This document shows, piece after piece, positions 1-64,000 of a stretch of DNA of 64,000 bases. The translations under genes and the position numbers were made by a program. Within the stretch, counting starts at the first letter, position 1. The number at the start of each line of letters is the position of its first letter. The DNA is taken from positions 32,001 through 96,000 of the IMG/VR virus record IMGVR_UViG_3300023276_001086. One strand, given 5' to 3'. This stretch comes from a virus. The notes under the pieces were generated by a model that had not been told where the DNA came from, did not search any database, and saw only the letters and a program-made list of their open reading frames with translations.

Positions 1-127
1 CACCGGGCAACGTCCCGACTGTCCTCTTCGCCTTCCGCTTCAGCGTATCGAGTAGAAGGCGCACCTTCTTCGGGTTCTTTGTGGCAATCTTCTCGAACTC
101 ATCGGCGAATGCAGAGAAGTCGATCAT
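1..127 (-). CDS. Partial basic protein with N-terminal leader MIDFSAFADEFEKIA (putative internal virion protein); runs off the window edge
   Basis: Read manually: ATG at 127 overlaps the TAA of the upstream gene (TAATG); open to position 2; leader paralogous to that of 127..648. Confidence 0.7.
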   Translation of the reverse strand, partial: MIDFSAFADEFEKIATKNPKKVRLLLDTLKRKAKRTVGTLPG

Positions 128-648
128 TAGGCTACTCGGCCCAAACGACTTTCGCCCTCTCGAGCAACACGACGCATCATGTCCCCCTGGTGCTCGCCGC
201 TGAATGCCCCTTCCGCAACCCGCGGCTTCTGCCGCTTGATGCTCTCAGTCGGGAAGTCCTTCGCCTGCTGACGGATCTTCTTGACCTCTGCGCGATGCCC
301 CTTCAATGCCGCCCGACGCTTGAGAGGGTGCCACTTTGAGATACCCTCGACGGCCTTCCTCTTCTCCCCCTGCATCTCAGCAATACGGCCGGGCTTCCGT
401 GTCGCAGTGCCGCCGGGCTTCATCGCCGTGGCAACATCCTTTGAGATGTCCTTCGCCCCCGCCCTGACATCGCCCACTGTGAGACTCGCGCCCCCGGGCT
501 TCCGAGCTCGCTCGAGCTCCTTCAGACCGGCCTGGAACTTCCGACCCTCGGGTGTAAGGCGTTTCCCCACTAGAGACTGTATAATTTTGGTCTGCCGGCG
601 CAGGGCAATCTTCACGAGCTCATCGGAGAACGCAGCGTAGTCAATCAC
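127..648 (-). CDS. Highly basic protein with leader MIDYAAFSDELVKIA (putative internal head protein)
   Basis: ORF 127..729; likely start GTG 648 (GTGA overlap with the stop of 645..1046); K/R-rich. Confidence 0.7.
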   Translation of the reverse strand: MIDYAAFSDELVKIALRRQTKIIQSLVGKRLTPEGRKFQAGLKELERARKPGGASLTVGDVRAGAKDISKDVATAMKPGGTATRKPGRIAEMQGEKRKAVEGISKWHPLKRRAALKGHRAEVKKIRQQAKDFPTESIKRQKPRVAEGAFSGEHQGDMMRRVAREGESRLGRVA

Positions 649-1046
649 GACTTCAACCTCTTCTGCTCCTTCGGGTCGAGGTCGAGCTCGATGTCGATGC
701 CCCGAGCTTCGGCCATCTTCTTCACCCACTTGACCATGACCATGGAGAGCAGACCAGCGATGCCGTAGACCAGAGCCAGCGTGAGCGAGCTCGACTCAAC
801 AAGCTGCGGAGGCCTGGGCACACCGGGGATCCATCCGAGTCCGAAGCCGATGAGGAACATGCTGGGGACCTTCACGGCCTCCATGAACTTGAGGAACTTG
901 CGGACGGGCTTGTTCTTGGTGTCCCAGAGGTATGGCCCAATGCCCCGCCACTTCCCGAGCCCGTTGAAGAAGGCCACGATAATGAAGACCACGCAGCTCA
1001 TCACGATGAACTGCCAACTCGATACGATCCCCCAGAGGTCGTCCAT
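645..1046 (-). CDS. Three-TM membrane protein, holin-like
   Basis: 133 aa, three hydrophobic segments, charged C-terminus, RBS AGGAG; follows tail genes. Confidence 0.55.
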   Translation of the reverse strand: MDDLWGIVSSWQFIVMSCVVFIIVAFFNGLGKWRGIGPYLWDTKNKPVRKFLKFMEAVKVPSMFLIGFGLGWIPGVPRPPQLVESSSLTLALVYGIAGLLSMVMVKWVKKMAEARGIDIELDLDPKEQKRLKS

Positions 1047-1054
1047 GATTTCTC

Positions 1055-3748
1055 CTACTTTGTCATCGTCGGTGCGTTTACGACGTCCAAATGGTTCAAT
1101 GCTGCCGTGATTCCGATAACGTTTGGAAGGATCACAGGCACGACGGGATTGTTCCCATCTGCCGAAACGACCCTATTTCCAATGGCAACGCCCGTGTTAC
1201 CGAAGCCTCCACCAGCAGACGCGGCGTTGAACCGAATGACCCCGTACTCGTTCGCACTACCGCCAGTAGTATCCAGGATGTCCCCGTTGATGCGAATAGT
1301 GCAGTTGAGGACCGATACCAACGCGGCACTGGTACCCTGCAAATCGAAGATATGATTGTCCCCGCTCTGGATGTCCCCATCCCAAATCACGGTGACGTTA
1401 TCGATGAGAACATGAACGACATAGTCGTGAAGCAAAATGGCGTTGAGGGGCCGGAAGCCTGTCGCTGGGCTGATGTAGATCCGACCGTTTCGAATAGTGT
1501 GGGACTCCGAGTCGACCGTCTCCCTGCACAAGATGGCCGTCTCCACGTCGACCCCACCAGAGTCGTTGTCCAGTACGATGTTGAAGTCCTCGAACACGAC
1601 GTCCTTGCCATCGAGAACGACAATCGCCTTGGACTGCACCCCGCCGGTCATAATCTCCGATGCGTTGCCAAAAGAGAAACCCCGAACGGTAGACTGTGTT
1701 CGCACTGCGAGCACACCACAAACCGGTCCAGGGGTGTCGTCTTCCAACAGGGCCGTCCCCGCCAAGCGGACGTCAACACCCTCCACGATGGTCCTACCCT
1801 CCGGAGCGTAGGGGTACGTGGCCTGCGTGTAGTCGCCGCCGAGCACAGAGATGATTCCGTAAGCGTAGGCAACCTTGATCGCCCTGACGCTGAAATAGAT
1901 GTTGAGCTGCGCTGAGATGTCGGTGATGCGCGACTGGCCGTCGATCTCGATGAGACCGTCCGCATACGCCCCGTAGGAGAAGGGGTCCATCCCGTTGGGT
2001 GTGTCGTAATGATGGACCGCAAAGCCGTTGATGTTGCACTTGGTCAGGCGTACCCAGGACTCATCCATGATGAGGTAGGGGCAGTCCACCCGGTCAAAGA
2101 TGACGTTACGCCCAGTGACACCTTGGAGCCGCATCACTGGGAAGGGGGTACCACCACCGGCCGCGGCCGTTGGCGGGTCGCTGGCGTCATCTGTGCCCTT
2201 GCTCCGCGCATCCTGGAAGAAGACGTTGTTGAGCATGAACCCGCTGTTGACGGCCGCAGTAGGAATGACCGCGGTCCCCTCGGGCTCACGCTGACCGTAG
2301 ATCTCAACGAAGAACACGTCGTACCAACCGGTTGCCGTGTTGATGACTCGGCAATTCTCGAGCACCACACCAAGCTGCTCGGGTGGATAGTTGGCATCGA
2401 TCAAGCTCAAGCTGCCGCGAAGCTCGCAGTTTGCAAACTTCACGTCCTCGAGCGCACCAGTAATGGTCAAACCCGTCGCGGCCCCAGTCTCGAAGTAGCA
2501 GTTGGTAAACGACAGCCTCGAGGACTTGCCGCCCAAAAAGCTCAGACAAGGGAACGCCGTCAGCCCAGAGCCGGGGGTCAACGGACGGACGTTCTCAAAC
2601 ACAACCTCAGAGCAGGCAGCGAAAGAGAACAGTGTGCCGGTCGTGATGTACTGCGCGTCGTAGCGCAAGTTGCGCACCGTGACGAGGAAGTCCGAACTCA
2701 TGGCTATGATGCTCGACGACCCGCCACTGGTCACGTCTTCGATGATGTTGCGCTGAGATGTCTGGATGCCCCACCCAACGGCAGTCACTCTCCGGAGGTA
2801 GGAGTTGGAGCTCATCACGATGGTGGCAGCCGTAGACGTGATGCCACTCTGCGGGTCGAGAGTCAGGTCCTCGAGCGAACTCCCGTTGTTGAGTTCGATG
2901 CGCCCGTTGGTGGACGAGGTGTCTACCTCAACGGTCGTGCTGGCCTGATCCTCCCCGACAACATGCACGCCGGCGAGTGTCAGAGTGTTCGTCGGTCCGT
3001 AGGCACCAGCTCGCAGATAGATCCGCTTCTCCCCCGCCGTGATGGCGTCGGAAAGGGCGGTCACACCGAAGTAGTCCGCCGGCCGGGCCGGTGACGTGGC
3101 GCCGGCGTCACAAATCGCGTAGCCGATCTTGCCGCTCTCGGCCGCACCTTCTTGAAGACCGCGGATGTCGGCTCGAATAAGCGCATCGTCTGGCAACGTA
3201 GCCAGCGTCGCGTCCCTGGCATAGGAGAACCGGTAGTTCCCCGTGGGCAGCGTCTTGTTCAGCCTCAGCGTGACCGCAGCTGCGGTGAACCCGGTACCCA
3301 CTGCGGCACCGGAGAAGACACTAGCGACCTTCACCTCGACCCCGTCGATCATCACCTCGTCATAATTCTCATCGAGGATCTGGAAGAGAGTATCGAAGTT
3401 CTCTGGGGTACCTGTGTAGTCCGTGTTGTTGCCCATGTACACGGAACCGACAGGAGAGAACGCCACTGCCAGACTGTGCGCGCCGCCAGCCGGGTCGATG
3501 ATGATATCCGTCCCTGCAAACCCGCTCAACACACCAACCTGTGTAATGGCGATGTCCGAGTCGAGCGGCAGCTTTATGTTGTCCATGTTCTCGGCGAGCG
3601 CGAGGTGTGGACGATTGGCTGCTGCGGTAGTCGCTTCTTCGGCCTGGCCGAGGAACTTGCAGCCCGCGTTCTTCCCGGGAGTGACCGTGGCGAGCGCGTC
3701 GCAGGTATCCTGGAGCGTCGCAGCGTCGATGTAGTCTCCGTAAGCCAT
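1055..3748 (-). CDS. Tail spike/fibre with right-handed beta-helix (pectin-lyase-like) region
   Basis: 897 aa; AI..G..RIYLRAGAY entry motif followed by repetitive beta-strand coils (e.g. LSFTNCYF, VKFANCEL, VVLENCRV). Confidence 0.7.
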   Translation of the reverse strand: MAYGDYIDAATLQDTCDALATVTPGKNAGCKFLGQAEEATTAAANRPHLALAENMDNIKLPLDSDIAITQVGVLSGFAGTDIIIDPAGGAHSLAVAFSPVGSVYMGNNTDYTGTPENFDTLFQILDENYDEVMIDGVEVKVASVFSGAAVGTGFTAAAVTLRLNKTLPTGNYRFSYARDATLATLPDDALIRADIRGLQEGAAESGKIGYAICDAGATSPARPADYFGVTALSDAITAGEKRIYLRAGAYGPTNTLTLAGVHVVGEDQASTTVEVDTSSTNGRIELNNGSSLEDLTLDPQSGITSTAATIVMSSNSYLRRVTAVGWGIQTSQRNIIEDVTSGGSSSIIAMSSDFLVTVRNLRYDAQYITTGTLFSFAACSEVVFENVRPLTPGSGLTAFPCLSFLGGKSSRLSFTNCYFETGAATGLTITGALEDVKFANCELRGSLSLIDANYPPEQLGVVLENCRVINTATGWYDVFFVEIYGQREPEGTAVIPTAAVNSGFMLNNVFFQDARSKGTDDASDPPTAAAGGGTPFPVMRLQGVTGRNVIFDRVDCPYLIMDESWVRLTKCNINGFAVHHYDTPNGMDPFSYGAYADGLIEIDGQSRITDISAQLNIYFSVRAIKVAYAYGIISVLGGDYTQATYPYAPEGRTIVEGVDVRLAGTALLEDDTPGPVCGVLAVRTQSTVRGFSFGNASEIMTGGVQSKAIVVLDGKDVVFEDFNIVLDNDSGGVDVETAILCRETVDSESHTIRNGRIYISPATGFRPLNAILLHDYVVHVLIDNVTVIWDGDIQSGDNHIFDLQGTSAALVSVLNCTIRINGDILDTTGGSANEYGVIRFNAASAGGGFGNTGVAIGNRVVSADGNNPVVPVILPNVIGITAALNHLDVVNAPTMTK

Positions 3749-3756
3749 GCTGTCTC

Positions 3757-4509
3757 CTACGAGAACCTCAGCTCCCAGTCCACTTGAAGGACGAAGGCTG
3801 ACGTCTTGCTGAGGGTGTCGAACGTGTTGTAGGCCACCATGTACTTCGTGAGCGGGAGCGCTCCATAAACGATGGGCGGATCCGTCAAATTCGGCAGGCC
3901 CGATGTGAACAAACCAATCTCAGACAACGGCACGCTGGTGAAGCCGGCGAAGCTCACCTCGCCCACACCAAGTACCGACGTGAGTCGGATAACCCCGATC
4001 TCGGGGAAGGTGTTCGGCGCCGAGATGTCGTCGTAGTAATCCGTGGCGTTGACCAGAACCGGCCATTCCAGACCCAGCACCGTTGGGTTGGTATCTTCTT
4101 GCACGGGATCGGCCACCGGGGCACTGCCACCCCAATCCCCAGCGTAGCCCGGGTAGGTTGTGAAAATGGTGGCCGGGAGGATGAGCTGACTGCGCCCGCC
4201 GATGCCGAACGCCATGTAGCGAAGACGATCCTCACGGAAGGTCGCGTCAGGAGCGATAGCGGAGAGGCCCACCAAGTGGGCAATCCAGTCACGACCGTAG
4301 TTCAGGAAGATGTTGTGGCTCTCACGCTCCTCGACAACCTCATTGCTGTCGGGATCGATCATCTTCAGGAAGACGTTGGACTCCACCTGAATTGGCGGAG
4401 CCCCGCCGCCGCCACTGCGGGATTCACCCCCGCCACCACCGGGACGGATAGTCCGAAGACGGACCTGCTCCTGCACCCTGATGTCTTCCTTGAACTTCTT
4501 ATTGATCAT
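3757..4509 (-). CDS. Baseplate/tail-fibre attachment (tail-collar-like) protein
   Basis: HNIFLNYGR, YMAFGIG, LSEIGLF, YNTFDTLSKT..LQVDWELRF motifs typical of phage tail-collar/wedge proteins. Confidence 0.65.
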   Translation of the reverse strand: MINKKFKEDIRVQEQVRLRTIRPGGGGGESRSGGGGAPPIQVESNVFLKMIDPDSNEVVEERESHNIFLNYGRDWIAHLVGLSAIAPDATFREDRLRYMAFGIGGRSQLILPATIFTTYPGYAGDWGGSAPVADPVQEDTNPTVLGLEWPVLVNATDYYDDISAPNTFPEIGVIRLTSVLGVGEVSFAGFTSVPLSEIGLFTSGLPNLTDPPIVYGALPLTKYMVAYNTFDTLSKTSAFVLQVDWELRFS

Positions 4510-5078
4510 TGCTGCCCCGAGTGCTTCTTACTGGTAGTGGACCGAGTATACCAGCCTGCCGGGAGATCTACATCGAAACGCCAGCTTGTGGTGGGCGTAG
4601 CCACTGCACCGTAGCCTGCGTCTGCCACATTGGTGGCCCAGGTGAGCGCCTCTGTCGTGTTCACAGCGTCTGGGTTGTGATACTCGAGCTGCGTCGCGCT
4701 GATATACCCAGTGACAATGAACTGCCCGTTGTTGAGCGGGTTGGCTGCCGCAGAGATAGTGATGGTGCCGCCGACCATGTTGGCCACAAAGAGACCCGCC
4801 ACATCCGTGATCGTAGCCGGCGTGCCTGCCACGATGACTCCTGCTGCCGGGGAGTTCGTCGCCTTGGTTCCCGTGGAAACACCGCCGTCGTAGCCGTTGG
4901 CATCTTTCCAGGTCTCCACAGCGTTGCCCTTGTCCGGCCCGTCCCACACCTCACTGGTGGTCGGGTTGCTCCAGCTGGCAGGAGGGGCATCAACAGCAGG
5001 ACCGGCCAGCCTCTCCCTGTCTGGAGCGCTGGCGGCGTCGAAGCAGAACCCTGAGTCGTACTTAGGGAATCCCATCAT
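4506..5078 (-). CDS. Virion structural protein carrying the shared NNGxF beta module
   Basis: 190 aa; ATGA-coupled on both sides; module also found in 6961..9621 and 10667..13168. Confidence 0.65.
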   Translation of the reverse strand: MMGFPKYDSGFCFDAASAPDRERLAGPAVDAPPASWSNPTTSEVWDGPDKGNAVETWKDANGYDGGVSTGTKATNSPAAGVIVAGTPATITDVAGLFVANMVGGTITISAAANPLNNGQFIVTGYISATQLEYHNPDAVNTTEALTWATNVADAGYGAVATPTTSWRFDVDLPAGWYTRSTTSKKHSGQQ

Positions 5079-6964
5079 GGCACCGGTATGGCGAGCTGGA
5101 ATACGAGGTCCTCGTCGGGAAGCCCTCCCGGTGTGAACCCTCCAGTGCGCCCCCTGATCGCCCTATCATACCCCCACTGACTCCAGGGCATCTCCTTTTC
5201 GTAGACACCAGTCTCTTCCCAAGCATCCGACCCAGCTGCACCGAGATAGAACTCGCCGCCGCCGGGGCCAGTGAGGGCCTGAAGTGTTACGTAGTTGACG
5301 GCGAACGCGCTGACCTCCCAGGCATGCAGCCTGAGCTGGTGCCACGTGAGCTGGTTGGTGTGGTGCCGCCACTCGGCCAGCACAGTCTGCGGGTTGTCCT
5401 GGTCGAGCAGCCTGAAGTGCGCCTGGCCGCTGACGAGGTAGACCCAGATGTTCACGCCGACCTGGAACCCCTCGGTGAGCGCCGTGAGAGATGCCTGCTG
5501 AACACCCACACCGTTCATGGCATCCACGACGTACAAGCTCTGTGCGCTGCCGTGGACCGGAGACCCGACCTTGGTGGGGGTGGTGGCCCCGACCGTGACC
5601 CAAGGGAGTACGGTGACGTCCTCGAAATCGCCATCGAGCAGGAGGTTCGACGCCAAGAGATGGGCGTCCCACCGATGAATGACGTGCCCGCTCTCATCGG
5701 TGTCATCAAAACGGAAGGAGCCCTCGCTGATGGTGGCGGGACGCGTGCCGGGCGTGCCGCTTGGCCACTCGGTGTCGCTCTCGGATGGAGCCTTGCCGGG
5801 CACGTCCGCCAGCCGAAGACCGCCAAACGGAAGACCGAGATTCTCCGGTACCGGCGGATCCGTCACGTATGTTGTCGGGTCCTCTGGATCGTAGGCAGTC
5901 ACCGCCGCTCGAGGCACCTCATGCGGGGAATCGGCGTAGCCAATCGGGACGGCGTATGCCGGCCAATCATCCGGGTAGGAGTAGGCAGCGTCTGGTACAG
6001 CGGGGCCGAGCAACACGGGGTCGTCGATACCAATCGTCAGCGAGATGCTCTTGAGCACCACGAAAAATGGATCCGTGTGGATTGGTTTGTACCGGCGGAG
6101 GTACTGAGAGAGGAACAGGACGTTGACCAAGTCGAAGATGTCAGCGTCGATTACGACGCCAAAAGTGTGGAGCTTGTGGGGCTCGTAGATATCTCCCGAC
6201 CCCACGAAGGTCCCAAGCCACTCCGGCTCCTCGACGTAGTCGGTGATGACTACGCCCTCGCACAAGGGAGCGAACTGCTCCACTGAGTCCCCGAGACCGT
6301 AGGACACCCCCGTCGCCGGATTGATTTCAACGGCGAGAGACGATGGGAACAAGTACGACCTGACCTCTGACCGATTGTCCTCACCCTGAATGAGTATACG
6401 GTTCCTGGAACCGTCGAACGGGCTGTCGATGCCGATGATGTTCCCACGCTCTTCAGCAAAAGGCAGACCCAAAATGATCTGACTGCTGACGCGGGTCTTG
6501 AATACCGTGCGACCATCCCACACGTAGCTCCACAGTCCTCGCACCGCCGAAAGGTAATCGAGATTGTCTGTCCGCTCCGCGAGGTCGTCGAGCGTAAACC
6601 CGATTAGCCTACCGAAGTTCGACTCAACAGCAGGCCTGTTGTCCAGGTAGGTGATCTCCGCCCACAGCTGATCTGGCGGGTTATCTACGCTACGTATCCA
6701 CCAACGCTGCCCCAGGAGACTGAGCTCGAGAGCAGGATCGAAAAGCTCAACCTGCGTCGCAGAGATGACCTGAAACAGCCGAAAACGCCGACCATCCAAG
6801 AGCTCGAGGAAGTACCCGCGTAGGTCGGCGTCAGCACCGAACTGTGCCTCAAAGTCGGCTGAAGCATCGAAAAAATACTCGTGGTTGGTTGCGTTGGTGT
6901 AACCGGCAAAGCCCCGCATGGCCTGTGCGAACCAAGCGTTGATCATCTGAATGGTGTTGATCAC
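5075..6964 (-). CDS. Baseplate wedge-like protein with C-terminal carbohydrate-binding-like domain (possibly the C-terminal half of 6961..9621)
   Basis: 629 aa; LWAE..NFG..LGLPFAE, YKPIHT wedge-like motifs; NLLLDGDFE..W start resembles CBM4/9 domains. Confidence 0.6.
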   Translation of the reverse strand: MINTIQMINAWFAQAMRGFAGYTNATNHEYFFDASADFEAQFGADADLRGYFLELLDGRRFRLFQVISATQVELFDPALELSLLGQRWWIRSVDNPPDQLWAEITYLDNRPAVESNFGRLIGFTLDDLAERTDNLDYLSAVRGLWSYVWDGRTVFKTRVSSQIILGLPFAEERGNIIGIDSPFDGSRNRILIQGEDNRSEVRSYLFPSSLAVEINPATGVSYGLGDSVEQFAPLCEGVVITDYVEEPEWLGTFVGSGDIYEPHKLHTFGVVIDADIFDLVNVLFLSQYLRRYKPIHTDPFFVVLKSISLTIGIDDPVLLGPAVPDAAYSYPDDWPAYAVPIGYADSPHEVPRAAVTAYDPEDPTTYVTDPPVPENLGLPFGGLRLADVPGKAPSESDTEWPSGTPGTRPATISEGSFRFDDTDESGHVIHRWDAHLLASNLLLDGDFEDVTVLPWVTVGATTPTKVGSPVHGSAQSLYVVDAMNGVGVQQASLTALTEGFQVGVNIWVYLVSGQAHFRLLDQDNPQTVLAEWRHHTNQLTWHQLRLHAWEVSAFAVNYVTLQALTGPGGGEFYLGAAGSDAWEETGVYEKEMPWSQWGYDRAIRGRTGGFTPGGLPDEDLVFQLAIPVP

Positions 6965-9621
6965 ACATCCTCCACAGTCGACACCTGCTCCACGCGGAAG
7001 TCGTTACCCTCGATGAGCGGACTGGGCACTCCTGGAACGGGAACCCCATCCTTGTCTATGAGTCGAACAGCTTCCTGCAACCTAGGGATGTTCTGTACCA
7101 CATCATCAACAGCGATGGCCGTGCGACGTAACACACCCTTGAATCGGACCGTGTAGGTGTCGCTGGCCAAGTACGCTGACATTATTGATGTCGCGTCGTC
7201 GAACACCAGTACCTTACCCCGGACCCCGAAGATGGCGGCTGGAATCTCGATGACACCCCCCTCTTCCGTGCGGACCTCAAAGACAGCTGAGTCGTGGGCA
7301 GACGCCCCGATGAGGGTGAAGTTCGTGTCTCTGGACAGCACGGTTGGTCGGAGCATCCAGTAGCCGGGCCGGTTTGTCAGCGGCAAGGCGTGCGACGTGA
7401 TGAAGGTAGCTCCCTCAATCCGTGTCACACGGTAAGCAATTCCCTCGAGGACGAGGTAGTGCCCAGGAAGCGCGTCCCCAGGCATGTCCGAAGCCGTGTA
7501 GGTAAATGCCTCGGTCACGAGCACGGCATTGACGTTCTCGTATTCAATCTGAATATCACTGTTCACCGCCGTAATGACGAAGGAACCATTGTTGTCTGGG
7601 TCCGTGGCGTCGGCGATAGTAATTTCTTGGCCCACCAAACTGGAAGCAAAGGCGCCAGCCGCGTGGTCGAGGGTAGCCGTACCCACCACAGGTGAGTCCG
7701 GAGTAATGGTGTCCCCAGTCCCCGAGAAGCTATTCAAGACGTAGGCATACTCCGGGTCCACTGCCAGGTCACCGACCACGGCCACAGGAGTGGGGGCGTC
7801 TGCGAATCCCGCTGCGTTGACCGCGTTCTCGATAGTGGCGGGGAGCTCCTCGTAGTTAGGCTCCTCGTACCACGGATCGAAGTCGAGCCAACGACGCTGA
7901 AGAGTGCGCTGAATATCCAGTAGGCTCTTCGAGTAGGACGCCTGCCACAACTTCATGAGCTCGTCGGTAGAACCCTGCGCCGCCCCCGACCAGAAGGTGT
8001 CAACCTTGTCCTTGTCATCTACGATGCCCCACACGTCGGGGAGGTAGTTCCAGATGAAGCTGAGGTCCGGAGTGAGCCCCAGCGGGACGTTGGTCTGGTA
8101 GATGTTGAGCAGAGCCACCGCAGGCAGGCTGTCCCGCACGCCATCGTTGACCACGAGCTGCACGGTGTAGAGGCCGAGAACGTCTCCGAGGTAGGACCCG
8201 ACCTGGCTTGTCCGGCCTTCCCAGAGGTCGAGCTCCCACACCTTCGGGTCCGACAGCCGCCAAATCTTGCTGCCAGCCGTCCGGTAGCCGTCGAGCTCGG
8301 CCACAACGAAGACCATGAGGCCGGCGTCCAGGGTCTCAAATGTCCAGGCCGCACCGCCCCATGTGGCAATCTGGCCCTCGTGCGTGGCGAAGTCGTTGAG
8401 CGCCGTGGGGATGACCAGGTACTTGTCCCCGACCGACGGGCCCACAATCGTGGAGCTGTTCGCGTGGCGGTCGATGACGTCAATCATAGTCGTTCCGGTC
8501 AGCCGTGTGCCGCCCCAACCGGACTGGACGACTATCTCCCACTCTGCACTCGCAGAGCCCGCCACCATGGCATCACGATTCAGCGCGATCCAGCTACCGT
8601 CGTCTGCCACGCGCATGATGATGGAGTCGAGGGGCAGGTCCCCAATGAGAAGGTCCCCCTCGAGCGCTCCTGTGAACGTGCCGGCGACTCCGGTGATGAT
8701 GTTGGTGTACCCGGTTGCGTCCGCCGGAGTAGTGCCGGTACCGGTGAGCTTCGCCCCCGAAGCATCTGGAAGGTCAGTGGTGGTCCAGACGTGAGTGAGC
8801 GGCGCTGCCGGCGTGTCCGGGTCGTAGCTGTCCCGACCATCGAAGTAACCGTACTGAGTGATCACACGAGCCTGGTCAGGCCCGATGATCGCCACCGGCC
8901 TCTGGTTGCCCAGAACGAGGCTCGAGCTCAAGCGAATGCAGTCCAGGCAGATCTGCGTCGTGTCGGCACCCGCCTGACCAACGACCTCCACCCGAACGTT
9001 GTCTACCTCAATCGCCGGCGTATCCAGCGGCTCAAAGGTGTAGCGGAGCTCCATGACGCCAGTGGCGTCGTAGACGTCCTTGCGGGTCACGTAGAGGTTG
9101 GCCCTGTTGTTGGCCTCGTCGACCGTCACCCTGACAATGTAGTAGTCCGCGCCCTCTGAGAAGATGTCTGCCGAATCGGGGAAGACCGAAGAGACCGTCA
9201 CCCCGTCAGTCGAGAGAGCGAAGCCGCCCTCCTCTGACATCAGGAGCCCGGCGCACTTGCCGAACTGGTTGAAGGCCCCGACGAAAAACCGCTTGTCGAC
9301 CGGGCTCGAGAAGTCCTCGGGCAGCGCCGTTGGGAGGAAGCTGAACTGGATGGAGAACTCCGAATGCGGAACCTCGTAGTCAAAACGAAAGCCGGAGTCC
9401 ATGCCATCGTTACTCATCATGCAGTAGTCGTTCGCCCCGCTGAACCAGGTGTAGATGCCGCCAGAGCGCGCCACCGTGACACCGGACCACGACAAGATGG
9501 TGAGCATCGTAACGTCGCTGGGCTCGCAGAAGTCGAAGATGTCCCACGGGTCCGACGTGGGGAACGACATGGCCCCGTAGAAGACCGTGCCGTACAGAAA
9601 GGTTCCGTAAACCGCCATCAT
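6961..9621 (-). CDS. Large baseplate/tail structural protein (PKD/Ig-like and DUF2793-like segments)
   Basis: 886 aa; NQRPVA..GPDQ..FDGRDSYDPD and YTVQLVVNDG PKD-like motifs; YLV..FATHEGQIATW..WTF DUF2793-like. Confidence 0.65.
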   Translation of the reverse strand: MMAVYGTFLYGTVFYGAMSFPTSDPWDIFDFCEPSDVTMLTILSWSGVTVARSGGIYTWFSGANDYCMMSNDGMDSGFRFDYEVPHSEFSIQFSFLPTALPEDFSSPVDKRFFVGAFNQFGKCAGLLMSEEGGFALSTDGVTVSSVFPDSADIFSEGADYYIVRVTVDEANNRANLYVTRKDVYDATGVMELRYTFEPLDTPAIEVDNVRVEVVGQAGADTTQICLDCIRLSSSLVLGNQRPVAIIGPDQARVITQYGYFDGRDSYDPDTPAAPLTHVWTTTDLPDASGAKLTGTGTTPADATGYTNIITGVAGTFTGALEGDLLIGDLPLDSIIMRVADDGSWIALNRDAMVAGSASAEWEIVVQSGWGGTRLTGTTMIDVIDRHANSSTIVGPSVGDKYLVIPTALNDFATHEGQIATWGGAAWTFETLDAGLMVFVVAELDGYRTAGSKIWRLSDPKVWELDLWEGRTSQVGSYLGDVLGLYTVQLVVNDGVRDSLPAVALLNIYQTNVPLGLTPDLSFIWNYLPDVWGIVDDKDKVDTFWSGAAQGSTDELMKLWQASYSKSLLDIQRTLQRRWLDFDPWYEEPNYEELPATIENAVNAAGFADAPTPVAVVGDLAVDPEYAYVLNSFSGTGDTITPDSPVVGTATLDHAAGAFASSLVGQEITIADATDPDNNGSFVITAVNSDIQIEYENVNAVLVTEAFTYTASDMPGDALPGHYLVLEGIAYRVTRIEGATFITSHALPLTNRPGYWMLRPTVLSRDTNFTLIGASAHDSAVFEVRTEEGGVIEIPAAIFGVRGKVLVFDDATSIMSAYLASDTYTVRFKGVLRRTAIAVDDVVQNIPRLQEAVRLIDKDGVPVPGVPSPLIEGNDFRVEQVSTVEDV

Positions 9622-9632
9622 TCACCCGCTAG

Positions 9633-9797
9633 CTATGCACTGTATCGTAGGGCGTATTGACCGCGTTGGATAGAGTCCCGGTCACCTACCAGCAGACGAG
9701 TTCCAACCGCGGGGCCCGCTGCCGCGTTGGGAAGCACCGCAGCACTAGCATAAGAGCCCCAAAACGGGTGCGAGCCTATTATTCCTCTGTCGCCCAT
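9633..9797 (-). CDS. Small 54-aa protein missed by the ORF track (MGDRGIIGSHPFWGSYASAAVLPNAAAG...)
   Basis: Manual translation; GGAGG 5 nt before ATG; fills the gap between flanking genes. Confidence 0.5.
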   Translation of the reverse strand: MGDRGIIGSHPFWGSYASAAVLPNAAAGPAVGTRLLVGDRDSIQRGQYALRYSA

Positions 9798-9806
9798 CAG
9801 ACCCTC

Positions 9807-10673
9807 CTAGAAACCAGGCCAGTCATTGCGGAGGTTGCCGCCGACCATCCTGCAAGCTCGGCCCGGCATTTGCGCCGCCGAAATCTTCCGACCTACAGCG
9901 GCAACACGATGCTCCGCTGTCATCATTTCCGGGAAACCCGAGCCCCACCCGCGAAACGTCAGCGGGATAGCGTTCTCATTGCAGAAGTCAGCTACCGCCT
10001 TCACCCAGGCCACTGGGAGAACCGTCTTGTCCTGAATGGGTGCAGTCACGGAAACCCAATCCAATTCCGGCCACGCTGCGAGGTCGATAGCCCCCATCAT
10101 CGGTGAGCATCGCACCAACCGCCGATCAGCGAGCGAATCCATCAATACCGGAATCATGGCATCTGCGTGCTCTTGGTCCTCCACCGACACAGCAAAAGTC
10201 ACGTTAGGCAGGGGCCACTCTTTAGTGAATGAATCCCAACTAGGGTCGGCCCACCTATCAGCCTGGACTGCAACCGACGCTGGGGTATTTTCGTCAGCAA
10301 GCCACTCTTTCGCCGCCTGGATACGCCTCGTCGTCACCACGAAATGATGTCGAGGGAGCTTAGCCATCACGCCGAAGATCGCTGCTCTATAATCGTCGGT
10401 CACCCCAGGGTGGAACATATCGCTGATGTGCCCCACGTTGAAGAGGGCAGGAGGCTCGATGTTGAAGGGGATGTCCAGCGACTCTGACATGAACACCACC
10501 TCCCCTGTCCAGTCCCCGTCCCCATCGATCACCTCGACATGATGCTTCTTTACCCAGGGATGCTGTGTGAGCTTCACCAGCCTCTCAGCACAGTGGTCAC
10601 ACCCTGACGACACCTTGGTACACCCAAAAATCGGACTCCAGCCGACCATATTCACATATTCCACGCCTACCAC
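9807..10673 (-). CDS. DUF5131 (phage Gp37/Gp68) family protein, degenerate
   Basis: W.P..GCTKVSSGCDHC, SDMFH, WPLPNV, SVEDQ, LDWV motifs. Confidence 0.8.
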   Translation of the reverse strand: MVGVEYVNMVGWSPIFGCTKVSSGCDHCAERLVKLTQHPWVKKHHVEVIDGDGDWTGEVVFMSESLDIPFNIEPPALFNVGHISDMFHPGVTDDYRAAIFGVMAKLPRHHFVVTTRRIQAAKEWLADENTPASVAVQADRWADPSWDSFTKEWPLPNVTFAVSVEDQEHADAMIPVLMDSLADRRLVRCSPMMGAIDLAAWPELDWVSVTAPIQDKTVLPVAWVKAVADFCNENAIPLTFRGWGSGFPEMMTAEHRVAAVGRKISAAQMPGRACRMVGGNLRNDWPGF

Positions 10674-13168
10674 CCAAAGTCCTGAAGCGCGTTATCGAAG
10701 ATGTTGTAGGCCGACTCAGCCGTCGCCGTGATGTTCGCGCTCAGCGTCGGGTCCGCATTGAATCGGCAGAAGTCCAGGGTAGCGACGGTCCCAGCCGCCG
10801 AAGTAAACGGGTTATTCGCCCCACCGCTGGCGTGGACGAATGTCGATCTAGTCGCCCGGAATTTCGTGCTCGCCACCTGAAAATTGATTGCGAAAGTCGT
10901 GCGCCCGATCAATCGGCAGTTAGCTATGGACACCGTTGGGTTGGCATGAATCAGCCGGATCGGCACTGGCTCCCCCGCACTCCCAACCCAACCCCTGACA
11001 TCATCAAAGATAAGCTCCGCACTGGTCCCACCACCAAGGAAGAACACGCCTGCCCCCAGAACAGGGTCGACATCTATGTTCCGATACGTCACTTTCCAGT
11101 TAGCCGTCGATGGTGCCCAGGCGCGGAACAGCATGGACCCAGCTACGCGGCCATTCTTGACTGTCACTTGCGGATTATCGCCAGAGACTTCAGCAGCACA
11201 GAGAGTTGAACCGCTTATCGTGAAGCCATTCAAATCCAGAATCGTGTGGTATCCATCTGGCCAGCTAGTCCCAGGCGAAGAGGAGTCATCAGACATCAGT
11301 TTGATGACAATGTCGTCCTGAGAGACGAGAGCCGCCGACTGCACCGCCTCAGCCGCAGTGTTGTACATCTGCCCGACGCCAGCCAGCTTTGGTGTGTCGG
11401 ACGGGTCGTGGATGCTGGGGGACACACCCACATCAAAAGTGCAATTCCTGAATGTCCCAGTCTTCAGAGTCCCGGAATACACCGAGAAGTCCAAAGCCAG
11501 GTAAATTCCAGTCGGCGGGGAATACCCCAACTGCCCTTCACCGAACCGACAGCTTGAACAAATCAAATCATCTGGCTGAGTGTTGATCAAGAGTGGACGT
11601 GCCATCAAAACCGAGCAGCCATCATCCCAACTGACACCTAAGAACGTGCTTCGCTCCAGCCACACCTGGCCAGTCGTGCCCAAGGTGACCACCCCGGCAA
11701 AGACCGTCGACATGGACGGTTCATCGTCAAAGAAGTCCTTGGTAGTGACCCGACTCTGGAAAACGTACAGGTTGGCAGTACCCGAGACGCCAAGTTGCTG
11801 AAGATGCGTGTCAACCAGGCGCAAACTGCCAACAGCGGAAGACACCGCACACTGCTCACCGTCTACGTCATCCAGCGTGAGAGCATGATCGCCGACTCCG
11901 GTAACCTGGACCGCCACCGCCGCAGCACCAGACAGCAAGAAAAATGCTTGGTCCAGCTTGCACCGGGCCAGCCTCACTGACGACGGGCTCGTCCCACGGA
12001 CATGAATCCCAAGCCGCGCATCAAACGAGAAATCCACATCCCGGAAGACGATGTTTAGCGCCTCGTCGATGTCGACTGCCCAAGTCGTAGGTGCAAGCGC
12101 CCACGTAAACGGCTCTGTCACACTGCCGTAGCCAAACCCAGGGTGGGTGTACACAAGCTGCGTCAGGCTATTGACCGCCGTGATAGTGAACGTCCCATTG
12201 TTAGCGGGATTCGTGCAGCCTGAGATCGTTATCGACTGACCGATCATCCCCACCAGGAAAGATGCACCGACCGCGTCAAGTGTGACACTACCAAAACCTG
12301 GGGAGTCGGCTGTGAGCGTAAACGTGCCAGTGTCAGTAAGACCCGCAGAACCCTCTCGGTCGATGGTGACGTTGTAGTACCCCGCATTGTCGTTCGTCTG
12401 CGTGACGATTTCGACATCAGCGGTCTGCGTGATGACGCACGCCTCTTTCGATTCGCCAATCACATACACGTACTCTGGAAGGTCCAGAGCCGACTCTGTG
12501 TAGTGCCCAGGCATGATCTTGATTCCGACGCGGTGCGCCACGGTGGGAGACATCGCAACCGCTGCGATAATCCCGGCAGCGATGGTGTCCTCTGGGAACT
12601 GGATCGTCCCGTCTTCGGTGTAGGAACTCGTCGTCTTGTCGACGACCACCCAGTTGTCGATGCCAGGAAGCGCGTCGTTCCCGCCCCCACCCCCACCCCC
12701 AACAATGTTCCAAGCTACCCCATCGTCAACGTAGAGGCCTTCCCCAGTACCGCTCTTATAGCCAAAACGGCCCTTTGTGTAATCGGTGGGCAGTGTAGCG
12801 ATGGGGTTGAGCTCCACGACACCTTCGGCACCTACCCCAAATTTCTGGGTGTAGGCAGGGGGCGAACTATCGTAGTCATCCCCGACCGACAGAAGCTTGC
12901 CGCCGTTCGTAACGAAACTGTCCCGGGCCACGAGCTTGAAAGCGATGGCACTCGCGCCATCAGCGACAGGACTGACCATCCCGCCGGGGCCCTGACCAGC
13001 AGCACCGACACCGATCAACGTGCCAGTCGTACCAAGGAACACCTGGATGGCTAGGATCTGCGAGTCCGGATAATTGAAATCCTCGTCGTAAACGATGTCG
13101 ACAAGATCTACTCGAGCAACTGCGGCATCGACCGAAGTCGGCCAATCAGTTGTGCCTGGATATGCCAC
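10667..13168 (-). CDS. Tail spike/fibre with beta-helix repeats
   Basis: 833 aa; DGTIQFPEDTIAAGI..IKIMPGHYTE beta-helix entry motif; repetitive beta coils. Confidence 0.65.
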   Translation of the reverse strand: MAYPGTTDWPTSVDAAVARVDLVDIVYDEDFNYPDSQILAIQVFLGTTGTLIGVGAAGQGPGGMVSPVADGASAIAFKLVARDSFVTNGGKLLSVGDDYDSSPPAYTQKFGVGAEGVVELNPIATLPTDYTKGRFGYKSGTGEGLYVDDGVAWNIVGGGGGGGNDALPGIDNWVVVDKTTSSYTEDGTIQFPEDTIAAGIIAAVAMSPTVAHRVGIKIMPGHYTESALDLPEYVYVIGESKEACVITQTADVEIVTQTNDNAGYYNVTIDREGSAGLTDTGTFTLTADSPGFGSVTLDAVGASFLVGMIGQSITISGCTNPANNGTFTITAVNSLTQLVYTHPGFGYGSVTEPFTWALAPTTWAVDIDEALNIVFRDVDFSFDARLGIHVRGTSPSSVRLARCKLDQAFFLLSGAAAVAVQVTGVGDHALTLDDVDGEQCAVSSAVGSLRLVDTHLQQLGVSGTANLYVFQSRVTTKDFFDDEPSMSTVFAGVVTLGTTGQVWLERSTFLGVSWDDGCSVLMARPLLINTQPDDLICSSCRFGEGQLGYSPPTGIYLALDFSVYSGTLKTGTFRNCTFDVGVSPSIHDPSDTPKLAGVGQMYNTAAEAVQSAALVSQDDIVIKLMSDDSSSPGTSWPDGYHTILDLNGFTISGSTLCAAEVSGDNPQVTVKNGRVAGSMLFRAWAPSTANWKVTYRNIDVDPVLGAGVFFLGGGTSAELIFDDVRGWVGSAGEPVPIRLIHANPTVSIANCRLIGRTTFAINFQVASTKFRATRSTFVHASGGANNPFTSAAGTVATLDFCRFNADPTLSANITATAESAYNIFDNALQDFGW

Positions 13169-13202
13169 TTCAACCTCCGCGTGCTGCTAGTATACTCTCA
13201 CC
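13169..13202. promoter_or_regulatory. Short divergent intergenic region with palindromic AGTATACT (TATACT -10-like on both strands)
   Basis: 34 bp between the divergent starts at 13168(-) and 13203(+); GGAGG RBS on the minus strand. Confidence 0.35.
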
Positions 13203-13523
13203 ATGCACTTCAAAGAGATGAAGACAGAGGATCGAGTAAAACTCATCAAGGGCCACGACGACGTGCTCACCCCGATGGTAAAAGCTGATGAGCAAATCTA
13301 CGAAGGCGTGATGTGCCCACGATGCGAGGGGATGGCTACCAAGGAGTTCGACCTCCACCGAACCCTCAACTCTCCCCGCATCATCCCTCGCTACAACTGC
13401 CGATGTCTGGAGTGCAGCTGTCTCTTCGAACCAATCACCAGGCTCGTCGTCGAGATGGGGAACAAGGGCCAGCTCCGTCCCGACACCCTGGTCCCGATCA
13501 TTGACCCCGCCAACGGACATTAG
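13203..13523 (+). CDS. Small zinc-ribbon protein
   Basis: 106 aa; CPRC...CLEC; fills the gap between two minus-strand genes, stop overlaps the convergent stop. Confidence 0.7.
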   Translation: MHFKEMKTEDRVKLIKGHDDVLTPMVKADEQIYEGVMCPRCEGMATKEFDLHRTLNSPRIIPRYNCRCLECSCLFEPITRLVVEMGNKGQLRPDTLVPIIDPANGH

Positions 13524-16500
13524 ATCGACCTCGACAACGAAATGTAGCTGGCGCCCTCAGAGGTAGTCCCATCGTCATCTGGGATCAGCGCAGACATCCT
13601 GCCACTCGAGATCTGGTCAACCGACCGCTCTGTGATAATCGTCCTGTCTCGCTGGTGACCAATGCCGAGCAGTACGACCGGGTGCGTGACCTTCGTCGCC
13701 CCAGTGGTGCGAATGGTGTTGGCCATGTCATCCACCTCGAGCATGTTCTCCGGGAGGATGGCGTCTATGAGCGCGACAAGATCAGCGCGTACATCGTCCT
13801 CTGTCCCGCCGCTACGGTACTCGATGGCGGCCCGAACAAAGATGGGCAGCAAAGACTTCGCCAACGGACTCGAGACCAGCACCCGGTTCTGCGGGTCGCG
13901 CATGTAGTCGTGAACCCGCTCAACGATGGGGTCACGCTCGTAGACAATCTGAATACTCCTGCCTGAGAGCTCCTGCTTCTCCCCAGGGTCGTCGTCTGAC
14001 CCAACAACGAGGATACGTGGGCTGATGCCCAGCCAGGGCTTCTCTGCCATCGAGTAGGACGTGTCGTCGTCCTCCGTGGTGATCTCCCACCCCTCCGAGC
14101 CGTAACCCACGACAGTGGCCTGAAGGTCATCAGCGATATTCCAGAGGTTGCCGTACCCCTGCGAGATACACTCGAGGTCGAAGTAGTAAAGCCCGTTCTC
14201 GTCCACCTGGTCGGCCATGGTAGTCGAGGTAATGCGCTGCCTACCAAAACGCTCGATATGCAGATAGTGGCCGAGCTCGTCAATGATGGCCCCGCCCAGA
14301 AGCGCCCCAGCCGTCCAGGACGTACCAGCAAGATCCGTAATACTGATGGGCCCCGTCGCCCCACCAAAGACAGTGCTGATGAGGTAGAACCCCTTCTCCG
14401 GGGAATCATTATTCGTCTCGGCGTTCGGCCCCGCCCCGCCTGAAAACACCCCGTCGACAAGCCAAGTGTTCCAGGTTTGCCTCGCGACTCCGAAAATAGT
14501 ATCCGTGGCGTCACTCCCCGCGCCCAAGTTACTACGGATGGTGATACTCCGGTCAGCCCGAAGCATGAGATAAAATTCACCGGGCCCGCTCGGGTTCTCG
14601 AACTTAGATGCTACAGCTACGCTGAGTTGCGCATTGATCTGCGCAATGATGGTATCGGTGTCGAGAGACGTACCCGAGAAGGTCACCGTCTCGGTACCGT
14701 TACCCACATCAATCAACACCGTAGCCCCATCCAACGTGAGGTACGGTCCGCCGGCCGCCAAGTCCACTGACCCCACGAGGGGGGCGTAGGTAATCTCGAG
14801 ACGATCCCCCTCAGCGACGCCGTAGAGGGGCACATCGAGAGCTACAGCACCACCGAGCTCGAACGGCGCCAAGAGGACGTCAAGTGCCGCCCAACCTGCC
14901 GTTGGCGTGGCGGTATCTGATGGAAGAATCTCATCCAACACTTCAGGGTCGGGACGGAAGTTGAGACTCGTGGCACCGAGCTCGACCGAGAGCAACGCCG
15001 AAGCGTAGGTCGCCTCAAACGTCACGGGGTCGAGAAAATAGAGACGGAACGATCCGTAGCTCGGCGGACCAATCTCATACTCCATATCCGCAGGACTCAC
15101 AGTGGGCCAACGGACGGTGCTGGTCAGCTGAAGTAAGTCGACAGTAGCAAGAAGACCGTGCGTGCCTACCGCCAGCACCGTGTAGTAGCCCTGATTATCC
15201 GTAGTGTTGATGTTGACGATATCCCCGGCACGAACGCCGAGAGCGTACAAATCCTCCCCCGTGGCGACGCCATCCTCGTCAACCATCTGAAGGGTATCTG
15301 TGTCAGCCGCGGCCGCGTTCAAGTAGGTATTCTGTGAAATGGAAACGTTGGTCCCAACCTTCGCTTCTCGCCCAGGGTTCTGGAAACTGCTGGACTGCAC
15401 GTCCACTGGGTGGCGATAAGGCACGTAAGCCCCAGTTGGGTCAAGGTTGCTGTCGAGCAACTCCACAGTCTTGACGCGCAACAACGGCAGCTCGACACCA
15501 TCCTGCTTACGGTAGATCTCGTAACCAAGTGGTGAGCTCGAAGTCGTCATGATTGTGTCGATGGTGAGTTGATTACCGCTCACCCCGCTGCTCACGATCC
15601 CGTACTCACCAGCGTCGTCCCCCTCCAAAATCCTCACATAATCGGTGTCGACCACCCCCACAGCGGCGAAGGTCGGTGCGGCACTAACGGTCTCTACGAT
15701 AGGGAGACCTGCGACGGTAAGAAGATCCTCACCCTCGAACCTCACCTCACGTGGATCAGTCAGATCGATATCGATATCATCGACCAGCAAATAGGATAGA
15801 TCAGTAACGGTACCCGGAGCAGTCATGGTCTCAGATAAGCGAACCAGCGCCCCGGGCCCGACCCACGATTTCTCCAGTACGCGGTAAGATCCAGCGTCCG
15901 TACCCTCCTCGATAACCAGACTGGTCCGCCCAGGCACGATGTTGTCGTACTCGACCTCTAATAGATCATTCAGGGTGACTACACCCGGAGAAGCATCATC
16001 AGTCTGGGCGTCTTCGCGCCGTGCAATGACATCCTCATCCGCCACCAAACTCAATGCCAGCGAGTTCTCCTCGATGTCCCCACCGCGCACGTAGATATCC
16101 GCACAACCCCCAACGTGAATCTCGTTACTTGGGATGGTCAGCGTCTCACCGTTCGTAACATCCGGGAAAAGAATGCCCCCGGGGATATCTGAAAGGGTGA
16201 TAGTAGACGCAGTTCGAATGGTCCAGTGACCCTCCAGCGGCGTCACAACCCCATCGGGGAGCGAGGTATCGCCATCGTACTGAGATGCGATACTTAGCTG
16301 GGCGGCCCCCATGACTTCGCCGAGAATGAACTCGTGGGGGACGATAGCGACACCATCGTTGTACCAGACCTCAAGAGAGTAGCCCGACAGGTCCGTACCA
16401 ATGGGTCCGAGAGCTACCGTGAAATCTATTGAGGGGACCGTCACGTCGAAGAGTGTGGTCCAGTTATCCAACGCAGCCGTGGGACTCGTACTACCGTCTG

Positions 16501-17383
16501 CCCCGGAATGGAGCACGGGACCGAGACTCCCACCGACAATCACGTCACGGTGCATCTCCTCGTCGTTGAACCCAATGGCTTGGATAATAGTGAGGTCGCT
16601 GAACTCTGCCTTGAGGGCGGCCACCATACCGGGGAACGTCGTGGCGGAACGCTCACCCATGGAGCTCTCACCGCGGTCGATGAACTCTGCGGTGGTCTCT
16701 TCACGAACACCCGGCGTAGCCTTGGCCAGGTTTGTGGCCCGTGTCGCAGCCGTCAGCCCAGTAACACCGATGATCTGTGACGCACCAATGTTGTAAGCCG
16801 TACCCGGTCGCTCGGCCTGGTAGTTGACATCAAAGTAGTAGAGGCCGCTCGAGTCAATGTTGAACAACATCTCCTCGGCGTTGATGCTCTGCGCCTGGGC
16901 CGGGAGATAACGCAAACCGTTGGCCGTATAACCAACGTTGGTCGTGCCGATGTTCGCCGACAACGGATTCTGGAAGTAGATACGAATCTTGACCCGGGCG
17001 TACCCGCCCAACGTCCGCGTCATGAAGAAGTTCGCCATGAGGCGATCAGCCTCAACTGACGTAAGCTGCTCGGGGTTAGCCAGCGAAAGCTGCCGCGAGA
17101 CACTACGGAACTCTCGACGAAGCGGCTCAAGGAGCGTGACCATTGGCTTGACGAACAAGTCAGCCAGTGCTCCCCCCTCCTCCACGAACAGCTGCGGGTG
17201 CTCCTGCTGAAGACGGGTCAGGATATAACTGAGCGTATCCGTCTCGAAAGGGTCCGGCTCTAGCCGCGCCACAAGCGGCTCTATCACCTGCACCGATGCC
17301 GGGGCGCCCCTATCCGTGTTGATAGTGGGGTCCATGGCCCGCAGGCGCTCCTGAATAAAGAGTCTCCAGCTGTCGATCGCCAT
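13520..17383 (-). CDS. Baseplate J-like (T4 gp6-like) wedge protein with large insertion
   Basis: 1287 aa; EGGALADLFVKP, ANFFMTR..G.YA, AERPGTAYNI, ATN..ATPGVREET..EFIDR. Confidence 0.75.
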   Translation of the reverse strand: MAIDSWRLFIQERLRAMDPTINTDRGAPASVQVIEPLVARLEPDPFETDTLSYILTRLQQEHPQLFVEEGGALADLFVKPMVTLLEPLRREFRSVSRQLSLANPEQLTSVEADRLMANFFMTRTLGGYARVKIRIYFQNPLSANIGTTNVGYTANGLRYLPAQAQSINAEEMLFNIDSSGLYYFDVNYQAERPGTAYNIGASQIIGVTGLTAATRATNLAKATPGVREETTAEFIDRGESSMGERSATTFPGMVAALKAEFSDLTIIQAIGFNDEEMHRDVIVGGSLGPVLHSGADGSTSPTAALDNWTTLFDVTVPSIDFTVALGPIGTDLSGYSLEVWYNDGVAIVPHEFILGEVMGAAQLSIASQYDGDTSLPDGVVTPLEGHWTIRTASTITLSDIPGGILFPDVTNGETLTIPSNEIHVGGCADIYVRGGDIEENSLALSLVADEDVIARREDAQTDDASPGVVTLNDLLEVEYDNIVPGRTSLVIEEGTDAGSYRVLEKSWVGPGALVRLSETMTAPGTVTDLSYLLVDDIDIDLTDPREVRFEGEDLLTVAGLPIVETVSAAPTFAAVGVVDTDYVRILEGDDAGEYGIVSSGVSGNQLTIDTIMTTSSSPLGYEIYRKQDGVELPLLRVKTVELLDSNLDPTGAYVPYRHPVDVQSSSFQNPGREAKVGTNVSISQNTYLNAAAADTDTLQMVDEDGVATGEDLYALGVRAGDIVNINTTDNQGYYTVLAVGTHGLLATVDLLQLTSTVRWPTVSPADMEYEIGPPSYGSFRLYFLDPVTFEATYASALLSVELGATSLNFRPDPEVLDEILPSDTATPTAGWAALDVLLAPFELGGAVALDVPLYGVAEGDRLEITYAPLVGSVDLAAGGPYLTLDGATVLIDVGNGTETVTFSGTSLDTDTIIAQINAQLSVAVASKFENPSGPGEFYLMLRADRSITIRSNLGAGSDATDTIFGVARQTWNTWLVDGVFSGGAGPNAETNNDSPEKGFYLISTVFGGATGPISITDLAGTSWTAGALLGGAIIDELGHYLHIERFGRQRITSTTMADQVDENGLYYFDLECISQGYGNLWNIADDLQATVVGYGSEGWEITTEDDDTSYSMAEKPWLGISPRILVVGSDDDPGEKQELSGRSIQIVYERDPIVERVHDYMRDPQNRVLVSSPLAKSLLPIFVRAAIEYRSGGTEDDVRADLVALIDAILPENMLEVDDMANTIRTTGATKVTHPVVLLGIGHQRDRTIITERSVDQISSGRMSALIPDDDGTTSEGASYISLSRSI

Positions 17384-17385
17384 GA

Positions 17386-18039
17386 CTACAACCCCAACCC
17401 AACTACCGAACCGTTGCCGGCCTGATTTCCAATAGAAATTCGCCCCTCGAGGGTGAGGGTCTCCGGAAGAAATCGGGCCTCGGTCACCCTCGCATAAAGC
17501 AACCGCTCAGTCATACTCAGCCTTGGGTTATTGGCTTGGAGAGACATGATCTGTCGCCGAGATTCGTCAGCAGCCCTCTTGAAATCCGCGACCAGTGTCC
17601 CGCTGTTCGGCCGCTTGACGAGCTGCCCAACGGCCCGAAGAAGCCCACCACCGATCTTAGGAGAAAATGCGTCGGTACCAGGAGACTGAAGCATGATTTT
17701 CAAAAACGTCTGGATGAGTCTGGTGAACCCGTCAACCGTACCTGGCGTATCTGTGAGCCCGAAAGTGATGAAGCTCCTGTCGGTTCTCGTAAGCCGGTTA
17801 CTGGTCACGACAACGGAACGAATGGACTGCCCCACCTGCCCGGACGGGATCTGCGCAAGAAGCTCACGACTAGATGTGATGATAACGTCCGGGGACTTCA
17901 CTTCATTGATGAGCACATCCTGCGCAGAGTTGAAATCTACGCCCCCAACTGCCAGAGTCGGCGGGTTTGATCCCGCCACATGCGCCACCTGAGTGAGCTT
18001 GAGAATATCCCGAATCTCTATGAACTGAAGGTCAACCAT
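17386..18039 (-). CDS. Baseplate gp25/GPW-like protein with N-terminal Ig/IPT-like domain
   Basis: VDGFTRLIQTFLKIMLQSPGTDAFSPKIGGGL resembles the gp25 core; adjacent to the J-like gene. Confidence 0.65.
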   Translation of the reverse strand: MVDLQFIEIRDILKLTQVAHVAGSNPPTLAVGGVDFNSAQDVLINEVKSPDVIITSSRELLAQIPSGQVGQSIRSVVVTSNRLTRTDRSFITFGLTDTPGTVDGFTRLIQTFLKIMLQSPGTDAFSPKIGGGLLRAVGQLVKRPNSGTLVADFKRAADESRRQIMSLQANNPRLSMTERLLYARVTEARFLPETLTLEGRISIGNQAGNGSVVGLGL

Positions 18040-18385
18040 CGTCCCCTACAGCTTCCACGTCCGGACCTGAACCATCTTCTCTGGTGTTGGTCGCCTGGGA
18101 GGAGTCACTACGGAGTTCAAACGCACTGGCTGGCATCCGACGAGCCTGCGCAACGGCATCGAGCACATCATGCTTCATTGATCGAATAGCACCGAGCTTG
18201 GAAGGACGAATCGCGCTCACGTCCTCCTCAATGTCCTGAATGGCCCGCGCAATCGTGTGCTCAAAGGTAGCGGCTGACACCCCTTCGGTAACCTCGCTGC
18301 CCCTCACAAAAGCGAAGCCCTGCGCCAGCACCTGTCGAATGTTGTCGGTCGACGCCTCGTTCTTACGCTCTTCTTCCGTCGTCAT
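18032..18385 (-). CDS. Hypothetical protein
   Basis: 117 aa, coupled in operon. Confidence 0.6.
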   Translation of the reverse strand: MTTEEERKNEASTDNIRQVLAQGFAFVRGSEVTEGVSAATFEHTIARAIQDIEEDVSAIRPSKLGAIRSMKHDVLDAVAQARRMPASAFELRSDSSQATNTREDGSGPDVEAVGDDG

Positions 18386-21372
18386 GTGCCTTCACGCTCG
18401 TTGACCCCGTGATAGTAATCTATCATCGTGTCCTCTGGGGGTTCCTCCTCAAAATCAGAGAAGTCATAATCAGGATGCTTATCCTCCTCCCAGGACTGGC
18501 GCAAACGAACAAATTCCGAGTCAAACCGGGCCTTAGCCCGACTACCGCGATTGACATCCTGCACTACGAATTCGTTCGCAGCAGCCTGAAATGCCTTGCT
18601 GAACGACGCGTTACCGGCTGTCGCGGCGAAGAACGTAGTGAACTCTCCCGTGATCAACATTTGCCGAGCTCGATCAAAGCCGTGCTCGAGCAGAGCCTGC
18701 AAAGCGGAATCCGCCGCAGCGATGGCCGACACGAAAAACGCATCGAGGATCGTCGTCAAGTCCGCCAGCTTGCTCTTCAGCATAGACACTCTGGTGTACG
18801 CCGTGTTTACCCTATCCCGACTCGGGGTCACCAGCAGGATGGGGCCCAACGCCCTATCAATCCAACTCAAGTCCTCCCCGAATGGCGGAAGCGTACCGGC
18901 CACCCAAAGATCCAAAGTGTCTATGAATGTCTGGTACATGACGAACGCCCCAGACTGAATACTGAACCCCTCCACACTAAGCGCGAACGAGGGATCGAGA
19001 CTGGGGGATACGACCAGCACACCATCGCCGAGCTGGGCAGTAGAAGTGATCGTAGCCTGCTCCGCGCTAATACCGTCCAGCACCAAGTCCCCAACACGGA
19101 TATGAAGACGTGACACATCAAGCGCCCGCCACCCGTAAACGGGATCCCGGTACTCGAGCTCGAGCTCGTTGACCATGGCAGTGTGGGTGATACCGTCGAG
19201 ACCCAAAAGGTCACGAGCCGAGTCAGTGGGATGGTCAAGCTCAACCACCCCAGTTAGCCCAGCATCCAGGGACGTAATCTCGAGGACCTCATGGTAGACC
19301 ACAACCGTGTGCATCAGATCCGCTGTGTTGTCCCTGAGCCTCCTGCTGAGGGTCAGCTCAACCGAGCTGGCGCCCGAGTTCCAGGCGTACCCGGCGAGCT
19401 GGTAGGCACCCCGGTTGTCCCCGCTGGCGACGTTGACCTTCAATTCAGCAAAGGCCGGCCAGTCCCCGGTGGGGTCCGCCGTGACTGGAATAGACAAAAC
19501 CGTATCGCTGTCACGCACCGCCCGACCGGAATTGAGAACATCCTGACGCAGCATCCGGGCAACTGCGTCGACCGAGAAAGTGCTGTCATTGTTGAGCATG
19601 TTGACGAGCGCGGCCCCGGAGACGTCAGCCTCTCGTGACTCCTGGTGTCGAGTGAGGCCGATTGTGCTCAGACATCGCGCGCTGGGGGTACCGGCAACAT
19701 CACCCAGTATTGTGATGATCGAACCTTCGCCATCGAGCTCGGAGGTTATCGACACACGATCCCCAGAAGTACTCGCCGTAAACCCAGCCCCGCCAGCGTC
19801 GTCGATTGCGTAGGCCACCGTGTCCACGGTACCTACTGGACCAGCTGGGACGAGATAGTCTGGCCAATCCCCCTCCGGAAGATCGACTGCAACAAAGGCT
19901 GGATCATCGTTAGCCTTGATCCATATTTCGCTATTTCCGTCCCAACCAGTCGACCTCGTAGCAGGTGTGCTGCCCCCGTCCCCGGAGTACCAAGGTGCGA
20001 GACCAGAAGCATAAGAGAAGCCATTGGTCACTACCATGCTCCTCTGCGCGTAACTGGTCGGAGGCGACACCACGCTGTAGGCGATACTGACCTCATTCGC
20101 GCCCGTCACGGTTACAGTAATCTCAGGTCGAATACTGTCCGTCCACATGGCGACGTTATCCAGATCCGTCTGGATCTGCGCCCCAGTCCTCGTCCCAGTA
20201 TTGAGCTCGCACTCGTAATGAGTCCCATCCACGGCAATATGGAACATCTCAGTTCCAGCGGCGATGGTGAAGTCCCCCACCTTCGATACGAGCGGCCACG
20301 GGACTACCAAGTCAGGACCAATAGCAAAGTCTCCCGCCACGCTCCCCATAACCGTAGCGGCCTTGATACCGGAATGGTACGACGGCGAACTCACAGGAAA
20401 GAGATCTGCAACAAGCGGGGATCCATTCAGGTCCGAGAAGCTCAACAGGTTCGTAGGCAACAAGGCCGCCGAATCGTAAAGCGGGTAGGGCGCACTGATG
20501 GTACCCGTAGCAACCGGAGCCGTACCCTCACCATGAGCGGTGAGCCGATACAGGGGGTCCGACGATACCAACTGGGAGAACTTGGCCGTCCCGGGGATAG
20601 GCAGGGTGGCCAGTGCCTTGACCACACTCTCATTGGCCAGCAGTGTCAGGAGGGCCTGCCGCGCCTGGAGGATGCGCTCCTCGCCCGTCAAGCCCTCAAG
20701 CACCTCGTACAAGTCGTCAAGCTGACTGAAGGCACGCAGTACTTGTCGCTGACCTACCCTAGAAGACAACTTCCCACTGGTGAACTCCGACAGCGCCGAC
20801 TGAATACTACCCACACTAGAGAGAAGTCGCGTGTGCTCATCCTTCAGGCTGGCAAAACTGGTGGACACATCGACCTTCGCCTCACCGGAGGGTCGAACGA
20901 TATCGGTCACAGGCGCTGTCGACCCACGCGGAACAAAAGTCATCTTGACTGTACGGGAGAGCTCCCTCTTAGCCCGAGTCAGCGCCTGCTGGTAACGACG
21001 GTACTCCGAACCAGCGAGACTCCCACTCCGAGACAAGGAGGAGTCCATAGCCTGCAAACTGTTGCGCGCACTAGCGATAGAGGACACATCGTTGACAGGT
21101 CGGTTCGGCATGGCCAGGTCGTCAATAGCGTCGAGGAGGTCGTCACACAACGCGTCCTCTGCATTGATGATTTGCTTGATGCCGTTACGGGCTAGGTAGA
21201 TCAGGTAGAAGACGACATCGGGGTCGTACAAGAGAACGGAGTAAACAATCTCCATGATCTCCGTGAACTCGGTCGCAGTATCGAGAGGTCCCAGAGAGTC
21301 CTGCTGGAAAGACAGGGTTCCCTGGACCAACGACCCAACAGCTGCTGATTTCTCGTCACTGCTGTAGCTCAC
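18382..21372 (-). CDS. Large virion structural protein (helical termini, beta-rich core)
   Basis: 996 aa in the baseplate operon. Confidence 0.65.
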   Translation of the reverse strand: MSYSSDEKSAAVGSLVQGTLSFQQDSLGPLDTATEFTEIMEIVYSVLLYDPDVVFYLIYLARNGIKQIINAEDALCDDLLDAIDDLAMPNRPVNDVSSIASARNSLQAMDSSLSRSGSLAGSEYRRYQQALTRAKRELSRTVKMTFVPRGSTAPVTDIVRPSGEAKVDVSTSFASLKDEHTRLLSSVGSIQSALSEFTSGKLSSRVGQRQVLRAFSQLDDLYEVLEGLTGEERILQARQALLTLLANESVVKALATLPIPGTAKFSQLVSSDPLYRLTAHGEGTAPVATGTISAPYPLYDSAALLPTNLLSFSDLNGSPLVADLFPVSSPSYHSGIKAATVMGSVAGDFAIGPDLVVPWPLVSKVGDFTIAAGTEMFHIAVDGTHYECELNTGTRTGAQIQTDLDNVAMWTDSIRPEITVTVTGANEVSIAYSVVSPPTSYAQRSMVVTNGFSYASGLAPWYSGDGGSTPATRSTGWDGNSEIWIKANDDPAFVAVDLPEGDWPDYLVPAGPVGTVDTVAYAIDDAGGAGFTASTSGDRVSITSELDGEGSIITILGDVAGTPSARCLSTIGLTRHQESREADVSGAALVNMLNNDSTFSVDAVARMLRQDVLNSGRAVRDSDTVLSIPVTADPTGDWPAFAELKVNVASGDNRGAYQLAGYAWNSGASSVELTLSRRLRDNTADLMHTVVVYHEVLEITSLDAGLTGVVELDHPTDSARDLLGLDGITHTAMVNELELEYRDPVYGWRALDVSRLHIRVGDLVLDGISAEQATITSTAQLGDGVLVVSPSLDPSFALSVEGFSIQSGAFVMYQTFIDTLDLWVAGTLPPFGEDLSWIDRALGPILLVTPSRDRVNTAYTRVSMLKSKLADLTTILDAFFVSAIAAADSALQALLEHGFDRARQMLITGEFTTFFAATAGNASFSKAFQAAANEFVVQDVNRGSRAKARFDSEFVRLRQSWEEDKHPDYDFSDFEEEPPEDTMIDYYHGVNEREGT

Positions 21373-21724
21373 GTTTCTTCTTCCTCACAGCCGCCAACAC
21401 AGTCTTGAGCTCCCCGAAACCCTCACCCCTGAGTTCCCAAACTGTTCTGGCAACTTGGTCATGATCCAGGTGGAGAATATCACAGACCCAGACAAAGCTC
21501 ATGGGCTGGTCCGCATCATCCGGGGAGATCCGAAAGATCCAGCTGAAGGAAGTATCGTAGAGCTTCTTACGCTGCTGAAGGCTACAGTCTTGGTAGGTGT
21601 ACAGATCCCGTAACGTGCGGAGCAGTATGCTCCAACACATGGTCCTCAACGACTCGAGGTCCCTTTGGGCCTCCCAGCTGTGCTGGTCCCACTCATCCTC
21701 GAAGTCCCGCTTGAGCGCAATCAT
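21356..21724 (-). CDS. Hypothetical phage protein
   Basis: 122 aa; WIF..SFVWVCDILHLD; ATGA-coupled. Confidence 0.6.
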   Translation of the reverse strand: MIALKRDFEDEWDQHSWEAQRDLESLRTMCWSILLRTLRDLYTYQDCSLQQRKKLYDTSFSWIFRISPDDADQPMSFVWVCDILHLDHDQVARTVWELRGEGFGELKTVLAAVRKKKRELQQ

Positions 21725-22674
21725 GTCACTGTAATGGCGAGCGCCGTATAGGTCACGGGCTGGTCGGGGAAGGTCACTATGCTGGTGTCGGACCTGGTTG
21801 CCTCGATAGTCGTAGCTCCCGAAGCTACACCCATGATTCGGAGTGTTCCGTCCTCCTGGAGCTGCACAGTGGCCACACCAACGTCACTGCTAGTGAAAAC
21901 CACATCCCGGTCCAGTGGATCCAGAGTCTGCCCATCGGAAGACATGATGGTCAACACCACATCGGAATAGGCACTCACGGCTACGGAGAGTGGGTTGGGT
22001 ACGAAGGTGATCTCGGAGACCACCGGGAAGAGCAAATCGAGCAAACTCACCGAAGACGCATCGGGTACCTTGATCACCCGACGTGAGTGGGCAAAGCCCT
22101 GCACCAACGCAGAAACCTCAGCAACGCGGTACAGATCGATCTCGACGTAGCCATCGGCATCAGTACGAGTGATGATCTTGTCCCCCATGACGCCGATACC
22201 GTCAACGACCAGGGGACTGAGGTCCGCTTGATCCTCGTTGTAGCAAACGGGAATGAAGTGGATATCCATGTTGGCTAGCGGCCGACCAGACATGTCGACA
22301 AAGTACCCCGAGCAACGACACATGCGGGGATCCGTCGCCGTCGGCAACGACCTGGTCTGCCCTTGAACCGAGAAGTAGTTAGTCCCTGTCGGTGACCCGG
22401 CCGCCGGCGAGTAGACATCAATAGACTGGGGCGTCTTGCTATCATCCCCAAGCAAGCCGTCGAAAGACACACCGGTCTTGCTCATGCGAATGGTGTACAC
22501 CTCCGGAACAACCTCACCATTGAGCATCAGCTCGCAGTAAGACTCCCCACCAGAGAGGGCAGTGGTGTTCTGCGTAACAAAAACGTCAAGAGAGTCATAG
22601 GCCTGCACGAGAACACCCTCGAGAGGGGCGTCGACCTCATCAACTGCGTAGACTCGGACTGTCTCAATAGCCAT
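21721..22674 (-). CDS. Structural protein with transthyretin/Ig-like domains (C-terminal Big_2-like)
   Basis: VVFTSSDVGVATV..IMGVASGATTIEA Big_2-like; middle domain paralogous to the C-terminus of 23000..23944. Confidence 0.65.
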   Translation of the reverse strand: MAIETVRVYAVDEVDAPLEGVLVQAYDSLDVFVTQNTTALSGGESYCELMLNGEVVPEVYTIRMSKTGVSFDGLLGDDSKTPQSIDVYSPAAGSPTGTNYFSVQGQTRSLPTATDPRMCRCSGYFVDMSGRPLANMDIHFIPVCYNEDQADLSPLVVDGIGVMGDKIITRTDADGYVEIDLYRVAEVSALVQGFAHSRRVIKVPDASSVSLLDLLFPVVSEITFVPNPLSVAVSAYSDVVLTIMSSDGQTLDPLDRDVVFTSSDVGVATVQLQEDGTLRIMGVASGATTIEATRSDTSIVTFPDQPVTYTALAITVT

Positions 22675-23000
22675 TAGCCGTGGAAGCCCTTCAGCTCCGT
22701 GCCCAGCCGACTGTTGTTTACCGCCGCCTGCTGGATATGTGCCGCCTGAATGCCGCCCCCACCGCCGCCCATCGTCAACATTGGGCTCACCCCAGACCCA
22801 GCCAGGCTCATCCGAAGCTGCGCGTTTGAATTAGCGCGCATCTGCTGAAGATTACCCTCCTGGGACATCCGCTCCCGCGTGTGCCGATTCTCACGACCAG
22901 CCAGCATAGTCGTAGTCCGGAGCTCATCCATTTTAGCTTCCCGAGTCGCCCGCCGGGCCAGCGCAAAAAGGGCACCGATAGTAAAAGCCTTACCCAGCAT
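22674..23000 (-). CDS. Hypothetical small protein
   Basis: 108 aa, coupled at both ends. Confidence 0.55.
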   Translation of the reverse strand: MLGKAFTIGALFALARRATREAKMDELRTTTMLAGRENRHTRERMSQEGNLQQMRANSNAQLRMSLAGSGVSPMLTMGGGGGGIQAAHIQQAAVNNSRLGTELKGFHG

Positions 23001-23944
23001 CAGGTCCTCCTCACGGCCGCAGGAATGTCCGGGACCTGAATCTGGAACACATCATCAGCAGCGGCCACCTCACCGAGCACGTCAAACTCCGTCCCTGATG
23101 ACGGCACCGTAATCTGTCTGGTAATCCCAGTACCTGCGATGGACACGTCCACGATCGCCCCCTTGATGAGCATCACTTCGGCGTGCCCAGCAGTATCAGT
23201 GTAAACCGGTACAACCCCGCGTACTACCCCCACGGTATCCACCACGAGCGCGCCGGGTATGTACACAGGATGAAAGGTTATTCTCCTCTCAGCTATCGGC
23301 GAGCCGTCCACAGTCGCGAGATCCAACACTCCCTTGATGAGATAGCTCGCCCCGATGATCGAGCCGATATCACCCTGAATGGGGTCGCTGGTCGTCGACA
23401 CAGCCGCCGTCGAGCTGTTGTAGTACTGCGTCTGATAGTAGTAGCTGGAGTCGCCGCTCTGGTCGTCATACTCGTAGTCGTCCTGCAACGCGACGAGCAG
23501 GATGCGTTCATCCTCACCGTTGTCGATATCGTCCAGCACGAAGCCAAGCTCGGCCAGCGCCGTGCCCCCGGTGATCTCGAGCACCGAACTCGTCCCAGTG
23601 GTGTCGCTCGTGAGCCGAATCGCCCCGCCCTCTTCGGAGGCCGTAAGGCCAGTTGAGTTGTCGTTGATGAAGTCGACGGTGTCGTCGGCGTTGATCGGAT
23701 CAGCTGTAGCGAAGGTGATTGTCTGCTCAGAGCCCTCGTCCACCTTCAACAACAGCGTCAGGGCGTTGAGCGTGAACGAGGCGGTCTCGGTGCTGAGAAT
23801 GGTCGCTTCGGTATCAGCGGCCGCGGTGATCTCCGTATAGGTCCCGCCCTCGCCGTCCTCCGAGCGATAGACACGCATCTGATCGAACAGGGTCATGACG
23901 TTCGCCAGGTTGCCCACGAATATCTTCAGCTTGATGACGGCCAT
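23000..23944 (-). CDS. Virion structural protein
   Basis: 314 aa, acidic and beta-rich; TD..G..E..L domain shared with 21721..22674. Confidence 0.65.
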   Translation of the reverse strand: MAVIKLKIFVGNLANVMTLFDQMRVYRSEDGEGGTYTEITAAADTEATILSTETASFTLNALTLLLKVDEGSEQTITFATADPINADDTVDFINDNSTGLTASEEGGAIRLTSDTTGTSSVLEITGGTALAELGFVLDDIDNGEDERILLVALQDDYEYDDQSGDSSYYYQTQYYNSSTAAVSTTSDPIQGDIGSIIGASYLIKGVLDLATVDGSPIAERRITFHPVYIPGALVVDTVGVVRGVVPVYTDTAGHAEVMLIKGAIVDVSIAGTGITRQITVPSSGTEFDVLGEVAAADDVFQIQVPDIPAAVRRT

Positions 23945-24247
23945 CTACTCCTCCTCCTCCGCCCTTCGGATCGTGGGGGCCAGGTCCTCGGCCGAGAGGA
24001 TGGTCGGTTCACTGGAGCCCGTGGTCTGGTCAGGGCTCTTCGCTCCACGCATCTCCGGCTTGAGCTCCACGCCAGACAGTGTCACAGGTGCCCCGGCCGG
24101 ACCCCCTACTATGGGCGGCACCGTGCAGCGCAAGGTGGGCCGAACCTCTACGGTGGCCACCAGCGTGGGTGCGTCACAGACCTCAACCTCTACCAGCCCT
24201 GAATGGTGCCAGCCGTCAGTAATCGCTGATAGGGCTGTGAGTGCCAT
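23945..24247 (-). CDS. Hypothetical protein
   Basis: 100 aa, coupled in operon. Confidence 0.55.
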   Translation of the reverse strand: MALTALSAITDGWHHSGLVEVEVCDAPTLVATVEVRPTLRCTVPPIVGGPAGAPVTLSGVELKPEMRGAKSPDQTTGSSEPTILSAEDLAPTIRRAEEEE

Positions 24248-24786
24248 TACTCCTTCACCAACGTCATCGTCTGCAAGCGGTTCGCCCCATAGTGCAGCGA
24301 GTCCACCAGGTACTCCGCAATCGTCCCAGTCTCAGCCACGCCACCCTCTGTCGAGGCCAGGGTATTGACCTTCGTATCGAAGACGCGAAGACGCGCCGTG
24401 AGCAACATGCTATTCGCGTCGTAGGTACACTTGTCGATCCGCGTGTTCTCCTTGTTGAGCCCGAGGAGCCGGATGATCATGGCGGCCAAGTCGTCGAGGC
24501 CCTCCTGGGTCACGAAGATCTGCTCAGCCTCCCTCGAGTAACTGATGTGCTCGATGCTGTGTGCGGCATCTGCATACACGATGAAGAGGGCCGAGTAGGA
24601 TCCGACACTCGACGGAACCCACGATCCCTCGTACCTCCCCTTGGCGATGTGCGTGAGGTCGACGACAGCGAGCGGGGTGGCATTCCCCGGCTCATAAATC
24701 TCAGCCTGGGGGTACATGCCAACGCCGCCGTCAGGCAGCGCCTCGACAAGCGTCACCGTGCCCCCAACTGTCGCCGGTATCGTCAT
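24247..24786 (-). CDS. Hypothetical structural protein (Ig-like)
   Basis: 179 aa; GRYEGSW.P..VGSY. Confidence 0.6.
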   Translation of the reverse strand: MTIPATVGGTVTLVEALPDGGVGMYPQAEIYEPGNATPLAVVDLTHIAKGRYEGSWVPSSVGSYSALFIVYADAAHSIEHISYSREAEQIFVTQEGLDDLAAMIIRLLGLNKENTRIDKCTYDANSMLLTARLRVFDTKVNTLASTEGGVAETGTIAEYLVDSLHYGANRLQTMTLVKE

Positions 24787-24788
24787 CG

Positions 24789-25574
24789 CTACTCCAAGCA
24801 GCTCGGCGGGAGCCGTCTACCCTGTTTGGATAACGCCCCCCGCATGAAGACCTTCTCACCACGGCTCATGCCCAGACACAAACGATTGTACGCTCGTTCA
24901 TGCCCATTGGAGATTTCAATCTCATGCTCGAGGTCCACCAGCGCCTGCTTCATTGGACCGACGTTCGAGTTTCGACCGACAGTCTTGATCTGCGACTCAA
25001 TGCGCTTGTACTGCGCCGAGCGCTGCGTCCGCTCGTGTACGACGTTGGCTTCGAGCTTGGCCAAGAACCAAGCAGCGCTGAAGCCGCCACTGATGAGCAC
25101 GACGATGACCCCAATCAACCCGTAGAACATCCGACGTGGGGCCTTCTTGATATCCCCGACGTCGTGTATGAGCTGGTTCTGTTGGCTTGTGACTGCCTTG
25201 ATCTTCCCAGCCTGGGCGATGCCCTTCTGGACGTCCTTCTCGACCTTCTGGGCGGCGTCACGTTGGTTCTCCTTGATGTCCCCGATGACCTTCACCTGGA
25301 AGCAACGATGCCCCTCGTCGACCTTGTCCTCCACTCGAGACAGGCGCTCCGTGGTGAGCCCCATCTTAGTGTCGAGCTCGATGACCTTGTCACTGGTGTC
25401 GTCTACCTTCTTCTTGATATCTGGGATCTGCTCTGTGAAAACAGCCGTCGCGTTGACGGCGCTAGCCATCTTATCAATGACCTCCCACAGCCGGTCAATA
25501 TCCACAGAGGCCACGTCACTCACCCTCTTTGGTCGAGGTGTGATGCGCATCTTGCTGGGTTTTTGGGTAGCCAT
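24789..25574 (-). CDS. Coiled-coil protein with one TM segment (possibly lysis-associated)
   Basis: 261 aa; FYGLIGVIVVLISGGFSAAWFLA TM; exact start uncertain. Confidence 0.6.
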   Translation of the reverse strand: MATQKPSKMRITPRPKRVSDVASVDIDRLWEVIDKMASAVNATAVFTEQIPDIKKKVDDTSDKVIELDTKMGLTTERLSRVEDKVDEGHRCFQVKVIGDIKENQRDAAQKVEKDVQKGIAQAGKIKAVTSQQNQLIHDVGDIKKAPRRMFYGLIGVIVVLISGGFSAAWFLAKLEANVVHERTQRSAQYKRIESQIKTVGRNSNVGPMKQALVDLEHEIEISNGHERAYNRLCLGMSRGEKVFMRGALSKQGRRLPPSCLE

Positions 25575-25714
25575 AACGCGAAGTCATCCTTCTCTCCTCC
25601 TAGTCGCCCCCCACGATCTGGGCGGAGTCAACAATCAACCACCCAAAACCAATCGGAGCGGAAATTGAACCACATAACCAACGTCGGACAATACGCCGCC
25701 GCCCAAAAGTCTAC

Positions 25715-25981
25715 TCAAGGCTCCACCTCGTCGTCGAATGGGTCTAGGGGCGTCGAGTCGCCCTTGTGAAACCATGTGTCGAAGGTGTCGGCAGGGAGGC
25801 TGCGCCTCGTGAGGAAGGCGGCAAGCTCCGCGTCGAGGAACCGCCGCATCTTTTGTGGAAGCAACTTCCTCGGCGTGCGACGAAGGAGAGCCATCAAGAC
25901 GTGCAGCCTTCGATTCGTGATCCTCTGCCGCCTCTGAACGACAAGGAGTAGAGCCTCGACCTCTGCGAGAGTCATCGCCAT
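25715..25981 (-). CDS. Hypothetical protein
   Basis: Likely start MAMTLAEVE at 25981 (TGATG overlap). Confidence 0.55.
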   Translation of the reverse strand: MAMTLAEVEALLLVVQRRQRITNRRLHVLMALLRRTPRKLLPQKMRRFLDAELAAFLTRRSLPADTFDTWFHKGDSTPLDPFDDEVEP

Positions 25982-26274
25982 CAGTCCACCGCCTCTTTCA
26001 TCTTCGTAACCAAGGCGTCGATGATAGCTTGCTTCACCAGAGGGAACTCGCAAAGCTGACGCACTACAAACTCTCGTTGCCCCCGCGCAGTATGCGAGCC
26101 GGGGTCGCACGAAGACGCAGCCGAGACACCCACCTGAAACGTGACGATGTGCCGATCATCGACGTAAGCACTGACAATGGGAGACTCCCCGCCCTTCTCG
26201 CAGAAGTTGATTTGAATACCCAGCGACACGCTGGATTCGAGGACTTCGCCTTCTGGATTAGTAGTAGTTGTCAT
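25981..26274 (-). CDS. Hypothetical protein
   Basis: Likely start MTTTTNPEG at 26274 within ORF 25981..26343. Confidence 0.55.
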   Translation of the reverse strand: MTTTTNPEGEVLESSVSLGIQINFCEKGGESPIVSAYVDDRHIVTFQVGVSAASSCDPGSHTARGQREFVVRQLCEFPLVKQAIIDALVTKMKEAVD

Positions 26275-29200
26275 AGTCTGCAACCCCGAAGAGGAGCGCC
26301 ACATAGTCGAGAGCCATGTGCTTGTACTCGCCAGCGTCGTCATTATCTATCGAGAAACCTGGGACCAATGCCGTGCTCGGGATAGTGGTCGTGTGTGTCG
26401 CCTTCAGAACCCCGTCGATGTAGAGCTTCGCGTCGGAAGCAGTGACCACCACGGCATATTCACGCATGGTATGGGGGTCCATTGCGATGTTGTCCGTCGT
26501 AGTCGCCGACGAACTTGCCGTGGTCACGAATTTGACCGTGTTAGCGTTCGTCCCTCTGTTGACCCAAATATGGTCAGCGAGAATTCCAGACGTGTCGTGC
26601 ATCCCGCCAAACATCGTGTACCCGTCAGCGTCACCACCCTCGCTAACGATCTGCGCTCGCCACCTGATAGTGAACGGGTCGGGAGAACCAGCGACGATCC
26701 TAGTTCGTCCGATAATCGTTGCGTAACTACCGCTCGCCGTTCCCGTCCGAATCCGCAACCAGTGCGGATCACTGTTCAGGAGAGAGCCTCCACCGACATC
26801 AGAATCCCATGTAAACGGTGGAGAATCGTAAAAGGATTCGTGCATGAAATGATCGTACAGAGAGAAGAGACCGAGCCCGCCAGAAGACCCCCCAGGGATG
26901 GTGATCAGCGCCTCGTCTGACCCAGCATCAGTGACCGTGACTCCATCACCCTCGAAATTGAGCGTACCGTGTGGCGTATTGGGGATGCTGACGCCCTCAT
27001 CTTGCACGATTACATCGGAGCCAGAACCAGTCGGCCCGGTGTCGCCATCAGCGCCATCAGCACCAGTCGCGCCGATGCCCTCGACACGACTGATCACAAG
27101 AGCCGAACCATTCGCTTGCAGTATCAGCAGATTCGTTCCGCTGTTCCGCATCGCCTGCATCTTGAGTTTGTCGCCAGAGTCCAGATCGAGAACCGCGACA
27201 CGGGTTGCAGTACCGTGCCCCTGAGTCGCTTGACGGTTGTAAATGCCACCAGCGACACCAGCGACCTCGACGTACCCACTCCCAGTGTCGATCATCAGGC
27301 GAGTCAAGCTGTCAGACCGGCTCGTGCCCGACGAGGCATCGACCGAAACAGACGCATGTACGAGGTAGGTTCCGTCTTCTCCGATTGTCACTTCAGCAGA
27401 CGACGCGACGTGGGTAAAATCCGAAGTCTTTTTTCGCTCAGTGATTAGCGGAACGTCGGTCCACCCAGCGTCGATGCTCGTGCCACCAGTCGAATCGTAA
27501 GCATCGAAATACTGCGAATCAGCAGCAGACCCACCACCAGGCAGGTTTCCGATCTGCACACGTTTCTTGCTGTTCGAGTCGGCGCTGTCTTCGATCAGTA
27601 GGAGGTCGGCGCTGACAGGAGTCGTCTTCTCTGTGACAGCAGAAATCTCAGCAGAGACATTGTCGTGAATCGCGTCTGCGTCCGCGCCACCCGGAAGGTT
27701 CGTGATCGAGACCTTCTTCTTTGCGTAGGACGCTGCACTGTCCTCGATGATGAGGACGTCGGCACCCACTGGGGATGCCTTGTCGGCGATGGCATTGATC
27801 TCGGCATCCACATTGTCATGGATGGCATCGGAGTCGGTGCCGCTACCCCCAGGCAGGTTGCCGACTTGGACCCGCTTCTTGTTATTTGAGTCAGCACTGT
27901 CCTCGATGACCAATAGGTCAGCACTGATCGGAGACGCTTTTTCGGTGATGGCTGAGATCTCCGCTGCCACGTTGTCATGAATCGCGTCGGAGTCAGTACC
28001 GCTGCCCCCAGGCAGGTTGCCCACCTGAACTCGCTTCTTGGCGTTCGACGCTGCGCTGTCCTCGATGAGTAGAAAGTCACCGCTGACGGGCGTGACCTTC
28101 TCAGTGACCGCGCTGATCTCAGCATTCACATTGTCATGAACAGCCGTAGAGTCGATACCAGCAACAGTCGTCGTCGCCAGCTTCAGCGGTGTGACTGCTC
28201 GGGCGTCATCAGTACCCGTGTCGGTCTCGCCCTGTGTCGCGATCTCGATGACGCCCTTCTGAGCCTCGGAGCTTGCCTGTACGCTCGCGGAAACATTCGT
28301 GGGGTCCAGAGCATCCTTCTGCCACTTGACGTTGACCTCACCCGCTGGTGCCGCTGGGAGAGAATCGTCGAGATCGACGTCTGTTGACGCCGTAGCAGAC
28401 CCATTGACCGTGATGGTGTCTCCACCGCCACCACCCGCTGACGGGCCGGTGCGGTCGATGTACTCGATCAGCAGACGAGAGCCATTCGGAGTCGTCTGTT
28501 CGTTTGGCTCCGATGCCACGCTATCCAGAACCGTGAAGCGAATCTTGTCACCCGCACCGAGATCGAAAAACGAGGTCATAGAAATCGCTGTGGACAGATA
28601 GCCGTTGTTCTCACGGATATAGCCACTCATGACCTGAGATTGCTGCACCCACCCGCCGCCAGTATCGAGATCGAAATGGAGCTGTGGATTGCCTCGGATA
28701 CCGGCAGCGGTGTCCACCGCAGTCACATTGAGCATCGCCGTGACTCGATACCAACCAGCCGTAGAAATCGTGACCTCGCCCGGAAGCACCGATGTCGAGT
28801 GCGTGTAGTAGTCGTCTTTGATCACCTCGGAGGTGAGCGGTACGGTCTGCGCGACGTTCGTCACTGCCATCGCCCCAGTGACGTCGATGCCTTGGAACAT
28901 CTTGACTGTGACACCAGAGGGCAGGTTCCCGATCTGGACTCGCTTCTTGTTGTTCGAGTCGGCGCTGTCTTCGATCAGGATGAAGTCAGCACTAGCTGGT
29001 GCGACCTTCTCTGTGATCGCTGAAATCTCAGCCGCCACGTCGTCGTGGATTGCGTCGGGGTCCGTCCCGCCCCCACCAGGGAGGTTGCCTACCTGAACCC
29101 TCTTCTTTGCGTTCGCCGCCGCACTGTCCTCGATGACAAGGAAGTCACCACTGACGGGCGTGACCTTCTCGGTGATGACGCTGATCTCAGCCGCCACGTT

Positions 29201-30877
29201 GTCGTGGATGGCCGTGGAGTCGATACCCGGCGTCGTGCCCACCTGAGCAGCCGTCACCGCATGAGGGTTCCCGGTGACGTCAGCTACGTGCGTGTCCAGG
29301 GTCGAGCCATCTGCCGAGACGTCGCGCCCGTCGACATTCCCGACGTTCGTGACCGCGTTGGCTCCCATGTCCAGACTGCCAGACATGGCGCGAGTCCCGT
29401 CAGCCAGGAGATACTGCTCGTGATCGTCATCAGAGAGACCAGCCAAAGAACCATGGTCATTCGAGGTGCCTGACGCCCCTCGGAGCTTAGCTGTGCGCCA
29501 ATCGACCCACTCCCCACCCGAAGACGTGAGCACCACACGACCCTGCACCACATTGTCGTACACGTTCGCAGTCTGAAAAATCACCGTGCCTACTGCCAAC
29601 AATTCTGGAAGGGGCAGCACCCCAAAAGCGAGGTTCGCAATCTCGGTCTCGGCACCGTCCCTTGCTTGGTTCGCCGTCGCGTAAGTCGCTTGACCCTGGA
29701 TAGCGATGTACTTCGGAACCGTCCCGTCGTCCGCAGTGATATTCGTGGCAAAAACGTGACACAGCACGAAGTCACCAATCGCTACTTCCGCCTGCGTGCC
29801 GCCGTCATTCCATGCGAGCCTACCTGTCCCCGTGTTCAGAACCGAAAAGCCAGCGACCGTAGTCCATCGCCAATCCGACCCAACGAGACGCCAGATCTCA
29901 AGACCGACTGTCGAGGCAACAGCGGCTAGCTCGATACCGAAATCTTCGTCGTAGAACTCGCCCTCAGCGACACTGAACTGAGCATGTGAGTCAGTGTCGC
30001 CGTCGCCGATGACGAAATTGGAAAGAGCCATCCCATCTTCAAAAGCCGCCCCAACGGTGCCATGCAAATAATGATGGGTCTCCGGGCTCATCAAAGCGCC
30101 ATGCAACTCAGGCATCAGACGCCCGTCGTTGTTCACGGCATCCCACAGGACAAAAGCGACAATCGTGTAGTTCACGATGATGTCGTCGGCCTGCGCGTGC
30201 GAGGGACTATTGAGACTCGTCATCGAGCCCTCGCTGTCAATGTAGAACACCCACAGACCCTCGGTGTCTGTGATGGTCTCAGTCAGGTTCCCTGTCTCTG
30301 TGTACGGGACACCCTCGAGGTAGTATTTGAAACTCGTCACAGCCGGGGAGACCGTGAGAGTCCTCGTGCCGTCATTCCAAGCCAGGTCTACGTCAGAATG
30401 ATCCGCAAATCCGTTCTGATACCAGTCTGCACGAGAGACCCCGTCCGCAGCGGCACTGACAAGAGCCCACACCCAAGGCGCACCAGCCGCAGTCTGCTTG
30501 TAGGGCTCGTTCTCATCCTTGACGGTGACAATGGAACCTTGCTTCGGAGTCGTGAAGACCCAAGCCGCCGAATTCCACTGAGCGATCTCACCCTCATGGG
30601 ACACAAAGGCCCCGGTCGGAGAACCCCCTACAATGACCCTATAGCCTGTGGATGGGCTGCCGGGTGGCGTGTTGATGCCCTGATCATCAACCGGCCCCTG
30701 CCAAACATTCTCACGACTCTCACCAACACCATGGACAACACCATCCTCGAGGATGACGAGGCCCTTGTTCTGGACGTACTGAGTTTGCAGCTCCGTGGCT
30801 GGGTTGGAGGACTGCTCCTCCCAGATGACCGCCTCTTCGTAAAGGGGGCCATCATGCGAGTCTGGGGTACGACTCAC
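26258..30877 (-). CDS. Long modular fibre protein: DUF2793-like, six ~52-aa repeats, two C1q/BclA-like domains, short collagen, C-terminal lectin-like domain
   Basis: 1539 aa; repeats DAIHDNVAAEISAITEK..P.SAD...IEDSA.SN.KKRVQ.GNLPGG; G.Y.V.A...LGAGDK C1q-like; GATGADGADGDTGPTG. Confidence 0.75.
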   Translation of the reverse strand: MSRTPDSHDGPLYEEAVIWEEQSSNPATELQTQYVQNKGLVILEDGVVHGVGESRENVWQGPVDDQGINTPPGSPSTGYRVIVGGSPTGAFVSHEGEIAQWNSAAWVFTTPKQGSIVTVKDENEPYKQTAAGAPWVWALVSAAADGVSRADWYQNGFADHSDVDLAWNDGTRTLTVSPAVTSFKYYLEGVPYTETGNLTETITDTEGLWVFYIDSEGSMTSLNSPSHAQADDIIVNYTIVAFVLWDAVNNDGRLMPELHGALMSPETHHYLHGTVGAAFEDGMALSNFVIGDGDTDSHAQFSVAEGEFYDEDFGIELAAVASTVGLEIWRLVGSDWRWTTVAGFSVLNTGTGRLAWNDGGTQAEVAIGDFVLCHVFATNITADDGTVPKYIAIQGQATYATANQARDGAETEIANLAFGVLPLPELLAVGTVIFQTANVYDNVVQGRVVLTSSGGEWVDWRTAKLRGASGTSNDHGSLAGLSDDDHEQYLLADGTRAMSGSLDMGANAVTNVGNVDGRDVSADGSTLDTHVADVTGNPHAVTAAQVGTTPGIDSTAIHDNVAAEISVITEKVTPVSGDFLVIEDSAAANAKKRVQVGNLPGGGGTDPDAIHDDVAAEISAITEKVAPASADFILIEDSADSNNKKRVQIGNLPSGVTVKMFQGIDVTGAMAVTNVAQTVPLTSEVIKDDYYTHSTSVLPGEVTISTAGWYRVTAMLNVTAVDTAAGIRGNPQLHFDLDTGGGWVQQSQVMSGYIRENNGYLSTAISMTSFFDLGAGDKIRFTVLDSVASEPNEQTTPNGSRLLIEYIDRTGPSAGGGGGDTITVNGSATASTDVDLDDSLPAAPAGEVNVKWQKDALDPTNVSASVQASSEAQKGVIEIATQGETDTGTDDARAVTPLKLATTTVAGIDSTAVHDNVNAEISAVTEKVTPVSGDFLLIEDSAASNAKKRVQVGNLPGGSGTDSDAIHDNVAAEISAITEKASPISADLLVIEDSADSNNKKRVQVGNLPGGSGTDSDAIHDNVDAEINAIADKASPVGADVLIIEDSAASYAKKKVSITNLPGGADADAIHDNVSAEISAVTEKTTPVSADLLLIEDSADSNSKKRVQIGNLPGGGSAADSQYFDAYDSTGGTSIDAGWTDVPLITERKKTSDFTHVASSAEVTIGEDGTYLVHASVSVDASSGTSRSDSLTRLMIDTGSGYVEVAGVAGGIYNRQATQGHGTATRVAVLDLDSGDKLKMQAMRNSGTNLLILQANGSALVISRVEGIGATGADGADGDTGPTGSGSDVIVQDEGVSIPNTPHGTLNFEGDGVTVTDAGSDEALITIPGGSSGGLGLFSLYDHFMHESFYDSPPFTWDSDVGGGSLLNSDPHWLRIRTGTASGSYATIIGRTRIVAGSPDPFTIRWRAQIVSEGGDADGYTMFGGMHDTSGILADHIWVNRGTNANTVKFVTTASSSATTTDNIAMDPHTMREYAVVVTASDAKLYIDGVLKATHTTTIPSTALVPGFSIDNDDAGEYKHMALDYVALLFGVADYDNYY
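27535..29225 (-). repeat. Intragenic tandem repeats (2 + 4 copies, ~155 bp) in the fibre gene
   Basis: Visible at DNA and protein level; two copies ~28920-29225, four copies ~27535-28155; boundaries approximate. Confidence 0.85.
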
Positions 30878-30878
30878 T

Positions 30879-31430
30879 CTACTTCCCCTTGGCCTTCTTG
30901 GGGCGCTTCGCAGTTGCCTTCTTGACTGGGGGCTTCGCAGCTGCCTTCTTGACTGGGGGCTTTTCTTGCCGCTGGGCCTTCAACGATGGGCCCGGGTGTG
31001 CATCCGGTACACGCCCGTCCTCCTCTATCGAGGCCTTGAGCGCCTCAAGCTTTGACATCTCAGCCTTGAACACACCGTTGACGTATCCGGTTGCGTCATC
31101 GAGTCCCTTGGCGCGGCCCTCTGACACGTGAGTTGCTATCTCAGCAGCTGTAGCGAGGTTGTCAATCGCACCAACAGCCCGCTTGAGATACCTCTTCGCA
31201 TAGGCAGCGACCTTGAGTGGCTCACCGACATACTCGTCAATGACACCCTCCTCGAGGTCCTTGTCTATGTGAGCCGCAAGCTGACCCACCCGCTGAGCTG
31301 CCAGGATGAAGGCGTCCTTGCCACCCCTGTGGCCGTGGACTTGCGCCCGAGCCTTGTCGCCCATCTCTTCGATGTGGCGACCAAACTCCTCGGCCATAAT
31401 GGTTTTGATCTGCGCCTTAGCCGGGTTCAT
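30879..31430 (-). CDS. Hypothetical helical protein with K/A/P-rich (histone-H1-like) tail
   Basis: 183 aa; KPPVKKAAAKPPVKKATAKRPKK. Confidence 0.65.
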   Translation of the reverse strand: MNPAKAQIKTIMAEEFGRHIEEMGDKARAQVHGHRGGKDAFILAAQRVGQLAAHIDKDLEEGVIDEYVGEPLKVAAYAKRYLKRAVGAIDNLATAAEIATHVSEGRAKGLDDATGYVNGVFKAEMSKLEALKASIEEDGRVPDAHPGPSLKAQRQEKPPVKKAAAKPPVKKATAKRPKKAKGK

Positions 31431-31472
31431 TGCCCTCTCCTATGTCAGCGGGTGGGCGGGAGCACGGGCTGC

Positions 31473-33032
31473 TTAGCCCCAAACGATCATCGAGATGACA
31501 TCCGGGTTGCTGCCCCCACGATACTTCAGGGCGTACTCGAACTTGAGATCGCCCTCAGCGGCGGTGTCGCCAGGGTAGACATCATTGTTCGCCGCAGCGT
31601 CGACCCCATTCCATTGGAGCTGCCCGTTGACGAAGACGTCCACGTCGGTGAGGAAGGTCACACCGGAATAGTCACCGAGCTGCGCCGAGATGTTGGGCCC
31701 AGTCGCGCCAGTGACATTGGTATTGGCTGCGATGTCGCCAGTGACCGTTGCTACGGTCTTGTCCCGCGTCACAGCACCAACGGCTTGAACGATGGCGTTG
31801 AGAAGGGAAACCTCGCCAAACTGCGCCTCGAAGGCGATCCACTCAGCCGCTGTGTCCGACAGCAACATGCCGTCGCGTGCCCACGTAGCGTCCTCGTTGC
31901 CGTCTGTGAGGATCAGCTCACCGGCACCAACCACACGGAGATCGTCGGAACCAGTTGTCTCGACTGTGCCGCCCGTGACGCCGATGTCGATCTCAGTGGC
32001 CTTCGTGTCGACCTTCACTTCGTTGGCGAAGTCAGTCGTGACCGCATTGACGTCGAAGACATCGACAGTGGTATTGATCTCCACTTCGGACGTCCCACCG
32101 GCAGAGCCCTCAATAACCCGTAGAAGGATGGCCTCGAGGTCGTCTCTGATGGACCAGACAAGCCCGGCGCCCTTGAGGTTGAGAGTCGCATTGGTGGTCA
32201 GATCAACAGCAGCAGTACCTTGGTTGTTGTAGGCAGCTTGGCGGTCAGTGTAGGAGGTACCCGCGTCAGCATAGCCGCCACCCCTCCACTGCCCCTCATT
32301 CATATCGTCGAAAGCCATACGCTCGGTGTAGGCGTAGTCGATGACCTTGCCCTGGATGTAGGCAGCCGCAGCGAGCTCGAGATCATCACCAGTCGAGTTG
32401 ACCACGACGAACGAGAGCTGTGCCCGATTCGCTGTCGTACCCGTGAGTGTCGAGCCGTCCGTGTTGGATTCACTCTGGAGCAACGCCATGATCTCGCGCT
32501 CTGTGGCGTCAACAATCGGATCACGAGTCGCGTTGTCGACGATCTGCACGAGGTTCTTCGGACTGATGGTGGTCGCCCCAGCAACTTCGTCGAGCGCTGC
32601 CGCAGCGAAGCTCGATGAGTAGGCGCAGACTGCACCCTCAGTGGTCACTGCACCGATGGCTGCTGTGGTGTTGGACGGAAGGTCAGCAAGGGCAAGTACC
32701 ACAAAGGCCTGTGCTGCCGGTACCGTGACGTCGACACCGACCATCGACACGTAGTCGAGGAAACGCTTTCGCTCGATGCCGTGAAGATCCGTGTTGAGGT
32801 CGTTGACCCCACGCTGGCTACCGGCGTCAAGAGCCGACGGCGTGTTCAAGTCATCAAACCAGTCCCCGGACTGTCCGTCCAAGAGATTGCTGGCCATGCT
32901 CCGCAGAGAGTTGAGGTCATCCTCAAGACTCGACGTGTTCGTCTCGAAGTTTGCCGCAGAGGGGGTTACGGTATCGTCGTAAGTCCCACTCTTGTGGATC
33001 TGCGTATCTTGATCGAAAATGGACCTACTCAT
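31473..33032 (-). CDS. Virion structural protein
   Basis: 519 aa, acidic; C-terminal VFVNGQLQ..DVY module. Confidence 0.65.
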   Translation of the reverse strand: MSRSIFDQDTQIHKSGTYDDTVTPSAANFETNTSSLEDDLNSLRSMASNLLDGQSGDWFDDLNTPSALDAGSQRGVNDLNTDLHGIERKRFLDYVSMVGVDVTVPAAQAFVVLALADLPSNTTAAIGAVTTEGAVCAYSSSFAAAALDEVAGATTISPKNLVQIVDNATRDPIVDATEREIMALLQSESNTDGSTLTGTTANRAQLSFVVVNSTGDDLELAAAAYIQGKVIDYAYTERMAFDDMNEGQWRGGGYADAGTSYTDRQAAYNNQGTAAVDLTTNATLNLKGAGLVWSIRDDLEAILLRVIEGSAGGTSEVEINTTVDVFDVNAVTTDFANEVKVDTKATEIDIGVTGGTVETTGSDDLRVVGAGELILTDGNEDATWARDGMLLSDTAAEWIAFEAQFGEVSLLNAIVQAVGAVTRDKTVATVTGDIAANTNVTGATGPNISAQLGDYSGVTFLTDVDVFVNGQLQWNGVDAAANNDVYPGDTAAEGDLKFEYALKYRGGSNPDVISMIVWG

Positions 33033-33049
33033 CGGTTACCCCTTGCTGA

Positions 33050-33706
33050 TCAAATGTCGGGCGCAAAGTCTACAGCCCAGTTCGACCCCGATCTCGGGGT
33101 GAACTCTAACTCTATTGTATCGTACCCAGTACCGGCACCACCAGACTCGGACACGACGTAGTCGCTGCCTGAGCCTTCTTCTAGTTTCTGGCCGTTGTAG
33201 AAGACTTTTTCCGAGCCCACGCCAAGGTGTACGAAGGCCATGGCTGTGGTGAAAATCTTGGGGTCACCTGTGGGGGTGAGGGGCTGGTTGTAGTACCGCC
33301 CACCGGATGTCCCGGTCTCGCCAACGACATCCATGGCCCGGAACAAGAGCTCGTCGTCGTCAGTAGCAACGCCTATCTGCTGCTTCTGACTCCCAGCCCC
33401 TGGGAAGTTGGCGTCCCCAGCGGCGGCCGGCTGACTGTCCGACCCAACGAAGTATGCCTCGCCAGGTGTGAGCCCTGTGTATAGATCAGTGAGCCCCTGG
33501 AACCGCACCCAACAGGCGGTTGGGCTCTGCTTCGACAGAATGACTGCCACTCCTGGCATCTTGTCGCCGTCGGACGGATCCGCCGCGCCTACCCGGTAAC
33601 GTGTGCCACTGAAGACGTCCCTGACGTAGACGATGTCCCCCACAGCATCAGCAGCCAGACAGGCCGCCAGCGCTAGGTTCTCCTGTTTTCGTGGTACGAC
33701 GGCCAT
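33050..33706 (-). CDS. Virion structural (decoration-like) protein
   Basis: 218 aa; GLTPGEAYFV..Q.IGVA domain plus VFYNGQKL..GSDY module. Confidence 0.65.
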   Translation of the reverse strand: MAVVPRKQENLALAACLAADAVGDIVYVRDVFSGTRYRVGAADPSDGDKMPGVAVILSKQSPTACWVRFQGLTDLYTGLTPGEAYFVGSDSQPAAAGDANFPGAGSQKQQIGVATDDDELLFRAMDVVGETGTSGGRYYNQPLTPTGDPKIFTTAMAFVHLGVGSEKVFYNGQKLEEGSGSDYVVSESGGAGTGYDTIELEFTPRSGSNWAVDFAPDI

Positions 33707-33717
33707 ATCGTACTCGG

Positions 33718-34143
33718 CTAGAAGGCTCCCCGCTTGGCAGCCTCGATATCAGCGAGTCTCGATGCTGCCGGAATGGCAGAACCGAACAAGGCACCCACCG
33801 CGGCAGCCCGACCAAGAGCTCGAGGCCTGAACCCTGCCTTGCGCGCCGCGCCGCCCTCAATCAAGGAGCCAGCAGCCTGTGCCCCGGCACCAACAAGCGC
33901 CCCGACTCCAGCCCGCCTGGCGTACTGCCCGGTGGTGTACTTCTTCCCGGCAAGTCGCTCGACTGCCTTCTCCTTCTCGCTCTGGGACTTAGACTCGCGG
34001 ATCTGCCCCCTGATTTTACGAAGCTCTTTGCGCCGAATACCCTTCGTGCCCAGATTCTTGACGAACTTATGGACGCGGCCCTTGGCACGCGCGTAGGCAC
34101 CCTCCTCAGCAAGCTTCATCATGTATACCTGAACGTTGGTCAT
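33718..34143 (-). CDS. Basic glycine-zipper protein with MMKLA leader
   Basis: 141 aa; two GxxxG-type hydrophobic stretches. Confidence 0.6.
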   Translation of the reverse strand: MTNVQVYMMKLAEEGAYARAKGRVHKFVKNLGTKGIRRKELRKIRGQIRESKSQSEKEKAVERLAGKKYTTGQYARRAGVGALVGAGAQAAGSLIEGGAARKAGFRPRALGRAAAVGALFGSAIPAASRLADIEAAKRGAF

Positions 34144-34150
34144 GGCACCC

Positions 34151-34384
34151 CTACTCTACCAGAAAGGCGTTGATCTCATCCTCGAGCAGCGCAGAGGCAG
34201 TCTCGGTCGTGTAATCCGCCATCCGACCGCCACTGGTACGGCCAGCGAAGACCGACCGCAAGAACGCAGCCTGGCTCTCAAACTCCCCAATTCTACGGTC
34301 AGCCCACTCCGTCACGGCGTTCTCGAGAGCGGTCAGCCGCTCCTCTCTTGTCGTCGTTGTGGTCTCTTCTTCCGCTCCGGCCAT
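34151..34384 (-). CDS. Hypothetical protein
   Basis: 77 aa, TGATG-coupled to the sigma gene. Confidence 0.6.
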   Translation of the reverse strand: MAGAEEETTTTTREERLTALENAVTEWADRRIGEFESQAAFLRSVFAGRTSGGRMADYTTETASALLEDEINAFLVE

Positions 34385-35154
34385 CAGGAATACCTCATCG
34401 CCTTCTTACCGATACTGGCTTTGATTCTCGACACCTTGGAGGGGGTAAGGTTCATCTTCTTGGCAATCTGACCTGGCTTGAGTTGGGGCTTACCACCCTC
34501 ACCCAGCAGATACTCGTAGACCGTCTGCTCTTGCGGGGCCAAGTCGTACTGGAGAAGCCTAAGTGTCTCCGCTTCCTTGGACGGCTTTAGCTTCGTCATA
34601 CCCCCACCCTGGAACTTCGAGGAGGGAATCTCCTTACGAAGCTCGCTCTCCATGGCCACAACCTGCTTCTGTGGCCACTTCATGTGATCCGCAATCTCGG
34701 TCGATGATGGATCCCTCTGAAGCTTATCGGCCAACAGATCCCGCTCAGTCTGGAACTGGTTGATCTTGTAGATCCTGGTCTCGGATATACGACCCACATT
34801 CTGGTACGTGGCGATGAACCTCTTGCCCTTCTTCAGCTGATGGGTGAGGTGGGTATTGAGTGCGGCCCGTTGGGGGTTGTAGCCCTGCACCGCCCTGATC
34901 GCCTGAATCTGGAACTCGGCATGAACCGCCGGCTTTGGGATGTTGACCCGACCTGAATAGACATTCGACTGCTTACGGATGAGGGGCTCGAGCTGCCTCA
35001 TCAAAGGCTCAAGGTCGTCAGCCTTGCGCCCATTCTGGTCCCACTGCTGCCAGAGCTGGAGATCCTTCTTGGACCTCGCGGTGGCTGCCTCTTTCTCCAG
35101 TGCATCTTCGGAGCCCAGGAACTCCTCGACTGGATTGAGCATCGTCGCCATCAA
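34384..35154 (-). CDS. RNA polymerase sigma-70 family factor, group 3 (FliA/WhiG/SigF-like)
   Basis: Region 2 (AIRAVQGYNPQRAALNTH), region 3 (LQRDPSSTEIADHM), region 4 HTH (LAPQEQTV..GQIAKKMNLTPSKVSRIK). Confidence 0.85.
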   Translation of the reverse strand: MMATMLNPVEEFLGSEDALEKEAATARSKKDLQLWQQWDQNGRKADDLEPLMRQLEPLIRKQSNVYSGRVNIPKPAVHAEFQIQAIRAVQGYNPQRAALNTHLTHQLKKGKRFIATYQNVGRISETRIYKINQFQTERDLLADKLQRDPSSTEIADHMKWPQKQVVAMESELRKEIPSSKFQGGGMTKLKPSKEAETLRLLQYDLAPQEQTVYEYLLGEGGKPQLKPGQIAKKMNLTPSKVSRIKASIGKKAMRYS

Positions 35155-36728
35155 ACACCCTTCCCAGTCTGTGCCATCAATCCAAGCACCTGGTCGTTCA
35201 AACGCTGCTTCTGCGAGGCCGTGTCGTAGAGGACATCCTCCACACCCTTCTTCGGACCAAAGAACCCACGAGGCCTCGAGGCGTAACGCTCAACCTTGAC
35301 CGACCGCTCCTTGGGCGGCAAATGATCATGAGACTTGTAGCGCCGAGCTCGACCAATGACCTGACGCAACCTCTCCTCGTTCCAGTGCGGCTCGAGCACC
35401 TGGACCTGCCGAGTGCCCTTGAGGTCCAAACCCTCGCCGCCAGCACCAGACACGAGCAAGGCCTTCACCTTCCCTGCATTGTAGTCGCGAACGTTCTGGT
35501 CACGGTCCTTCTTCTTCATGTCTCCGCGGAAAGACGTGTGCGAGATACCCTTGTCGGTGAGCTCCTTGGAGTAGTCGTCGAGTGTGCTGAGGTAGTTGGC
35601 GTAGACAACGGCCTTGTGCCGGGGATTGCGACCAGCCTCGGACTTGAGTCGGCCAACGGCGCTCTGAATCTTCGGGGACGCCCCGGGGTCACCATCGCCA
35701 GAGTACTTCTTCTCCGAGCTCGAAATCTGCCGAGTCTGGGCTTGGAACTGATTGATACTCGCAAGGTCTTTGTGGTCCGGTGGTAGCCCCTTCCCCAAAC
35801 GCATACGGGTCATCCACGGGAGCTGCCCCCAGGCTTGGTCGTGCAGAGCAGACTGCCGCCGAGTCATCTTGACGTTGACGCGCTCCTCACTGATTGAGGG
35901 GAACCCATCCTCAGCGTTACCGTGGTAGTCGACCCACCTGTTCAGGACCCTACCAAGCTCCTTCTTATGAACAATCTTCGGATCCTTCGCAGCAAACGGA
36001 TTGATCAACGCAAAGAAGCCCTTGTTCGGCTGCTGAACAAAGCGCTTGCGGAACTCGGTACCCTCCGGAAGCGCCTTCCCGCCAGCTGCAATATTCACCA
36101 GCGGAGCAACGTCCTCCGGCATGTTGTAGACCGGGGATGCCGTGAGCAGCATGCGCTTACTCGCCTTCGACTGACGCAGGAGCTTGTAGCCCTTGGACTG
36201 CGGATTGCGAACTCGATGAGCCTCATCAACAATCAGGAGGTCACCTCGAGGTGGGTTGCCGTCCTTGACCGCCTTCTGGATACTCTCAACCTTGATAGGC
36301 AAGCTACCCTTGACGTGCTTCTTGATCTCCTTCTCATAGTTCTCTCGAAGAGCCGCCGGAACAAGTACGCGAGCTCGCTGCGGACCCAGATCTACTGCGG
36401 CACCGATAGAGCTGAACGTCTTACCCGAACCGGTACCGTGCGCCACCACAAGACCAGGCTGCTTGCGAATCTTATCGACGACCCGCTGCTGGTGAGGAAG
36501 CAGAGTCGACTTCAACTCAGCACCCTCCTTCTTGAACTCATCCCCCTCGCCGCCGGCTAGCCAGGCACCGTACTTCTCTTCAGCGTCGTGAACAGGGTCG
36601 TGGAGAACCTCGCTTGGCGTCTTGGAATGGAGATCTTTGCCCAGCAGGGTGTCCACGCGGTACGGACGCGCGCCCGCACGGGTCTGCATGAAACCACCCA
36701 TCTGCTTACCAACTGCGTCCTTCTCCAT
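35151..36728 (-). CDS. SNF2-like superfamily 2 helicase/ATPase
   Basis: LLPHQ, HGTGSGKT, DEAH, LTASP, AGGEGLDL, EPHWN, QVIGRARR. Confidence 0.9.
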   Translation of the reverse strand: MEKDAVGKQMGGFMQTRAGARPYRVDTLLGKDLHSKTPSEVLHDPVHDAEEKYGAWLAGGEGDEFKKEGAELKSTLLPHQQRVVDKIRKQPGLVVAHGTGSGKTFSSIGAAVDLGPQRARVLVPAALRENYEKEIKKHVKGSLPIKVESIQKAVKDGNPPRGDLLIVDEAHRVRNPQSKGYKLLRQSKASKRMLLTASPVYNMPEDVAPLVNIAAGGKALPEGTEFRKRFVQQPNKGFFALINPFAAKDPKIVHKKELGRVLNRWVDYHGNAEDGFPSISEERVNVKMTRRQSALHDQAWGQLPWMTRMRLGKGLPPDHKDLASINQFQAQTRQISSSEKKYSGDGDPGASPKIQSAVGRLKSEAGRNPRHKAVVYANYLSTLDDYSKELTDKGISHTSFRGDMKKKDRDQNVRDYNAGKVKALLVSGAGGEGLDLKGTRQVQVLEPHWNEERLRQVIGRARRYKSHDHLPPKERSVKVERYASRPRGFFGPKKGVEDVLYDTASQKQRLNDQVLGLMAQTGKGV

Positions 36729-36755
36729 GGGTCCATCCTACTCCGCGCCCAACGC

Positions 36756-39700
36756 TCAACCAAGCTGCCCACGCGAACGATACAGCTCGTCAACGTAAGC
36801 TGCCACCTTCGCGGCCCGAGGAGCCCGCTTATCGATCCGTACCAAATTGTCGTTCCGATTCTGCCCCTCTTCGGACCTTTCCCCCGATGCCGTAGGTATC
36901 CCCAAGATATAACGCACAGGTCTGGCGCCCTCACCCTCTTCCGGCGGTATCAGGTTACGAAGGTTGGCACCATTCTCCCCGTGACCAAACGCCCGACTAT
37001 GGAATCCCTCGACACCACTGTTGACCCTCCCGTTGGCGGGATTGATCTTGAGGTCACGACTACCCAACATGTCGACCATGTCCGCAACTGGGCGCCAGTT
37101 ATACGCTCGGACGAACTCATTGACGTCCATCCCCGACTGGTGCTGGAGCGCACTGTAGGAGCGTACCAACAGATCGACGGCCCGCTCGATAGAGATGGCC
37201 ATCTCCGCGTCCTGAACCGTAGTCCCGTCATCACGAATAGGATCCTGCGGACCTCTTGCACGAGAAGCTGCGTCCGCCGATTGATCTTCGGCGTCTGCTG
37301 TTGGCGTCGCGGAACGCTGACCCATACTGATGACCGTCTGGTCTGTGATGGATCCAGTACCAAAAAACTGATTGTAGGTTCCGCCGATCTGGTCGTTACG
37401 CCACACGTCACTCATCCAAGGCGGCCGCATGAAGTCCTCGATTGGAACATTGACCTCGGCGGTCTCCCCCTCTTGGTCCTCCGTGATGCGGTAAGCCACG
37501 AAGGTCACCATGGTGTCCTCGTCGCCTACCAACGTCACAACCTCCGGACCGTAAGCCTCAGCCTTCTGGGTCAGGCCTACCTCAGCCTCGAGGTCCGTTC
37601 TACGAGGACCACCGCTCCTGAACGTCCCGAACAGAAGATGCTCACCAGTCTGCTGAGTGAGCCGCTCCACTGCCGTGATGGTGCCGTAGTTTGGACCCAT
37701 CTGCCCGATACGTGGTGGATCCTGCTCCGGCGCGGCCACGGTGAGACTATCGGTGCTGTTGGCGTCTGTGCGGCGCCGAATGGTGTAGCGGTTCGCTCCC
37801 AGAAGCTCATCGTTATCCCGGTGAGTTCGGGCGGTCGAGTATGTGTAGGACGTCGACGCACTGCTCTGGTTGATAGAGTGGTTCAGGCCCATGATCAACC
37901 CAATGAACTGAGTCGGAGCCGTCTGCCGTAAGATAGCCCAAGCGTCCAAGGGACCCCAATCCTCCCCGGGTGTAACAGTCCCGTCCTTGTTACGGACCAG
38001 GCCTGGGTAGTTCTGCGAGAAGGCCTCATCGAGAAAACTCACACCGCGCATACCCGACAGCTGTACCTGCTCCACCGTCATGGGAGCGTCGATGAGCAAC
38101 GACGGGAAACCGCACACAGCCCAGGGGTTGAACTTGCCAGAGGCACTCATAGCCCTTGAAGACCAACGGTTCTTGAAGAATTGGAAGTTGGCAGCCCGAC
38201 TCACGTAAGGAACTCGCGCCCCACGGTAGCTCACCTGGCGTGTCCTCGAGGCCACCATGTTGACCTCACTCATCCGCTCAAAGACAGGCACAACTCCGGT
38301 GTAGAGCTCGTGATCCATCAACCTCCCGGCGTAGGCCGCCCGTCGAAGAGTTGCGTTCTCAGCGTCGTCACGACGACTGCGGCTTTGCCTAACTCGAGAG
38401 TTGGTACCAAGAACCTCCACATCGGGAGCGTAGTAGACGCTGTTCAACAACGCATCCGACCCAAAGATCTCATCAGTGACCGTCAGCCGCATTCGAGTCA
38501 CCTCCCGCATGTGCTGACGGGAGAACTGGACCTGATTGTACAGTTCGGGGAAAATCACGTTACAGCGAGGAGGAGAGCACATGAAAATATCTGGTCTGAT
38601 GATCTGGCTGTTGAGCCTGGAAGACTCAATCACCGTCTCGGTGTAGCCCTCACTACGCGTGATGGGGATGGTCGCCTGCCCACCGTGCATTATCCGATGT
38701 GCCTCAGCGAGCTTGGTGAGAGCCACAGTTCTTCTGGCCTGCCCAGCATTTGCAAACCAGTACCGGTAGTTCGCCTCGTGTACCGTCTCTTCCTCGAGAT
38801 TGTCGACACTCGTCCACGTCTGCTCCTGTGTACGTAGCGTGGTAGCGAGAGCCCTGACAGCGACACCGGCTGCGTGCAAAGCGCTGTGTGCCCCCTGGAT
38901 GCTATACCGGGACTGGTACGGTTGTACGCCGATCTTGGTCGCCCGAATGGCATCGGCCAGACTGTTCAGTTGCCCCGACATCCTGCCGACTCTTGGGTTC
39001 AGCGTAGTGTTGACGTAGCTACGCAACGTAGTCATGTGGGCGACTACCTCACCCGAGATCTGCAAACCCCGAGTGGTACTCGTAAAGACCCGCGTAACCG
39101 AGGCGCCAGTCGCCACCCTACGCGTCCTCGCCCGCTCGAAAGAGTCTGCCGACTGATACATCGCAATCGGATTCGGGATCGTATTGTGGAAAATGAACTT
39201 GTTGAGGAGGTTCAGTATTTCCCGGAAACTGGCGATCTTGCCCAGCCTGCCACCGGAACTCCTGGTCCAACGGTTGAACGCCCGACGCGGAAAGAGCCGC
39301 TGACTCGAGGTGTCACTCTCCGATGCAGCAAGCATATCGATCAAATGAAAACGCAACTCGGCCATCGTGAAGAAATCGTTGACCCCACGGAAACCGCGAC
39401 GACTGTTGTACACCCCACCCACCCGCTCGAGCAGATGGACGATCCCCGACAAAAGCCCCGTAAGCTCAGGCCGAGCTCGAGAGCGCCGGTTGACTACATC
39501 AATGATCGTACTGGTGGCGCTGCTGAAGAAAGTATCGAAGAGCGTGGTTCCTGCACCAATGAACTGCGCCGTCCCGTTACCAGTGAGGGAAGAGACGTTG
39601 ACCTGGTACTGGTAGCAGGTATCCCAGTACACCGAGAGATCCAAGCACGAAAGGATGATGGACCGCTGGCTGTCCGACTTGACGAACTGGTAGCCGATAA

Positions 39701-40298
39701 CCTCCCCAGTGAAGAAAATTTTCCACAACCTGTCCTCTAGCTCTGGCTCCTCCGTGTAGGAGCTCCCGCCGTCATCGGAGCCGGTGTGCTGATCTGAACG
39801 AATAGCACCTGCGGCAGTGCTACCGTCAGTGGCCGGGAGGTCGCCTTCGGGCTGTTCGGCCCTGAGCTCATCCGGCAACCCCCGGAGCATCGAGCGACGC
39901 AACTCATTCGGAAGCTCACGCAGCACCGAGGTACGCAACTCGGGGGGCATGTCCCGCAATATCTGCATTCTTTGGTTGGCCGACGGGGCAGCAATAACAC
40001 TCCGGGCCGACTCACTCAGCGGTCTATCGTTCTCCGCCTCCGCCACCTCATCAGAGGTCGCGGCCTGATCCACATTCCCCACCGAGACAGTGGCCGCGTC
40101 AGACGGCCCGCCGTAGTAGTCTTTGAAGAATAAGTGAACAAGCGTCCTGGGGTGGAGCTCGTGCGCCTTGTCCGTAGCCGGAATCTGGATCTGACACTGC
40201 GCAGGGGCATCCGGTTGGATACTCAAGTTGGCTGAGATGACCGGGACCTCGTACCCCTCCAAGAACAACCGAAGACTCAGGTGCTGACCAACAGCCAC
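36756..40298 (-). CDS. Baseplate hub-like tail protein
   Basis: 1180 aa; LRLFLEGYEVPV, FFTGEVIG, PPRCNVIFP, GKFNPWAVCGFP; position downstream of the tape measure. Confidence 0.6.
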   Translation of the reverse strand: MAVGQHLSLRLFLEGYEVPVISANLSIQPDAPAQCQIQIPATDKAHELHPRTLVHLFFKDYYGGPSDAATVSVGNVDQAATSDEVAEAENDRPLSESARSVIAAPSANQRMQILRDMPPELRTSVLRELPNELRRSMLRGLPDELRAEQPEGDLPATDGSTAAGAIRSDQHTGSDDGGSSYTEEPELEDRLWKIFFTGEVIGYQFVKSDSQRSIILSCLDLSVYWDTCYQYQVNVSSLTGNGTAQFIGAGTTLFDTFFSSATSTIIDVVNRRSRARPELTGLLSGIVHLLERVGGVYNSRRGFRGVNDFFTMAELRFHLIDMLAASESDTSSQRLFPRRAFNRWTRSSGGRLGKIASFREILNLLNKFIFHNTIPNPIAMYQSADSFERARTRRVATGASVTRVFTSTTRGLQISGEVVAHMTTLRSYVNTTLNPRVGRMSGQLNSLADAIRATKIGVQPYQSRYSIQGAHSALHAAGVAVRALATTLRTQEQTWTSVDNLEEETVHEANYRYWFANAGQARRTVALTKLAEAHRIMHGGQATIPITRSEGYTETVIESSRLNSQIIRPDIFMCSPPRCNVIFPELYNQVQFSRQHMREVTRMRLTVTDEIFGSDALLNSVYYAPDVEVLGTNSRVRQSRSRRDDAENATLRRAAYAGRLMDHELYTGVVPVFERMSEVNMVASRTRQVSYRGARVPYVSRAANFQFFKNRWSSRAMSASGKFNPWAVCGFPSLLIDAPMTVEQVQLSGMRGVSFLDEAFSQNYPGLVRNKDGTVTPGEDWGPLDAWAILRQTAPTQFIGLIMGLNHSINQSSASTSYTYSTARTHRDNDELLGANRYTIRRRTDANSTDSLTVAAPEQDPPRIGQMGPNYGTITAVERLTQQTGEHLLFGTFRSGGPRRTDLEAEVGLTQKAEAYGPEVVTLVGDEDTMVTFVAYRITEDQEGETAEVNVPIEDFMRPPWMSDVWRNDQIGGTYNQFFGTGSITDQTVISMGQRSATPTADAEDQSADAASRARGPQDPIRDDGTTVQDAEMAISIERAVDLLVRSYSALQHQSGMDVNEFVRAYNWRPVADMVDMLGSRDLKINPANGRVNSGVEGFHSRAFGHGENGANLRNLIPPEEGEGARPVRYILGIPTASGERSEEGQNRNDNLVRIDKRAPRAAKVAAYVDELYRSRGQLG

Positions 40299-41647
40299 TA
40301 CAGCAACCCCGCCGAATCAACTATCATGCCGAAAGGCACCTCTCTGGGGAAGATGGGCGGTCTGGGCGGGCCGGCCGAACCGATAGCGGGAGCTGGATCC
40401 TGATTACTCCGGAGTCGGTTGCCTCCGTGTTCTATGATTTCCGTCTGCGCCCGCCCAGCGCGCCCCATCATATCCCAGAACTTCTGAGTCTCTGGGGGTG
40501 GCGGGAGCTGGGTAGTCGTAGCAATGACGGAGTCAGCGGTTGCGGCAACGGTGGTGCCCGCTGTGAGGAGCGCATTGACCCCTACGTCGAAGTTACGATC
40601 AGCCGCCAACCACTTGTCCGCCAGAGACAGCGGTGACGCGAGCTCCCCCGCAGACGGGGCAGGATCAAGCCCCTCCAAGAACTCATCCCTGTTGTCCGTG
40701 AACTGGCCACGAAGAGGGATCTTCCTCGGATACTCAGAGGCTACCCCCGGAGTCTGGAAGCTGCGCACCGTATCACTGATCACACTAGCAGTCTGGAGCG
40801 CCGCCACTGCCCTGTTCATGAACCCAGCTACAGAAGGATCACCCGCAGTGATGAGACCGTTTCGAATCATCGTACTGATCATCGCCTGATGGCCCAGGTA
40901 GGCAAAACGGTTCGCCTGAATGACCGCTTCAGTACTGAGTTCACGCTGAAGGTTTCGATTCTGCTGCCAGAGCTGGAGCGCCCTGGAATAGCTATCGAGC
41001 TGGGTGTAATCGATCTCGTTGGACGGGACCGGGTAGTTACGCTCGCCGAGCGCCGAGATATCTGTGTGGCCCGTGATGAACATCTGGAAGTTGAAGGGGA
41101 TGACGTTGGGCTGGTTCGCGTTATCGGTAGCGCTCGCCCCAACCATGTACCCCTCGACGATGACGTCGTCGTAAATGAGGTAGAGTCGGGCGCCCATCTC
41201 AACCAGACGTGTGCCGCGAAAGTACCGCTCGTAGTTTGCCCAGAACTCGGAGCGCCAGTTGAAGTCAGCGGTGTTGAGTAGCAGACCGCTGACCCGCAAC
41301 ATCCTCGGGGCCTCACCGAAGAAGAAAATGTAGCTCTCGCCAAAGGTGTCGACGATCTGCTGCTTCTCGTGACGCTCCTCCTGAACCGACTGCACCAAGA
41401 AGTTGGTGTACTGAGTAGTGAAGTTCATCCCCTCACTCTCAATGTGCTGCTCACCGGCCGCGTCAATCACAGGCATGAACGCCCCATTGGCGCCCATGAC
41501 ACGAATCATCGCGTAGGTGTTCTCCTTGATCTGTATGCCCCGCAGCGGTCGACGAACCGGCTGCTCATGTCGGGCATAGAGCTCGTGGACCATCTCCTCG
41601 CGCTCACGCTCGAACGGTTCGGATTGCGCTTCGATGTAAACAGCCAT
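40298..41647 (-). CDS. Tail tube-initiator/baseplate-like protein
   Basis: NFLVQSVQEERHEKQQIVDTFGESYIFFFGEAPR..VSG tube-like fold; synteny. Confidence 0.55.
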   Translation of the reverse strand: MAVYIEAQSEPFEREREEMVHELYARHEQPVRRPLRGIQIKENTYAMIRVMGANGAFMPVIDAAGEQHIESEGMNFTTQYTNFLVQSVQEERHEKQQIVDTFGESYIFFFGEAPRMLRVSGLLLNTADFNWRSEFWANYERYFRGTRLVEMGARLYLIYDDVIVEGYMVGASATDNANQPNVIPFNFQMFITGHTDISALGERNYPVPSNEIDYTQLDSYSRALQLWQQNRNLQRELSTEAVIQANRFAYLGHQAMISTMIRNGLITAGDPSVAGFMNRAVAALQTASVISDTVRSFQTPGVASEYPRKIPLRGQFTDNRDEFLEGLDPAPSAGELASPLSLADKWLAADRNFDVGVNALLTAGTTVAATADSVIATTTQLPPPPETQKFWDMMGRAGRAQTEIIEHGGNRLRSNQDPAPAIGSAGPPRPPIFPREVPFGMIVDSAGLL

Positions 41648-41653
41648 TGTCCC

Positions 41654-41941
41654 TCAGATCGTCATGCCCGTTTTGATGAGGGCGTCCTTGATTTCCTTGT
41701 CGACCGGCGGCACGGGGAAGCGGGCCCCAGCACCCCCACCCATCAGGTACGGGTAAGCCGACGCCCGAACGAGATTGAGGTATGGGTCTTCGGGGACGAT
41801 GGTATCACGAACGATCAACGTCACCCGTTGGCCCCCGACAGTGGACCGAATACGCTTCTCTCGGCGACCTATGCCGACGTCTTCGCTAGGTACGGGCCGC
41901 TCGTATGTCTTACCGAATCCCTCGCCTACTACAACTGCCAT
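41654..41941 (-). CDS. Hypothetical protein
   Basis: 95 aa between tape measure and hub genes. Confidence 0.55.
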   Translation of the reverse strand: MAVVVGEGFGKTYERPVPSEDVGIGRREKRIRSTVGGQRVTLIVRDTIVPEDPYLNLVRASAYPYLMGGGAGARFPVPPVDKEIKDALIKTGMTI

Positions 41942-41944
41942 AAT

Positions 41945-44900
41945 TTACTCGTCCCCATCCGGTTGAATGATTTCACCCTTCTTGTTGATGGTAATCTTGA
42001 AATCGTGCTTCTTGTTCATCAGCATTGTTGTGAGCTTGACCATGGTCTTCAGGTGCATCACCTGCTTCTTGGCCAAGCTCGGCAGATCCTGATCCTCATC
42101 GGGGGCACCATCCTGTCGATACCGCTGCGAGCGATTCTGTGCCAGGTCAACACCCTTCCTAAGAAGATCCTGCCCCGTAAAGCCGTCCGTATCTTGAATA
42201 TCAGCGAGATTACCCTCAAGGTGCTTAGTGAGACTGGCGGTCGTAACACCCTTGGCCAGATCTATCCCGCCCTGCTCCTGCATGTGCTTCATCAAGTCGG
42301 CCGTGTCCACCTGCTTGAGCCGAATCTTCCTCAACCAAGCGTTCTGCTCCCTCGGGGTCTTCCCCAAAGCACTGAGCCCCTCCTTAGTCATGGTGCCGAG
42401 AGACGCCTTCATGAGCGCCTTTATGCGCGCACCCTCTTGCCCCTTGCCGCCACTTATCAGCCGGCTCCCCTTCTCGAAATTGCCTTCCCCGACCCTACGA
42501 ACCCAATCGCGCACACCACGAATTGCCGCCGCCTGATAAACGCCGCGACCTTCGGTATCAGCGTCCAACACACCGAGGACATCCTGCCCAACGTCGGTGT
42601 GCGCGTACTTCATGAGCCAGCGATCTTCGTCCTCCTCGGGGTTGTCACCTCGCGCACGCTTGTCGACGATGGCTTGGAACGAGTTTGCGGCCACCTTAGC
42701 TTCAATGTCCTTGAGACCGCTTGCCTTACTGCGTAGGTAATCCTGGAGCTCCTCAGCCTGTTTCGCTCGAGGAACAATGGCCAACCCCTCCTGATTCGCA
42801 GCCTCGGTCTCGGCCATGTCCCTCAGTACCTCAGCAGTACCCTCCCCATCCTCCTCCGACGACTTAGCAATGGCCTTCATCGCGCGCTTGGTACTGACAC
42901 TCAACTTGCTGGCCTCCTCGCCAGACATAACCCCGCCACCACCGCCGCCGCCTAGCGTAAGAAGCTCGGCACGAGCCGCCTTCTTTTGCGAGGCGCTGCC
43001 GCTGGTCAACGCTTCCAACTGCCCAGCGAACTTCGAGTTCCCGGACATCAGCTTGCGGACACCCTCCAAACCACCACCAAACTTACCGCGCCACTCAGTG
43101 TCGTAACCAGATGTCTTCAGCACGATATCTCCGCGCTTCTTGGCACCCGCTGTGAAGAAATCCTGAGCAGCGTTCGTAGTCTTCTTCTGGTAGGCGGCCA
43201 TCGCCTCCCTGTCGTACGCCAACTTGGAGTACTTACCGGAAGAAGCACCGCCCCCGAAAGCGCCAATGTCGTAGTCAGACCCCTCGAGCTTGCCAGAGCC
43301 GGCCTCCATTATGGCCATCTTCTCCATGAAGCTCTTGCCGGCGGTCATCTGCCTGAACTCTGGGCTCTCCTGCTCAAGGAAATTGACCCGCTGAATGTGG
43401 GCATCCACAGCCCCGGTGGCCGTGGTCATAAGACCCACAGACCCAGCTGCATCGCCGCCACTCGTCACTGCCTGCTGAATACTACTCTCCAGCGCAGTAC
43501 GTTGCTCGTTCGTCATATCCACACCTGCCTGAGCGTTACTCCACTCAGACTGCATGGCTGTGAGGTGTGCGATCTTGGCCTTCCGGCTGGTCTTCGCCCC
43601 AAGACCGCCGTACTTGTAAGCTCCCATCGTTCGGAGACTTCGCTCGAGACCCTGCCCTCGCATACCCAGATTGCGCCCAGCGTTGGCGAGACTGAACATG
43701 GGAGCGTCACCGGGAGCGTACTCCCGACTAATCTTCTGAAGGAGCTGGGCGCTCTGCTCAGAAGACCGCCCGAACAGACCACCCTTACCCGTGGAGCGGA
43801 GTTCGATGGCGGCCGCCTTGCCTGCCTCCGACATCCGCAGATCAATCCGACCCTCCATCTCACCAAGAAGATCCTCGACAGCCTCGTTGACAGAATCAAG
43901 CGCCTCATCCCCGGCTCGCTTGATACGACCAGATACGTTCCGCTCCCACGACTGATTTACGCGACGACGGAAACCCTGAAAGCCCCCAACCTCACGAGCT
44001 TGCGACCTACCCTCCATCTCAATTTGCTGCCGCATCCGAACTTTCTTCTCTTGTAGGATCTCCGGCATCTTGCGGAACTGCTTGATGTCAATGTCGATCT
44101 CTTCCCGACTCCGACCTGTCTGCCGCATCAGCCAACGCTTCACCCTCGGGTCCTCCATCTCGAGGCCCTTCTTGCCCGCAATGTGCTGCCCAAGCATACC
44201 AATCATCATGCTTTGGCCGCCCTCAGCCATGGCTTGCCCAGCGATCCTATCCTGGTCGAGGAAGAACGAGCTCCGCCTACCTCCGGTCTCTCGAATGTTC
44301 TTCCGCCCCGAGCTGAGAACCTGCGCAAAGCTGACATCACCAGCCATGACCTTGTCCAACATGCCCTTGTCGACTCCGCCGTCCTGGTCCCACATACCCG
44401 CCAGCATGGCCCGGCCAGCACCACGCTTCATGAAGCGGCCGTTGCTCTGCATCTGTCGAGCTGCCAGAGCCTGCGCGCCGGCGGCACCAGTCAACCCACC
44501 CGTGGCCTCCGCTACATCCTCATCACTGAGAACGCCCATCTCCATGGCCAGGCGAGTGTTGCTGGCCATCTCCTTCATCGCGTTGGAGCCCGTGCGCCCG
44601 AGCATGCCCATGGACCGACCCATCATCGTGCCCTGCTGGCCGATCTGCTGCATCTCCTGGGTAGTCATGCCACTGGCACCGGCGAGCATCCGCGTCCGCA
44701 TGAGTGAGGAACTAATGTCCTGCCCACTGAAGAAGCCTTGATTACGCTGACCCTCCATGAGACCGGCCGCCTCATCGAGCGAAGTGTGCATTACCTTGGC
44801 AACATCCTTCAGAGTATCGACGGTCTTCTTGAACTTCTTCTTGAACTCATCGATGCCCTGACTTCCGCGAAAGAGCCCCATCTGGGCCGTCTTGTCCAAC

Positions 44901-45634
44901 GTGCGGGTGAGCTCGTCGAACCCAGTGAACATGTCGTTCTCGGACATATCCCGCATCATGGACGACATCTGGCCCATCTCTTGATTGTTGAAGCCCACGC
45001 CCCCGCGACCCCCGCCAACACCCATCTTCCCGCCGAACCGTTGCCTCATCACACGATTGACGTCCTGCCGCTCCCTGAAACCCTCGTAAGCCTGCTCCCC
45101 GACATAGGCCCCCACGGCCATTGCGCCAGCGGCACCCATGGCCGTCATGCCGCCAGCGGCCATGACAGCCCCACCCAACGGAAGTGCTGAGAGAGCCGCG
45201 GTACCGGCACCGTACCCGGCAACAGCCCCAGCGCCCGTCGCCATCCCACCAACCGCCCCAGCGGCACCAAAGCCCAAGGTAGCCAAACCAGCGACACCGG
45301 TAACGCCCGCGGCGATATTGGCCATCCCGGTGCCCATGCCCGCCATCGTGCCAAGACCGGCCCCAGTCAGTTGCTCCGAGAAGCCCTGACTCATGTACTG
45401 CCCGGGCATCTGGTAGGGCATCTGCGCAGCCATCTGCATCAGGCCGCCCTGTTGTGGACCCCCGCCCCAACTGGTGTTCATCCCGCTGGCTTGTGGGGGA
45501 CCTGGTGGTGCGCCGGGACCGTACCCGCCGAACATGCTGCCAGGTGGGCTAATTTGTTGGGCGTAGTTCGCCGCATTCCCGAACATGGCCTGCTGCTGCA
45601 TAGCCATGGCGCTGATCTGGTGGGATGACATCAT
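41945..45634 (-). CDS. Tail tape measure protein
   Basis: 1229 aa, A/G/M-rich and helical, with a hydrophobic GA-rich stretch; heads the baseplate operon. Confidence 0.75.
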   Translation of the reverse strand: MMSSHQISAMAMQQQAMFGNAANYAQQISPPGSMFGGYGPGAPPGPPQASGMNTSWGGGPQQGGLMQMAAQMPYQMPGQYMSQGFSEQLTGAGLGTMAGMGTGMANIAAGVTGVAGLATLGFGAAGAVGGMATGAGAVAGYGAGTAALSALPLGGAVMAAGGMTAMGAAGAMAVGAYVGEQAYEGFRERQDVNRVMRQRFGGKMGVGGGRGGVGFNNQEMGQMSSMMRDMSENDMFTGFDELTRTLDKTAQMGLFRGSQGIDEFKKKFKKTVDTLKDVAKVMHTSLDEAAGLMEGQRNQGFFSGQDISSSLMRTRMLAGASGMTTQEMQQIGQQGTMMGRSMGMLGRTGSNAMKEMASNTRLAMEMGVLSDEDVAEATGGLTGAAGAQALAARQMQSNGRFMKRGAGRAMLAGMWDQDGGVDKGMLDKVMAGDVSFAQVLSSGRKNIRETGGRRSSFFLDQDRIAGQAMAEGGQSMMIGMLGQHIAGKKGLEMEDPRVKRWLMRQTGRSREEIDIDIKQFRKMPEILQEKKVRMRQQIEMEGRSQAREVGGFQGFRRRVNQSWERNVSGRIKRAGDEALDSVNEAVEDLLGEMEGRIDLRMSEAGKAAAIELRSTGKGGLFGRSSEQSAQLLQKISREYAPGDAPMFSLANAGRNLGMRGQGLERSLRTMGAYKYGGLGAKTSRKAKIAHLTAMQSEWSNAQAGVDMTNEQRTALESSIQQAVTSGGDAAGSVGLMTTATGAVDAHIQRVNFLEQESPEFRQMTAGKSFMEKMAIMEAGSGKLEGSDYDIGAFGGGASSGKYSKLAYDREAMAAYQKKTTNAAQDFFTAGAKKRGDIVLKTSGYDTEWRGKFGGGLEGVRKLMSGNSKFAGQLEALTSGSASQKKAARAELLTLGGGGGGGVMSGEEASKLSVSTKRAMKAIAKSSEEDGEGTAEVLRDMAETEAANQEGLAIVPRAKQAEELQDYLRSKASGLKDIEAKVAANSFQAIVDKRARGDNPEEDEDRWLMKYAHTDVGQDVLGVLDADTEGRGVYQAAAIRGVRDWVRRVGEGNFEKGSRLISGGKGQEGARIKALMKASLGTMTKEGLSALGKTPREQNAWLRKIRLKQVDTADLMKHMQEQGGIDLAKGVTTASLTKHLEGNLADIQDTDGFTGQDLLRKGVDLAQNRSQRYRQDGAPDEDQDLPSLAKKQVMHLKTMVKLTTMLMNKKHDFKITINKKGEIIQPDGDE

Positions 45635-45695
45635 GAGGACACCTCAGCTCTGCGACTCTCTATCATACGAACCCCTCTGAGCAGATTACCACAGC

Positions 45696-45723
45696 GAAAG
45701 AACGACAGCGTTTTGGGCATAAG
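45696..45723 (+). promoter_or_regulatory. Phage promoter motif GAAA-N15-GGGCATAAG
   Basis: Same spacing as four other plus-strand copies; upstream of the AGGAGG RBS of 45747. Confidence 0.65.
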
Positions 45724-45746
45724 AACGGTACAGAAAGGAGGCTTCT

Positions 45747-46088
45747 ATGTTGGAAGCCCTTGCAATTTTCTTCGGCCTCGGCGCGGCCGCAGAAATAGTT
45801 GGTGTTCTGGTAGGCACCAACGCAGGCATCAACGCCGCCGGCAAGGCCGTAGAGACGTACGGCGACAAAGTACGAACGGAAACGAGAGCCGAGTGCGACG
45901 AGGAGATGGCCAAGAGGGCCGTGGAATCGTCGGCCGCGGCCACAGACAAGGCCAACAAAGCGTGGGGAGAGGCGATGAAAGGCGTCCAGAAGACCCACGC
46001 CAAAGAGATGGTCAGGGCAGCAGAGACTGCCCAAAACAATGCGGTCAGGGCGCTGATCGCGTCCGGCCATCTCCGCAATCCTGAGTAG
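45747..46088 (+). CDS. Small membrane-anchored Ala-rich coiled-coil protein
   Basis: 113 aa; strong RBS AAGGAGG; N-terminal hydrophobic segment; own promoter and terminator. Confidence 0.75.
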   Translation: MLEALAIFFGLGAAAEIVGVLVGTNAGINAAGKAVETYGDKVRTETRAECDEEMAKRAVESSAAATDKANKAWGEAMKGVQKTHAKEMVRAAETAQNNAVRALIASGHLRNPE

Positions 46089-46124
46089 CCGGCTCACCTA
46101 CCCACCTCCGGCTCTTTCTTAGCT
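46087..46124 (+). terminator. Hairpin (AGCCGG/CCGGCT) followed by TTTCTTAGCT
   Basis: Directly after the stop codon; motif recurs at other unit ends. Confidence 0.55.
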
Positions 46125-46126
46125 AG

Positions 46127-46154
46127 GCAAGACGACCACACCAATCGGTATAAG
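46127..46154 (+). promoter_or_regulatory. Phage promoter motif GCAA-N15-CGGTATAAG
   Basis: Matches motif geometry; no ORF downstream. Confidence 0.55.
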
Positions 46155-46159
46155 AGTCT

Positions 46160-46230
46160 TGAGTTGAACTGGTATCAGAATGCGTAAAGCAGACTCACCC
46201 GGGACTACTGGCGGCCGACCTTTCTTAGCT
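46160..46230 (+). ncRNA. Candidate ~70-nt small RNA (three-way junction plus hairpin)
   Basis: Between the promoter motif and TTTCTTAGCT; TGAGTT/GACTCA encloses CTG-GTAT-CAG and TGC-GTAAA-GCA. Confidence 0.5.
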
Positions 46231-46434
46231 GAGCATGTACTGCCGTATGAGGAACGTCTTGATCGCCGCAGCCTCATACGGAATCAGCGGGCTGTCCTTC
46301 TTCTCCTGCGTCAGCCACGTGCTGTACTCCATTAGGACCCTGTCCAACGTCTCCGACAACTCCTTCAGCGACTTCGGCTTCCGCGCCAGGTGCAACACAA
46401 TCTCCTGATTCTGTGGCCACTTCTTCTCCGCCAT
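46225..46434 (-). CDS. Hypothetical protein (MAEKKWPQNQ...)
   Basis: 69 aa at the 3' end of ORF 46225..46641; GGAG RBS. Confidence 0.55.
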   Translation of the reverse strand: MAEKKWPQNQEIVLHLARKPKSLKELSETLDRVLMEYSTWLTQEKKDSPLIPYEAAAIKTFLIRQYMLS

Positions 46435-46873
46435 CGGGTGCCTGCTCCTCTCCGAAGTCCCCACCGAACTCCTGGGTCTCCACTTCTGGTTCGGCTGTTT
46501 CCTGTTGCGCGCCAATCTCCTGCGACGCTGCCTCGAGAGCCTCCTTCTTGGCGTTTTCGAGCTGCTTGGCCTCGAGCTCCTTCTGCTCCTCTGCGCGCTT
46601 GGAGAGCTCCTGATCCACCAACGCGTCAAAGGCCGCGTCATCGATCTTCAGGTGCTCACGAATGATGCGACGCATAACGGAAACACGGACACCATTCGTG
46701 TAGACCATGTTACCGATCTCACGCTCATTCTTGAACAGCAGACCAATGTGCTGGTTGACGCTCGAGATGACGTTATCGAGCTTTTGATCCAGCAGCTTTA
46801 TTGCCTTTAGAGGCCTTAGTCCCCCGCTTTTTTGCTGAGGCTTTTTTGTCGCTTTTCCGCTTCTTCTCCCCAT
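46274..46873 (-). CDS. Hypothetical coiled-coil protein with acidic tail
   Basis: 199 aa; GGAGGTAGGAG RBS. Confidence 0.6.
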   Translation of the reverse strand: MGRRSGKATKKPQQKSGGLRPLKAIKLLDQKLDNVISSVNQHIGLLFKNEREIGNMVYTNGVRVSVMRRIIREHLKIDDAAFDALVDQELSKRAEEQKELEAKQLENAKKEALEAASQEIGAQQETAEPEVETQEFGGDFGEEQAPDGGEEVATESGDCVAPGAEAEVAEGVVGDVGQGPNGVQHVADAGEEGQPADSV

Positions 46874-47090
46874 CTCCTACCTCCATCTTGTCGATCTTCT
46901 CCAGCTCCTCGCGCAGCGGAGTACGACAGACCTCGTCAATCTTCGTCAGAACGTCGTCGACAGCGTCTTCCCCGTGCTTCTCCTTGAGCCCCTTCATGTC
47001 GTAGGCCAAGGAGAGCACCTCCTCATAGACATCGATCTGTGCCTGGAGACTTCGCTTCTTCTCGAACAGCTCTTTGATTGTTGACATCAT
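46773..47090 (-). CDS. Hypothetical protein
   Basis: 105 aa; ATGA-coupled. Confidence 0.6.
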   Translation of the reverse strand: MMSTIKELFEKKRSLQAQIDVYEEVLSLAYDMKGLKEKHGEDAVDDVLTKIDEVCRTPLREELEKIDKMEVGDGEKKRKSDKKASAKKRGTKASKGNKAAGSKAR

Positions 47091-47761
47091 GCCACCAAGA
47101 AAGCGCGCAACCTACCCTCGAGGTCAGCGCCATTGCTGAGATCCTTGTAGATGCTTTGCAGTGAATAGAGCACGCGCACGCGCTTGGCGCGAGCAGCATT
47201 GATCGTCTCACCACCTCGATACTTGTTGACCTCGTTCTCCGTCCTACCTCGGATGTCCAACGGATGCGTCTTCATGTAGATGTCGGCGTCAGAACCGAGC
47301 CTGATGAAGTACCTAGCCAGCACCCTCGCCCAATCCTGCGCGGTCAACCTGAAAAGCTTCATCTCGTAGAGCTCGCTCTGCTTGAACTGACGGCGGCACT
47401 TCGGACAGACAGCTATCTGCATCATCGACGAGACGAGGTTCGGCGGAATGAACCCCGGGCACCGGTCATCCGGGCAGGGGAACAACGGCTCGTCGCCACC
47501 ACCGTCGAAAGCTGACCCACTTCGAAAGACGATGATCGAACCCGGGAAGTGTCCCGACGTCGAACGGTCCTTGCCGAAGTTGACCTCGATCTTGTGGGCA
47601 GCCACCACCCTCTCGATTTTGAACATCTCGGCCATCGCCTGGCGCTTGCGCTCAACGATGACCAGCTCTTCTGGTGTAAGATCCCGTGTAAGGTGCTTGG
47701 GATCAGCCCGAGCCGAATCAAGAACCTTCTGCTGATCTGGCCCGAAAAACTCACCCATCAC
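47087..47761 (-). CDS. Zinc-ribbon-containing protein
   Basis: CPDDRC...CPKC. Confidence 0.65.
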   Translation of the reverse strand: MMGEFFGPDQQKVLDSARADPKHLTRDLTPEELVIVERKRQAMAEMFKIERVVAAHKIEVNFGKDRSTSGHFPGSIIVFRSGSAFDGGGDEPLFPCPDDRCPGFIPPNLVSSMMQIAVCPKCRRQFKQSELYEMKLFRLTAQDWARVLARYFIRLGSDADIYMKTHPLDIRGRTENEVNKYRGGETINAARAKRVRVLYSLQSIYKDLSNGADLEGRLRAFLVA

Positions 47762-48435
47762 CCGCCTCCGATATTGTGGGCGCCCTTTTGGCTCTTGCCC
47801 TTCTCGAAGAAGCTGCCCTCTGGCTTATTCCTGTTCGCTCCGCCGAGTAACGGTATGGACACCACCTGCCCATTCTCCATGACTGCGCCATCGGCGCCCC
47901 GACCAGTGAACATGTCCTCTTCGTCGCTCAAGGGAACCGGCCCCTTACCCTTCTTCCGCACGCCGGCCCTAGACGGCGCACGGGGAACAAGCGGGGGCGG
48001 AGCCGGCATATCGCTCATCCGAGACACGAACATATCGATCAACCGACACAAATCACGAACTGCTGTCCGGAGCTCCGGGGACGAGACGACGAAATTCCAG
48101 AAGAATTTCATCTTGTCACTGGCCTCGTCGTACATGATCTGCCGACAAACGTGGAGGTTCCAACGCTCATTCTCAGGAAGAGACTCGCCGCGAAGCTCCT
48201 CTTTACAAAGAACCCTGAGAAACTGGTGTACCCACACCTCCGGGTCGTACACCCGAAGACGAAGACGTGCCTGTGTGGGGGGACCCCCTCCGACAGTCTT
48301 CCCACAAGAGCACTCGTGCTCCGCCATCTCCGGGTCCGACTGACTCAGGAGCTCAACGTAGTGCCCCTTGTCTGACTTGAGCGCCGACAGAGCTACACCC
48401 AGCTGAGCGGAGCAAGCCAGTTCCTCTTCGGTCAT
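47758..48435 (-). CDS. Hypothetical protein
   Basis: 225 aa; GGAGG RBS; ATGA-coupled to the next gene. Confidence 0.6.
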   Translation of the reverse strand: MTEEELACSAQLGVALSALKSDKGHYVELLSQSDPEMAEHECSCGKTVGGGPPTQARLRLRVYDPEVWVHQFLRVLCKEELRGESLPENERWNLHVCRQIMYDEASDKMKFFWNFVVSSPELRTAVRDLCRLIDMFVSRMSDMPAPPPLVPRAPSRAGVRKKGKGPVPLSDEEDMFTGRGADGAVMENGQVVSIPLLGGANRNKPEGSFFEKGKSQKGAHNIGGG

Positions 48436-48438
48436 CGC

Positions 48439-48765
48439 TCAGTTCCTCCCGAGATCCGAGTCACACTGCTGCGGTACCTTCTGCGCGAACGCTGCCTGCT
48501 CCGCCCGCTCCTCCGCAATCTCCTGTCGGCGGACTTTGAGCCCAGCATCCATCTCGGCCCAAGCGGCACGCATCTTCTCCCACGTGTTCGCGTACTCGAA
48601 GCGGAATCCGTTGTTCGTCGACGCAGACACCTCGATACCATCTCGCGTTACGACGATAGCCCCGAACTCTCGTTGAGCGTTCTTGTTGAGCAGCCCGGAG
48701 TTATAGATTTCACTCGCTTTGTCCAACACTGTCTGCCTCCTCGAACATTTGAGCCACGTAACCAA
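48439..48765 (-). CDS. Hypothetical protein
   Basis: Fills the operon gap; true start probably ~48730. Confidence 0.5.
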   Translation of the reverse strand: MVTWLKCSRRQTVLDKASEIYNSGLLNKNAQREFGAIVVTRDGIEVSASTNNGFRFEYANTWEKMRAAWAEMDAGLKVRRQEIAEERAEQAAFAQKVPQQCDSDLGRN

Positions 48766-49288
48766 CCGTCGCCTTCAGTGGCCCAAGCCTCGCGCTCTTC
48801 GCACAGAGGAGGACGCACTTGTCATCCGGCAACGCCGGAAGTTGAATCAACGGCATGTTCCAGAACATGGTCGGAACGTGATCCTCTCTCACGTCCACAC
48901 CTAACCACCTCATGAAATTGACGACGCTGCCTGTAACCACACCAACGCCGGCCATCTTCTTCTCCGACGCCCGAACCATCATCACAGTCAACTGGGCAAT
49001 GGCGCCGACGTTGAGCCGAGCTCCCTCCCCCTTCTCCACCTCCTCGAGGTCGACAGCTTGGATGGCCTGCCAGATGTCCGTCGGGTCATCAGTCTCGACC
49101 TCCCCAAACGGTGGCTCACGATTAGGAACCAGCATGTCGACCTCAATGACCGGCGGCTCCGCGGTGAGAACCATCTTTCGAACTACGGCATCCTGCCCCA
49201 AGATGGCCCTGACCATCTCCGCAAGAGAGTCCGCCGTCGACTTCTTCGGAAGATCAAACTTCCGCTGGACTGGTACAAGTTCCGCCAT
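48710..49288 (-). CDS. Hypothetical protein
   Basis: 192 aa; TGATG-coupled. Confidence 0.6.
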   Translation of the reverse strand: MAELVPVQRKFDLPKKSTADSLAEMVRAILGQDAVVRKMVLTAEPPVIEVDMLVPNREPPFGEVETDDPTDIWQAIQAVDLEEVEKGEGARLNVGAIAQLTVMMVRASEKKMAGVGVVTGSVVNFMRWLGVDVREDHVPTMFWNMPLIQLPALPDDKCVLLCAKSARLGPLKATVGYVAQMFEEADSVGQSE

Positions 49289-49530
49289 CAGAGCTGATCC
49301 ACCTCCGCTGAGCTCTCATGAGCACCACGGAGCGCCTTGAAGTAGTCCGTGATAATCCGTGTCATCGTCGTATCCTGTTGCCGGGCGAACCACCTCACCC
49401 AAGCGAGCAAGGAGGAATCGATACGGCAGCTAAGGTGCCCCTTCTTCTCCCTCTTCGATCGCAAGAATGTCACCCTCGTGGATAATGAACTGGTCATGCC
49501 CAATACAACCCGAGGCCCGAATTGAATCAC
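49288..49530 (-). CDS. Ribbon-helix-helix (CopG/Arc-like) DNA-binding protein
   Basis: KGHLSCRIDSSLLAWVRWFARQQDTTMTRIITDYF; true start probably ~49460. Confidence 0.6.
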   Translation of the reverse strand: MIQFGPRVVLGMTSSLSTRVTFLRSKREKKGHLSCRIDSSLLAWVRWFARQQDTTMTRIITDYFKALRGAHESSAEVDQL

Positions 49531-49780
49531 CAGTGTGCGTGTTCTTCAGGTACCTGATGTAGAGCACCCGGTCACCTGGAGCTACTTGAGGCGGCACAAG
49601 AATATCCTTCTTAGTCAGCCTCCCGGCCCCAACAGCAAGCACAGTCCCCCACTGATGCACGTCATCGACGGCCCGGGCCGGGGCGAGGACACCGGGAATG
49701 ATCTCCCGTTCCGCGTCCTCCAATGGGTCGAACTGAACGAGAACCCGATCCCCTACAGGCCTGACGCGCACTTCACTCAC
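49430..49780 (-). CDS. groES: Co-chaperonin GroES (Cpn10)
   Basis: RPVGDRVLV, GTVLAVGAGR, VAPGDRVLY, EGDILAI. Confidence 0.9.
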   Translation of the reverse strand: MSEVRVRPVGDRVLVQFDPLEDAEREIIPGVLAPARAVDDVHQWGTVLAVGAGRLTKKDILVPPQVAPGDRVLYIRYLKNTHTGDSIRASGCIGHDQFIIHEGDILAIEEGEEGAP

Positions 49781-50136
49781 TGAGCACCTCCTACATCGAT
49801 GTCCTTGGGCATCCGCGTAGCCGCAGTAGCTTTCGGGGTCCTACCCGGTGGTGCCGCCTCGGGACCGTCCTCGTTGGTCTCAGCCAGGTCCGGGTGCAGA
49901 TGCTCGAACAGCAGTTTCTGAAGCTTGTCGCCCACGGGGAATGACTGTTTCATCAGGTCATTCGGGAACTTCCGAACCTTCCCCGGCTCCATCTCCACGC
50001 CGAGCTCCGTCATGATGTTCCCCTTGCGGTCCGTGACCTGCCACATCAGCAGCGGGAGAGGCTTCACGCCCAGTAGGGTGTTCTTTGGACCCTTCGGCAC
50101 CTTTGTGGTCTCGTAACTCTGTACTTTGCCGCCCAT
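49777..50136 (-). CDS. Hypothetical protein
   Basis: 119 aa; GGAG RBS; GTGA-coupled to groES. Confidence 0.55.
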   Translation of the reverse strand: MGGKVQSYETTKVPKGPKNTLLGVKPLPLLMWQVTDRKGNIMTELGVEMEPGKVRKFPNDLMKQSFPVGDKLQKLLFEHLHPDLAETNEDGPEAAPPGRTPKATAATRMPKDIDVGGAQ

Positions 50137-50557
50137 CTTCTTCCTCCGTAACCATGTAGATCATTGCTCCGGCGCCCGATGGGGCAAAGTGGAGCGTCTT
50201 CCCGTTATCCAGTAGAATGCGCTCAACGATGCACCTACCGGGGCTAATCGGCGCACCGCAGTCGAACACGACATCGGTCACCTTATGGCTCATCAGCAGG
50301 CCCTTCACAGTCCGCCAGTCCGCCACATCCTTCGGCAGCCCGAGACCGTTGAGGTAAGCCCAAAGTGCGCGGGGACCAAGGCGGACAACATCGAAGAAGT
50401 TGCCGGCCCCGAGCGTCGCCTGCACTGCTGCCTTCCCACACAGCGGACAAGCGAACGTGCCCCGCAACAAGAGCTCAACGTACCCCTCCTCCGGCAGATC
50501 GCCGTCAATCGCAAAGAGGACATTGCACTCCGGGCACGTGAATCCCGCCAGCTGCAT
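49958..50557 (-). CDS. Zinc-ribbon protein
   Basis: CPEC...CPLC. Confidence 0.6.
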   Translation of the reverse strand: MQLAGFTCPECNVLFAIDGDLPEEGYVELLLRGTFACPLCGKAAVQATLGAGNFFDVVRLGPRALWAYLNGLGLPKDVADWRTVKGLLMSHKVTDVVFDCGAPISPGRCIVERILLDNGKTLHFAPSGAGAMIYMVTEEEDGRQSTELRDHKGAEGSKEHPTGREASPAADVAGHGPQGEHHDGARRGDGAGEGSEVPE

Positions 50558-51066
50558 CAGTAAGCCTCGACCCCACCATCATCGTCATCTAGGTCGTAGT
50601 TCTGCTCACCTGGATCCGAATCATCACCCTCCGCACCGCCCGCAGCAAAAGCGTCGAGGTCACGAGGAGGCTCAGGATCAGGGTAAAACCCCACTGACTC
50701 GAGCAGTGCCTGGGCCGAGTCACCTTGACCAGTGTGCTGCTCCTCGAGCTGGCGAAGCTGCTCCGCCGCGTCGAGCTCGTCCTGGGGGATTGGGCCCGCT
50801 GCAAGCTGATGACCGAGGTGGCCCTCGACCTGCTGTCGAACGTCTTCAACTGTGGGGACCGGTTCCACGTAAGGGGACTGAGTCCCATACGCTTCCTCTT
50901 GTGCCTGGATATGGAGCTGCTCAAAAGCCCCGACCAGTTGCCCGTAGGTCAGTGCGTCAATAGGTAGCTCAACAGCTCCCCCATCGAGCAAGCCGACCAC
51001 CATACTGTGCTGACTCTGCCCAAGCTCGAGATTGACCTCGGAGCTCAAGTGCTTGATGACCATCAT
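50557..51066 (-). CDS. Acidic hypothetical protein
   Basis: 169 aa; D/E-rich tail; coupled. Confidence 0.6.
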   Translation of the reverse strand: MMVIKHLSSEVNLELGQSQHSMVVGLLDGGAVELPIDALTYGQLVGAFEQLHIQAQEEAYGTQSPYVEPVPTVEDVRQQVEGHLGHQLAAGPIPQDELDAAEQLRQLEEQHTGQGDSAQALLESVGFYPDPEPPRDLDAFAAGGAEGDDSDPGEQNYDLDDDDGGVEAY

Positions 51067-51263
51067 CGCGGTACTCCTGGTGGAAGCTGTGACCCCTGAG
51101 GGGGACCCTCTGTGTGACGAACCAACTGCCGAAGGGCCAATGATCCCTCAACCATAGCCTTGACCAACTTACAGGGATCCGTCACCTTATCCGCAAACGC
51201 GACACACTGATCAGTGCATCGTCTGTCAGAACTAAGCCAGCAGCGCAGGTTATTCTCTCGCAC
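51063..51263 (-). CDS. Small Cys-rich protein
   Basis: CW....C...C......C pattern. Confidence 0.55.
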   Translation of the reverse strand: MRENNLRCWLSSDRRCTDQCVAFADKVTDPCKLVKAMVEGSLALRQLVRHTEGPPQGSQLPPGVPR

Positions 51264-51609
51264 TGATCACCCCCTTCAGCACAGCCCCAAAGCCCGCTCT
51301 GGAAAACTCGACGAGCAGCTTCGTGATATGAGCAAGATTACCGGGTGTGTGATCTTTGGTGACAAACTCGAGCCTAACGAGCTCACGACCAACCTGCGGG
51401 GCGATATCCCGCTGAAGAAAACGCATGAACTCGATGAACGCACGAGGGTCCTTGAACTTCTCGTCGTCCCCCATCCGCACGAGGTCGGAGGACTTCCCCC
51501 GCCAACTGCACATATCGCATTGCCGATCCCACTCCCCTATGACGAGTAAGTCTTCAACCTGTGGGCAGCCGCACTGAGGGCACACTACCATCGCTTCTTC
51601 CTTCCCCAT
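51250..51609 (-). CDS. Zinc-ribbon protein
   Basis: CPQC...CDMC. Confidence 0.6.
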   Translation of the reverse strand: MGKEEAMVVCPQCGCPQVEDLLVIGEWDRQCDMCSWRGKSSDLVRMGDDEKFKDPRAFIEFMRFLQRDIAPQVGRELVRLEFVTKDHTPGNLAHITKLLVEFSRAGFGAVLKGVISARE

Positions 51610-52004
51610 GCCGCTGTCGGAGGCCTTACGACGTTCCCCTTCAGCTTCTTACGCAACCGGCTCCCCTGATCCCTACCGCCAACCTTACGCACGAGCATCG
51701 GCCCTCGAGAGGTCTCTGCCTTGAGGGCGTCGATTATCTCGTTGGTCTCCTTGGTCATCTCCTCCGACAAGAACGGAAGGAGCGCATCCCGGTACTTGTT
51801 GAACGACTCCTGAATCGTCTCCGATGACTCTTCCTGCGCTGTCCTGACCGCCTGGACGACGGTGTGCATCCCAAAAAGCTGAATGAGCTGACGACGCATT
51901 TGAATCATGAGGCAAAGCGCCTCGAGAACAGACCCCACCTTGGGCGGTTTGCTCAACAGATCGTACATCATGTTGGCCCGCGCCCAGCCAAGGGGAGTCT
52001 TCAA
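51585..52004 (-). CDS. Putative tail assembly chaperone, frameshift-extension (gpT-like) part
   Basis: In the -1 frame of 52001..53029 just past G GGA AAT; weak TTG start. Confidence 0.6.
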   Translation of the reverse strand: MKTPLGWARANMMYDLLSKPPKVGSVLEALCLMIQMRRQLIQLFGMHTVVQAVRTAQEESSETIQESFNKYRDALLPFLSEEMTKETNEIIDALKAETSRGPMLVRKVGGRDQGSRLRKKLKGNVVRPPTAAWGRKKRW

Positions 52005-53029
52005 CCATTTCCCAACTCTTCGGCAATCATGATGTTGCGAACCCGGTCATCGAACCAGAAGTAGTTGACCCGCATGTCGGCCAGAACCTGCACCGGGTAA
52101 CGGAGCACGCGCTTGAGCTTCTTCAGGAAGGCCTCGGAGTCAAAGTCGTCATCGACCAAGTGCGCTGGCATGATCTCACTACCAACAGCGTGAAGTCCGG
52201 CGGCCAGATTCATCAGCGCCAAACGCTCACGAAGATAGAGCTCCGATCCATCGAGCTTGCCGAGCTCCTGAAGGATGCCCTGATTCTCCGCACCAGACGT
52301 TGTGCGATACGTCACACTGAAACCGGCGCTGATCTTCACCGTCTGGCGTAGCTCACCGTGCAGAGCCAGATCCTCGATGCTCATGTCATCGAGAGCCTTC
52401 TCTATGCGAGCGCGCCGACGGGGGTTGTTGAACTTGTCAATGGCCGAGTCCATCTCCTGGTCCATGGAGCCCAGCCAAAGATTCTCATCTTCCAGGGGAG
52501 GAGTCTCTTTGGGCTCAGCGGCAGCATCAGGAGCCTCATCCTGTGCCGGTGGTGCCTGCGCAGCTTGTGCGGCCTGCTCCCTGTTCATGGCGTCGCCGAG
52601 GGCCTGCATATCCGACTTGATGGCTTCGACAGGCCTCGGGCTCTGTTGTTGAGGGACTCCTTGTTGTTGCTGACCCTGCTGCGCGAGCTGCTGCATGGAG
52701 ACGCCCTGGGGGCCTTGCTGCGGACCCGGCTGGGGGAAACCCTGCGGCTGCATCGGGATAGGCTGCGGAGGATAACCCGGCGGCGGGTAACCCTGCTGAG
52801 GATACTGAGGCATCCCAGGATGCGGGTACATGGGCTGCGGAGCCTGCGTCGGGTCATAGACCATACCAGGCTGCCCTTGCTGCATACCCGGCGGTATGGG
52901 GTGGCCCTGCTGCGCCTGTGGAGGCTGCGGACCGGGGCCCGGCATCGGCGGCGCACCACCGAGCGGTTGGTCGTGCCCCTTGGCCGCCTCAGTCGGGGTC
53001 GCCGGGGAAGACTTGTCGTCCGTGCTCAT
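52001..53029 (-). CDS. Putative tail assembly chaperone (gpG-like) with P/Q-rich N-terminus
   Basis: 342 aa; ends in slippery heptamer GGGAAAT one codon before the stop. Confidence 0.6.
   Translation of the reverse strand: MSTDDKSSPATPTEAAKGHDQPLGGAPPMPGPGPQPPQAQQGHPIPPGMQQGQPGMVYDPTQAPQPMYPHPGMPQYPQQGYPPPGYPPQPIPMQPQGFPQPGPQQGPQGVSMQQLAQQGQQQQGVPQQQSPRPVEAIKSDMQALGDAMNREQAAQAAQAPPAQDEAPDAAAEPKETPPLEDENLWLGSMDQEMDSAIDKFNNPRRRARIEKALDDMSIEDLALHGELRQTVKISAGFSVTYRTTSGAENQGILQELGKLDGSELYLRERLALMNLAAGLHAVGSEIMPAHLVDDDFDSEAFLKKLKRVLRYPVQVLADMRVNYFWFDDRVRNIMIAEELGNG
52007..52013 (-). other. -1 ribosomal frameshift slippery site G GGA AAT
   Basis: X XXY YYZ in the correct frame; the shift yields ...GKWLKTPLGW... 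Confidence 0.7.
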
Positions 53030-53228
53030 CCTCTACCACGCCTTTCACAAGAAAGTTCGTCAGAATCCGCTTCCTGAAATTGTTCAGAAAGGTGTGCTTC
53101 TGCACCGTCATGGGCATCAGTCCATTCTGTATGAGGTACACGTACATCCGCTCCACGTGGAACTTCAGCCCGTTCCCCTCCCAGATTTCCTCGACCTGCT
53201 CTTCCGTCAGAGCGCCCATGGCCACCAC
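52989..53228 (-). CDS. Hypothetical protein
   Basis: 79 aa, first gene of the minus-strand unit; two TTGACA hexamers upstream (53251-56, 53315-20). Confidence 0.55.
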   Translation of the reverse strand: MVAMGALTEEQVEEIWEGNGLKFHVERMYVYLIQNGLMPMTVQKHTFLNNFRKRILTNFLVKGVVEDEHGRQVFPGDPD

Positions 53229-53326
53229 CTTGCGGCATGAAGTCTCGAGCTGTCAAGAGAAATGTGCAGCAATATGCGGCACGTTTGCCTACACACACCC
53301 ACTGTGATTTTACCTGTCAATGAGGC

Positions 53327-53354
53327 GAAAAGCGTAACGAAATTAGGGGATAAG
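53327..53354 (+). promoter_or_regulatory. Phage promoter motif GAAA-N15-GGGGATAAG
   Basis: GGGGATAAGACTATTAG matches the 56087 copy at 16/17 positions. Confidence 0.7.
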
Positions 53355-53406
53355 ACTATTAGAAGTCGTGGGGACTTTACCTCTGACATTTACAAAAGGA
53401 AAAGCC

Positions 53407-55284
53407 GTGAACAACGAAGTCATGATCTTCTCAACCAGTGACATTTTTACCAACCTCCGTAACCGGCCCTCCGGCCGGATAGTGGCAGAGAATAGAGACG
53501 GCGTGTACGTCTCGACTGAGAAACTGGAAGCGGCCGTCAACAGCGGGTTCAGGTGCTATGTCGCGTCAACGCGCGAGCGGCTCACTGATGGAGATAGTTG
53601 GTGGGTTGAGATCGTCGGCCGGGACAACGTGTTCCTGGCCGAAGAGCCCGAGTATTATTGCGACTACGGTCCTTCTCAGGACCGGAACGCCTGCGTGAGC
53701 AAGGGGTACACCGACCTCGCGGCCCACCTCGGCGCCGCATGGCCGACGGACAAATGGGATGGCAGACCTGCGTTCTGGCCGAGCGGGATGCCCAAAGTCG
53801 CGGAAGCCCAAGGATGGACTATGGCCAAGTCCTGGGAAGGGCCGATAGAGCTACCGAAGGCGGTACGGCAGGTGGCCAAACACCTCCAAGTGTTTGCGAA
53901 GGCCACGGTGCTGCTAGTAGGCGGTGCCGTGGTAGACGCCCTCCAGGGACGAACGCCAAAGGATTGGGACCTCGAGGTGTACGGGGTGGCGCCCCCGGAC
54001 GTGATCGAGGTGCTCGATCGACACGGGTGGAAACCCCAGGCGGTGGGGAATGCGTTTGGGGTTGTAAAGCTCGCGCACGACGCCACGGATGGCGTCAGTA
54101 TTGATATCAGCTTCCCCAAAGCTGACAACACCCGAGATGGCGAGACGGACTTCGGTCCAGTCGACATCTACATGACACCCGCCGAGGCCGCCCTCCGGCG
54201 GGACCTCACCATCAACAGCCTCATGTACGACATCGAGGCTAGGAAGGTCATCGACAGCCACGGAGGGCTAGATGACCTACGTGACGGGGTGCTTCGGGCA
54301 ACGTCGCCCGAGCACTACGCACAAGACCCGATCCGCCCCCTGCGCGCAATGCAACTCGCGGCACGCAAGGTGCCAAACGTCGACCCCCTCACCATGGCGC
54401 TCCTCCGCTCAATGGCCACCGACGAGGCGTTCGCCTCCTTGGCCATCGAACGCGTGGGGGAGGAGTTCCACAAACTGATGATGGCTGAGAAGCCATCCAT
54501 CGGTCTCGAGGTACTCCGAGAATCGGGGTGGTTGCGCTTCTTCCCTGAACTCGAGGCACTGGTCGGGTGTCCGCAGAACCCAGACCACCACCCCGAGGGT
54601 CCGGTGTGGGACCACACGATGCTAGTGGTGGACGCCATGTCCTCCCTCGCGCGCACCGGCACCTCCTGGACCGAGGAGCCCCTCGATGGCCTGCGCCGGA
54701 AGGCCCTCATGTTCGCGGCGCTCTGCCACGACTTGGGGAAGCCAGTCACGGTGCAAGACGACTTGTCGTGCCCCAAGCATGACGTCGAGGGCGAAGAGTT
54801 GGTGCGCTCCTTCCTCGGACGCCTCACCAACGAAACGGTCCTGACCGAGGCGGTCGTCGCCCTGAGTCGAAACCACATGAGACCATTCGGTCTCGTGGAC
54901 GGCAAAGCTCGAGAGTCGCGCTGGGGGCGGCTCAAGGCCGACCTGGTCAAGCACCCCAAGCTGAAGAATGGCGGTCTGCCCAGCCTCGAAGATGCTGGCT
55001 ACCTCTCCCGAGCAGACTGGATGGGCTCCCGCCCAGTCGGCACCCGCTTCGCCAACGGCTCCACCACGGAGACGGACCGCGACCACCACGAGATTGCCGA
55101 GAGGTGCTGGGAGATGCACCGCGAGCTCGAGAAGGCCGAGCCCTTGGTCGGCGGGCGCGACCTCATCAAGGCCGGGGTCAAGCCCGGACCCCAGATGGGC
55201 AAGCTGGTGAAGGCGGCCTACGTCATCCAGCTAGACGAGCCCGAGCTCGCCCTCGAGGAGCTCATCGCTCGAGTGATGTCGTGA
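53407..55284 (+). CDS. cca: tRNA nucleotidyltransferase (CCA-adding/poly(A) polymerase family) with HD domain and N-terminal extension
   Basis: VGGAVVD..KDWDLEV, RRDLTINS, DPIRPLRA, HHPEG..WDH, HDLGKP; likely start GTG 53407 after AAGGA. Confidence 0.85.
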   Translation: MNNEVMIFSTSDIFTNLRNRPSGRIVAENRDGVYVSTEKLEAAVNSGFRCYVASTRERLTDGDSWWVEIVGRDNVFLAEEPEYYCDYGPSQDRNACVSKGYTDLAAHLGAAWPTDKWDGRPAFWPSGMPKVAEAQGWTMAKSWEGPIELPKAVRQVAKHLQVFAKATVLLVGGAVVDALQGRTPKDWDLEVYGVAPPDVIEVLDRHGWKPQAVGNAFGVVKLAHDATDGVSIDISFPKADNTRDGETDFGPVDIYMTPAEAALRRDLTINSLMYDIEARKVIDSHGGLDDLRDGVLRATSPEHYAQDPIRPLRAMQLAARKVPNVDPLTMALLRSMATDEAFASLAIERVGEEFHKLMMAEKPSIGLEVLRESGWLRFFPELEALVGCPQNPDHHPEGPVWDHTMLVVDAMSSLARTGTSWTEEPLDGLRRKALMFAALCHDLGKPVTVQDDLSCPKHDVEGEELVRSFLGRLTNETVLTEAVVALSRNHMRPFGLVDGKARESRWGRLKADLVKHPKLKNGGLPSLEDAGYLSRADWMGSRPVGTRFANGSTTETDRDHHEIAERCWEMHRELEKAEPLVGGRDLIKAGVKPGPQMGKLVKAAYVIQLDEPELALEELIARVMS

Positions 55285-55451
55285 GCCTCCCCGTTGAAGA
55301 GAAGAAGCGGCTGGGCTCTCACTGGGAAGCGGCGGAGGACCCCCGCCTCCGCGCACGCCGCAACCTCATGCGGGCCACCAGCTGGGTCGACGCCCCAGAG
55401 CCCCCCAAAGAAGAGGGGTACTACTGGCCACCAAGGAACCGCAGGAAATAA
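55281..55451 (+). CDS. Small 56-aa hypothetical protein
   Basis: GTGA overlap with the cca stop; followed by a terminator. Confidence 0.5.
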   Translation: MSLPVEEKKRLGSHWEAAEDPRLRARRNLMRATSWVDAPEPPKEEGYYWPPRNRRK

Positions 55452-55452
55452 A

Positions 55453-55493
55453 GCGCTGACACTCGTCAGGCTCCTGTGGTTCTTTCTCTAGCT
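55453..55493 (+). terminator. Hairpin (CTGAC/GTCAG) followed by TTCTCTAGCT
   Basis: End of the cca unit. Confidence 0.5.
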
Positions 55494-55499
55494 AGGTAT

Positions 55500-55527
55500 G
55501 CAAAAACACTAACAAATCCGTGATAGG
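55500..55527 (+). promoter_or_regulatory. Phage promoter motif GCAA-N15-CGTGATAGG
   Basis: Same geometry; upstream of the AAGGAGG RBS of 55564. Confidence 0.5.
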
Positions 55528-55563
55528 TAGTGTGCGGACTTTGGTAACTAACTAAGAAGGAGG

Positions 55564-56082
55564 ATGCGTGTGGCAGATAGAAGTTCCGAGGGAAGAGGAG
55601 ATCGAACCACTTCACGTGTGTCGGTTCTGCGGAGCCAACATCGAGACGATGGAGGACCTGAGACTGGGGATATGCCCGTGGTGCAAGACGAGGCACGATT
55701 TCTAGGGCACACCTGCACCACCAATCGCGGTGGTGTCTACCGAAGCTGGCCGGTCCTTGACCTATGGGAGCTGGCCAAAGACCTACACACCTTCGAGCTC
55801 CCACCCGAACAGCTCCCCGAGTTCGACTTCTACATCGACTCGGAGCCACGGTTCTTCTGGTGGTCCCGGGCTCGAGGGACCAAAGAACAGTTCACGATGC
55901 GTGATCTGGCAGACCACATCCGCCGGGTCAACGATGCCGACCTGAGCTTCCCCATCTTGTTGAACCCGGAAGGGGGTGTGATGGATGGGCTGCACCGGAT
56001 GATGAAGGCCCACATCCTGGGCGTGTGCGTGCGTGTTCAGCAGTTCGAGGAGTGGCCCCCAGAAGGTGCAAAACCGCAGTAA
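55564..56082 (+). CDS. ParB/Sulfiredoxin-like N-terminal domain protein
   Basis: ADLSFPILL..GGVMDGLHRMMKA; strong RBS. Confidence 0.7.
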   Translation: MRVADRSSEGRGDRTTSRVSVLRSQHRDDGGPETGDMPVVQDEARFLGHTCTTNRGGVYRSWPVLDLWELAKDLHTFELPPEQLPEFDFYIDSEPRFFWWSRARGTKEQFTMRDLADHIRRVNDADLSFPILLNPEGGVMDGLHRMMKAHILGVCVRVQQFEEWPPEGAKPQ

Positions 56083-56095
56083 AACTGGGGATAAG
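56068..56095 (+). promoter_or_regulatory. Phage promoter motif GCAA-N15-GGGGATAAG
   Basis: Upstream of the leader hairpin (56100-56135) and the tRNA-like RNA. Confidence 0.7.
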
Positions 56096-56135
56096 ACTAA
56101 TAGTGATCTTGGAGGTGCTACCTCCGAATCATTAT

Positions 56136-56314
56136 GGGGACCGCGAGTTCCGTCTTGTGAAACTGAAGGATGACCAATCCTAAAGTAACACCGTTGAAAG
56201 GCCTGGTAAGCCTGACACTGATGATGGATGGTACGCTCGAACGCCAAGGAGAAGGAGGGTTGATCGCCTCTGGACTTTGGTTGTTTACTGGTTCGACTCC
56301 AGTCGGTCCCCCCA
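56136..56314 (+). ncRNA. Expanded tRNA-like RNA (179 nt) with His-type G-1:C73 acceptor end
   Basis: GGGGACCG/CGGTCCCC plus CCA; T-arm ACTGG-TTCGACT-CCAGT; D-stem GTTC/GAAC; anticodon-stem equivalent CCAAGG/CTTTGG. Confidence 0.7.
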
Positions 56315-56982
56315 TGGCACACATGGACAACGAAGCCCGCAAGGGAAACGGCTCTAACACGACACCCTCAAACGCCGAGTTCGTCGATGAAACCGACGCG
56401 GCCGAAATATTCGCCAGCCACCTATCTCGCCTGGAGCGACAGGTCGAGACCCTCGTGGCCGACGCCGCAGACGCGGCAGAGAATGCCGAGGATGCGGCTA
56501 AATACGCCGAGCGCGAGCGGCGACTAGGCCTGAGCCATGTCGAGCGTCTCAGAGACGACGCCGACCAAGCCCGCTTCGCGCTCGCCGACGCCAACGCCGA
56601 CTACATCGGCGTGCGCACCGCACAATATGTGGACGCCTGCGCGGCGGCGGACAAAGCCGAAGCTGAGGCTGAGGCTCTCGCGCAGGCCACCATCGAAGAG
56701 TTCAATTCGATGGCGCCAGTAGAGCAGGCGAAGGCTCTGCTCGCCGAAAAGCTCGGCGATGATGCGGCTGACGCGATCCTGTTCGCACTCACTGCGAGGG
56801 AGCAGGAAAGGGCGGCAACTCGCCGCAAGAAGATTGCCACCGCCCTGAAGGTCGGGGCCTCGATGGCCGCGATGGGCGGGCTCTATGGAGGGATCATCGG
56901 GATGGCCGTCGAGGCCGCCAAGCCCAAGACCCGCAGGGCCAAGATCGCAACCAAGTTGGTGAATTGGGCCTTCGCCCGCTAG
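56314..56982 (+). CDS. Ala-rich coiled-coil protein with C-terminal TM segment
   Basis: ORF 56170..56982; protein-like composition begins at ATG 56314 or 56323; start uncertain, no clear RBS. Confidence 0.65.
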   Translation: MAHMDNEARKGNGSNTTPSNAEFVDETDAAEIFASHLSRLERQVETLVADAADAAENAEDAAKYAERERRLGLSHVERLRDDADQARFALADANADYIGVRTAQYVDACAAADKAEAEAEALAQATIEEFNSMAPVEQAKALLAEKLGDDAADAILFALTAREQERAATRRKKIATALKVGASMAAMGGLYGGIIGMAVEAAKPKTRRAKIATKLVNWAFAR

Positions 56983-56993
56983 CGCATCTCAAT

Positions 56994-57047
56994 GGGGGAA
57001 CCGGAATAGTCCGGTTCCCCTCCGACTGTGGAGAATTCTTTTTAGCT
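56994..57047 (+). terminator. Strong hairpin GGGGAACCGGA-ATAG-TCCGGTTCCCC followed by TTCTTTTTAGCT
   Basis: 11-bp perfect stem after the stop at 56982. Confidence 0.7.
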
Positions 57048-57057
57048 GATGACGTAT

Positions 57058-57380
57058 GATCTGAGAGGGCCCCCTCTCTGTGGCGGTTTTACTTCAACTA
57101 GGTAAGTCTAGTAAGACCCTCTAATTTTACTTTAGATAGAACTAGAGAGGATAATGAGGGGGTCTTACTAGATACCCCTAGTTGAAGTAAAACATCTAGA
57201 GAGAAAGAGCCTCTCTGGATCACCCAGTACAAATAGGAGGGTCTTACTAGACTTACCTAGTTGAAGTAAAACATCTAGAGAGAAAGAGCCTCTCTGGATC
57301 ACCCAGTACAAATAGGAGGGTCTTACTAGATACCCCTAGTTGAAGTAAAACACCTAGAGAGAAAGAGCCTCTCTGGATCA
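57058..57380. repeat. 79-bp tandem repeat x~2.8 plus one inverted copy; candidate replication origin/protein-binding array
   Basis: GGTCTTACTAGA starts at 57161, 57240 and 57319; inverted copy 57087-57121, degenerate to 57058; AT-rich and non-coding. Confidence 0.9.
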
Positions 57381-57418
57381 AACGGGCGTAACTAGCTAAG
57401 AAGATTGAGTAACGAATG

Positions 57419-57634
57419 TTACTCAACCTGGTCGTCCGACCGACGAACTACCAACAGCCCCTCGTGTTTGCAGAGGATGCAGCGCCCGTACTTGGACTTT
57501 TTGGTGGCGGGTCGAATGACATCGCCAAGGTTCAGGTTGCCGACATCCTCCATTGTCTGATCCTTGTTGCACGTCGGGCTCGTGCAGCGCAGGAGGTATT
57601 CAACTATCAGCGCCGTCTTTCGTTTCATCGTCAT
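57419..57634 (-). CDS. Small zinc-binding protein
   Basis: CTSPTC...CILC; GGAG RBS; followed by TTCTTAGCT on the minus strand (57394-57402). Confidence 0.55.
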   Translation of the reverse strand: MTMKRKTALIVEYLLRCTSPTCNKDQTMEDVGNLNLGDVIRPATKKSKYGRCILCKHEGLLVVRRSDDQVE

Positions 57635-57830
57635 CTCCAGTACCGAGCACCAGCTTGCCTTCGACAAGCCTACTCCTGACCGCCTCCTTCTGCACGGCCA
57701 GCAGCATCTGCATCTGCCTGGCGCTCTTGGCGATGATGTGGGTGGCAACCTTGTGGCAGTCATCACAGACCGGTACACCCTCCCACAACGCGACCTTGGG
57801 CTTGCCGCAGTTCATGCAAACACCGCTCAC
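57600..57830 (-). CDS. Small zinc-finger protein
   Basis: CMNC...CDDC; GTGA-coupled. Confidence 0.6.
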   Translation of the reverse strand: MSGVCMNCGKPKVALWEGVPVCDDCHKVATHIIAKSARQMQMLLAVQKEAVRSRLVEGKLVLGTGDDDETKDGADS

Positions 57831-58471
57831 GCCGCCCCCAACTTACTGAGAACCCTTCGGCACTCATCATCAAACCTATCGCAGTCGATGATGAGCCGAA
57901 CCGTACCAGAGGGGTCCTCGAGCAAGACAACGCTACTCCGCGCACCAGAACGGATATCCGCCCACCGTTCTAGCGCGGTACCGATTTGCCGAACCGGTAA
58001 CCTCATCCTGTTCAAGATGGTAGCGAGGAGCAGACGACGAACATCCTCCACGGACCACACTCGTCGAGTACCCTTCCCGTCCGCTTCCCCAATCGATGGC
58101 ACCACCACCAACGTCTCCGCCATGTGGATCATCATGCGTTGCGTAATCCCGAGGGCTTTCGAGATACGCACGCCACTCGCGGCAATCTCCCCCACCACCC
58201 CGCGGACAACCGCAACGGCTCTCCTCTTCTCTGACTTCCCCCTTTCTTCCTCCCTCATTCGCTCTATCGTTACCGCAGCCTTCTCTACGTCTCCGTAGAG
58301 GTACAGATCTATGCTCTCGACCTCTCCCGGTTTTGGGTTGACCCAACCGTTGAATATCTTGTTCAATCTGCCCACGTTCAGGTCGAGATCACGCGACATC
58401 TGATTCTGCCTGATACCATTCGCCGCTAGTTGAACCTTCCAGTCCGTGGCGCGCTTCATGTCTACCTTCAT
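57827..58471 (-). CDS. Transcription regulator: XRE-like HTH plus MerR-like HTH
   Basis: GIRQNQMSRDLDLNVGRLNKIFNGWVNP; ISKALGITQRMM..GTRRVWSVEDV. Confidence 0.7.
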   Translation of the reverse strand: MKVDMKRATDWKVQLAANGIRQNQMSRDLDLNVGRLNKIFNGWVNPKPGEVESIDLYLYGDVEKAAVTIERMREEERGKSEKRRAVAVVRGVVGEIAASGVRISKALGITQRMMIHMAETLVVVPSIGEADGKGTRRVWSVEDVRRLLLATILNRMRLPVRQIGTALERWADIRSGARSSVVLLEDPSGTVRLIIDCDRFDDECRRVLSKLGAA

Positions 58472-59070
58472 GCTCCCCTTATGGCCCGCTTGACGGGCGC
58501 GTAGGACCGTCGGTGCTCTGGACAGGGCCCGTGCTTCTTCAACTGGGCAAGGTGTACCACCGTTGGGTAGCCCTTGTGTGTCTCGAACCCGTAGGCTGGG
58601 TACGCCGCCGCCATCCCTGCTATCAGCTGGTCTCTCCAGACCTTAGCGATGATGGATGCTGCCCCAACAGCCTGCACCTTGGCGTCAGCCTTAGGCATGG
58701 CAGTCTGCTGAGCGGTAGGCACGGGGTGAGGCAACTTGGTCTTGCCGTCCACGACGACGTGGGCATCAGGGAACCGTTCGAGGCAGCACATGGCGCAGGA
58801 GACCATGCAGCCCCGAAGACACTGATTGATGCCGTGCTCGTCGATGAACTCGACCCCCGACTGGGCAATCACCCAGTGAAGACTGTGTTCGTGGATGGCG
58901 TGGATGACATTGACACGCTGATGGGGCTTGAGCGCCTTTGAGTCACCCACACCGTCCACGACCAGCTCCTCCGGGAAGACCACGGCAGCGACGACCACCG
59001 GACCCGCAATGGGCCCAAGCCCCACCTCATCTATGCCGATAATGTTCATCAGACCCAACCCCGCTGTCAC
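58468..59070 (-). CDS. rnhB: Ribonuclease HII
   Basis: GIDEVGLGPIAGPV, DSK, VDG, KAD..VGAASIIAKV.RD, HKGYPT, HRRSY; start may be 59049. Confidence 0.92.
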   Translation of the reverse strand: MTAGLGLMNIIGIDEVGLGPIAGPVVVAAVVFPEELVVDGVGDSKALKPHQRVNVIHAIHEHSLHWVIAQSGVEFIDEHGINQCLRGCMVSCAMCCLERFPDAHVVVDGKTKLPHPVPTAQQTAMPKADAKVQAVGAASIIAKVWRDQLIAGMAAAYPAYGFETHKGYPTVVHLAQLKKHGPCPEHRRSYAPVKRAIRGA

Positions 59071-59115
59071 GAATGCACGTGGCGTTCCCCATCTGGTAGT
59101 CGTCGTCCCTCGACA

Positions 59116-59433
59116 TCAGGGTGCCACCTCTTCCTCACGCCACTGATCGCGCATACGCAGGAGGCGCTTCCCGGCATTACGAAGCGCCCATTGAGACGAC
59201 ATCCCGAAATCAAGCAGCCGCTGCTCTACCGTGTAAGGGAACTCCTCTATGTCCTGGTCAGACAGAATCTCCAGCATGGCCTCGCAGTGGTTCACGTGCT
59301 GTCTGCATTCAGTCTCTTCTTCGTCACTGCATATCTCGAGACTGATTTGGGCGTGGCCTAGCTTGTCCTCTACTTGCTCCAACAAGAAGCACAAATAGTC
59401 GTCGTTCTTCGCCCTTTCGTGCGTGCGCTCCAT
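59116..59433 (-). CDS. Hypothetical protein
   Basis: 105 aa; coupled. Confidence 0.55.
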   Translation of the reverse strand: MERTHERAKNDDYLCFLLEQVEDKLGHAQISLEICSDEEETECRQHVNHCEAMLEILSDQDIEEFPYTVEQRLLDFGMSSQWALRNAGKRLLRMRDQWREEEVAP

Positions 59434-59669
59434 CAGCCTGCCTCCTTCTCATCGAGCTCGCTGGGAGCATCCTCGATGTCGACCCAGCCCGCATTGTTGC
59501 CCTCGGCGTCAGACTGGATCCACATGAACTTCCGCTTGCCCCTGAGCAGTATCTGGATACCGAAGTAGTCAGGATCTGCATCCTCGGGCACCCCGATGAC
59601 CCCGACGATTGTGCCGCCTAGAAGTTGATCCAGGATCTGATCCTTGCAATACTTTGAGTCGTGGCTCAC
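59433..59669 (-). CDS. Hypothetical protein
   Basis: 78 aa; SDAEGNNAGW; coupled. Confidence 0.6.
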   Translation of the reverse strand: MSHDSKYCKDQILDQLLGGTIVGVIGVPEDADPDYFGIQILLRGKRKFMWIQSDAEGNNAGWVDIEDAPSELDEKEAG

Positions 59670-59899
59670 CTCTCTCGCTCCTTGTAGACGGTATCCTTGG
59701 GCGGCTTCCAGTTGCTGAGCAGCTTGGTGAGCTGCTTCCGCTCTGCATTCGCACGAAGCCTCTCTTCTTCGCGCTCCATCTTGGCTCTTGCGAAGCGCAT
59801 CTTCACGTCCTTGTCCGTCTCGCCCTCGAGACGCTTACCTGTGATCTTGCAGCCGGCACCGAAGTCGGCGACGACCACCTCGTCCTCATGGTCAGCCAT
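59666..59899 (-). CDS. Hypothetical protein
   Basis: Likely start MADHEDE at 59899 with GGAGG RBS. Confidence 0.55.
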   Translation of the reverse strand: MADHEDEVVVADFGAGCKITGKRLEGETDKDVKMRFARAKMEREEERLRANAERKQLTKLLSNWKPPKDTVYKERER

Positions 59900-60674
59900 C
59901 AGTATCCGTTCCTCCAAGCCGGCACTTGGCCAGCTCCCAGCAGTGGTCATAGAGATGAAGACCCTTCGACGCGGCGATGATCTCCCCAGGTGCCACACCG
60001 ATCTCGTCGGCCATGTACTCCTGGAGGTTGACGATGGCCGCCAGGTTGGCGGGGAAGCCGCCCCACAAGTCCCAGCTCCTGAAGTAGATGCAGAAGTGCA
60101 ACTTCTCCTCGTCCAACGACGGATAATCCTGGAATCGGTCTCCATCCGTCGCAGGGTAGACACGGCAGTCGATTTGGCGCAGGCAGGGCGGGTCCTCGAG
60201 GTGGATGTCGCTTGGCTGGGCGATGGTCATGCAGGCCTGGTTGTTGCCAAAGCTTCTCTTGAACTTCGCAATGACCTCTTCGACCTGGGGCGACATGCGC
60301 TGGAGCGAGTGCCCGAATTCGTGATAGGACGTCTCCGGCGATACTATCGGTGCCCAGGTCGGCCCAAAGAGTCGCTCTCCGTAGGTGTACTGCTCCCCCT
60401 CCTTCCTCTCATCCGTCATGAGGTACGGAAGGTACTGAGCAATGTAGTCGTCCTCGACGGGGTTCGGGATGTTGAGGTGCGGCGGGATGTCCGGCAGGAG
60501 CGGCCGGACGTGGGGGTGCGTGATATGGACAGTGATGTAGTCGAGCTCACGCCGTGTCTGCCCCTCGTAGCTCCCCTCAGTGATCTTGTAGTCGCGTCCT
60601 TGCTGATAGCAGGCGTCCACGCACTGGAACCACGCGTCAGGTAGATCCCGAGCTTCGATATTGATTGGTCTCAC
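59892..60674 (-). CDS. thyA: Thymidylate synthase (ThyA-type)
   Basis: YTYGERL, catalytic PPC, FRSWD..GFPAN, HLY. Confidence 0.85.
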   Translation of the reverse strand: MRPINIEARDLPDAWFQCVDACYQQGRDYKITEGSYEGQTRRELDYITVHITHPHVRPLLPDIPPHLNIPNPVEDDYIAQYLPYLMTDERKEGEQYTYGERLFGPTWAPIVSPETSYHEFGHSLQRMSPQVEEVIAKFKRSFGNNQACMTIAQPSDIHLEDPPCLRQIDCRVYPATDGDRFQDYPSLDEEKLHFCIYFRSWDLWGGFPANLAAIVNLQEYMADEIGVAPGEIIAASKGLHLYDHCWELAKCRLGGTDTDG

Positions 60675-61354
60675 TCTTCCTCCTTGGGCTCGAGCCGTTT
60701 GGCTAGATCCCGGATGGCGTCGCGGGCCTGGGGGTCCATGGCAGACACCACGTCAGCGGCTTCGTGGAGTATGTTGACGGCCTTGGCCAGCTGCACGTCT
60801 TCCTCACTCTCACCCTCGTCGTTGATGACCCGAAATGGTGGTAGATTCGGTACAGTTGGGCAGGCCAGACGGAGCTTTCTGAGGATCCTCTCCTTCAAAC
60901 GCTTACTGTCGCTGACGAAGATAGTCAGGGCGGTATCATCGATGAGCTCGATGATCGCGTCGATGGGCTGTTTTTCGATGAGCAGATCCTGGTCATGGGT
61001 GCAGAGCAGACACTCCTCTGACTCCATCCCCGGCCGCCACCAGTAGTGGGCCGGGCTCAACTCGCCGCCCATACCCCCAGTGTGCCACTTGTCCCACGGG
61101 ATGAGTTTCTCGGTACAGAACTCCTCGAGGACACGGCAATCCCCGTAGTTTTTCTCGTACTCGAACAGCGCGATGATACCGTCAACCCGATGCGCGAGAA
61201 GGTCGACCGGACCCTCTGGCAACCACTGCTCCTCCTTGCAGTAATCATCGTCAACGAAGATCTCCTCACGAATAATTGCGTCGCACAAGCGACTAGCCAG
61301 TGGCCTGCGAACGTCGCCACCAATCCAGAACTTCGTATGAATGTACTCTCCCAC
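60671..61354 (-). CDS. Hypothetical protein
   Basis: 227 aa; AAGGAG RBS; weaker promoter-motif copy at 61397-61424(-). Confidence 0.65.
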   Translation of the reverse strand: MGEYIHTKFWIGGDVRRPLASRLCDAIIREEIFVDDDYCKEEQWLPEGPVDLLAHRVDGIIALFEYEKNYGDCRVLEEFCTEKLIPWDKWHTGGMGGELSPAHYWWRPGMESEECLLCTHDQDLLIEKQPIDAIIELIDDTALTIFVSDSKRLKERILRKLRLACPTVPNLPPFRVINDEGESEEDVQLAKAVNILHEAADVVSAMDPQARDAIRDLAKRLEPKEEE

Positions 61355-61441
61355 TTCGATCTCCTTTTCAGCTAGAAGGGTTCCCTTCGCGTATCCCTTA
61401 TAACAATCTGAGCCCCATAATAGCGGCGGATCTTGTGCGAG

Positions 61442-61549
61442 ATGGGCCCCCTAGGAGACAAGCTCGTCGAAAAACTGTACGAGGAGTTGACGCTAGAGAT
61501 GCTGGCGCTCGATGCGGCGAAGTCCTTCGCCGCGCCAACCGCTAGCTAG
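61442..61549 (+). CDS. Possible 35-aa peptide (MGPLGDKLVEKLYEELTLEMLALDAAKSFAAPTAS)
   Basis: Manual translation; followed by hairpin TGCCCTC/GGGGGCA plus TTCTCTTAGCT; no clear RBS. Confidence 0.35.
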   Translation: MGPLGDKLVEKLYEELTLEMLALDAAKSFAAPTAS

Positions 61550-61608
61550 CTCAACGGTTCGCCTGCCTTGCCCTCTCTCCGGGGGCATTCTCTTAGCTGG
61601 TCATGAAC

Positions 61609-61640
61609 TAAAACAGGGCGCCTCCGAAGAGACGCCCTGT
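61609..61640 (-). terminator. Intrinsic terminator with UUCG loop
   Basis: Minus strand ACAGGGCGTCTC-TTCG-GAGGCGCCCTGT followed by a T-tract, downstream of 61673. Confidence 0.75.
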
Positions 61641-61672
61641 GAGATCAGGGGTGGGGGGGACGTTCCCTGACC

Positions 61673-62755
61673 TCAACCATCTGAGACTAGCATGGGTGGA
61701 TCTGCGGCAGCAATGGGGGCCGAGGTGGGTAGTTCTGGTGGGGGGTCTGATGGCACTTTGGTGTAGCCCATCTGCTTGCACACAGGGTCGATCTCACCCT
61801 CATTTGTGGGCCGACGCCAGAAGGCGTTGTGTGTTTTTGGTCCGGACGTGATCCGCGCAAGACCTCTCGCACACGCGACCCTGTCATCGCAAGAAGCCTT
61901 GCCACTCTCACACCGCCCACCCCAAGTGATCGGCCTGCCAGGAACCCACTCTAGTCGATGTCCTGGTCTGGAGATCTCTACGAGAGGGCGCTTTGAGATG
62001 AGCGCCTTGCCGAGCTCAACAGCGTAGGAGCAACGGCGGGAGCCGTATTGAGCATCCCAGCGGTCAAGCGCAGACTCTTGTGTGATCGACTTGTTCTGGC
62101 GACGTAGATAGTCGAGATAACCACCCGGCATCTCACAATCTGTCTCCAGGTTGCGTATCCAAGCTGCTCGAGCATTACGCAACGCATAGCCCTTCACGGC
62201 CATGATGTGGGGTTGTCCCCGCCTGAAGACTGAGAGCATTGTCTCACCGCTCTCATCACACTCAGTGATACGGCGAACGTGACCACGCTCACACCCACGA
62301 CGACGGATGTTGCGCAGCGACTGCCATATACCGACACAGTCCTGCGGGTTACCATCAGCCTCCGCAATACAGATCCGAAGAAACGCCGTGAGGGTCGATT
62401 GAACCGAATCCTCTTCGGGAACGTTCCAGGCTTTCCCCTGGGTCTCTGCCGGGCTTCCCCAAATGAACCGGCGAACCCGCCGCTTTGGCGGCGGCGGTAC
62501 TTCGGCCTGTTCCGCTACCTCTTCCCTGGGGGCGTTCAGACGTCTGTCGAACTCCTCCCTCTGCCTCTTGTTCTTCTCACTCCTGGCCTGTCGATTGGCG
62601 GCATACTGCGCCAGCAAAGCCGCACGTCCAGCTCGACGCTCCTCGAGACGGCCTTCCGCAGAAGCCTCGCCCTCGGTGCAACCAGCGAACGTGACAACCG
62701 CTACGGCAGCCACAGTCAGGGTGAACACGATGATCACTACACGGATGACGTTCAT
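61673..62755 (-). CDS. Putative lipoprotein with divergent SleB/Hydrolase_2-like domain
   Basis: Signal peptide ending FAG-C; FLRICIAEADG..IWQSLRN resembles the SleB LAR.I.AEA.G..V.NR motif; Cys-rich. Confidence 0.5.
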   Translation of the reverse strand: MNVIRVVIIVFTLTVAAVAVVTFAGCTEGEASAEGRLEERRAGRAALLAQYAANRQARSEKNKRQREEFDRRLNAPREEVAEQAEVPPPPKRRVRRFIWGSPAETQGKAWNVPEEDSVQSTLTAFLRICIAEADGNPQDCVGIWQSLRNIRRRGCERGHVRRITECDESGETMLSVFRRGQPHIMAVKGYALRNARAAWIRNLETDCEMPGGYLDYLRRQNKSITQESALDRWDAQYGSRRCSYAVELGKALISKRPLVEISRPGHRLEWVPGRPITWGGRCESGKASCDDRVACARGLARITSGPKTHNAFWRRPTNEGEIDPVCKQMGYTKVPSDPPPELPTSAPIAAADPPMLVSDG

Positions 62756-62797
62756 AGTCGTCCTCCTCTCCTCCCGGGCCCTGCGACCCGGCTATCC

Positions 62798-62947
62798 CTA
62801 TCCGAAGAGCAAATGACCGGCAAGGCCGGCAGCGGAGATCCCCGCTATGAAGCCCATCATGAATACGAAGGACCTGGTTATTGAGCGCCTCGTCCGACGA
62901 GGTACGTCAACAACGTTGCTCCACAATTCCAACTCCAACTCGGTCAC
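62798..62947 (-). CDS. Small 49-aa membrane peptide missed by the ORF track
   Basis: Manual translation MTELELELW...FVFMMGFIAGISAAGLAGHLLFG. Confidence 0.45.
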   Translation of the reverse strand: MTELELELWSNVVDVPRRTRRSITRSFVFMMGFIAGISAAGLAGHLLFG

Positions 62948-63025
62948 GTCCTACCCCTAGCGCCGAAAGCGCCCCCACACTGTTCCTCACTTTACCACAC
63001 CGATCCCACCCACCTGATAGCGGCA

Positions 63026-63562
63026 TCAGGGGCGTCTCGTGATGCGGTCCTCGTCGACCAATGCCTCCATCTTCCCCCGCATAGTTGACGCCATGGCATG
63101 CACAGTTGGTTCATCGAGTCGTCTGTGCTGGAACTGCTTGAGTGGGTCGAGGATCTCGTGGAACAGCTCCTCGCCCAACTCATCAGCACCATCGAAGAGC
63201 CACAGCCTGGGGTTGATGACGATGTTGATCTCGGAGCCCTTGGTGATGATAGCGAAGCTCGGACAACGCTCCATACCATCGAACTGATAGTCCCGCTGCG
63301 CTGGCCCAGTCACATGCACGGTACTACGACGCTCAGCGGCAGCGACCAGCCCTACGAGAGCGTGGATGGTGTTGTGCGCCTCTTCCTCAAACTCATCGCC
63401 AGTGAGCTCCATGGACTCTTCGTGCCATCGAGATTGGAGCCTCTGGGCCTCAACTAGGTACGTCGTCGGAGCCCCCCGTTCCGCCTTCCGCGTGAATCTT
63501 GGGGGATCTTGAATCATCACTGCCGACAACTCCGAACTCTTCTTTGATTCTCTCTCGCTCAT
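63026..63562 (-). CDS. Hypothetical protein
   Basis: 178 aa. Confidence 0.55.
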   Translation of the reverse strand: MSERESKKSSELSAVMIQDPPRFTRKAERGAPTTYLVEAQRLQSRWHEESMELTGDEFEEEAHNTIHALVGLVAAAERRSTVHVTGPAQRDYQFDGMERCPSFAIITKGSEINIVINPRLWLFDGADELGEELFHEILDPLKQFQHRRLDEPTVHAMASTMRGKMEALVDEDRITRRP

Positions 63563-63884
63563 CCTCGCTCAAATCCTTTCCCATCAATTCCTCTAGGGGC
63601 ATGACGGTGGGCCGATACCGTATGTCAAACCAGTCCTGGAACGATATCGCTACCCCATTGTCGTAGTACGTCCCCATCTCATGCAGCAGCACCTCGAGGG
63701 TCATGCGTCGGTCTTCATGGAACTGCTCAACGTTAGTCATGGCCACGTAACTCCGAGAACCCGGCGGGTAGTACGAGCCTGCGCTCTTCTGCGCATCCCT
63801 CGTGCTCGAAATGGCTCGACGCAGAGCGTTGATGTACGTGGCGGTCGCCTTCTGAAGCTCATCCCTGATGTAGTCTTCGCTCAC
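63450..63884 (-). CDS. Hypothetical protein
   Basis: 144 aa; GTGA-coupled, GGAGG RBS. Confidence 0.55.
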   Translation of the reverse strand: MSEDYIRDELQKATATYINALRRAISSTRDAQKSAGSYYPPGSRSYVAMTNVEQFHEDRRMTLEVLLHEMGTYYDNGVAISFQDWFDIRYRPTVMPLEELMGKDLSEDERERIKEEFGVVGSDDSRSPKIHAEGGTGGSDDVPS

Positions 63885-64000
63885 ATCGCCTCCAGTCGCT
63901 CCTTGATCTTCCGCAGCTGTTCAGCGAGATCGAAGAAGGCCGCCTCATCATATCCCTGATCGATCATCGCTTCACGCTCGGTCTTCAACGCCTCCAACTC
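63881..64000 (-). CDS. Partial hypothetical protein (3' end)
   Basis: Open from the window edge: ...ELEALKTEREAMIDQGYDEAAFFDLAEQLRKIKERLEAM*. Confidence 0.55.
   Translation of the reverse strand, partial: ELEALKTEREAMIDQGYDEAAFFDLAEQLRKIKERLEAM

Follow-up and report, generated by a model that had tools for sequence, protein, structure and literature searches.

A conserved tRNA-like RNA between a CCA-adding enzyme gene and a coiled-coil protein gene in an uncultured phage

The window analysed here, a 64-kb stretch of the 168-kb genome of an uncultured phage with few known relatives, carries nearly all of its long ORFs on the minus strand. The region 53368-56982 is the sole coding block on the plus strand, and this block is therefore inverted with respect to both neighbours, as the first-pass annotation had described. 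The conserved island encodes a CCA-adding enzyme with an HD domain, a small ORF, a zinc-ribbon ORF, an ORF with a putative ParB/sulfiredoxin (Srx) fold, a 179-nt tRNA-like RNA and a coiled-coil protein, and is followed by a terminator region (56994-57047, plus strand) with two hairpins, the first GC-rich and of 12 bp, and then TTCTTTTTAGCT. The earlier observation of the island and its components is confirmed as a whole: the enzyme is borne out by the Pfam families PolyA_pol, PolyA_pol_RNAbd and HD, the tRNA-like RNA is also conserved in relatives, and the proposed membrane coiled-coil protein does have a coiled coil and, by hydropathy, a C-terminal hydrophobic segment. The 56-residue ORF and the 45-residue CxxC...CxxC ORF, which also sit in the island, were absent from that list. 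No tRNA gene and no TROVE (Ro60) or RtcB gene were found in the 168-kb genome, in which the match to an RNA ligase is marginal.

The promoters of the cca and RNA units had been said to share a motif at 16 of 17 positions, and this is what is observed: GGGGATAAGACTAWTAG occurs exactly twice in the 64 kb, at 53346 and 56087, when 0.05 occurrences are expected by chance, and none of 100 shuffles has two matches. The cca-unit promoter (53327-53362, plus strand) consists of CGAAAA, a 12-nt spacer and GGGGATAAGACTATTAG, and the same two-part motif is found upstream of cca in the related loci L002-L005, as is the equivalent, GATCGTGGGGATTCTACCTGC, of the 5' leader hairpin of the cca transcript that is read from the sequence at 53365-53387 (plus strand). 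The promoter of the RNA/ORF unit (56069-56103, plus strand) consists of GCAAAA, a 12-nt spacer and GGGGATAAGACTAATAG, its equivalent preceding the RNA in L008, and a leader hairpin (56100-56135, plus strand; MFE fold) lies 5' of the tRNA-like RNA; like hairpins follow the other promoters of this class. The degenerate promoter of the zinc-ribbon/ParB-like unit (55500-55532, plus strand; GCAAAAA-N13-GTGATAGGTAGTG) has no match to the 17-mer within three mismatches, but it has the same two-part layout, and a canonical promoter, GCAAAAC...GGGATAAGAATACTGTGGACT, occupies the same relative position, after a conserved hairpin, in L003 (2650-2690) and L008 (298-340). The claim that all three units are headed by the same motif therefore holds for the promoter class and not for an identical sequence. 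Promoters of this class also precede at least three or four further genes in the 168-kb genome and are not private to the island.

The cca gene (53407-55284, plus strand) encodes a 625-residue class-II CCA-adding enzyme with an HD domain (PF01743, PF12627 and PF01966), which matches the tRNA nucleotidyltransferases of phrog_2244 (E 9e-53) and, as the best match of a PDB sequence search, 3WFO, with the body and the HD part covered and the HD motif aligned. The head, neck and HD domains are as in other phage class-II CCA-adding enzymes, but the window enzyme resides in a genome without a tRNA gene and begins with an additional domain (residues 1 to ~165; fold unknown), of which P0002 (39% identity) is the only relative found. 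This N-terminal extension is limited to the window phage and the L002 phage, whose RNAs are both of the large, homologous type. Several jumbo phage groups have CCA-adding enzymes, and the usual reading of phage CCA enzymes is tRNA repair (PMC7824862); the phage Cca/HD probably also repairs host tRNAs. In phage contigs with a cca gene that is 42-43% identical, no such RNA is found within 10 kb of it, and the neighbours include an RNA ligase in one contig and an AAA_33 kinase in another, which fits general tRNA repair.

The 56-residue ORF (55281-55451, plus strand) overlaps the cca stop codon and is called as a gene in L006/L007; it has a conserved C-terminal EG(Y/F)YWP motif, with homologous C termini in L003 and L008. 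Downstream of it is the hairpin GCGCTGACACTCGTCAGGCTCCTG (55453-55476, plus strand), which the genome has only once. L003 and L004 carry it unchanged and L008 with one mismatch, and it may serve in termination, 3'-end stabilisation or processing. The zinc-ribbon-like 45-residue ORF (55568-55705, plus strand) has no family match in the Pfam and PHROG searches. The neighbouring 134-residue ParB N-domain-like protein (55678-56082, plus strand) matches phrog_17560 (E 7e-9) and has homologues in L005 (58% identity) and P0123 (60%). Its earlier designation as ParB-like agrees with the fold, the first ~40 Foldseek matches of the AF2 model (pLDDT 71) being ParB N-domain or sulfiredoxin folds with the exception of three Srx-fold serine kinases (SbnI/SerK), but there is no Pfam match and the best Foldseek E value is 0.018, so that the predicted ParB/Srx fold is a weak assignment. 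The gene is facultative, being absent from L004 and L002/L008, and in a Logan contig from SRR23867505 it is present with no cca among the genes called upstream. The zinc-ribbon and ParB-like genes are taken as facultative passengers of the island.

The tRNA-like RNA (56136-56314, plus strand; fold z-score -2.6) has an architecture that is common to L008. An 8-bp acceptor helix (56136-56143 paired with 56304-56311) is combined with a T arm (56287-56303) and an encoded CCA (56312-56314), and the interior comprises a P2 helix, a long hairpin with a GACCA loop, a GGC-CUGGUAA-GCC (GG-loop) hairpin, which could be the analogue of a D arm and D loop, and a P3 hairpin holding the invariant GGAGG-GUUGAUCG-CCUCU. 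In the four independent sequences, all from one phage group, the 8-bp helix is stacked on a canonical 5-bp T arm; 52 of the 52 cells of the core helices are paired and 11 of the 13 pairs show compensatory changes, as compared with 31-50% pairing in slid controls and no shuffle as good among 500. When the sequences are scanned for a canonical T arm with, behind it, a 7-nt strand whose complement lies upstream, the 168-kb genome gives one match (0.3 expected per genome in random sequence), as does each locus with an ORF homologue (L004, L008, L009 and L010), with no match in L002, L003 or L005. The eighth pair of the helix, -1:73, is outside the scan requirements and is nevertheless formed in all four sequences (G:C, U.G, U:A and C:G). 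The window RNA is matched neither by Rfam, including the tRNA (RF00005) and tmRNA (RF00023) models, nor by ARAGORN.

The RNA varies in size from 53 to ~200 nt. Between the window and L008 the RNA has 80% nucleotide identity, with the same four-way architecture, further compensatory changes and invariant blocks of 17 and 24 nt in the large interior, whose conservation is far above that of the flanking proteins (only ~30% identity for the flanking ORF). Two phages add ~120 nt of further conserved domains, and the 53-nt L004 element consists of the acceptor helix, the GG-loop hairpin and the T arm only and lies inside the cca operon, without a promoter of its own, directly after the conserved hairpin. 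The acceptor helix is followed by CCG in L008 and L009, so CCA is not encoded there; the window and L004 do encode it, in an overlap with the ATG of the ORF. A coding origin was rejected for this stretch: between its conserved blocks the frame is broken by a 2-nt indel, and the ORF frame of L009 closes six codons upstream of the start. The non-coding part is a genuine mimic of the tRNA top half (the acceptor and T-arm half) and a new RNA.

The 222-residue coiled-coil protein (56314-56982, plus strand), whose hydrophobic segment is followed by a basic tail, has its start fixed by the N terminus M-x-H-x-D/S-T-E/K-A-R-K-G-N-G, conserved in L004, P0124 and P0125, and in the window its ATG shares the A of the CCA. 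Homologues of the RNA precede every retrievable homologue of this gene (L004, L008 and L009/L010), in every case 0-46 nt upstream of the start codon, and the downstream ORF (4/4), rather than the enzyme, is the most constant partner of the RNA. The ORFs of the window and L004 have no Shine-Dalgarno (SD) sequence; in L008 and L009 a hairpin and an SD sequence lie ahead of the start. The order cca-RNA-ORF is found in three phages (window, L004 and L002+L008, the last two contigs being joined by their common sample, a 26-nt overlap and a continuous reading frame), with cca 0.3-0.9 kb upstream of the RNA and 63-77% identical across the syntenic loci. The genes in between are swapped (the 56-residue, zinc-ribbon and ParB-like ORFs, a 212-residue ORF or a ~97-residue ORF), with both ends of the block retained throughout; the synteny looked for in relatives thus extends to cca, the RNA and the coiled-coil ORF and not to the ParB-like gene. 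Since these sequences are four in number and from one phage group, the synteny with cca may reflect shared ancestry and not function. Given that the genome has no tRNA gene, the RNA is the only phage-encoded candidate substrate found for Cca.

The first-pass annotation saw here a dedicated module, in which the RNA would be matured or repaired by the enzyme, possibly for counter-defence or translation takeover. In such a module the RNA would be a free-standing effector (for instance a decoy for a tRNA-targeting defence or a factor acting on the translation apparatus), and the N-extended Cca/HD would be specialised for its maturation or repair. This is in agreement with the synteny, with a CCA enzyme encoded in a genome without tRNA genes, with the unencoded CCA of two relatives, with the co-occurrence of the extension and the large RNA, and with an RNA interior conserved far above the flanking proteins. 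However, this co-occurrence amounts to one or two evolutionary events, L004 has cca yet only the minimal element, the RNA has no identifiable partner or target, and top-half minihelices are substrates for any CCA-adding enzyme. The ParB-like gene is facultative, the ORF is the more constant partner, the promoter class is shared, distant cca genes lie beside an RNA ligase or kinase without such an RNA, and the marginal RNA-ligase match of this genome fits general tRNA repair. From sequence comparison, a module of this kind, with or without a role in counter-defence, is possible, at a low probability. The enzyme and the RNA might also be neighbours only, the Cca/HD repairing host tRNA 3' ends, as phage CCA enzymes are commonly read (PMC7824862), next to an unrelated RNA/ORF unit in an inherited gene order. 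The close relationship of all the syntenic loci, the distant cca genes without the RNA and the use of the promoter class by unrelated genes point this way, and the persistence of both ends around freely swapped middle genes argues against it, as do the L008 and L009 genes without CCA, where a tRNA-like end of the RNA would require a CCA-adding enzyme; this reading is unlikely, although of appreciable weight.

It is improbable that the fold is an unprocessed cis leader, which would stay on the mRNA and boost or gate translation of the coiled-coil ORF, never being released and with Cca irrelevant to it. The fixed position just upstream of the start codon and the GG-loop hairpin, retained even in the 53-nt element, are consistent with such a leader, and the ORFs without an SD sequence need other means of recruiting ribosomes. 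tRNA and tRNA-like leaders do raise translation in vitro, 2- to 6.3-fold and dependent on the elbow residues G19/G20, but in those experiments an SD sequence was present downstream, and the loss of ACCA and the acceptor stem lowered translation by only 25% (PMC9142559). The perfect 8-bp helix, the CC(A/G) and the canonical T loop of the phage element are determinants for RNase P and CCA enzymes and superfluous for an enhancer, and neither yjdF nor any other Rfam model matches. A working adaptor, that is, an aminoacylated tRNA- or tmRNA-like molecule acting in translation and carrying, for instance, histidine by way of G-1:C73, is very improbable and already disfavoured. In the window copy CCA follows a G-1:C73 pair, the hallmark of bacterial tRNA-His, and the invariant CUGGUAA loop has the form of an anticodon loop; but the histidine-like pair was rejected as a conserved feature, being U.G, U:A and C:G in the relatives, there is no G3:U70, no 5-bp anticodon stem (the CUGGUAA stem has 3-4 bp) and no conserved tag frame, L004 lacks any interior, and the tRNA and tmRNA searches do not detect the RNA.

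The best explanation, held tentatively and at somewhat less than an even chance, is that the RNA is a tRNA-like leader or punctuation element, processed by the host and finished by a CCA-adding enzyme. We infer the processing steps, the completion of the CCA end and the way in which the ORF is translated as follows. The unit would be transcribed as leader hairpin, tRNA-like RNA and mRNA, host RNase P would cut at the 5' side of the helix and a tRNA 3'-end activity after it, and the ORF mRNA would be released. In the window and L004 the 5' end of this mRNA would be at or next to CC-AUG, making it nearly leaderless and without an SD sequence; the released mRNA of L008 and L009 would begin with the hairpin and then the SD sequence, so a leaderless mRNA is not family-wide. 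For RNase Z, a CCA that is already encoded generally acts as an anti-determinant, and the cut yielding the CC-AUG end is therefore uncertain. A stable tRNA-like RNA would also be released, its CCA end being completed or restored by a CCA-adding enzyme, for which the phage Cca/HD is the obvious candidate but need not be the sole finisher, as the host CCA enzyme could do the same. The minimal L004 element, inside the cca operon and without a promoter, fits punctuation. In Haloferax, RNase P and tRNase Z cleave transcripts bordered by tRNA-like elements (PMC4946936), and in M. smegmatis the Y RNA YrlA undergoes RNase P cleavage and acquires CCA in vivo (PMC4201824). The absence of such an RNA near the 42-43% identical cca genes speaks against the punctuation reading.

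The t-elements (those of plant mitochondria, the Haloferax element upstream of 5S rRNA and the mascRNA of MALAT1) are likewise non-decoding mimics of the acceptor and T arm, embedded in a longer transcript beside the end of another RNA. The phage element differs in that it lies in a DNA phage, its 8-bp helix is directly followed by CC(A/G), its CCA overlaps the start codon in two cases, ~120 nt of conserved extra domains are possible and a CCA-enzyme gene adjoins; its processing is proposed only. Bacterial and phage Y RNAs (YrlA), of which YrlA-like members are found in 22 phages (PMC4201824), are comparable in being non-coding and mimicking a canonical T arm and a D arm, and the L004 element gives a weak, sub-threshold match (21.7 bits, E 2.4) to the Deinococcus Y RNA model. 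In contrast, the ends of YrlA form a Ro60-binding stem and those of the phage RNA the acceptor helix, YrlA lies within 4 kb of a TROVE gene, which together with RtcB is lacking in the phage genome, and the window RNA is without an Rfam match. The yjdF riboswitch and grafted tRNA leaders also place a tRNA-shaped fold with a D-loop/T-loop elbow in a bacterial mRNA 5' leader and raise translation (PMC9142559), but the phage RNA has no sequence or model match to yjdF and no known ligand, is far more tRNA-like in its acceptor helix, CC tail and T loop, and has two members without an SD sequence. The tRNA-like structures of plant plus-strand RNA viruses are, like the phage RNA, viral mimics of the acceptor and T half with a CC(A) end and a non-canonical interior, and they are substrates of CCA-adding enzymes, as the phage RNA would be; they are aminoacylated 3' termini of RNA genomes, whereas the phage element is transcribed from a dsDNA genome, upstream of an ORF and without a conserved aminoacylation identity. 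A processing signal would not require invariant blocks as large as those that the window RNA shares with L008, a hint of some further function of this RNA in these phages.

The tRNA-like RNA (56136–56314, plus strand) folds with an 8-bp helix, formed by GGGGACCG with CGGUCCCC, and with a T arm (ACUGG-UUCGACU-CCAGU) that abuts the 3' strand of this helix and is followed, after that strand, by CCA. It directly precedes the coiled-coil ORF (56314–56982, plus strand; the start is set by the N-terminus conserved in three homologues), which encodes an Ala/Glu/Lys/Arg-rich protein with a C-terminal hydrophobic segment and a conserved basic tail. The same kind of RNA element is present upstream of every retrievable homologue of this ORF, having a length of 179 nt in the relative's contig locus L008 (367–545), of about 200 nt in L009 (322–523; L010 is the same sequence) and of 53 nt in L004 (2841–2893). 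When scanning for a T arm with a 7-bp acceptor, one match is obtained per ORF-bearing locus and one in the whole phage genome, and zero matches in L002, L003 and L005; the chance level is 0.3 matches per 168 kb of random sequence, counting both strands. For the 13 core pairs, all 52 cells of the four sequences are standard pairs, and compensatory changes occur in 11 of the 13. As pairing in 12 of these pairs is already demanded by the scan, the independent evidence lies in the sequence differences between homologous sites, in the eighth pair, which the scan did not ask for, and in the constant location ahead of the ORF.

At 80% nucleotide identity, the RNAs of the window and L008 both form a four-way junction, and additional compensatory changes between them are seen in an NACCA-capped hairpin, P3 and the T stem; the ORFs flanking them have only about 30% residue identity. 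A hairpin with a 3–4-bp stem and a 7-nt loop containing GG is found as GGC-CUGGUAA-GCC in the window and L008 and as GGC-ACACGGC-GCC in L004; it may be a D-arm analogue that touches the T loop, as its shape is the one expected of such an analogue.

The geometry of the junction between the RNA and the ORF differs among the loci. In the window, the A of the CCA that follows the helix begins the ATG, and in L004, where A-CCA follows the helix, this A is again common with the ATG; neither locus has a Shine-Dalgarno sequence. In L008 and L009, the helix is followed by CCG, a hairpin and a Shine-Dalgarno sequence, the start codons being a GTG 27 nt on and an ATG 46 nt on, respectively. The CCA is thus encoded only where it is part of the start codon, and the distance from the element to the ORF start is 0–46 nt in all four loci. 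That the RNA stretch is coding, as an N-terminal extension of the ORF, is ruled out by the frame evidence, since a 2-nt indel between conserved blocks of the window and L008 RNAs changes the frame, and since the ORF frame of L009 is closed six codons upstream of the start. In the window, this frame is open across most of the RNA (56167–56982; the true start is 56314), so that ORF finders call a false 270-aa protein (56170–56982) through the RNA, which is a lesson for annotation.

The RNA matches none of the known families. ARAGORN calls zero tRNA genes, both for the window and for the whole genome, a search with RF00005 at E <= 1 yields nothing (the control genomes all match), and neither RF00023 nor Rfam as a whole (E <= 1, searched on 52000–58500) matches the RNA; for L004, L008 and L009, Rfam at E <= 5 yields sub-threshold noise only. 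The many 'tRNAs with introns' reported by ARAGORN at relaxed thresholds are spurious and were discounted. A tmRNA is rejected from the lack of an Rfam match on the RNA, from position 3:70, which is G:C or C:G and not the G3:U70 of a tRNA-Ala-like domain, and from the lack of a conserved frame that could serve as a tag; the sole RF00023 match of the genome (8.1 bits) is away from the RNA. A Y RNA or YrlA is rejected as well, as no TROVE (PF05731) or RtcB is found in the genome and the window RNA has no Rfam match. The ends of Y RNA and YrlA form the Ro60-binding stem, and a TROVE gene is at most a few kb away, whereas here the ends of the RNA form the acceptor helix. An attP-type tRNA fragment is rejected because the paired 5' strand is conserved, and tRNA-His identity is not a family trait, G-1:C73 being present in the window only (the relatives have U.G, U:A and C:G). 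As in t-elements, an acceptor and T-arm mimic without a functional anticodon arm is found at the border of another RNA. A covariance model of the window and L008 RNAs (R1) recovers its two training sequences and an ordinary tRNA-like gene in L015, a locus of a more distant phage with a 43% identical cca; it does not reach L009 or L004. In L015 (17083–17236, minus strand), two tRNA-like genes adjoin, for which ARAGORN reports a 2-nt 'anticodon' in one and tRNA-His(ATG) in the other.

The cca gene (53407–55284, plus strand) encodes a tRNA nucleotidyltransferase of class II, whose head, neck and HD domains are identified by Pfam, PHROG and PDB sequence matches. The Pol-beta head (PF01743, E 5.6e-17) and the RNA-binding neck (PF12627, E 4.3e-8) are both past the cut-offs, phrog_2244 matches with E 9e-53, and the HD domain (PF01966) scores 30.3 bits at a cut-off of 22, its motif being intact ('alcHDlgkp' aligns with 'alfHDigkp' of 3WFO). 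Judged by sequence, the enzyme is of the class-II CCA-adding type with an HD domain (E. coli Cca type), and this is its predicted activity; the closest solved relatives, 3WFO and related entries, carry the deposition name 'Poly A polymerase'. The first ~165 residues form an extra N-terminal domain, which is common only to the homologue P0002 (39% identity in that part), has no protein-atlas match and is poorly modeled by AF2 (pLDDT 58.8). The catalytic part is 63–68% identical to those of the other four enzymes, which are mutually 75–77% identical, and all these loci thus belong to one phage group. About 1 kb past the window end, a 367-aa ORF of the same genome (locus L017) has a marginal RNA_ligase match (PF09414, 27.2 bits, right at the cut-off; genome 97046–97501, minus strand); together with Cca/HD, this RNA-ligase-like ORF could form an RNA-repair set. 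The genome has no TROVE, RtcB or AAA_33 match.

Downstream of cca are a 56-aa ORF and a 45-aa CxxC...CxxC ORF, followed by a 134-aa ParB-like ORF (55678–56082, plus strand), the latter being tentatively so named from a fold search of its AF2 model (pLDDT 71). This ORF has no Pfam match, and the first ~40 Foldseek matches are mostly ParB-N or sulfiredoxin, with weak scores (best E 0.018, TM 0.35–0.39). The ParB/Srx fold has a conserved G-x-H-R motif in the helix that follows its central strand, and DG(L/C)HR is invariant in three homologues of the ORF.

The first-pass annotation described a block inverted relative to its neighbours, and this is indeed the case, plus-strand coding being present only at 53368–56982, with long minus-strand ORFs on both sides. 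Its promoter motif, GGGGATAAGACTAWTAG, also holds, with two copies in the window (53346 and 56087) against 0.05 expected. Genome-wide, this motif belongs to a bipartite element, (G/C)AAAA, ~17 nt, GATAAGA, of which it makes up the downstream half; the element is followed by a short hairpin and, for protein genes, also by an AAGGAGG ribosome site. The proposal that three units are headed by the same motif stands for the cca and RNA units, but the copy of the third unit (55500–55532) is degraded; a canonical promoter is found in L003 and L008 at the same relative position after a conserved hairpin. Four relatives retain both the cca promoter and the leader hairpin behind it. Besides the island units, this promoter class heads at least three or four genes of the genome, with copies at 125417 and 126468 (minus strand) and at 159611 and 132320 (plus strand), each heading a gene; GTGGACTCGGG and a hairpin come next at 125417, 126468 and 159611, and the gene behind the 159611 promoter encodes a Cys-rich protein. 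The conserved 22–25-nt hairpin, GCGCTGACACTCGTCAGGCTCC(TG), is found at 55453–55476 in the window and at L003:2605–2630, L004:2800–2825 and L008:252–277. Three phages, with a protein identity of only 30–67%, have it without a single difference, a fourth phage has one mismatch, and the 168-kb genome contains one copy; possible roles are transcription termination for the phage polymerase, stabilisation of 3' ends and RNA processing.

The IMG/VR genome record, of which the window covers bases 32001–96000 (167,832 bp; completeness 95% by CheckV; GC ~59%), belongs to a poorly sampled lineage, as 8 of the 10 largest ORFs scanned have no PHROG match and the island has no nucleotide match (near mode) among deposited phages. 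Divergent from cca is a 79-aa gene (52989–53228, minus strand; protein 69–82% conserved), and between the two is an imperfect palindrome, GTGCAGCA-ATA-TGCGGCAC (53264–53282), which is likely an operator; its counterpart in L002–L005 is GTGCAGCA-N4-TGCTGCAC. Next is a 342-aa protein (52001–53029, minus strand) without a family match, whose homologues in L002–L004 have a low-complexity, strongly Gln/Pro-rich N-terminus. Directly beyond the island terminator, 79-bp repeats (57053–57389) occur as three tandem copies and one inverted copy, and a similar inverted GGTAAGAC.../...GTCTTA element is present at the same place in L008.

The gene order in the relatives bears on how these parts belong together. 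The window has cca, the 56-aa ORF, the conserved hairpin, a promoter, the Zn-ribbon ORF, the ParB-like ORF, a promoter, the RNA and the coiled-coil ORF. L002 and L008, which were joined (same run, 26-nt overlap, continuous frame), have an N-terminally extended cca, a ~97-aa ORF, the hairpin, a promoter, the RNA and the ORF; L004 has cca, a 212-aa ORF, the hairpin, the mini-RNA and the ORF. The suggested four-part synteny therefore survives for cca, RNA and ORF, but the ParB-like gene is absent from L002+L008 and L004. In L005, cca is followed by an HTH gene, a ParB-like gene and the contig end, and L009, from the same sample, has the RNA and the ORF. The ParB homologue P0123 (Logan contig, SRR23867505) has other neighbours altogether, and the genes called upstream of it include no cca; it is followed by a 33-aa ORF call, a ~270-nt gap, which has room for another structured RNA, and a 384-aa gene. 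Searches farther afield gave no match for the RNA in the phage database (nucleotide, distant mode), zero matches in IMG/VR with the Cca protein, the ORF, the ORF alignment, the T-arm/acceptor string or the conserved hairpin, and zero in JGI metagenome scans; two IMG/VR matches to invariant RNA blocks are inside unrelated coding sequence and reflect chance.

The conserved core is precisely the portion of tRNA by which RNase P, RNase Z and CCA-adding enzymes identify their substrates. This core, its constant location at the 5' border of an mRNA and the stripped L004 version within an operon suggest that the RNA is a tRNA-like leader or punctuation element, a reading that is put forward tentatively. 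This is in line with Haloferax transcripts flanked by tRNA-like elements, on which RNase P and tRNase Z make the cuts (PMC4946936), with M. smegmatis YrlA, a substrate of RNase P that acquires CCA in vivo (PMC4201824), and with tRNA-shaped leaders, which raise translation (PMC9142559). It is rather unlikely that the element is purely a cis-acting enhancer, as the core conserved here is the one seen by the processing enzymes. A working adaptor is very improbable: the acceptor and T arm are canonical, and these alone, a cloverleaf with a 5-bp anticodon stem not being formed.

As the CCA is missing in L008 and L009, no tRNA genes are present and the neighbourhood is conserved, the phage Cca is a reasonable candidate for the enzyme finishing the RNA. 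The large form of the RNA is accompanied by the enzyme's N-terminal extension; this is suggestive, but the events are very few and the relatives close. There is some chance, on the low side, that cca and the RNA with its ORF are unrelated neighbours: phage contigs with a 42–43% identical cca have no such RNA element within 10 kb, cca being beside an AAA_33 kinase in one and beside an RNA ligase in another, and the order of cca, RNA and ORF recurs in three phages of the present group. The dedicated enzyme–RNA module of the first-pass annotation, in which the CCA/HD enzyme would mature or repair the RNA, is improbable, and a counter-defence role for it is conjectural. Little likelihood is likewise given to an undescribed family of phage tRNA mimics (acceptor/T-arm elbow with accessory domains) with a co-evolving, N-terminally extended CCA/HD enzyme, where excision by tRNA-processing enzymes would generate a leaderless membrane-protein mRNA and the CCA-bearing RNA would have a trans-acting role, such as decoying a tRNA-directed host defence or binding to the translation machinery.

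Organelles, archaea, eukaryotic lncRNAs and one bacterial riboswitch already provide examples of tRNA-like processing signals and tRNA-shaped leaders. In literature searches, no such element was found reported in a DNA phage, and none with the CCA fused to a start codon. If the proposed processing is true, the RNA would be a new structured RNA family for Rfam and would provide a testable substrate for work on the enzyme's N-terminal domain, which is so far unexplained. It would also give a concrete reason for the presence of a CCA-adding enzyme in a phage without tRNA genes, and would mean that phages borrow the host tRNA-maturation machinery for mRNA punctuation and leaderless messages.

What the first reader, a model, noticed from the sequence alone, without database searches (positions are those of the whole stretch)
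56100..56314. Expanded 179-nt tRNA-like RNA with His identity, giant D-loop and no anticodon loop
Seen: GGGGACCG (56136-43) pairs with CGGTCCCC (56304-11) and is followed directly by CCA. A canonical T-arm ACTGG-TTCGACT-CCAGT (56287-303) stacks on it. A D-stem GTTC/GAAC (56147-50/56239-42) encloses 88 nt instead of a short loop; the insert contains hairpins AGGAT/ATCCT and AGGC-CTGGTAA-GCCT and a TTGTGAA heptamer. An anticodon-stem equivalent CCAAGG/CTTTGG encloses 25 nt with a further GAGG/CCTC hairpin. A TTGTTT variable region follows. A long leader hairpin (56100-135) and a promoter motif lie immediately upstream. Established: an extra G-1:C73 pair is the bacterial tRNA-His identity element, and the acceptor+T minihelix is what RNase P, CCA enzyme and EF-Tu read. 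Inference: a non-decoding, possibly histidylated tRNA mimic (decoy for anticodon nucleases or stress sensors, amino-acid donor, or processing tag) that tRNA finders would probably miss.
Basis: partly seen in the sequence, partly recalled or inferred. Interest (0 to 1): 0.9.

Follow-up and report, generated by a model that had tools for sequence, protein, structure and literature searches.

The report
Expanded tRNA-like RNA of marine phage
A 168-kb seawater phage encodes a roughly 180-nt RNA with a true tRNA acceptor stem and T-arm around a large conserved core and no anticodon loop; it belongs to a small, undescribed family of phage tRNA mimics, but the "histidine identity" proposed for it is not shared by its relatives.

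Summary
Window 56136-56314 (+) carries an 8-bp acceptor helix, a canonical T-arm and an encoded CCA. They enclose about 140 nt with no anticodon loop, downstream of a phage promoter motif and a leader hairpin. ARAGORN and Rfam find nothing.

I found two diverged full-length homologues (L008, L009/L010) and one miniature (L005). All lie directly upstream of the same gene family (ORF222), in relatives that also share the nearby CCA-adding enzyme.

- **Covariation:** acceptor and T stems covary in all lineages. Window versus L008 keeps 91.6% of cells paired, with 16 double-compensatory pairs. Controls with slid partners give 31-47% and 1-5.
- **Not coding:** the reading frame through the RNA is not conserved.
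- **Not an att remnant:** the 5' strand covaries and no integrase was found.
- **Not tmRNA or Y RNA.**
- **What fails to generalise:** G-1:C73 becomes U:G and U:A in the relatives. The encoded CCA becomes CCG. The UUGUGAA heptamer and the proposed GUUC/GAAC D-stem are not kept; the conserved helix is CGAG/CUCG.

Best reading: a non-decoding tRNA mimic, excised by tRNA-processing enzymes from the 5' end of the ORF222 transcript. Its CCA end would be maintained by the phage enzyme, and its conserved core would bind an unknown partner. It is a new variant of a known kind. No expression data exist.

The parts
56069..56095 (+). Phage promoter-like motif, CAAAA-N17-ATAAG
   Evidence: The motif occurs 12 times in the genome against 0.25 in shuffles. 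It also heads the RNA in L008 and the CCA-enzyme genes of L004-L007.
56100..56135 (+). 5' leader with hairpin GGAGGT-gct-ACCTCC (56111-56125). It would be removed if RNase P cuts at 56135/56136 or 56136/56137.
   Evidence: Sequence. The same promoter-hairpin arrangement precedes other genes of the phage and the L008 RNA.
56136..56143 (+). Acceptor 5' strand: G-1 plus GGGACCG
   Evidence: Pairs with 56304-56311. Three of the 8 pairs change on both sides in L008 and five differ in L009; all stay paired.
56144..56147 (+). Helix B 5' strand, CGAG. It pairs with CUCG at 56236-56239 and closes the large 'D-side' domain.
Evidence: The CGAG/CUCG core is conserved in L008, shifted by one pair.
56157..56191 (+). 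Hairpin H1: a long irregular stem with the apical AGGAU-GACCA-AUCCU
   Evidence: Four pairs change on both sides between window and L008 and stay paired. The loop NACCA is kept.
56196..56212 (+). Invariant 17-nt block holding hairpin H2 (GGC-CUGGUAA-GCC), which resembles a D-arm
   Evidence: Identical in window and L008, although their flanking proteins are only 30-61% identical. There is no covariation because nothing varies. The loop's UGGU is complementary to the ACCA of the H1 loop (read from the sequence; inference).
56236..56239 (+). Helix B 3' strand, CUCG
   Evidence: See the helix B 5' strand.
56240..56285 (+). Helix C: a long arm in the position of the anticodon arm. The lower stem is 56240-49 / 56275-85. 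The apical hairpin GGAGG-GUUGAUCG-CCUCU is at 56254-56271.
   Evidence: In the lower stem, 5 pairs change on both sides and 2 on one side, and all stay paired. The 24-nt block 56251-56274 is invariant between window and L008. The loop has 8 nt and no conserved anticodon-loop signature.
56287..56303 (+). T-arm: a 5-bp stem and the loop UUCGACU
   Evidence: The stems are ACUGG, GCUGG, GUGGG and CAGGG in four lineages, each with a matching 3' strand. The loop is always UUCRA-NN.
56304..56314 (+). Acceptor 3' strand CGGUCCC, then C73, then encoded CCA (56312-14). A56314 is also the A of the ORF222 start codon.
   Evidence: The tail is CCG in L008 and L009. The CCA/ATG overlap recurs only in L005.
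56314..56982 (+). ORF222: a coiled-coil protein with a C-terminal membrane segment. It is the only gene always found directly downstream of the RNA.
   Evidence: Homologues P0122, P0123 and the L005 fragment all begin at the aligned Met. No Pfam or PHROG family matches, apart from a sub-threshold YajC hit.
53368..55284 (+). Class II CCA-adding enzyme (PolyA_pol head, RNA-binding and HD domains) with an extra N-terminal part of about 165 aa
   Evidence: Pfam. The N-terminal extension is present only in the window and in P0003. P0003 comes from the same sample as L008, which holds the RNA with the same core.

Best explanation
This is a phage-encoded, non-decoding tRNA mimic and a member of a small, undescribed RNA family.

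How it most likely works:
1. It is transcribed from a phage promoter as the 5' part of the transcript that also carries ORF222.
2. Its coaxial acceptor/T-arm minihelix (8+5 bp, T-loop UUCRA) is the part that RNase P, tRNA 3'-end nucleases and CCA-adding enzymes read. The RNA is therefore cut out as a stable species of about 180 nt.
3. RNase P removes the leader hairpin at or next to 56136.
4. The 3' end is trimmed to N73-CC(A) and completed or maintained by the CCA-adding enzyme. The phage encodes such an enzyme two genes upstream.
5. The same cuts define the 5' end of the ORF222 mRNA.
6. The RNA has no anticodon loop, and a long arm sits where the anticodon arm would be, so it cannot decode.
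7. Its invariant core loops (CUGGUAA, NACCA, GUUGAUCG) present a specific surface to a partner not yet identified. The partner could be a host tRNA-handling factor or the phage enzyme's extra N-terminal domain. My favoured role is a decoy or sponge in the conflict over tRNA 3' ends.

Shown: the conserved structure, the genomic context, and the absence of a decoding loop. Inferred: processing, CCA maintenance, action in trans, and the partner.
For: Structure:
- All helices are present.
- A covariance model built from the window finds L008:367-545 at 78.7 bits, E 1e-16.
- On that alignment 91.6% of cells pair and 16 pairs change on both sides. Controls with slid partners give 31-47% and 1-5. No shuffle of 500 reaches the observed values.
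- My own homologous-pair table gives 45 pairs: 28 unchanged, 13 doubly compensated, 2 changed on one side and kept, 2 broken.
- The acceptor and T stems covary in three full-length lineages plus L005, while the T-loop stays UUCRA.
- The spacing from the acceptor 5' strand to the T stem is exactly 150 nt in both window and L008.
- The minihelix is indistinguishable from real tRNAs. The same 21-mer ends bona fide tRNA-Val, Asn, Arg and Leu genes.

Context:
- The promoter motif and leader hairpin stand upstream in window and L008.
- No terminator separates the RNA from ORF222.
- ORF222 follows directly in all four lineages.
- The CCA-adding enzyme lies in the same block.
- N73-CC is encoded in all three full-length copies.

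Constraint: the 17-nt and 24-nt blocks are identical between phages whose flanking proteins are 30-61% identical.

Precedent: M. smegmatis YrlA has a 7-bp acceptor stem, is cut by RNase P in vitro, and receives CCA in vivo (PMC4201824).

In more distant phages, related CCA enzymes sit beside an RNA ligase or an AAA_33 kinase-like gene, a tRNA-repair setting.
Against: - No transcript data exist, so a discrete RNA, its ends and its CCA status are all inferred.
- Only three full-length lineages are known, and the interior of L009 cannot be aligned with the other two. A common trans-acting surface is therefore not demonstrated.
- L005 keeps only the minihelix. L004 appears to have promoter, hairpin, SD and ATG with no RNA in between. 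The core is therefore dispensable in close relatives, which fits a cis-acting processing role as well as, or better than, a trans role.
- In the window and in L005, maturation exactly at CCA would remove the A of the ORF222 start codon. Excision and translation of one molecule may therefore exclude each other.
- No partner has been identified. The N-terminal domain of the CCA enzyme gave no usable model or family.
Confidence: 0.5

Rival explanations
1. It is purely a cis-acting element of the ORF222 transcript. It would work like a plant-mitochondrial t-element: a processing or punctuation signal, a 5'-end stabiliser or a translational control structure. The excised RNA, if any, would have no function of its own.
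For: - The element lies directly upstream of ORF222 in all four lineages.
- The miniature L005 version keeps only the acceptor-like stem and T-arm, and it buries GGAGGA two nt before the ATG.
- In the window the ATG has no Shine-Dalgarno sequence and overlaps CCA. The start of translation must therefore depend on this structure or on its removal.
- Plant-mitochondrial t-elements set mRNA ends in this way (PMC1920247, listed).
Against: - A processing signal needs only the minihelix. It does not explain the 17-nt and 24-nt invariant core blocks, or the compensated helices H1 and C kept across deep divergence.
- L008 and L009 have an ordinary hairpin, SD and start codon after the RNA, so ORF222 does not generally need the element for initiation.
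- The synteny may simply reflect common descent.
Confidence: 0.2
2. One reading: a histidine-accepting tRNA mimic, charged by host HisRS through G-1:C73 and used as a decoy, an amino-acid donor or a tag.
For: The window copy has G-1 paired with C73 directly before an encoded CCA. From established knowledge, this is the main bacterial HisRS identity set. A minihelix can suffice for charging.
Against: - The homologues have U-1:G73 and U-1:A73 and end in CCG.
- The UUGUGAA motif is not conserved.
- The phage has no HisRS.
- G3:C70 and the rest of the acceptor show no shared identity set.
- The eighth pair may simply be leader pairing, which is common in ordinary pre-tRNAs.
Confidence: 0.08
3. It is a decayed or interrupted tRNA gene (a pseudogene, or a tRNA with insertions or an intron), or a tRNA-derived attachment-site remnant with no present RNA function.
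For: - The minihelix matches the 3' ends of real tRNAs.
- tRNA 3' fragments of the att type do occur in viral and bacterial contigs. L014 shares 25 identical nt with L008. L024 has a tRNA-Arg followed by two repeated 3' fragments.
Against: - att remnants keep only the 3' part. Here the 5' acceptor strand lies 150-173 nt upstream and covaries with the 3' strand.
- No tyrosine integrase is found in the phage.
- No removal of any internal segment restores a cloverleaf with an anticodon loop.
- The interior is under strong constraint rather than decaying.
- The insert is too small for a group I intron, and Rfam reports none.
Confidence: 0.05
4. The stretch is protein-coding: an N-terminal extension of ORF222. 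The frame is open from 56170, or from the UUG at 56260 behind AAGGAGG, and the RNA-like helices are then incidental.
For: The frame is open for 49 codons upstream of the ATG in the window and for 39 in L008. In both, the 3' half reads in frame into ORF222.
Against: - In L009 the frame closes after 6 codons. L005 has no start codon in its 29 open codons.
- Protein similarity begins at the aligned Met.
- Between window and L008, the differences in that frame are about 8 non-synonymous codons to 1 synonymous, and many restore base pairs (read from the and 92 alignments).
- AAGGAGG is only 1 nt from the UUG.
- The gene predictions on record start at 56314.
Confidence: 0.03
5. It is a reduced tmRNA-like rescue RNA.
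For: It has an acceptor stem, a T-arm and a large intervening domain. Its T-loops are identical to those common in tmRNAs. L009 gives a 12.5-bit partial hit to beta_tmRNA over the T-arm only.
Against: - There is no G3:U70; the pair is G3:C70 in all three copies.
- No tag reading frame was recognised.
- ARAGORN's tmRNA search and the Rfam tmRNA models are negative.
- It is about half the usual length.
Confidence: 0.02

Closest known systems
YrlA / bacterial Y RNAs with a tRNA-like domain (Rfam YrlA; Chen et al. 2014, PMC4201824)
   Same: Both are non-decoding RNAs that carry a tRNA-like T-arm and acceptor-like stem and are also found in phages. M. smegmatis YrlA is cut by RNase P and receives CCA. 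L005's miniature gives a weak, non-significant match to the tRNA-like part of the Deinococcus Y RNA (21.7 bits, E 2.4).
   Different: - In Y RNAs the 5' and 3' ends form the Ro-binding stem. Here they form the acceptor stem itself.
- The phage has no Ro/TROVE or RtcB gene.
- There is no Rfam hit.
- The core domain is unrelated.
tmRNA (SsrA)
   Same: Both have an acceptor stem and T-arm enclosing a large non-tRNA domain, are processed by RNase P, and end in CCA.
   Different: This RNA has no G3:U70, no tag ORF and no detected pseudoknot series. It is about 180 nt rather than 260-430 nt. ARAGORN and Rfam are negative.
Bacteriophage T4 stable 'species 1' and 'species 2' RNAs of the tRNA gene cluster (recalled from the 1970s literature; not checked here)
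   Same: These are phage-encoded stable RNAs, longer than tRNA, of unknown function. They are matured by the tRNA-processing machinery.
   Different: T4's lie inside a cluster of real tRNA genes. This phage has no tRNA gene at all. I could not test sequence or structural relatedness because no reference sequence was at hand.
mascRNA/MALAT1 and plant-mitochondrial t-elements (PMC1920247; PMC8457004, listed)
   Same: Each is a tRNA-like fold embedded in a longer transcript. Cleavage by RNase P and RNase Z releases a small RNA and at the same time sets the end of the neighbouring RNA. CCA addition is known for mascRNA.
   Different: Those are eukaryotic or organellar and of tRNA size, with an anticodon-arm equivalent. 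This one is bacterial-viral, with an extra conserved core of about 100 nt.
Bacterial tRNA-His
   Same: The window copy has G-1:C73 followed directly by CCA, giving an 8+5 bp coaxial stack.
   Different: It has no D-arm or anticodon arm in the canonical places and no GUG anticodon loop. G-1:C73 is absent from the homologues.
Histidine-accepting tRNA-like structures of plant RNA viruses (PMC8127992, listed)
   Same: The concept is the same: a viral RNA that mimics the tRNA acceptor end without decoding.
   Different: Those sit at the 3' ends of +ssRNA genomes and have a pseudoknotted acceptor. This one is a DNA-phage gene with a true two-strand acceptor stem.

Membership tests
tRNA (canonical, decoding) | 7-bp acceptor stem, discriminator and (C)CA end | tested here: met
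   GGGACCG/CGGUCCC + C73 + CCA in the window. ACGACCG/CGGUCGU + G + CC in L008. GCGGUAG/CUACCGC + A + CC in L009.
tRNA (canonical, decoding) | T-arm: 5-bp stem and a 7-nt loop U54-U55-C56-R57-A58 | tested here: met
   The loops are UUCGACU, UUCAACU, UUCGAUU and UUCGAUC, with covarying stems.
tRNA (canonical, decoding) | Anticodon arm: 5-bp stem, 7-nt loop with U33 and a purine at 37, at cloverleaf distance | tested here: not met
   The arm in that position has about 15 pairs with an internal loop and an 8-nt apical loop, GUUGAUCG. UUGUGAA is unpaired by context and not conserved. ARAGORN is negative even with introns allowed.
tRNA (canonical, decoding) | D-arm two nt after the acceptor stem, with G18-G19 | tested here: not met
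   Helix B (CGAG/CUCG) follows the acceptor stem directly and encloses about 88 nt. A D-arm-like hairpin, GGC-CUGGUAA-GCC, exists but lies 55 nt from the acceptor stem.
tRNA-His identity | G-1 paired with C73 | tested here: inconclusive
   Present in the window. It is U:G in L008 and U:A in L009. It is therefore met in this copy and not met as a family feature. The mature 5' end is unknown.
tRNA-His identity | Charging by HisRS | not testable with these tools
   This needs an aminoacylation assay. The phage has no HisRS gene.
tmRNA | G3:U70 alanine identity pair | tested here: not met
   G3:C70 in all three full-length copies.
tmRNA | Tag reading frame with resume codon; recognised by tmRNA models | tested here: not met
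   ARAGORN's tmRNA search finds none. The Rfam tmRNA families give only a 12.5-bit T-arm fragment.
YrlA / Y RNA | Ro-binding stem formed by the RNA's two ends, with an adjacent Ro60 (TROVE) gene | tested here: not met
   No TROVE or RtcB gene in the phage. The RNA's ends form the acceptor stem. No Rfam match at the gathering threshold.
tRNA-derived att-site remnant | Only the 3' part of a tRNA gene, next to an integrase | tested here: not met
   The 5' strand is present and covaries. No Phage_integrase family match in the genome.
RNase P / CCA-enzyme substrate (works like a pre-tRNA) | Coaxial acceptor/T minihelix of 12-13 bp with a T-loop, N73-CC at the 3' side and a 5' leader | tested here: met
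   Met at the sequence level in three lineages. Cleavage and CCA addition themselves cannot be tested with these tools.

The most novel reading that the evidence does not exclude
The RNA and the neighbouring CCA-adding enzyme, with its unique N-terminal domain, form a dedicated phage module. The tRNA mimic is cut from the ORF222 transcript so that a near-leaderless mRNA and a CC-ended RNA arise together. The phage enzyme completes the RNA to CCA. The mature mimic then acts as a decoy or sponge for a host factor that attacks or senses tRNA 3' ends, for example an acceptor-end-modifying toxin. Its invariant UGGU, ACCA and GUUGAUCG loops would form the recognition surface.
Probability: 0.12. Interest if true: 0.85.

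Novelty: new variant of a known kind. Interest (0 to 1): 0.62.

Why it matters
Phage tRNAs and tRNA-repair enzymes are now seen as weapons in the conflict with host defences that cut or modify tRNA. A conserved phage RNA that keeps only the enzyme-recognition half of a tRNA, adds a constrained core of its own, and travels with a phage CCA-adding enzyme would be a new kind of player in that conflict. It would also be a new natural example of tRNA mimicry outside tmRNA and Y RNAs.

It shows that standard finders (ARAGORN, Rfam) miss such RNAs, so more may lie hidden in viral metagenomes.

The window and L005 arrangement, with CCA fused to the start codon of an mRNA that lacks a Shine-Dalgarno sequence, offers a testable link between tRNA-type processing and leaderless translation.

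Tried and rejected
- **Homologue searches that found nothing real:**
  - blastn of the locus against cultured phages;
  - tblastn of P0123 against the same collection;
  - The search for related loci with the two flanking proteins and with alignment A2, in viral and metagenome contigs;
  - an exact 22-mer;
  - a two-block pattern in metagenome, viral and genome contigs.
- **Coincidental hits:** the 18-mer of the invariant hairpin hit three viral contigs, but those lie in coding sequence and have no surrounding structure.
- **Minihelix 21-mer:** it hit ordinary tRNA genes and tRNA fragments, not family members.
- **Protein searches:** the profile search A4 and the exhaustive search found only P0122 and P0123.
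- **Distant CCA-enzyme phages:** L029-L031 have no expanded tRNA-like element within 10 kb.
- **Sequencing runs:** no RNA holder is listed. Five seawater DNA runs hold the stretch. Their contigs show no variant letters, so they add no microdiversity for covariation.
- **Model limits:** model R1 does not detect L009. Its weak hit at window 51355-51471 (-) (17.9 bits, E 0.013) lies in a coding region without a T-loop and was dismissed.
- **N-terminal domain of the CCA enzyme:** the AlphaFold model has pLDDT 41 and is unusable. The ESM Atlas, Pfam and PHROGs are all blank.
- **Antisense targets:** a search of the phage genome for targets of the conserved loops found only the locus itself and chance-level 7-8-mers.
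- **Considered and dropped, no statistical support:**
  - archaeal-type intron with a C/D-box sRNA (UGAUGA/CUGA motifs), because the boxes are not conserved in L008 and the enzyme is a bacterial-type class II enzyme;
  - mimicry of the 16S rRNA 3' end by the invariant hairpin.
Full report
**1. What is in the sequence**

The window is bases 32001-96000 of a 167,832-bp IMG/VR virus record, estimated 95% complete. Identical copies occur in seawater metagenome assemblies.

- GGGGACCG pairs with CGGTCCCC and is followed by CCA.
- A T-arm, ACTGG-TTCGACT-CCAGT, stacks on the 3' strand of that helix.
- About 140 nt lie in between.

The minimum-free-energy fold (-65.5 kcal/mol, z = -2.6) is a four-way junction with these arms:
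- the acceptor helix, 8 bp;
- helix B, which closes an 86-nt domain;
- a long arm, helix C, where the anticodon arm would be;
- the T-arm.

ARAGORN finds no tRNA or tmRNA in the window or in the whole phage. Rfam 15 finds nothing at gathering thresholds and only noise at E up to 10.

My own scan of the genome found seven hairpins with a UUCRA T-loop. Only this one has a perfect 7-bp acceptor partner and a CCA tail.

**2. Transcription context**

It occurs 12 times in the genome against 0.25 in shuffles, usually followed by a small hairpin, a Shine-Dalgarno (SD) sequence and a start codon.

One copy is at 56069-56095. After it come "actaatagtg", a hairpin (56111-56125) and then the RNA. No terminator follows the RNA. 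A56314 of the CCA is the A of the start codon of a 222-aa ORF (56314-56982), and that ORF has no SD sequence.

Two genes upstream (53368-55284) lies a class II CCA-adding enzyme with PolyA_pol head, RNA-binding and HD domains.

**3. Homologues**

Nothing similar exists in cultured phages, in IMG/VR or in JGI metagenomes. The homologues came through the neighbouring proteins.
- An exhaustive protein search with ORF222 gave two distant relatives, P0122 and P0123, 29-32% identical.
- Their contigs carry a 313-445-nt non-coding stretch in front of the gene.
- L008 has the same promoter motif, a leader hairpin and a 179-nt RNA with identical architecture.
- L009/L010 has a roughly 200-nt RNA with the same outer minihelix but a different interior.
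- L005 was found through a 63-65%-identical CCA enzyme. It has only a miniature: an acceptor-like stem and a T-arm (CAGGG-TTCGATC-CCCTG), 11 nt before the ATG of the ORF222 homologue.
- L004 seems to have promoter, hairpin, SD and ATG with no RNA.

**4. Covariation**

The outer helices, written from -1:73 to 7:66:
- Window: G:C G:C G:C G:C A:U C:G C:G G:C.
- L008: U:G A:U C:G G:C A:U C:G C:G G:C.
- L009: U:A G:C C:G G:C G:C U:A A:U G:C.

The T stems are ACUGG, GCUGG, GUGGG and CAGGG, each with its complement, while the loop stays UUCRA.

A covariance model of the window's fold finds L008 at 78.7 bits, E 1e-16. On that alignment:
- 91.6% of cells pair, against 31-47% when the 3' partners are slid by 1-3 columns.
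- 16 pairs change on both sides, against 1-5 in the slid controls.
- None of 500 shuffles reaches the observed values.

An independent hand-mapped table gives 45 homologous pairs: 28 unchanged, 13 doubly compensated, 2 changed on one side, 2 broken.

Supported helices:
- acceptor;
- B (CGAG/CUCG);
- H1 (56157-56191);
- lower C (56240-49 / 56275-85);
- T.

H2 (GGC-CUGGUAA-GCC) and the apical hairpin of C (GGAGG-GUUGAUCG-CCUCU) are invariant, so they show constraint but not covariation. A helix at 56150-55 / 56226-31 is weak.

Caveats: the comparison rests on two sequences for the interior and three or four for the minihelix, and the alignment was fitted to the model.

**5. What it is not**

- **Not coding.** The frame through the RNA is open in the window and in L008, closes after 6 codons in L009, and has no start codon in L005. 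Protein similarity starts at the aligned Met. Substitutions in that frame are overwhelmingly non-synonymous and restore base pairs.
- **Not an att remnant.** Such remnants (L014, L024) keep only the 3' part. Here the 5' strand covaries, and the phage has no tyrosine integrase.
- **Not a split or intron-bearing tRNA.** No excision restores an anticodon arm, and UUGUGAA is not conserved.
- **Not tmRNA.** The third pair is G3:C70, there is no tag ORF, and the finders are negative.
- **Not a Y RNA.** There is no Ro/TROVE or RtcB gene, the ends are arranged differently, and Rfam gives no hit.

**6. The histidine question**

G-1:C73 plus encoded CCA is specific to the window copy. L008 and L009 have U at -1, G or A at 73, and CCG. 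From established knowledge, U-1 is the usual nucleotide before an RNase P site, so its pairing with position 73 may be incidental.

No common aminoacylation identity can be read from the acceptor stems, and the phage has no HisRS. Charging of the window's RNA with histidine remains possible but unsupported.

**7. How it most likely works**

What is conserved everywhere is the part of a tRNA read by RNase P, 3'-end nucleases and CCA-adding enzymes. A 7-bp acceptor stem is a major RNase P determinant. M. smegmatis YrlA has one, is cut by RNase P in vitro, and receives CCA in vivo (PMC4201824).

I therefore read the element as follows:
- It is a tRNA mimic excised from the 5' end of the ORF222 transcript.
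- It ends in N73-CC(A), maintained by the CCA enzyme encoded in the same block.
- Its excision also sets the 5' end of the ORF222 mRNA.
- In L008 and L009 that mRNA starts with the phage's usual hairpin and SD.
- In the window and L005 it would be nearly leaderless.

The 17-nt and 24-nt blocks are identical between phages whose flanking proteins are only 30-61% identical. This argues that the core binds something specific.

One correlation deserves a test. The extra N-terminal part of about 165 aa on the CCA enzyme occurs only in the window and in P0003, the enzyme from the sample that holds L008, which has the same RNA core. This rests on n = 2 and is confounded by phylogeny.

Related CCA enzymes in more distant phages sit beside an RNA ligase or an AAA_33 kinase-like gene. 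This is consistent with a tRNA-repair and conflict setting, but those phages lack the RNA.

The main rival is a purely cis-acting, t-element-like role. It fits the constant position before ORF222 and the L005 miniature, but it does not explain the constrained core.

**8. Verdict**

This is a real, conserved, structured RNA and a new family of phage tRNA mimic. It is a new variant of a known kind, alongside tmRNA, YrlA, mascRNA and the T4 stable RNAs.
- The non-decoding-mimic reading is supported.
- The histidine identity and the proposed D-stem are not supported.
- The function is inferred, and no expression data exist.

The scan had noted this same stretch in other notes on this genome. It had not noted the element on other DNA.

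Noticed in passing
window 53368-53900 (N-terminal ~165 aa of the CCA-adding enzyme): This extra domain is conserved at 47% identity with P0003 and absent from P0004-P0006. Pfam, PHROGs and the ESM Atlas have no match, and the AlphaFold model reaches only pLDDT 41. Its presence tracks the window/L008 type of RNA core.
   Followed up: partly
window 56172-56176 and 56204-56207: The H1 loop ACCA and the H2 loop UGGU, both invariant in window and L008, are complementary. They could form a 4-bp loop-loop contact. UGGN is also the T-box motif that pairs with tRNA NCCA ends.
   Followed up: no
L009 124-320: About 200 nt of non-coding, GC-rich sequence lie upstream of the L009 RNA, without the promoter motif seen in the window and L008. 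It could be a long leader or a second RNA.
   Followed up: no
L014 9826-9850 (-): A 25-nt stretch (T-arm plus acceptor 3' strand) is identical to L008's. It sits in an unrelated viral contig just after an HNH-endonuclease-like gene, with no convincing 5' partner. It looks like a tRNA 3' fragment of the att type.
   Followed up: partly
L024 5841-6045: In a Phycisphaerales genome, a tRNA-Arg(ACG) is followed by two further copies of its 3' end at 67-nt spacing. This resembles scars of integration into the tRNA gene. Seven of the 14 genomes with the minihelix 21-mer are Planctomycetota, a weak hint at the host group.
   Followed up: no
L030 10001-12499; L029 10001-12021: More distant phage CCA enzymes (about 43% identical) sit next to an RNA ligase (PF09414) or an AAA_33 kinase-like gene. 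These look like tRNA-repair cassettes.
   Followed up: no
L031 17083-17236 (-): ARAGORN calls two adjacent odd tRNAs in a related phage contig: one with a 2-nt 'anticodon' and a tRNA-His with anticodon ATG.
   Followed up: no
window 51355-51471 (-): Model R1 gives a weak hit here (17.9 bits, E 0.013), inside a 119-aa ORF. The site has a GGGGAC.../...GUCACC outer helix but no T-loop. It is probably chance.
   Followed up: partly
L004 2600-2645; L005 2800-2835; L008 250-295: A conserved hairpin (GCGCTGACAYTCGTCAGGCTCCTGCGG...), often followed by TTAGCT or TTAGAT, ends the gene before the RNA or ORF222 unit in three relatives. It is a shared terminator-like element of this phage group.
   Followed up: no
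window 58468-59070 (-): RNase HII gene (Pfam E 6e-31), 2 kb downstream of the RNA.
   Followed up: no
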